Source of the DNA: Octopus bimaculoides
Taxonomy: Eukaryota
Reading direction: 5' to 3'
Length of the DNA stretch: 37,141 nucleotides
Assembly (NCBI RefSeq): GCF_001194135.2
Contig: NC_068981.1
Location: 80,211,807-80,248,947, forward strand
The position numbers and the translations under genes are program-made. Below are positions 1-37,141 of this stretch, in pieces. The notes below the pieces were generated by a model that worked only from the letters and a program-made list of their open reading frames with translations, was not told the DNA's origin and made no database searches. Every line of letters starts with the position of its first letter. Positions within the stretch are counted from its first letter, which is position 1.

Positions 1-13049: not shown

Positions 13050-13395
13050 GTGTGGCTTCTGCCCTGAACTTGGCAAAGCAGGGATGAGAATTGGTATTGC
13101 AGAAACCAAGACATTGACCCTCTGAAGAAAGTCTTTCCAGTGCACTCTGCATGTCAGTGGAACATCACTGTGACAAGTGGAATTGTGCCACAAAAAAGCA
13201 GTGGTGCTGGTACAACATAAAATCTACCCAGTACACTCTGTAAAGTGGTTAGCATTAGGAAGGGCATCCAGCCACAGAAACCATTCCAGAACAAATAATA
13301 GAACTTGGTGCAGCCCCACCAGCCTTACCATCTCCTGTCAACCCCTCCAACCCATGCCAGCATAGAAAATGGGCATTAAATTATGATGATGATAA
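13050..13395 (+). mobile_element. Internally deleted RTE LINE fragment
   Basis: GMRIGIAETKTL...CTLHVSGTSL*QVE (RT region upstream of the FKYLG motif) is joined directly to the RTE 3' UTR and GATGAT tail. Confidence 0.6.
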
Positions 13396-13433
<38 letters not shown>

Positions 13434-15464
13434 TTTCTACTAAGAGTATATTTTCTATAAGGACTTTGGGCTTATTAATAAAGCCAGAGATATTGCTATT
13501 TCAAATTCTCCAGGATTTGGTGTCTTTATGTTTTAAATAACCTGTGTACATATATCTGGAAAGTGCCATAGAGTAGGTGTGCTTCCATCAAGTCAAGTCT
13601 GCAATTCATTTCAAGTCCCAATTGTATTTAATGCCCCTGAGGAAGATATGAGTGCTTCAATTCTCATTCCCTTGTCTTGGTTTTCTTTCTCTTACCTTTT
13701 GTTTTAAGACAATAAGGATAATTATCCTTGATGGATACTATTGTAAACAGTTGCCTATCTCTTTATGTTGTTAAGTAGTGCTCTTATTTCAAAATGCATC
13801 AGCTATTTGTAATTGTTTCAAAGTGATGCAATTTGACCTTCATTGAATGTTGTCCCTAATGGGTTTTAACTAAATCCTGTTCCCTATGACATCTTACCCT
13901 TTAGTAAATGAATGTAGAGAATTATGTCTGAGTTGCTGATAAGCATGCTTGCATGCACCCACACATAACATGTACATATATCCAAGACAAAGGGTACAAT
14001 GATGCTAAACAGGTATACAATTTCATTTGGTGAATGTTGGCTAACTTGTAGCATGTTTGCTCAGCAACCATAAGATTACTATATCAAATCTTAAAGTTCA
14101 TTCTATGTATATCTAATTTGCATGCAGAAATTGGACTGATGTTGTTGAATTTATAGTGAGACAAATTTCTTAAAAGTATTATTACCTGTACCCCTATGTG
14201 TTATTCCCCACTCACACTCTTATGACAGTATCCATCTCTCCTGCCTTCCTATGACCCACTGTTGTATCCTCTCATGCTCACTCTCTTGTACCTTGAGAGT
14301 TAGCTCTGGCACTTCATCACTAACTTCTTTTTATTTCTTTCTCAACCACTTCCACCCACTCCGATATACAATGTGGGGTAGCCATGTATTTCTTCTATAG
14401 CAAGACACATGTGCTTGCCCCTCTCTCATTCTTCAGCCTTTCATTACCTAGCATAAAGCCACTTTTTCCTTTCAAATACTCCATACTTAGTGTTTGGAAG
14501 GACATCCAGCCAAAGAAACTGTGCCAAAGCTGACATTGGAGTTCAATGCAGCCTTGTGGCTTGCCAGATCCTGTCACTGTCCAACACATGCCAGCATGGA
14601 AAGCAGTCATATGATGATGATGATGATACACACACACACACATACATGCACACATTTTTTGATTCTTAAATGTAATTTAAATTACTTGCTTAATCATGCA
14701 AAATATTTATTTAGTCAATTGGATGACATGTAATAAAAAAACTGTCAATATGTAAGTCAAGATAAGGGTAAAATAAAAATCATTATATTTGTGTATCTGG
14801 TAAACTGATTTTGAACTGAAATCAAAGCTAGTTTGTGATGTAAACTCACATAAAGATTACCTTTTGTGATGCTTGATATGTAAAATTATAAATTATTGAA
14901 GTTTACTTTTTCTATCTGAAAAATTTCAATATAAAAATGAATTTGTGATCTTTTTCTACTTCTGTCCTCTGGTTCCTGTGCCAATGGCACATAAAAGCAC
15001 CATCCAAACGTGGTCGATGCCAGCCCCCTCTGGTCTTGGGGCTGAACCTACCCTTGCCTTTTTTACCATCTTAATTTATTTGCAGCTGTGCTCCTTCCCA
15101 TTAAATCTTAGAATTGATGCAGATGCACAATCAAGGAACTGAAGTATCCTAAGTCTTGGTTCCTGGAATCACCACTGAATGACCTTCTTATGGAGGGTAC
15201 TGTCGGGATAATTTCTTTTATTTTTGTGAGTACAGAGAGAATGAAAGAATTCAATCACATTTGTTGAGAATATCATAGTGAGATTACATTTGATACATGT
15301 AAGCATGGAAAAGCTGATGTTAAAATGATTATAATAGACTTGAATAAAATACTTCATGGTATTTCCTTATATATCCTTACATTCTGAGTTCTCTAGTCAA
15401 GTTTTCATTTCAAGTACTGTAATTAAGATATAAACAACTTAACTTTTGAAGGTGATACCACAGC

Positions 15465-15800
15465 CTTCCATAACAGATAAGTAATTTCCAGGCTCAGTGT
15501 TACTGTGCAGTACCTTGGGCAGACATCTACTATAGCTCTGGGCCAATCAATACCATGTGAGTGAATTTGGTAGTAGACGGAAACTGGAAGCCTTCGATGT
15601 GTGTGTGTGTGTCCTCCCCCACTGCTTGACAACCAATGTTGGTTTGTTTACATCCTTGTAACTTAGAAGTTTGGCAAATGAGACTGACAGAGTGAGTACC
15701 AGACTTTAAAAAATAAGTACTGAGGACAATCTGTTTAACTAAAACCCTTCAAGGCATTGCCCCAGCATAACTGCAGTCTGTTGACAAGAACAAATAAAAG
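15465..15800 (+). mobile_element. SINE, same family as 3340-3712
   Basis: Collinear central (CCTTGGGCAGACATCTACTATAGC) and tail (AATAAGTACTG...CCCTTCAAGGC...CCCAGCAT) blocks. Confidence 0.65.
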
Positions 15801-16263
15801 ACACATGCATACACACACACATGTGTGTGTGTATGTGAAGCAACCACCTAAGTAATTAGTCATTGTTACTTTTACCCTTCCAAGCAATTAGAATTAAAGG
15901 CAATAGCAGTAGTAATAATATTAACAATAATAATAAAATTAGTGGAGAGCCCTGTTTCCAGCTACCCTGAGGAGAAAAGAAAATCAAACAGAAACAAAAT
16001 ACAATTGCCTTTTAAGCTACTAGTTTTCTTTTTGTTGTTAAGCAATCTCCCACATACATACCCTGCCATTCCACCATTACAATGGGCCAAACATCTGGGA
16101 TCTCATTACTGATCTATCCTCTATTTATAATTAGCTACACTCTCTCTCACACACACATGCATTCACACATTCCCATGCACACACACATATCTGTCTAGTA
16201 TATTTCTCATATCAAAGTTAACATCTGAAAATATTATCCCAGATCCTGGGTATTAGTGAGTGG

Positions 16264-16610
<347 letters not shown>

Positions 16611-17762
16611 AAACTTGGTAATAGATCTGACCTAGCATTATCAGTCAATTGTACTAGTAATGGCTGACTTGTATGGTAATAGGAGAACCATCTAAAGTAG
16701 CAGCTTTACTCTGCCACTTCTAATAAAGAGTGGTTTTATTGTATGTGGACCGGAGAGAAAGACATTGTGTGTGTGTGGCTATAAGAGAAAAGTTTACTGT
16801 TTTATATACAGGGAGGGAGATAGTTATAGATATTGAGTGGGGGGCAATATTAAATCACATTAGATCAGTGGTTCCCAACCTTTTTCAGCCCAGGGACCAT
16901 TTTTTACTTGAAAAAATTTCTCGGGACCATTTCTACTTTTACTTTATGCTGTTCTATTTTCACATTAAAATACTTAATTAGAAGACAAAATAGTCTATTT
17001 ACACTTTTAAATTTATTTTAGAAAACAAAAGATAAAATTTAAAATTTATTTTAGTAAACAAAGATAAACACAAGATATCAAAATCATTTTTCATAAAGTC
17101 GTTAATTTTTAGTCCATTCAGTTAGTGACTAGCTTGATATTGGTGTTTCTGACACAAGATATCATAATCGATTTTAATAAACTCATTTAGTCTAAGTCTG
17201 ATAGTTCCTCAGCTGTTGACATCTAATTTATTTCTTTTTCTACTTAAAATATCTACAACAGCTGAATATGCAGATTCCACCATCCATGTGGTAGGGAAAA
17301 AAATGATGTTTGCTTCTACATATCGAAAAATGTTTGGGTGTGATTCCTTTATCGATATATAGGCAAAGACAGCTTCTTTTTCAACTCTTCTTCTCAGTTT
17401 CATATTCTCTTTCAAATCCAACAACATTTCAGCCAACTCAAAATTTTCATCTCCTGGCTCATAATTTTCTAGGTCTACAAACCAGAGTGGATAATCCATC
17501 TTTAATAAATCATTGTATCTTCTTTTGTCTGCATGAAGACCTTCAAGATGCATGCAGCAATGCATTCTGATGTAGGAATAGTGGTGTTAAAATTTCAAAA
17601 TGATGCCAAATTTTTTTTTTTAAACTGTTTTTTCCAAAATTTTAATTTCCCCATATACCCTTTATCTTCTGAGAACAGGTGACCAAATCTGATTTTCTAC
17701 CTTGCAGGTCTAAGTTAAGCAGATTCACTGTTTTTAAAATATCACTCAGGTAGAATATTTTT

Positions 17763-17997
17763 CAGTTTTGTATTTAAGAGATGAGGAATTATGTACATTA
17801 TTTACATTTGACAGATATTTGTCCTCATCTTGTTTGTTGTTAACACAACATTTCGGCTGATATACCCTCCAGCCTTCATCAGGTGTCTTGGGGAAATTTC
17901 AAACCTGGGTTCTCATTCCTAAGGTACCTTAGGAATGAGAAATGTTGTGTCAACAACAAACAAGATGAGGACAAATATCCGTCAAATGTAAATAATA
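17763..17997 (-). mobile_element. Copy B of the hammerhead element, inserted in the Buster transposase
   Basis: 12-bp TSD TAGAATATTTTT at 17751-17762 and 17998-18009. Minus-strand hammerhead at 17842-17887. 32-bp perfect palindrome TTCTCATTCCTAAGGTACCTTAGGAATGAGAA at the inversion junction. Confidence 0.88.
17842..17887 (-). ncRNA. Minimal hammerhead ribozyme, core intact, stem III ACGT changed to ATGT
   Basis: Minus strand reads GACAC CTGATGA A GGCTG gagggtatat CAGCC GAAA TGTT GTGTT. Confidence 0.65.
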
Positions 17998-19501
17998 TAG
18001 AATATTTTTGATTTAAACTGAGAAAGTCTTTCCAAAATTTTCTTAGCTGTATCAGCTTGCTTCTTGGAGTTGTAATGAGTCATCTGACTCTTGAACATGA
18101 GAAAGTTGATTAATGGTTCCCACAAATTCACTAGTCTTTCAAGCCTCAGGCCTTTTCACAACCATCTTACATCTGTGTGAAGCAATAGGGTTTTAAAATC
18201 TTCATCTTCACAGAATTGCATAAAAAATCTATTATTCACTGAGTTTGATTTGACAAAGTTGTTTGCATGTATGGCAGTGTTGAGTGCTTCTTCCATGTGT
18301 CCTCCAATATTCTTAACCTATTGCTGTCTGTGGATAATGCGATGTATATCAAAAATGTGAGGAGCAACTGATTTCATTCTAGAAACAAAGCCTTTCACTT
18401 TTCCAGTCATGGCTGCAGCTCCATCTGATGCAATGTCGATCAAGTTAGTCAATGGAATATTTTTATCATTAAAATACTGCATTACTTCATTGAATATATC
18501 TTCTCCATTAGTAGTTTCAGGCAAACTTTTAATGAATAACATTTCTTCCCTTATATCATCTTCATGGACAAATCTGACATAGACCAGAAGGATAGCTTGG
18601 TTATGAATTGTGTTATCATCAACCTGGATAGAAAAATTTGTCTTTTGGAGAATTTCCACAATCTTCTCAACAAAATTAGATGTTTCATCCTGTCTTCTTA
18701 TAATTGTGTTATTTGAAATGTACTCAGAGTAGATGCAGCACCTTTTCCCAGAACTTCATTTGCACAAGCTATTATAGCAGGCTTCACAAGTTTCTCACCA
18801 TAAATCTGAGGTGCTGCAACCTTGGCAATAATTTCAGAGACCAAATAACTTGGTTTGAGTGTCTTTGCTTTTTCAGTATTTATCTTCTTTACAAAGTCAG
18901 GTAGTTTGATTGGTTGTATTTTCTTTTTATTCTCAAAATATTCCCTACCTTTATCAACAGATAATGGATGCCTTAATTTCTGGTGCTGTTCCAGCTTAAC
19001 TTTTTTTATGGAATGATTTGTCATGATGGCATCACATTCAAGACATAAGTTTTGTGTCTACAGATACAAAACCAAATATGATAAAATCTTCTTAGTTATT
19101 CAGTTTTGCCATTTTAGCAGTTGGTTCAGATATTATTACAACTGATCTTTAAAAAAATAAAAATAAATACTTTATTTCTATAAATTAAAAGTATTAAATT
19201 TATTATTAAACAATATTGTGTAGTGATCTATTAAAAATATCAAATTTATTATGAAACTGTTGTGATTGTAAAATTTAAATTATGTAATTCTTGATTGTAA
19301 TATATTATTGATTATATATTATACATTATTGATTCTTATGGAATAATTATTGAATTTTGTTTTCTTATTATTATTCTGTCTTCATATAAATTATTATTAA
19401 ATAACAGTGTCTTTATTATTGAACAATATTGTGTAGATCTGAAATGGCTTCAAATTTTTTATGGCTACCAATTCTCTGGGGACCACCGGTANNNNNNNNN
19501 N

Positions 19502-19595
19502 TATTATTATTCAGGTCACTGCCTGGAATCAAACTCGGAATCTTGGGGTTTGTAGCTACTAAGTGCAAGATTCCAAGTTCGATTCCAGGCAGTGA

Positions 19596-19637
<42 letters not shown>

Positions 19638-19811
19638 CAACATCAAAAAATACCTTAGGAATGAGAACCTATGTTCAAAATTTCCCCAAGACACCTGATG
19701 AAGGCTGGAAGGTATATCAGCCGAAACGTTGTGTTAACAAACAAGATGAGGACAAATGTCCGTCAAATGTAAATAATGTACATAATTCCTCATCTCTTAA
19801 ATATAGAAGTG
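19502..19811 (+). mobile_element. Copy C of the same element, with fold-back 5' end abutting an assembly gap
   Basis: Inverted 3' half of the tRNA-like head at 19502-19555, fold-back centre GTAGCTAC 19552-19559, then direct B-box (AGTTCGATTCC), (AAT)n, intact hammerhead and the shared 3' terminus. Confidence 0.85.
19690..19735 (+). ncRNA. Minimal type I hammerhead ribozyme (intact core)
   Basis: Stem I GACAC(19690-94)/GTGTT(19731-35). Core CTGATGA 19695-19701 plus an extra A at 19702. Stem II GGCTG/CAGCC with a 10-nt loop. GAAA 19723-26. Loopless palindromic stem III ACGT. GUU triplet, predicted cut after 19730. Confidence 0.8.
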
Positions 19812-20525
19812 AATTATAATAATAACAATGATTTCTGTATTGGCCACAAGGGCCGAATAATTTTATTTCATTATATATAAACCAATGCTATGGCAATAGA
19901 TGAGTGTATGCAGGACAATTTTGTCGCTTTGCTTGCAAGCACAGCTCATAGCACTATTATCCAAACTGACAATCCACCATCAACTCTGGTAGCATTGCTA
20001 AACCAGGGATTTATGTATATTATCCATGGGCTCTGGATCATGTTGCAAATATGTAACTATTTATTAATTATATCATATTTATTAATTATATCATTTTCTT
20101 TTCTCTTTCCTTAAATCTAATGGCAACTTAAAATTCAAGTGTCACCTCTGCTGACACAAAATAAAGTTCAATCAATTCTGTACTATTTCTCATGAAAATC
20201 ATGGTAACAGGAGAATCATTAGACCAATTAAAACCATCTTTGTAAACAGAATCCTCTAATTACAAATCCAATTTCATTCAATAACATAATTTATGCTATG
20301 AAACATTCTGAAGAATGTTACAAGGATTTCCCCTCTTAGCATGAGAAACATTTTCTTCAGCTTACAAAAACCATCTATTTTACTAACTGGCTCTTTTCAT
20401 GAGAGGTTTTTCCTGAAAGATGATTCATACTTTTCCTCATCTTTAAATATCACCAGCTGTTTGTATTTCAGCATTTTTGTTAACGTTCAAGTAAAAAAAA
20501 TTTGCTCTGATCTTGACTCTCAAGC

Positions 20526-20625
20526 NNNNNNNNNNNNNNNNNNNNNNNNNNNNNNNNNNNNNNNNNNNNNNNNNNNNNNNNNNNNNNNNNNNNNNNNNNN
20601 NNNNNNNNNNNNNNNNNNNNNNNNN
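20526..20625. other. Assembly gap of exactly 100 N (probably unknown size), ~200 nt downstream of the NPL4 exon
   Basis: Directly visible. Confidence 0.95.
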
Positions 20626-20821
20626 ATATATATATACACCAGTCAACCACATGTTATTCTGCTGTAATATCTGATACTTATTTGCAAAGCAGGCGATCTG
20701 AGTCACAACACAATATATGCAATGGATTTGAAATGACAATCTTATTGTTAGTGCACTATAACCACACAGCTGAGAGGGCCATTAATTTACTTCCAGCAAA
20801 GCATTTTTCACAAATACTTAC

Positions 20822-21064
20822 AACTGTTCATTACGTTGTCTCTCAACTTTACCATCCTCTTTTTCAAGAATTTCATCAACTTCATCCAAAACAATGCCTT
20901 TGTGTGGTAGATGGGATACGGTGCTGGCGTTGGAAACAGTGCTGTTTGCACTATATTTTTTGGAGTCCACAGGAATGGCTGTTGAAGTTGAAGCTACTAC
21001 AGAATCTTGAGTTAGTCGGCTACTGGCATCTGACTCAAAGTTGAGAAACAGCATATCTCCATGA
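20822..21064 (-). CDS. NPLOC4: NPL4 internal exon: end of the UBL domain, Ser/Thr linker and approach to the first zinc finger
   Basis: Acceptor tttttcactcAG and donor GTaagt. 243 nt, phase 2 to phase 2, reads HGDMLFLNFESDASS...HKGIVLDEVDEILEKEDGKVERQRNEQL. This matches remembered NPL4 motifs HGDLLFL and VVEDEIDQYLSKQDGKIYRSRDPQL. Confidence 0.92.
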
Positions 21065-21632
21065 CTGAGTGAAAAAATAGAGTTAAATTAGGTAAGAAGG
21101 GGTGTGTAAACTGAAATTATTAGTGATATCTTCAAAAAGCCCATGCTGAAATGAGAGTTAAAATTAGGTAAGATGTTGTTGGTTCAAGAGTAGAAGTATT
21201 TTTTTTATCAACCTTGGAAAGACAGAATAGACAAAATGAACTTGTGGGTAGTATCAATTTTGTAGAATATATCTAGATAGTTTATGGGTTTTAAATTTCA
21301 AGAGATGTTATTACCAGTCTGCTTCAGACCAATATAGATAGAAACAATGAAATTAGTAGGCAGATAATGAGAAAAAGAAGCGAATGATAGAGAAAGAGAA
21401 ATGACACAAAGAAATGGAGCAGACAAGAGAAAGAAAGAGACAAAAAAAAAAATAAGAAAGAAACAGAAATATAAAATGAGAAAGGATGTGTGTATGTGTA
21501 TGAGATGTAGAATGGCAAACAGATAAACCATGATAAAATGAGAGTGAGAACAAAATAGATAGCGATAAACAGTAAAGAGGAAGAGAGAAATTAAAGAAAT
21601 TAAAAAGGAAACAAAAAGAACATCTCTCTTAC

Positions 21633-21745
21633 TGAATGTCATAATTAGCCAAAGTTTTCACTCTGGATGTTCTTATAGGGAAATTTTTCTGTCGATCTTT
21701 GTAGACAGTCCAACCAATGTCACCGACTTGAAATTCATTCTGAAC
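21633..21745 (-). CDS. NPLOC4: NPL4 (nuclear protein localization 4 homolog, p97/VCP-Ufd1 cofactor), internal exon in the N-terminal ubiquitin-like domain
   Basis: Acceptor ttttatctgttttcAG and donor GTaaga. 113 nt, phase 0 to phase 2, reads VQNEFQVGDIGWTVYKDRQKNFPIRTSRVKTLANYDI. It aligns positionally with remembered human NPL4 VAKEFGFQNNGFSVYINRNKTGEITASSNKSLNLLKIK and splices in frame to the next exon. Confidence 0.85.
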
Positions 21746-22306
21746 CTGAAAACAGATAAAACAGAATTGACTAATATTAATCTTACTAATACAAATTTTA
21801 TTGAACTCTGATAGAAATGAAAATCAAACTCAATGCAGGAAGAATTTCAATCCAGATCAATAAACAATAAGAGTAGGCCCTCTAATACTAAGATAAGCAC
21901 CTCTTGGCTAGAATGCGAATGCTAGCATAAGAAGATTTTTTACCCAACAGACAAAAAGATCCCTGAACTTGGCAGATTTTTCCCATGAAAAATATAGTGA
22001 ACTCAGCACAGCAAGCCAACACAAGTATTTGTCAATACCACACAGATAGCAATACTAATGAAATAGATTTGTATCAACCTGTTCATTTTGTTCTTTCTTT
22101 TTACTTTTAGCCCAGGGAAGAAAGCTCAGCAAGTCCTCTCAAACTGAAAGAAGTTAAATATTTGGGCCATGAACATAAAGCTATACCAGTTAGGAAATTG
22201 TCAAGTATTATAGTCAAACCACAGATCTACTTTTTTGTCTGGGCACAAAGTTGTTTAGTTAGTATTGAACTACAGCAGCCCCCATTATTGTAATATATAT
22301 TATGTA

Positions 22307-22646
22307 CATTATTTACATTCAACGGATATTTGTCTTCATCTTGTTTGTTATTAACACAACAATTTCCCACGGGCATATGGCATAGTGGTTAAGAGCGTGG
22401 GTTACTAACCCCAAGATTTCGAGTTCGATTCCAAGTAGTGACATGAACAATAATAATAATAACATCGAAAAATACCTTAGGAATGAGAACCCAAGTTCAA
22501 AATTTCCCCCAAGACACCCGAAGAAGGCTGGAGGGTATATCAGCCGAAACGTTGTGTTAATAACAAACAAGATGAGGACAAATATCCGTTGAATGTAAAT
22601 TATGTAAATAATGCACATAATTCCTCATCTCTTAAATATAGAACTG
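22307..22646 (+). mobile_element. Copy D (most complete) of the tRNA-headed, hammerhead-containing Penelope-like non-autonomous element
   Basis: Parts in order: inverted 5' arm 22307-22360; A-box TGGCATAGTGG 22378-22388; B-box GAGTTCGATTCC 22421-22432; (AAT)n; hammerhead-like motif 22513-22558 with core CCGAAGA (U4C); 3' end ...CTCTTAAATATAGAACTG. Flanked by the direct repeat TAATAT(AT)ATTATGTA at 22291-22306 and 22647-22660. Confidence 0.85.
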
Positions 22647-23219
22647 TAATATATTATGTAGTTTAAAGGGTTTCACACCTGAAAGGACATCCAAATATAA
22701 CACAAGAAATGAAAGTCACCTGAAAATAATGGAGTTTTACCCTCCCTTTTAATGGTTTAGAAGAGGAAAGATAGTACCCATAACCATTTTCATGGCTTCT
22801 GAGAATATTGGGAAAAAAGCACTTCTCATAGTTAGCCATAGTATTAGGTTGGTAACTAAGTTCCCACTGTTTCTTTAAATTTAAATTTTTTAAAAGGTTT
22901 AATAAAAAATAACAACTAATTAATCAATAATGTATTCACCCTTGTTTACAACTTCTTCCCAATGTTCAACAAGATTTTCAATACCTCGTTGGTAGAAATC
23001 CTTGCACATTATAAGATGTGACTAAAAGGATTAGCGTTAGGAAGGACATCTGGCCATAACACTGACATCTCATTTGAACAGATATATTTACAAAATTACA
23101 TAAGAATATCTTGAAATGCTAAAGAGTAAATCTATAATAAATGGCAAGTTTGTGTGTTTGTTACTTTAACTCCTCCAAGACTATCCAACAGACCTTGATG
23201 AAACTTGACATGTGTGGTG

Positions 23220-23765
23220 AGGTTTATGCCCATGCGGTCGCTTATGCACTTGAATTTTTAAAAAATCGATTTTTAATCAGCATCGATTTTTCAAAAATCG
23301 TAAAATTTCAGCATTTTTCGCACTAGCCATCATGACATCAATTTGACGAAAAATGCCGAAATTTGATGAAAAATGTTTCATGGGTATAAACAGACAGCTT
23401 ATTAACGGTAATCTATTTAGCATTTGCTAATTCTTCATTTCAATGCAAATTGTTTTGATTTGCTAAAACTTATTATTTCAATTCATTGTTTTAATTTCAC
23501 AGTGTTTCAGGTTTTGATTAGGTAAGAGCATTTTATTTCTCAAGCAAAATTTAGGCATTTTGCACACAAGCCGTCATGACATCAATTTGATGAAACGTGC
23601 TCCAAAGTGTAAAACTTTCACCATTTTATGCACGTGCATAAAAATGACGACAACACAGTTTCGCTACCAGACTCTGCTCATTTTTTCGTCAAATTGGTCC
23701 TACCCATTAATATAGATTTAATACTTTTGAAAATGTTTCATGGCTATAAACAAACATCGTATTAA
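23220..23765. repeat. Unclassified CpG-retaining repeat with internal direct and inverted motifs
   Basis: TCATGACATCAATTTGA at 23330 and 23574. AAAATGTTTCATGG.TATAAACA.ACA...TATTAAC at ~23370 and ~23730. Inverted TTTTTCGTCAAATTG near 23683. Confidence 0.5.
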
Positions 23766-23769
23766 CCAG

Positions 23770-24522
23770 GTACTTCAGCTAGTTTATTCAATAAAATCAC
23801 CATTGGCTTCAACCACGGCCTCCAGACGACTTTGGAATCTCCTGCAACTCTTCTGGATGGTCTCCTTGTTTAAGTTGGTGAATGCTGCCATAATCTTTGC
23901 CTTCAGTTCATCTTTGGTGTTACAAGGAGTTTTGTTGGTATCTCGCTCAACATAATAATCAAGAGGGTTGCAGTCTGAGGAGTTAGGTGGCCAGATGTTA
24001 GGGGTGATGTGGTCGCAGAAATTGTCTGACTGCCATGACTGGGTACTCCTGCTTGTGTGGCATGATGCATAGTCCTGTTGTCTGACATAGGGTCTTCCAA
24101 CAGCCAACTTCTTGACCCAGAGCAACACTACCTCCTCCAGGTACTTGATGTAGGCCTCCATGTTGAGTCTGAGGCTGTGTGGGAAGATGAATAGAGGCAT
24201 AACGTCACCATCACTAGTGATCACTCCAAACACCATGATGTTTGATTTTTATCACTCTTGGTACATGTTTTGGGAGCATGGCAAACATTCAGATTGACAC
24301 CCAAACACTCTGAAATGTTTGTAATCGAGCTTCCGGCACGAATGCCAAGCAGTACAATATGTCATTTCCAAATTTCTGGCAGAGTGAATTGCTTCATGGT
24401 GCTGTTTTTCTCACAGTCACTGCTCAACTGACCCTACTATCCTGTGTAGTCAACAAAATCAAACACAAACGATGCACATATGCAGAATTAGAAATATAAA
24501 ATGGCAACAATTTACCCATCAC

Positions 24523-24528
<6 letters not shown>
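23770..24528 (-). mobile_element. Tc1/mariner superfamily remnant, DD37D (maT/Bmmar1-like), internally deleted
   Basis: ORF 24236-23784 reads MVFGVITSDG...QQDYASCH...WPPNSSDCNPLDYY, with 37 residues between the last two Asp. An N-terminal stub MKQFTLPEIWK starts at 24397. One TIR-like end (...GGCAACAATTTACCCATCACACCCT) abuts a (TA)n tract; the other end is not seen. Confidence 0.88.

Positions 24529-24569
<41 letters not shown>
24528..24569. repeat. (TA)n tract at the transposon end
   Basis: Directly visible; plausibly the TA target of the maT element. Confidence 0.9.
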
Positions 24570-24571
<2 letters not shown>

Positions 24572-24917
24572 AGAGAGAGACAGACAGAGATCAAGGAGAC
24601 CTGTATATTTCAAGAGAGCAATTTTAACTAACAACTTGACTTATGTTAGAAATCTCTGCAAGAAGGTTTACTCTTTTTTTACAACCTTTGATATGTTGTT
24701 CATATGCTTGCGCATATATTTGTGCGTCTATAATGTTTCTTTTTCTTTATGTATGAAAATTGTTTGGAGTTGATAGAATGTTTTTGAACATTTCATAAAC
24801 AACTTAAAAACCATCTTAACAACTTTCTTATCAGTTTCTCTTTTTTTTTTTTTCAACTGAAGTATTTTCTCTTGCACTCTATTATTGTTGTCACCATCAT
24901 CACCACCACCACTGCTG

Positions 24918-25145
24918 TCACCATCATTGTCAAGTGGCTTGCTGACAGAATCATTACTGTGCTGGGCAAAATGCTTAACTGTATTTTGTCTGTCTTTACA
25001 TTCTGAGTTCAAATTCTGCCATAGTTGACTTTGCCTTTCATCTTTTTGAGACCATTAAAATAAGTACCAGTTGAACACTGGTGTCGATGTAATCAACTTA
25101 CCCCCACTCCAAAATTGTTGGCCTTGTGCCAAAATCTGAACCTGT
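24918..25145 (+). mobile_element. Short SINE family (TTCTGAGTTCAAATTCTGCC...CTTTGCCTTTCATC...AATAAGTACCAG)
   Basis: B-box-like GAGTTCAAAT. Related decayed copies at ~1925-2095 (-), 21185-21245 (-), 27965-28020 (-), 30985-31100 (+) and 34800-34910 (-). Confidence 0.65.
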
Positions 25146-25199
25146 TATCATTGATGACGTTCTTGGAGAAACTCTAGGCATTGACAAGGATGAATGAGC

Positions 25200-25870
25200 T
25201 GGTTTATTTTTGAGGACTTTCTGGCCTGATACAACTATGGATAGCTTTCAGAAATCCCTGGACTCATAGTGCTACCAGGCACGGACAGACTAGGGATTTC
25301 TGGAAGTTATCCAGTCAGAAGAGCTGTGAGGCAGAACTGTTTGAGATGCATGCAGAGCGCCTAAACTGTTTTGCATGCACTTGTGCAATGTCTGAGTATT
25401 GTTGACTTGTGGAGTTCTGTTGAACAGCTGTTATCACATGTGGGACAAATTCAACTATTAGCCAAATCTATCATGCACCTCAACCCACTACTCACCTTTA
25501 ACAATGCTGGGCAGGCAGTGTTCTTCTGTCTAGTGGCTATGGCAAAAGAGGTTGTGTGGTGGACGAGGCTGAAAGGATTGGGGAAAGACACTCTCCTCTT
25601 TGGTCAAGTTCTCATTAACTTTAAGTTTCACTTGGGAAGGAAAGTGAGGGTGGAGGGGAAAATGGTACCTTTGAGTGAATTTCTGAAAAGATGGGTGTTT
25701 CTGGCAAAAATGGTTAGGGGGAATGGTCCTACTTTAAGTATGCACCTGTAGACTGGTGAGCAGGAAATAGGGCAAGTACCTTTGGTGGTCAGGGTAATCC
25801 TGGATCTGTGAGGTTCCTTGATTGGCCCTAGTTGGAGTTTCTCCTGTATCAGAACTGCATCGTTCATATT
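25200..25870 (-). pseudogene. Possible decayed LINE endonuclease (APE) region
   Basis: Coding-like composition and weak motifs (DAVLIQEK resembling ..LQET); many stops. No unambiguous GDFN or SDH motif. Confidence 0.3.
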
Positions 25871-26220
25871 ATCACATACATTCTATACTGTGTATACTTT
25901 TATTGCATTTCACTGTCTTTTCCATTTCTTTCTCCCCGTCCTTTATATAAATCCCTACACAAATTGTGGTCTGCTCTTTTGATGTCCCCCTCATCTGTGC
26001 CCCTGTGGCTAATAAAAGAAACCATTGTTACCATCATCATCATCAACTTGATTTTAAGCAAAAATTTCACTGAAAAGCATGCTTTATCAGGTTTCAAGAA
26101 ACAAGCTATGTTTAATGAAGAAAGTTGATTACAATAAGCTGTAAATACTGAGCAACTGTCTTATTTCAGTAATGGTATAATGTAACAGAGTAAGTTATGG
26201 GAATGTTTTTTTATTTATTT

Positions 26221-26321
<101 letters not shown>

Positions 26322-28249
26322 TGTGTTATTGTTGAAGGTTGTACATACTACTATATAGTATTTTCTTCTACAAATCTCAGGGATGACTTTTCCTCTTCTT
26401 TATTTTCATTTTATTTTTATATATTTTAAACTTTGAATAACTGCAAAATATATAACTCACTAGTGAACAGCAGTATCTAGTTGTAAATAAATAGGTAAAA
26501 TAGATAAATAAATCCTTACTCAAGTATATGTTAATGAAAAATGTAGAGGCTGTTGTATGAAGAACTTCTGTCAGTGATATTTCATTGGAGGTTGTTCTAT
26601 ACTTCTCTGGCAAGGACACATTTTTATATCATAAATTCTGCAACCAGTGGTACATTCCACCAGACAAGGGCATTTTTTTTTTAGTCCTCTCCCCTGCTGT
26701 TCCTTACAATTGCTACCATAACTAACATTGCTAAGAAGGATAATCATCTCTATTTCCCCCTTCCTTTTGAAGAATTACGCAGTTTCATTGCAAACATACT
26801 GTATACATTTCTATCATAGTTTTTATTATGTGTTAGTTATGAATGTGATGCTAACTTTACGTAACTGGTTCTGTCCCCATACATATATATTTGTGTGTGT
26901 TTCTTTTAAAAGCTTTTTAGTTGATGAGGCATAAACTAGTATTGAAGGAAAGGGTATAGTGTTGTTTCTTTATTTCATGACCTCTTCAGCTCTGATTTGG
27001 TAACTTCTAAACTAAAAATTAATGAAATTTCTTGCACATACAATTTGTATTATTTTAAATGGGCTTTTCATGCAAAATGTTATTTCTTTTCTTTTCGTCA
27101 TTTGGAACTATGGAACTCTTTTATAGATTGAGTTAAGGTTGTTCATTGACTTTATCTAATTTCATCATTCTGGTTAATTAAAAAACTTCAAACTATGCTT
27201 GGCTGAATTATATATAGATGTGTGTGTGTGTGTGTGTATACATACATACATATATTTATGTATATTCTCATAGCTCAGTAATCTTTTTATTTTTTTTTGT
27301 TTTGCATCAACTTTAAAGTTCAAAGTTTAAGATATAAATCCATTTTATAAAACCATCAACTTTCAGGTAGGTGTTTGCAACCATGAAGAGAGTTAAGTGA
27401 AACCTTATAAAATAAGTTGATATATTATAAATCTATGACAACTGACTCTCTTACCTTTCTGGAGGAGAAAATTTTTTTCTTTTTTTTGCTTTCTTTTGCT
27501 AGTTTTGGTATTAACAGGATGATGTAATCATAAAAAACTGTGCTTATTGTATGAGATTTTGAGATTTTAAGAACTAATTTTGGGTTCCTGATGTGGTGTC
27601 ATTTATTATTTCTTCTAATCTGTTTTTCTGGTAACATACTTATTCCACATGAATTTTTTTCTAAATTTATCATTATTCTCCAGGATGTAGAGAATCCATG
27701 AATCTCATACCCTTTTCCTTTTAATGTCATATAAATTAAAGACACTTCTTGACACAGTTAGTGGGATTGAACCTGCTTGGAAAGCAAACCTCTTAATCAC
27801 ACAGCTAATGCTGCACCTTCAAACCATATCTGCACTTGCCACACCTGCACCTAATGATGATTTGAAATTAATTATTTATTTCATTGACTAGGCATATCTA
27901 ATTTTGTCAGAAAGAGATATAAATGATTGAAATTTATTACAATATATTATTGATATTTCATTCATCTGGAAAATGAGGGTCTGAAATTTGAACTCAGAAC
28001 AGTGAACTATCAAACTAGTCTCAGTACTGAACTGATCTAAATAATCCTTGAGATAAACAATATAGTGAATAACTTAAATAAACTTAATGTTCTGTATTTT
28101 CATGTTTTCCCCTCCTTGCCCACCTCTCTCTCTCTCTCTCTCTCTCTGTTTCTGACTTTCTTTTACAGTTGTTATAAAATACTTAATAATTTTTTTTTAA
28201 ATAATAACCATTTTAAAAATTATTTTTTTGTTTTGTTTCTTTCACACAG

Positions 28250-28581
28250 ACTGCCAAATTGCTATGGTTCATCTAATGATAATGTCAATGACACTACTGA
28301 TAACTGCTGTTGCTATTGCTACAAGTTCTTCCACAACTACTGATCTCCAAGAAACTTCAGAATTATCATCCTGTGCTCAGCCTTTGCAGAAACATCTATA
28401 AATATGAACTGGTCTTTTCACTTTCATCACCTGAGGTGTTGCCAGTGCTGCTAACTCAGGTGGACTAATGCAGGCTACAAATAGGTCCTGCTAGCCAATG
28501 GTAGCAAACCATGTCTGTGCTCCGCAATGTTTTTGGAGGATGTGTTTCTAATAAGAGCACAGAGAATATAAAAACTGAAAA
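28250..28581 (+). other. Candidate spliced exon antisense to NPL4 (5' UTR/first coding exon or lncRNA)
   Basis: Long pyrimidine tract with ttcacacAG at 28248-49 and a consensus donor AA|GTAAGT at 28582. Non-repetitive and more GC-balanced than its flanks. No homology recognised. Confidence 0.35.
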
Positions 28582-28824
28582 GTAAGTATTCTTCTTTCGT
28601 ATCCATGAATTCACACTTTTAGCACACCGGAATATCACCTGGCAATTTATATAGATACCTCTGCTAGATAGTTGACGTTAGGAAGGACATCCAGCTGTAA
28701 AAACAGTGCTGAAACAGACACAGAAGTCTGGTGCAGGCTTCTGCCTGGCCAGCTCCTGTCAACCCGTTCAACCCATGCCAGCATGGAAGGCAGGCGTTAA
28801 ACAATGATGAGGATGATGATGACC

Positions 28825-29047
28825 TAAAACTTTAGCATTCAAACCAGCCATATTTGACCAAAATATCTTAATTGTTTTATGTTCAAACCAGCCAAGTCTA
28901 GCCTCTCACATCTACCCTGCAATGTCATTCTAAACATAAACAACTACATCATTGAAATTTTGAAGCTATGAGATAATGTGTGGTTGATTCAAAATAATTT
29001 GAATAAATAAGCATTGCAATTGACAGAGTAATGTGAATGCTGAAGGG
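28825..29047. mobile_element. piggyBac-type MITE, second copy, left end decayed
   Basis: Collinear with 31897-32116 (AAACCAGCCATAT, CTACCCTGCAATGTCATTCTAAA, TGAAGCTATGAGATAATG, GGGTTAA). Confidence 0.7.
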
Positions 29048-29555
29048 TTAAATTTTTACAAACCTTTTTTTTTTCATCAATATGTTGGTTCATTTATATT
29101 TTTACTATAAATATGTGTGTATGGACACAGGGGTGGCAGAATGATTAAAAAGTTAGTTTCTCAACAATTACAATATTCCAAGTTCCATCAAGCTGTGCAA
29201 CACTTTAGGTCGTTGTTTGTGTTTTGGGTTTGTTTGTTTGTTTTTTTTACTATAGCTTTGAGTGAAACTCAGCCAATGGAAACTGCTTGAAATCCTTCTA
29301 TGTTAGCTGTATTTGAGGATTACATTAAGTATAATTCAATGAGGTATGGAATTCATTTGACTGAAAAACTGGAACAAGATTGAGACAAGACCCATCACTC
29401 ACATATTTTTTGTTGTTGCTGTTGAATGTATTTGCCAGCTCTGGTCATCCAGTTTACTTTCATTCATAATCTACCTCAAACTACACAACCCAGTGTGTTC
29501 TTTTGTAATTAAGATGTTATGGTATGTGATTTAAGAGATATAGGTACTATATTTT

Positions 29556-29897
29556 GTGGCACATGGCTCGGTGGTTAGAGCATCGGGCTCGTAATCATAT
29601 GGTAGTGAGTTCGATTTCCAGAGTGGGCTGTGTGTTGTGTTCTTGAGCAAGACACTTTATTTCATATTGCTCCAGTTCACTCACCTGTAGAAATGAGTTA
29701 GTGTCACTGGTGCCAAGCTGTATCAGCTTTTCCCTTTCCCTTGGATAACATTGGTGGCATGGAGAGTGGAGGCTGGTATGCATAGGCAGCTGTAGGTCTT
29801 CCATAAACAAACTTGCCTGGACTTGTGCCTCAGAGGTTAACTTTCTAGGTGCAATCCCATGGTCATTCATGATTGAAGGGGGTCTTTACCCTTTACC
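29556..29897 (+). mobile_element. tRNA-derived CORE-like SINE with a different tail
   Basis: A-box TGGCTCGGTGG, B-box GAGTTCGATTTCC, central TTGAGCAAGACACTTTATTTCA...CAGTTCACTCACCTG, ends in TTTACCC repeats. Confidence 0.8.
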
Positions 29898-31896
29898 CTA
29901 TTCTACTGGTTAAGCAACTGTGTAAATGCTTCCTTGTCTCATACACATTATTTGAGAAAAAGAACTGATATGTATTGCATGTACAGGAGTGTATCTGTGA
30001 TTAGAGAAGGCATTTGGAGGAGTGATGTATGTGATTTGTTGGGGTGTAAGTGTACGAGTATTGAAGTTTATAGTGGTTTTAAGTTAACGGGTGTGTGGTG
30101 CTGGTGCATGTGTGTAATCATTAAGGTATATGAGGAAGGCATGGATGTGTGGATGTGGAAGCAGGCACAAGTGTGAGGTAAAAAGGAAGGCAAGAGGAAT
30201 ATGGAGGGTATGATAGAAGTGCATGCAAGGGTACAAATTTGAGATGCTGTTAACATGGAAGGAGTTATGAACAAATGAAGTGAGAGAGAGAAATGGTAAG
30301 AGTTCAGGGACAGAAGAGAAGTTACACAAAAATGAATTAGAAAACAAAATACTGGTGAAAACATACAAGCAGTTTGTATGTTCATGCATGTGTTTGTTGA
30401 CTTATGTCTGAATATTTGAGGGTGTGTACACACATAAACACAAACAAACAAACAAAAATTACTATCATATACTGAATGAACTACTTCATTGGTAACTGTA
30501 GTTCACTGATACCAGTTCTATCTGGCTTTAACTTGGCCAGTTTTCAAAGGATAATATTGAATAGTTTATCTATCTGTTGAAAGGGTAGTAGTACAGTTGA
30601 CACTGATTGAATAGACATCATAGATCATTGTTAGGTCCAGATCAGTTGGTTATAAAATAATAATAGTATTTTTTTGCCTCCATCACTCACAGACATGAAA
30701 TAAATAAAGCATGTATGGATTATATTAAATTTATACTTTGCATATCTACTAGAAACCCAGCCTTGCTCTGATTTAGTACCATCATTGCTTATACCTAATT
30801 CTGGCTGTGGCTACAAACAATATTTTGGAAAGATTTTTTGAAATAGCTACATGTCAGAAAATTATAAATAAAGCTTTGATATCTGAAATATAGAAGTTTT
30901 ATGGATAGTTTTTATGTTTAACATTAAATAGCAATAGAAAGACAGAAGTGGTGGTGTCCTAGATTAAATGACATGCAATATTTACTTATGTCTCCTTTGA
31001 GTTGAAACCCTGCTTGTGTTTCATCTCTCTGGGCTTGTAAAATAATATACTGGAGTTGATTCAATCAACTATATCCCTTTTCTGCCAGTGTGGGAAATGA
31101 ATATTTAATACGGCAGAGTGTATTATAATACTATTAATAATATCAATTCTTGTTTGAATATTAAATTATGACACATTAGACACAGCAGGTGATATAGCAT
31201 ATCCATCCTATACATATGGAGTAGAGATTTTTGACAGCTGTTAAAATACTGGTTACTAAAAGCTGAATAAATGTGAAACAGCTTTGTGAATATGTGTTGC
31301 ATCTCAGCTCATATGTATTGAGTTAAAATGTACTGTAGGCAGTGGTATAGCAAGGGTTCTCAGCATTGGTGGGAGTGGGGGGCTAAGACACCTTTGGCAC
31401 CACCACCCCACTTTAATTAACAGGCATAATAGGCCAGAGGAAATTTTGTACTCCTTCACATCTGTATCAGGGAAAGGGATGCCCCTGCTCCCCCTCTTGT
31501 TACAGCTCTAACTATGTGTCCTGTTGTGTATTTGGGACGGACACTTAATTCCATGTAGTTAAATCACCTTGTCTTTGAGAATAGAGGCTATGTTATCTCT
31601 GATAGATTCCAGGAGGAAATTTCTCTCTCATCTTTTTAGTATTGTTAAAGTAGATATGTGTACCTGTTTTTGTGAATACCCACTGATACTCTATATAGAG
31701 TACCTACTGGACTCTATATAAAGACATTTACATTCATTTGTAATACTGACAATGATCAGTTTGTGAGGAAATATTAATTAATTTGGTAACTTTGGTAAAG
31801 CAATATTCCATGAAACAACACTACTTTTAGTCAGTTTATTAGTTTCCTGACCAAATATTCTCAAAAGCACTTGCTTGGTATTTAGTGATAATTTAA

Positions 31897-32116
31897 CCCA
31901 TTAGCATTTAAACCAGCCATATTAGGCCCAAATACGTTACCTGTTTCATGTTTAAACATGCTAGATTTGATCTCTTACACCTACCCTACAATGTCATTCT
32001 AAAAATGAGCAATCACATCATCAAAATCTTGAAGCTATGAGATAATGCATGATTAATTCAAAATTATGTGAATCAGTAACTATTAAATTTGACAGTGTAA
32101 TCTGGATGCTAAAGGG
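31897..32116. mobile_element. piggyBac-type MITE
   Basis: TTAA|CCCATTAGCAT ... ATGCTAAAGGG|TTAA termini. A second copy lies at ~28825-29047. Confidence 0.75.
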
Positions 32117-32215
32117 TTAAACACAACTTGTTTTCATTTTTGTTTGGGATTCTTATCTAGGTTGATAATCATGCAAAAATATTTTTGTGATAAGACATTG
32201 TTTTACTTCCATTAA

Positions 32216-32224
<9 letters not shown>

Positions 32225-32247
<23 letters not shown>

Positions 32248-32650
32248 CCACCACCACCACCACCACCACCATTCAATGTCCATTTTCCATTCTTGCATGG
32301 GTCAGATGGGATTTGTTGAGGTAGTTTTCTATGGCTGGATGCCCTTCCTGTTGCCAGCCTCTTTACCTGCTTCCAAGCAAGGTAATATTTCCCTATGACC
32401 AGACATGTTTTTCATGGTAAACTGGAATTGAACAACAATATTTACAGCCACCACATAATGTCAAGACATGGGTACATGCACACACACACACACACTAGGT
32501 TTCTTTCAGTCTCTGATCCAAATCTACATACAAGCCTCTGGTCAGCCCAAGGTTTTAAGTAGAAAACACTTGTCCAAAGTATTGCAAGGTGCTGCAAAAC
32601 CCAACACTCCATGGTTGAGAAACAAGCATCTCCTCCACACAGCTATGCTT
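32225..32650 (-). mobile_element. SINE with RTE-type 3' tail
   Basis: Same head class as 3712. The 3' end on the minus strand is AGGAAGGGCATCCAGCCATAGAAA...ATGGAAAATGGACATTGAATG, then (GGT/GAT)n, matching the RTE tail. Confidence 0.65.
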
Positions 32651-33344
32651 GCGCCTGAAAAAGTTTCATCCTGCTCATGTTTTAAATTTCTGCTTCCGTT
32701 TTCACATATTCATTTCTTTTTAGTAATGCCATCTATTTTCACAAAATCTTCTCAAACACTTGTACATCTGAAAAATACTTGTATCTGAAGTGAGTCAACA
32801 ACCACCAAGCTAATCGAAGTTATGACTTTTGATCTTATGAATTTATTTCACTATTTATTTTCATCTTTCTTATATATTTTAGAATCTATTTCAATAATTT
32901 TTGTTTTTGTTTCCATCTTTCATGGAAATATTTTTAAGAAAATGGAGGGAGGTAGGTGACTACTTGTACATCAGTTGTTGAGGAAGCTTTGACTGCTATG
33001 GGTGACCACATACAGGCAGGATTTCTGGTGATGCAGGATTTCAGTTGAGACCATTCTGTCTTTTAGCTAGTGCAAGACATTCAGGACCACTTTATCCAGC
33101 ATGTCCTTTTCTAAGATGGTAGGGTTTGAATTGTAGGATATTTGGCTGCTATTTCTAGCAGGTTGAGTAAACATTAGAGGTACCTTCATTGGCTTATACA
33201 ATCTTTGTGATCGACAAACTGAAGTGAAAGAGTATGAGGTTGTATTTTGGTGGAAGTTGACATGTTCCAAAGACAAAATTGTTAAATATTGTGTGTAATT
33301 ACTAGTGTTAAATATAATTTACAACATAGGTGTTGGCATAGTCC

Positions 33345-33625
33345 ATAAGTGGAGGTGTGGTTGTGTAGTAAGAATTTTGCTTCCCAACCACATGGTTTTG
33401 GATTCAGTCCTGCTTCATGCCACTTTGGACAAGTGTCTTCTTCTATAGCCATGGGCCAACCAAAGCCTTGTGTGTGGGTTTGGTAGACAGAAACTGAAAG
33501 AAATCCATTGTATGTGGTGCATGTGTTACTCTCTCCTGTCTTGACACCACTTAATAATTGTAAACAAGTGTTACTATCCTTCATTTCCAATCTTCCATGT
33601 GGAAATATTACCTTACTTGAAAAAA
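33345..33625 (+). mobile_element. SINE, same subtype as 32225-32650, 3'-truncated
   Basis: Head GGTGTGGTTGTGTAGTAAGAA...CCCAACCACATGGTT; ends at AATATTACCTTACTTG, matching 32370-32390 reversed. Confidence 0.65.
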
Positions 33626-34029
33626 GTGGACACTAAAATGATGTTTATTATGATAATGATATTGATAATATAAGGATGGTTTTAGTTGTTAAATCAACAT
33701 CTGTGAGATGATCATGTTATTTTGTTAAAACTCTTAAGAATGTTGAACTACAATGAAGCAAAGATGAAACATGAATTAAGTCAGTTACAATGGTAACTGA
33801 ATCGAAGTCAAAGCAAAACAATGCTAATGGTCTAACACATCAATGTGGTGTTAGAATCAATGGATCTATAGCTATTAATCATAGTGAGGGTGAAAAGTTT
33901 TATGTTAAGAGATGAATTAAGAAAATGAAATATTTTATGAATGGAATAACAGAAAGAGTAATGCTTAAACACACTCACTGATACATGCACTCTTACAGAG
34001 CTTTTAACCATTGTTAGCCATGAGAGAAG

Positions 34030-34750
34030 ATAAATGATTTGTAAAATATATGTGACTGATCAATCCTACTAAGACTAAAATATGGCAGATCAGCAAATAT
34101 ATCCTTGGTAAAATAATCCCCTTACCTTTATCTCTATGGAACTGTGCAGTGGAAGTCATTAAATGGCTTAAAGCAATTCCCAATGAAAGCAGATGCAAAT
34201 TTTTCCAGTTCGGCATTTGTGATTATTATGCATTAATCACTCTACTCATATTGATTAATACAATCATTTATGCGAAATGAATCGCCACTATCACAGAGAA
34301 AGAAATTGAAATACAGACTTGAAAACCAGTTGTCAAATATGATAACATATGGATTACCAGAAAATCTAACAATCCTTTCAATGTTACCTGTCAGTACCCA
34401 GAACTCTACGGAAACTAGTGACCTCATTGTCTCTACATACTGCAAAAATGGAAGCCTGCTTTCCTGGAATCTTAGGCAATTTTTATTGAGACAAAGGGGC
34501 TTTAATTCTAAATACTGTCAAACTATGTACAACCAATGGATTTAGGGAGAGAAAAAACCCTCCACAGCTTCTCTAAGGCCACCATCTGTCAAAGTCAGCC
34601 ATACATTTGCACATGTATGCACAAACCTGGGCAAAATTCTTTGAGGAAGTTTGGCTGCTATTCATGCATGCAAGTCTTCTCTCTCTGCAACACTGAAGGA
34701 AAAAACTGCCAACCTGAGTCAATGCAGTTTGGCAACTGTGTTATTGCAGG
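34030..34750 (+). pseudogene. Penelope-like element reverse transcriptase remnant
   Basis: Frame-hopping translation gives INPTKTKIWQISKYILGKII, SLWNCAVEVIKWLKAIPNESRCKFFQFGICDYYALIT, PFNVT...STETSDLIVSTY and GNFY*DKG (a decayed YRDDG-like motif). These resemble PLE RT motifs as I remember them (INPAKSEIGKISK, QWKNT..VI.WF, FIQFDI.EFYPSI, FDVTMGS.DGAE.CELVG). Confidence 0.72.
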
Positions 34751-35622
34751 CATTGCTTTCAGAATGCTAAGAACTGAAACAATTATTGCACAGTACCTTG
34801 CTCAATTCTCTAGCAGTTCTGTTGATCCACTGCCCTAGATTGGTACTCTTTTAATCAATGCTGAGAAGATAAAAAGTAAAGTTGTTCTCAGTGGGGTTTG
34901 AAGTTAAAGTCAATACAGGAACATAGAAATTGACAACCAGTGGTAGGGAGTGGTGAAGATGATAAAAGGTATGTAGTCAACAGATGCCTAATACATGATA
35001 CATGCTTACACACACACACGCTTGCAAGCATGTGCACACATACGCACACACGCACATACACAGATATATAACTACAGTTTAAGTGGAAGGATAACCTTGA
35101 CAAGCAGTTGCTAGGGGAAGGCAATGAAGTTGTAAGTGTGTGTGTGTGTAGGTATACTTATGTATCTCTATATAATAATAACTGATATAAATGTTGGTTA
35201 TTTGATTTCTTTAATCATGCTTTACATTATATGGAAAGAGAGAGAGAGGGGGTTGTAAGTGAAAGAGAGGTACAGAAAGCATTCATATAAGAGGTACAGG
35301 ATGAGTACACATACAAGGCACTGAAGAATAAACATTTTCTAATGAAATTTTGCAGATAGGTTTTTGATGGGGTACGTTGAAATTTATTAATTGAATTTAA
35401 TAAACTAAATATACAAATGAGAAATCTAGTTTATTTCATTTTACTTAATAAATATTTTCCTTCTGAAAAGTAGCATTCATTTCAGCATTTTGTACAAGCA
35501 CCAAGAAATTTGATAAAAATTAAATTATAACTATTGTATGCATAACATATTTCCTGGTAGTACCCATGGTAACAAACGTATACTTCCAAAGTAACTTGTC
35601 ATGAGACTGGTAACTCTCTAAG

Positions 35623-35667
<45 letters not shown>

Positions 35668-35864
35668 AGATGGAGGTAAAAATAGCACAGAGGTAAATCT
35701 AAGACATTTCAATTTAAGAAGAAATTTGATAAAAATGATTTTAAAAATTATATAAAGAAAATATTACCGGTTTTGGTGAATCTCATCTTATCAAATCATC
35801 ATCATCATTATCATCTGCTTTCCATGCTGGCATGGATTGGACGGTTTGACTGAGGACATAAAAA

Positions 35865-37025
35865 GCACCATTGGGAGAATGGCTTCATGACTTTCTGAAG
35901 GATAGAAGTCAGGTGGTAGTAGCCAATGGAGCCACCTCCAATGACATGCAAATAGTGAGCTGTGTTCCGCAAGGCACAGTTTTGGGACCACTACTGTTCA
36001 TAATGGCCCTCTCAGACATGCCCTCAGCTACACAGAGAGCCACGAGCACAAGTTATGCAGATGATACAAAAGTCTCACAGGTAATACAGAACCCTGAAGA
36101 CACTATGCACCTGCAATGTGAGCTGGATGAAATATACAAGTGGGCTGAAAAGAATAACATGCAGTTTAATGCTGAAAAGTTTCAAGCCTTGTGCTATCAG
36201 CATGCAAAACTAAATGCAATACCCATTAAATACCCGGAGGGATTGCAACCCAGAGGTACAGTCAGTGTGAGACCTGGGCATTTACATGAGTAATGATGCA
36301 TCCTTTCATATGCATGTTGCTAAATTAGCAATGAAATGCAGGCAACTAACCAGATGGATTCTTAGAACTTTTAGAACAAGAAATCAGGAAACCATGCTGG
36401 TCCTCTGGAGGACACTTGTCCTAAGCCACTTTGACTATTGCTCTCAGCTGTAGTCACCAACCAGTGTCAAATTAATCTCAGAACTTGAGGCAATCCAACG
36501 AAGCTACACGAAGAAGATAGCCTCTATGCAACATATAAGCTATTGGAAAAGACTCAAAAGATTAAGACTCTATTTCTTAGAGCGCAGGTGAGAAAGATAT
36601 GCCATAATATACATCTGGAAGATCCTCGAAGGACTTGTCCCAAACTTTGGCATTGAAAGTTACACAAATACTAGAACTGGGCACCACTGCATAGTGCCAA
36701 GGACTCCAAATTTGCCATCAAGATGTAGGACAAGATACTGCAATAGCTTGGGCTTCAGAGGTCCACAGCTCTTCAATATCCTCCCGAAGGACCTGAGAGA
36801 CCTGCATGGGGTGGATGTAGGTAAAGCTGGACCTCTTCCTGTCAAGTGCCTCAGATGAACTAATTTCATGCCAGGAAATGCAGATTAGGGTAGCTGCATC
36901 ACACTCTCTCATGCACCAAATGTCAATTCCTGAAAAGCATTCGTGAAGTAAAATTATGTAGCAACACCAAATGGCGGTGCCCCAGCATGGCCACAGCTCA
37001 AGAGTTGAAACTAGATGAAATGAAA
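35865..37025 (+). pseudogene. CR1/L2-clade LINE, 3' RT fragment
   Basis: EWLHDFLKDRSQVVVANG, CVPQGTVLGPLLF, SYADDTKV, WILRTFRTR, HFDYCSQL, ELEAIQR, ERR*ERYAIIYIWKIL; frameshifts and stops present. Confidence 0.9.
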
Positions 37026-37026
37026 A

Positions 37027-37058
<32 letters not shown>

Positions 37059-37141
37059 CCTCAGTCAAATCGTCCAACCCATGCTAGCATGGAAAGCGGA
37101 CGTTAAACGATGATGATGATGATGATGATGATATATACACA

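What the first reader, a model, noticed from the sequence alone, without database searches (positions are those of the whole stretch)
22307..22646. A tRNA-headed SINE-like family carrying a Penelope-type hammerhead ribozyme end (4 copies in 10 kb)
Seen: copies C and D share the same junction of tRNA-like head (A and B boxes), (AAT)n, ...ATACCTTAGGAATGAGAACC, hammerhead and 3' end. The head is therefore part of the family and not a chance insertion. In copy D the sense strand from head to 3' end has no run of four or more T, as a Pol III unit requires. Established: Penelope-like elements carry minimal hammerheads in their pLTRs and often have inverted 5' pLTR segments; classical SINEs borrow LINE tails; hammerhead-bearing SINE-like repeats are known (e.g. 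schistosome SM-alpha). Inference: this is a Pol III-transcribed, non-coding retrozyme/SINE hybrid that parasitises PLE RT and GIY-YIG endonuclease rather than a LINE. I do not recall this architecture being described in cephalopods, but I cannot check.
Basis: partly seen in the sequence, partly recalled or inferred. Interest (0 to 1): 0.9.

Follow-up and report, generated by a model that had tools for sequence, protein, structure and literature searches.

The report
Octopus SINE with Penelope-type hammerhead tail
A short non-coding jumping element in what is most likely an octopus genome joins a tRNA-derived promoter head to the ribozyme-bearing end typical of Penelope-like retrotransposons, and its insertion scars suggest it is copied by Penelope enzymes rather than by a LINE.

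Summary
Four independent insertions of one ~280-nt family lie at 12561-12810, 17763-17997, 19502-19811 and 22307-22644. Three have 12-18 bp target-site duplications; the fourth runs into an N gap.

The unit is a tRNA-like head, an (AAT)n run, a body, a minimal type-I hammerhead and a 3' stem-loop whose last ~33 nt form a "tail".

- Only copy D has the A box. Copy C starts in mid-head.
- The hammerhead core is intact only in B and C. Focal copy D reads CCGAAGA.
- The lack of TTTT is weak evidence (about 47% of shuffles also lack it).

New support:
- Every copy is a head-to-head inverted pair of 5'-truncated arms, with the tail at one end only. Published work describes this scar for Penelope-like elements and says it is not seen with LINE TPRT.
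- In C and in an outside locus (L016) the inversion point lies inside the head, so the head was part of the copied RNA.
- The family exists in Octopus bimaculoides.
- An unidentified second genome has the same design, sometimes with tandem 129-132-nt ribozyme units.

Pol III transcription and the Penelope partner remain inferred; no Penelope ORF was available. I rate it a new variant of a known kind, of moderate interest.

The parts
22289..22306 (.). Copy D, left target-site duplication TGTAATATATATTATGTA
   Evidence: Matches 22645-22660 apart from a 2-nt AT indel; the exact shared core is 12 nt.
22307..22360 (-). Copy D, inverted secondary arm. It is the reverse complement of unit positions GUUGUGUU...GUAAAUAAUG. 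It lacks the last ~33 nt and its inner end lies at the hammerhead.
22361..22370 (+). Copy D, 10-nt junction AATTTCCCAC between the inverted arm and the head. It may be a 5' leader or the continuation of the arm to GAAA.
   Evidence: A similar string, AATTACCGAA, precedes GGGCATATGGC in L011.
22371..22443 (+). Copy D, tRNA-derived head. A box TGGCATAGTGG at 22378-22388 (tRNA positions 8-18); B box AGTTCGATTCC at 22422-22432 (positions 52-62).
   Evidence: This A/B pair at this spacing occurs once in the window and in 0 of 300 shuffles. The stems are degraded: ARAGORN and the Rfam tRNA model find nothing.
22444..22463 (+). Copy D, spacer and internal (AAT)4 microsatellite. Its length varies between copies.
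22464..22512 (+). Copy D, body containing ATACCTTAGGAATGAGAACC.
22513..22558 (+). Copy D, hammerhead remnant GACAC-CCGAAGA-A-GGCUGG...UCAGCC-GAAAC-GUU/GUGUU. The core carries a U4-to-C change, so it is presumed inactive.
22559..22611 (+). Copy D, 3' region holding the 5' strand (AGAUGAGGA) of the terminal stem.
22612..22644 (+). Copy D, ~33-nt tail with the 3' strand (UCCUCAUCU) of the terminal stem. It is present at only one end of each insertion.
22645..22660 (.). Copy D, right target-site duplication.
19502..19554 (-). Copy C, inverted arm made of the head 3' half (B box) plus the start of (AAT)n. It runs into the N gap at 19492-19501.
19555..19811 (+). Copy C, forward arm starting in mid-head, followed by (AAT)n, body, intact hammerhead (core 19695-19726) and tail.
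17763..17926 (-). Copy B, primary arm, 5'-truncated at ACCTTAGG. It has an intact hammerhead (core 17882-17851) and the tail. TSD at 17751-17762 and 17998-18009.
17927..17997 (+). Copy B, secondary arm. A ~16-nt snap-back is followed by GAAAUGUUGUG...AAAUAAUA, with no tail.
12561..12726 (-). Copy A, long inverted arm from (AAT)n to ...AAAUAAUG, with no tail. Its hammerhead is damaged (helix II mutated, 3-nt deletion).
12727..12810 (+). Copy A, short forward arm from AACAAGAUGAGG to the 3' end, with the tail. TSD at 12548-12560 and 12811-12823.

Best explanation
This is a family of short non-coding retroposons in an octopus-type genome. I read it as a SINE whose 3' module comes from a Penelope-like element (PLE) and not from a LINE.

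Shown:
- A ~280-nt unit with a tRNA-gene-derived head, an internal (AAT)n run, a body, a minimal type-I hammerhead, and a 3' stem-loop whose 3' strand lies in a ~33-nt terminal tail.
- Four old, independent insertions, 88-92% identical to one another, three of them with 12-18 bp TSDs.
- Each insertion consists of two 5'-truncated arms joined head-to-head. Both arms start from the RNA's 3' region. One arm reaches the true 3' end; the other stops about 33 nt short.

Inferred:
- Source copies are transcribed by Pol III from the A and B boxes, and transcription runs out into flanking DNA.
- A PLE RT/GIY-YIG enzyme made elsewhere in the genome recognises the 3' stem-loop and hammerhead module. It cuts both target strands and primes cDNA from both of them. 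This would give the inverted arms, the one-sided tail and the variable-length TSDs.
- The hammerhead has no helix III of its own (AACGUU palindrome), so a single RNA should not cut itself. That protects full-length transcripts, because cleavage at GUU/G would separate the promoter head from the 3' recognition end. Its role may be structural or in processing multimers.
- The copies in this window are dead relics.
For: - Repeats and TSDs.
- A/B boxes at tRNA positions 8 and 52: once in the window, 0 of 300 shuffles.
- Minimal hammerhead: 2 hits against 0 in 300 shuffles. The minimum-free-energy fold recovers helices I and II.
- On 16 sequences from three families, 79.5% of cells pair, against 21-50% when the partners are slid. 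The covariation score is reached by 1 of 500 shuffles, and one helix II pair is UA in 8 sequences and CG in 4.
- Traits matching published PLE minimal hammerheads: unpaired nucleotide 5' of stem II, helix I of 4-5 bp, dimer design (PMC4209133).
- The tail-less arms of A, B and D end at the same unit position.
- The head is part of the copied RNA. The TSD in D encloses it. The inversion junctions lie inside the head in C and in both arms of L016. L011 repeats D's layout of inverted arm followed by GGGCATATGGC.
- The family is in Octopus bimaculoides: UniRef A0A0L8FV75 is a translation of a copy.
- An unidentified genome (ENA ERZ21867824) has tRNA-like head, linker, homologous hammerhead and tail with the same scars (L013, L014, L021), and tandem units in L009 and L021.
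- 3' stem: 88% of cells pair, against 33-58% when slid, with a GC-to-AU change.
Against: - No PLE RT or GIY-YIG ORF was found in the window. Pfam on all ORFs of 55 aa or more in roughly the first 24.5 kb gave nothing. The only RT pieces, at 35871-36293 and in L021, look LINE-like. The tail was therefore never matched to an autonomous PLE.
- The complete head with an A box is seen in only one window copy.
- The head does not fold as a tRNA: ARAGORN and Rfam find nothing.
- Lack of TTTT is expected in about 47% of shuffles of this A-rich sequence, and one outside copy has TTTT.
- Rfam's hammerhead models do not score the motif, and no cleavage data exist.
- The heads of the octopus family and of the second genome are only weakly alike (E=0.001). 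The shared design may be convergent, not inherited.
- Copy number and age in the host genome are unknown.
Confidence: 0.62

Rival explanations
1. It is a non-autonomous PLE derivative, with a retrozyme-like or solo-pLTR-like module, that is transcribed by Pol II or by read-through. The tRNA-like head is a SINE fragment captured once by template switching and carried along, without acting as a promoter.
For: - PLE RT is reported to retrotranspose other RNAs in trans.
- The head does not fold as a tRNA.
- The D head is more similar to another SINE head in the window (29552-29630, 70% over 70 nt) than to the heads of the second genome.
- The no-TTTT argument is weak.
- Non-autonomous PLE derivatives without Pol III heads are known: Chlamys MRC1 and vertebrate non-LTR retrozymes.
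Against: - The A and B boxes sit at exactly the canonical tRNA positions.
- B-box-like motifs are kept in three families from two genomes.
- Two independent copies (D and L011) start at the same GGGCATATGGC, as expected of a defined transcription start.
Confidence: 0.22
2. It is an ordinary LINE-dependent tRNA-SINE whose tail comes from an unidentified LINE. The inverted arms would then be twin-priming products, and the hammerhead a passenger.
For: - Twin priming by L1-type elements gives inversions (established knowledge).
- LINE RT fragments are present in the window (35871-36293, RVT_1).
- No PLE was found.
Against: - There is no poly(A) or simple-repeat 3' end.
- Both arms begin in the RNA's 3' region, unlike a twin-priming product, in which one RNA is inverted once.
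- The one-sided 33-nt tail recurs at the same position in A, B, D, L013 and L021.
- The ribozyme has the PLE minimal design.
- The tail has no similarity to anything else in the window.
Confidence: 0.08
3. It is a DNA-level foldback or MITE-type transposon, since each copy has terminal inverted repeats and TSDs.
For: Terminal inverted repeats of 54-170 nt and flanking direct repeats.
Against: - Arm lengths and the inner breakpoints differ in every copy.
- The two ends are unequal, with the tail on one side only.
- TSD length varies (12, 13 and 16-18 bp), unlike the fixed length a transposase gives.
- The structure equals the published PLE insertion scar.
Confidence: 0.03
4. It is a chance juxtaposition: a tRNA-SINE with an (AAT)n tail into which, or next to which, a truncated PLE end inserted.
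For: N-terminal-EN PLEs prefer microsatellite targets. (AAT)n lies exactly between head and body.
Against: - The same junction occurs in C, D, L011, L015 and L016.
- The TSD of D encloses both parts.
- The inversion points in C and L016 lie inside the head.
- No separate TSD flanks the head.
Confidence: 0.03

Closest known systems
SMalpha / Sjalpha SINE-like retroposons of schistosomes (Ferbeyre 1998 and Laha 2000, as summarised in PMC6765202)
   Same: A short non-coding unit combining a Pol III-type promoter with a type-I hammerhead. It is dispersed and repeated, and is thought to be copied by an RT supplied in trans.
   Different: - SMalpha carries a canonical, efficient hammerhead and usually sits in tandem arrays. 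The review notes that cleavage leaves the promoter at the 3' end of the cleaved RNA.
- Here the ribozyme is the minimal PLE type, without its own helix III.
- It lies about 85 nt from the 3' end, downstream of the head.
- The octopus copies are single units with PLE-type inverted arms.
Minimal hammerheads in the pseudo-LTRs of Penelope-like elements (Cervera & de la Pena 2014, PMC4209133)
   Same: - Core CUGAUGA...GAAA, helix I of 5 bp, an unpaired nucleotide 5' of stem II, a palindromic AACGUU in place of helix III, implying action as a dimer.
- Often found as single motifs or as pairs on opposite strands 100-700 bp apart.
   Different: Helix II is 5-6 bp here, against 7-8 bp in the schistosome families described. 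The motif is attached to a tRNA-like head, and no RT/EN ORF is nearby.
PLE insertion architecture (Craig et al. 2021, PMC8557442)
   Same: 5' truncation, an inverted 5'-truncated copy abutting the main copy, a 30-40 bp tail at only one end, and assembly gaps at such structures.
   Different: The element is 0.28 kb and non-coding. No partial tandem (pLTR) is seen in the octopus copies; tandems are seen only in the second genome (L009, L021).
Animal non-LTR retrozymes (Cervera & de la Pena 2020, PMC7229834; Li, Clavereau & Pollet 2026 preprint, 10.64898/2026.07.22.740005)
   Same: Non-autonomous, hammerhead-bearing and AT-rich, proposed to be PLE-dependent. The second genome has tandem 129-132-nt units that could release monomers.
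   Different: - Retrozymes are defined by tandem repeats of ~170-400 nt with canonical type-I hammerheads and abundant circRNAs.
- The window copies have one ribozyme per arm and no tandem.
- A search of the main text of both papers found no tRNA-like head.
Classical tRNA-derived SINEs paired with LINEs (SINE2), including the octopus OK, OR1 and OR2 families and the cephalopod Ceph-SINEs
   Same: tRNA-derived head with A and B boxes, a body, a tail borrowed from an autonomous retroelement, TSDs and 5' truncation.
   Different: The tail module is not LINE-like. [quoted passage not shown] There is no A-rich or simple-repeat 3' end, and the insertions are inverted pairs.

Membership tests
tRNA-derived SINE (SINE2) | Internal Pol III promoter: A box and B box at tRNA-like positions and spacing | tested here: met
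   Copy D has TGGCATAGTGG at positions 8-18 and AGTTCGATTCC at 52-62. This is the only such pair in the window and occurs in 0 of 300 shuffles. Copy C and L016 keep the B box.
tRNA-derived SINE (SINE2) | Head recognisable as a tRNA relative (cloverleaf or covariance-model match) | tested here: not met
   ARAGORN finds nothing, even at 70% thresholds. The Rfam tRNA model gives no match at E<=10 on 361 nt. The acceptor and T stems are degraded.
tRNA-derived SINE (SINE2) | Short, non-coding, flanked by TSDs, frequently 5'-truncated | tested here: met
   The unit is ~280 nt. TSDs are 12-18 bp. Arms are truncated at various points. The open sense frame reflects conserved nucleotides, not a gene.
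tRNA-derived SINE (SINE2) | 3' end shared with an autonomous partner retroelement of the same genome | not testable with these tools
   No host-genome search is available. There is no PLE ORF in the window or in the fetched loci.
tRNA-derived SINE (SINE2) | Transcription by RNA polymerase III | not testable with these tools
   Only compatible evidence: the boxes are present, and TTTT is absent from 7 of 8 near-full-length sense strands, which is weak.
PLE-type minimal hammerhead ribozyme | Conserved core CUGANGA ... GAAA with cleavage triplet GUH | tested here: met
   Met by copies B and C. Not met by focal copy D (CCGAAGA) or by copy A.
PLE-type minimal hammerhead ribozyme | [quoted passage not shown] | tested here: met
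   GACAC/GUGUU; A + GGCUGG...UCAGCC; AACGUU. Pairing is kept across 16 sequences, with some covariation.
PLE-type minimal hammerhead ribozyme | Match to curated hammerhead covariance models | tested here: not met
   No Rfam hammerhead family reaches E<=10. This is expected for a motif lacking helix III, but it means there is no independent confirmation.
PLE-type minimal hammerhead ribozyme | Self-cleavage, as a dimer | not testable with these tools
   Needs in vitro transcription of monomer and dimer constructs.
Penelope-like element (as a non-autonomous member) | Insertion scar: adjacent inverted 5'-truncated copy and a 30-40 bp tail at one end only | tested here: met
   All four window copies, and L007, L011, L013, L014, L016 and L021. 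Literature definition.
Penelope-like element (as a non-autonomous member) | Partial tandem copy forming a pseudo-LTR | tested here: not met
   There is no tandem in the window copies. Tandem 129-132-nt units occur only in L009 and L021 of the second genome.
Penelope-like element (as a non-autonomous member) | Sequence identity of the 3' end to an RT + GIY-YIG-encoding PLE | not testable with these tools
   No PLE sequence from this genome could be fetched.
Non-LTR retrozyme | Tandem repeats, each with a type-I hammerhead, able to release a monomer that is circularised | tested here: not met
   Each window copy has one sense ribozyme per arm, and the arms lie on opposite strands. circRNA cannot be tested.
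SMalpha-type SINE-like element | Pol III promoter plus a canonical type-I hammerhead with its own helix III, in tandem arrays | tested here: not met
   The promoter and ribozyme are present, but the ribozyme is of the minimal type and the copies are dispersed single units.

The most novel reading that the evidence does not exclude
These families are the first clear examples of a distinct SINE class whose autonomous partner is a Penelope-like element, not a LINE. The class would have a Pol III tRNA-type head fused to a one-unit (octopus) or multi-unit (second genome) PLE hammerhead and stem-loop module, and would recur in at least three families and two genomes. It would link schistosome SMalpha, animal retrozymes and PLE pseudo-LTRs into one continuum. 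The recurrent arm breakpoints at the ribozyme's GAAA would also offer a natural record of how PLE reverse transcription proceeds on both target strands.
Probability: 0.35. Interest if true: 0.7.

Novelty: new variant of a known kind. Interest (0 to 1): 0.55.

Why it matters
SINEs are textbook parasites of LINEs. A SINE that uses Penelope machinery would widen that rule. It would also help explain the thousands of 'orphan' minimal hammerheads in invertebrate genomes.

PLE integration has no in vitro system yet. Small, numerous copies whose scars are easy to read give many natural snapshots of the process: two arms primed from both strands, a fixed tail-less end point, and breakpoints at the ribozyme.

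For annotation, such copies are likely to be called 'unclassified SINE' or 'unknown'. One has already been deposited as a hypothetical Octopus bimaculoides protein. Their inverted structure also breaks short-read assemblies, as the N gap beside copy C shows.

Tried and rejected
- Rfam, at gathering thresholds and at E<=10 on 11.5 kb and on two ~350-nt pieces: only spurious miRNA-like hairpin matches from the inverted arms.
- ARAGORN, default and relaxed: no tRNA in the head.
- Exact 21-mer scans of the metagenome and viral collections: four chance matches in unrelated contigs, and none.
- Protein search with the antisense ORF spanning copy D: nothing. The sense-frame peptide worked instead.
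- Locus look-up of the O. bimaculoides UniRef entry: not on record.
- 20-kb samples around mariner relatives (L005, L006): no copies, and L006 is 45% N.
- Ceph-SINE hypothesis: rejected, because the Ceph-domain derives from RTE/CORE.
- Search for a PLE partner: Pfam on concatenated ORFs from roughly the first 24.5 kb of the window found nothing. The RT in L021 and the one at 35871-36293 look LINE-like (FVDFSKAFD and YADD contexts).
- Attempt to identify the organisms behind SRR11869384-94 and ERZ21867824 through the paper library: failed.
- The no-TTTT argument was tested and found weak.
- Homology of the heads between the two genomes is only marginal, so I do not claim common descent of the whole unit.

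Full report
**Source.** The window is AT-rich eukaryotic DNA (about 35% GC) with four runs of N. It most likely comes from an octopus.
- A Tc1/mariner remnant at 23784-24236 is 82% identical in DNA to an Octopus bimaculoides chromosome and has protein relatives in O. bimaculoides and O. vulgaris.
- A peptide read from the element matches a UniRef entry of O. bimaculoides at 86% identity.

**The observation.** A self-BLAST of 22307-22646 finds four loci within 10.1 kb. Reading them and aligning the pieces gives one unit, written in the sense orientation:
- a tRNA-like head;
- an (AAT)n run;
- AACAUCAAAAAAUACCUUAGGAAUGAGAACC...CCCCAAG;
- a hammerhead, GACAC-CUGAUGA-A-GGCUGG-loop-UCAGCC-GAAAC-GUU/GUGUU;
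- AACAACAAACAAGAUGAGGACAAAUAUCCGUCAAAUGUAAAUAAUG;
- a terminal ~33 nt, UACAUAAUUCCUCAUCUCUUAAAUAUAGAACUG.

**Boundaries.** Copies A, B and D are flanked by direct repeats of 13, 12 and 16-18 bp. Among about 3000 random flank pairs at similar spacing, none shared 12 nt. The insertions are A 12561-12810, B 17763-17997 and D 22307-22644. Copy C (19502-19811) has lost its left end in the N gap at 19492-19501. The copies are 88-92% identical to one another, so they are old and independent.

- Copy C does not contain the A box. Its forward arm begins in the anticodon region of the head and is preceded by an inverted copy of the same head 3' half.
- The ribozyme core is intact only in B and C. Focal copy D reads CCGAAGA. 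Copy A has a mutated helix II and a 3-nt deletion.
- The absence of TTTT on the sense strand is real. It is expected in about 47% of shuffles of this A-rich sequence, and one outside copy does have TTTT. It is compatible with Pol III transcription but says little.

**The hammerhead.**
- A descriptor requiring the core, a stem II of at least 4 bp, [C/U]GUH and a helix I of at least 4 bp finds exactly the B and C motifs. It finds none in 300 dinucleotide shuffles of the window.
- The minimum-free-energy fold of the monomer recovers helices I and II.
- There is no helix III hairpin. The palindrome AACGUU can only form helix III between two molecules.
- An unpaired A sits at the 5' end of stem II.
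- These are the traits Cervera and de la Pena described for the minimal hammerheads in the pseudo-LTRs of Penelope-like elements (PMC4209133).
- On 16 sequences from three related families, 79.5% of cells pair, against 21-50% when the partners are slid. The covariation score is reached by 1 of 500 shuffles. One helix II pair is UA in eight sequences and CG in four.
- Rfam's hammerhead models do not score the motif, so the call rests on the descriptor and on the comparative pairing. Catalysis is untested.

**The head.** In copy D, TGGCATAGTGG and AGTTCGATTCC sit at positions 8-18 and 52-62 counted from GGGCATA. These are the canonical A-box and B-box positions of a tRNA gene. Such a pair occurs once in the window and in none of 300 shuffles. 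The stems have decayed, and ARAGORN and the Rfam tRNA model see nothing. The head is tRNA-gene-derived in sequence. It is not a tRNA.

**Is the head part of the element?** Four lines of evidence say yes.
- The target-site duplication of D encloses the inverted arm, the head and the tail.
- In C the inversion point lies inside the head.
- Outside loci fetched through the sense-frame peptide show the same. L016 (Logan assembly of run SRR11869394; the same locus appears in four sister runs) has two head-to-head arms, both containing the head, followed by (AAT)2, body, ribozyme and 3' region. L011 repeats D's layout of inverted arm, about 14 nt, then GGGCATATGGC.
- Profile searches over 156 kb of held sequence found heads of this type only next to tails.

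(AAT)n is an internal, length-variable part of the unit and not a target site.

**Insertion anatomy.**
- Every copy is a pair of 5'-truncated arms joined head-to-head. Both arms start from the 3' region of the unit.
- One arm reaches the true 3' end. The other ends at ...GUAAAUAAUG(UAC), about 33 nt short. This end point is the same in A, B and D, and also in L013 and L021.
- Craig et al. describe exactly this for PLEs: an inverted 5'-truncated copy abutting the main copy, and a 30-40 bp tail at only one end. They state that it is not seen in LINE target-primed reverse transcription, and they note that such structures break short-read assemblies (PMC8557442). The gap beside copy C fits.
- The tail carries UCCUCAUCU, which pairs with AGAUGAGGA about 55 nt upstream. 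This stem is kept in 88% of cells across 15 sequences, against 33-58% when slid. It shows a GC-to-AU exchange in one lineage and U-A to U-G changes. That counts as one evolutionary event, so support is modest. The stem is a candidate recognition structure for the enzyme.

**Beyond the window.** A search of 1.84 billion representative proteins with the peptide found 50 short ORFs. All are translations of related ribozyme units: PEEGW...PKRC corresponds to CCUGAAGAAGG...CCGAAACGUUG. Loci from one unidentified assembly (ENA ERZ21867824, 35% GC) hold two further families with a homologous ribozyme and tail, 65-72% identical over 130-200 nt and higher in the last 50 nt. Both families have a tRNA-like head upstream.
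- L014: inverted arm, then head, linker, ribozyme and tail.
- L013: a full-length inverted copy lacking the tail, plus a short forward arm with the tail.
- L009 and L021: a head followed by two or more tandem units of 129-132 nt.

The heads of the two genomes are only marginally similar (E=0.001). The design therefore recurs, but I cannot say whether it was inherited as a unit or assembled more than once.

**Most likely mechanism.**
- Shown: the parts, their order, the scars, and their recurrence.
- Inferred: source copies are transcribed by Pol III from the head. A PLE RT/GIY-YIG protein made elsewhere binds the 3' stem-loop and ribozyme module, cuts both target strands and primes cDNA from both. 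The two cDNAs are then joined in the middle.
- The ribozyme works only as a dimer, so it should spare single full-length RNAs. Cleavage at GUU/G would otherwise separate the promoter head from the 3' recognition end.
- I put 0.62 on this reading. The existence of the family with its head is near certain. PLE dependence and Pol III transcription each stand at about 0.6-0.7.

**What is missing.** No PLE ORF is in the window. Pfam on all ORFs of 55 aa or more in roughly the first 24.5 kb found nothing. The RT pieces at 35871-36293 and in L021 look LINE-like. No host-genome search was possible, so the tail could not be matched to an autonomous partner, and copy number is unknown.

**Comparison with known systems.**
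- The nearest precedent is SMalpha/Sjalpha of schistosomes: a Pol III promoter plus a hammerhead in a SINE-like unit (PMC6765202). Those elements carry a canonical ribozyme, sit in tandem arrays and have a different order of parts.
- PLE pseudo-LTR hammerheads and PLE insertion scars match well, but this element is 0.28 kb and non-coding.
- Animal non-LTR retrozymes have recently been argued to be non-autonomous PLE derivatives (preprint 10.64898/2026.07.22.740005). The octopus copies fail the defining tandem criterion. A search of the main text of that preprint and of PMC7229834 found no tRNA-like head.
- Ceph-SINEs are unrelated.
- Seven topical literature searches found no description of a tRNA-headed SINE with a PLE-type ribozyme tail in cephalopods or elsewhere. 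Repbase and Dfam could not be consulted.

**Verdict.** I rate it a new variant of a known kind, with interest 0.55.

Noticed in passing
window 17927-17945 and 22355-22370; L021 10016-10030; L011 ~845-862: In three and perhaps four of about ten composite insertions, the short arm begins at (G)AAA(C/U)GUUGUG. That is the 3' base of hammerhead helix II, about 8 nt upstream of the predicted cleavage site. Possible causes are reverse transcriptase stalling or template switching at the stem; the cause is unexplained.
   Followed up: partly
window 22571-22579 with 22621-22629 (and the equivalent positions in A, B and C): A conserved 8-9 bp long-range stem, AGAUGAGGA/UCCUCAUCU, ties the 3' region to the tail. 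It shows a GC-to-AU exchange in one family of the second genome. The tail-less arms lack its 3' strand.
   Followed up: yes
UniRef A0A0L8FV75_OCTBM (P0055), 51 aa: A deposited 'uncharacterized protein' of Octopus bimaculoides is a sense-frame translation of a copy of this repeat (86% identity to the consensus peptide). It is almost certainly a spurious gene model.
   Followed up: partly
L009 10085-10338; L021 10018-10380 (ENA ERZ21867824): Tandem 129-132-nt minimal-hammerhead units follow a tRNA-like head. They resemble retrozyme arrays but are shorter than the 170-400 nt reported for animal retrozymes. The organism is unidentified.
   Followed up: partly
window 29552-29900 (+) and about 5058-5125 (-): Other tRNA-derived SINE copies of different families. 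The head at 29557-29631 is called tRNA-Thr-like by ARAGORN at relaxed thresholds, and is 70% identical to the head of copy D.
   Followed up: partly
window 23784-24236 (-): A C-terminal remnant of a Tc1/mariner transposase. Its relatives carry Pfam PF13358. It is 82% identical in DNA to a copy on O. bimaculoides chromosome CM046625.1.
   Followed up: yes
window 17209-19024 (-): Three ORF fragments that, from memory only, resemble a hAT/ZBED-type transposase-derived gene. Pfam gave no hit. Copy B is inserted between the fragments.
   Followed up: no
window 35871-36293 (+): A LINE-type reverse transcriptase fragment (Pfam RVT_1, E=6e-12) with a YADD motif. It is not PLE-like.
   Followed up: partly
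window 19492-19501: A 10-N assembly gap sits exactly at the outer end of the inverted arm of copy C. This fits the reported difficulty of assembling PLE-type inverted structures.
   Followed up: no
window 12765-12782 and 22594-22611: Copies A and D share a 9-nt internal duplication (GUAAAUAAU repeated) that B and C lack. This suggests two subfamilies.
   Followed up: no
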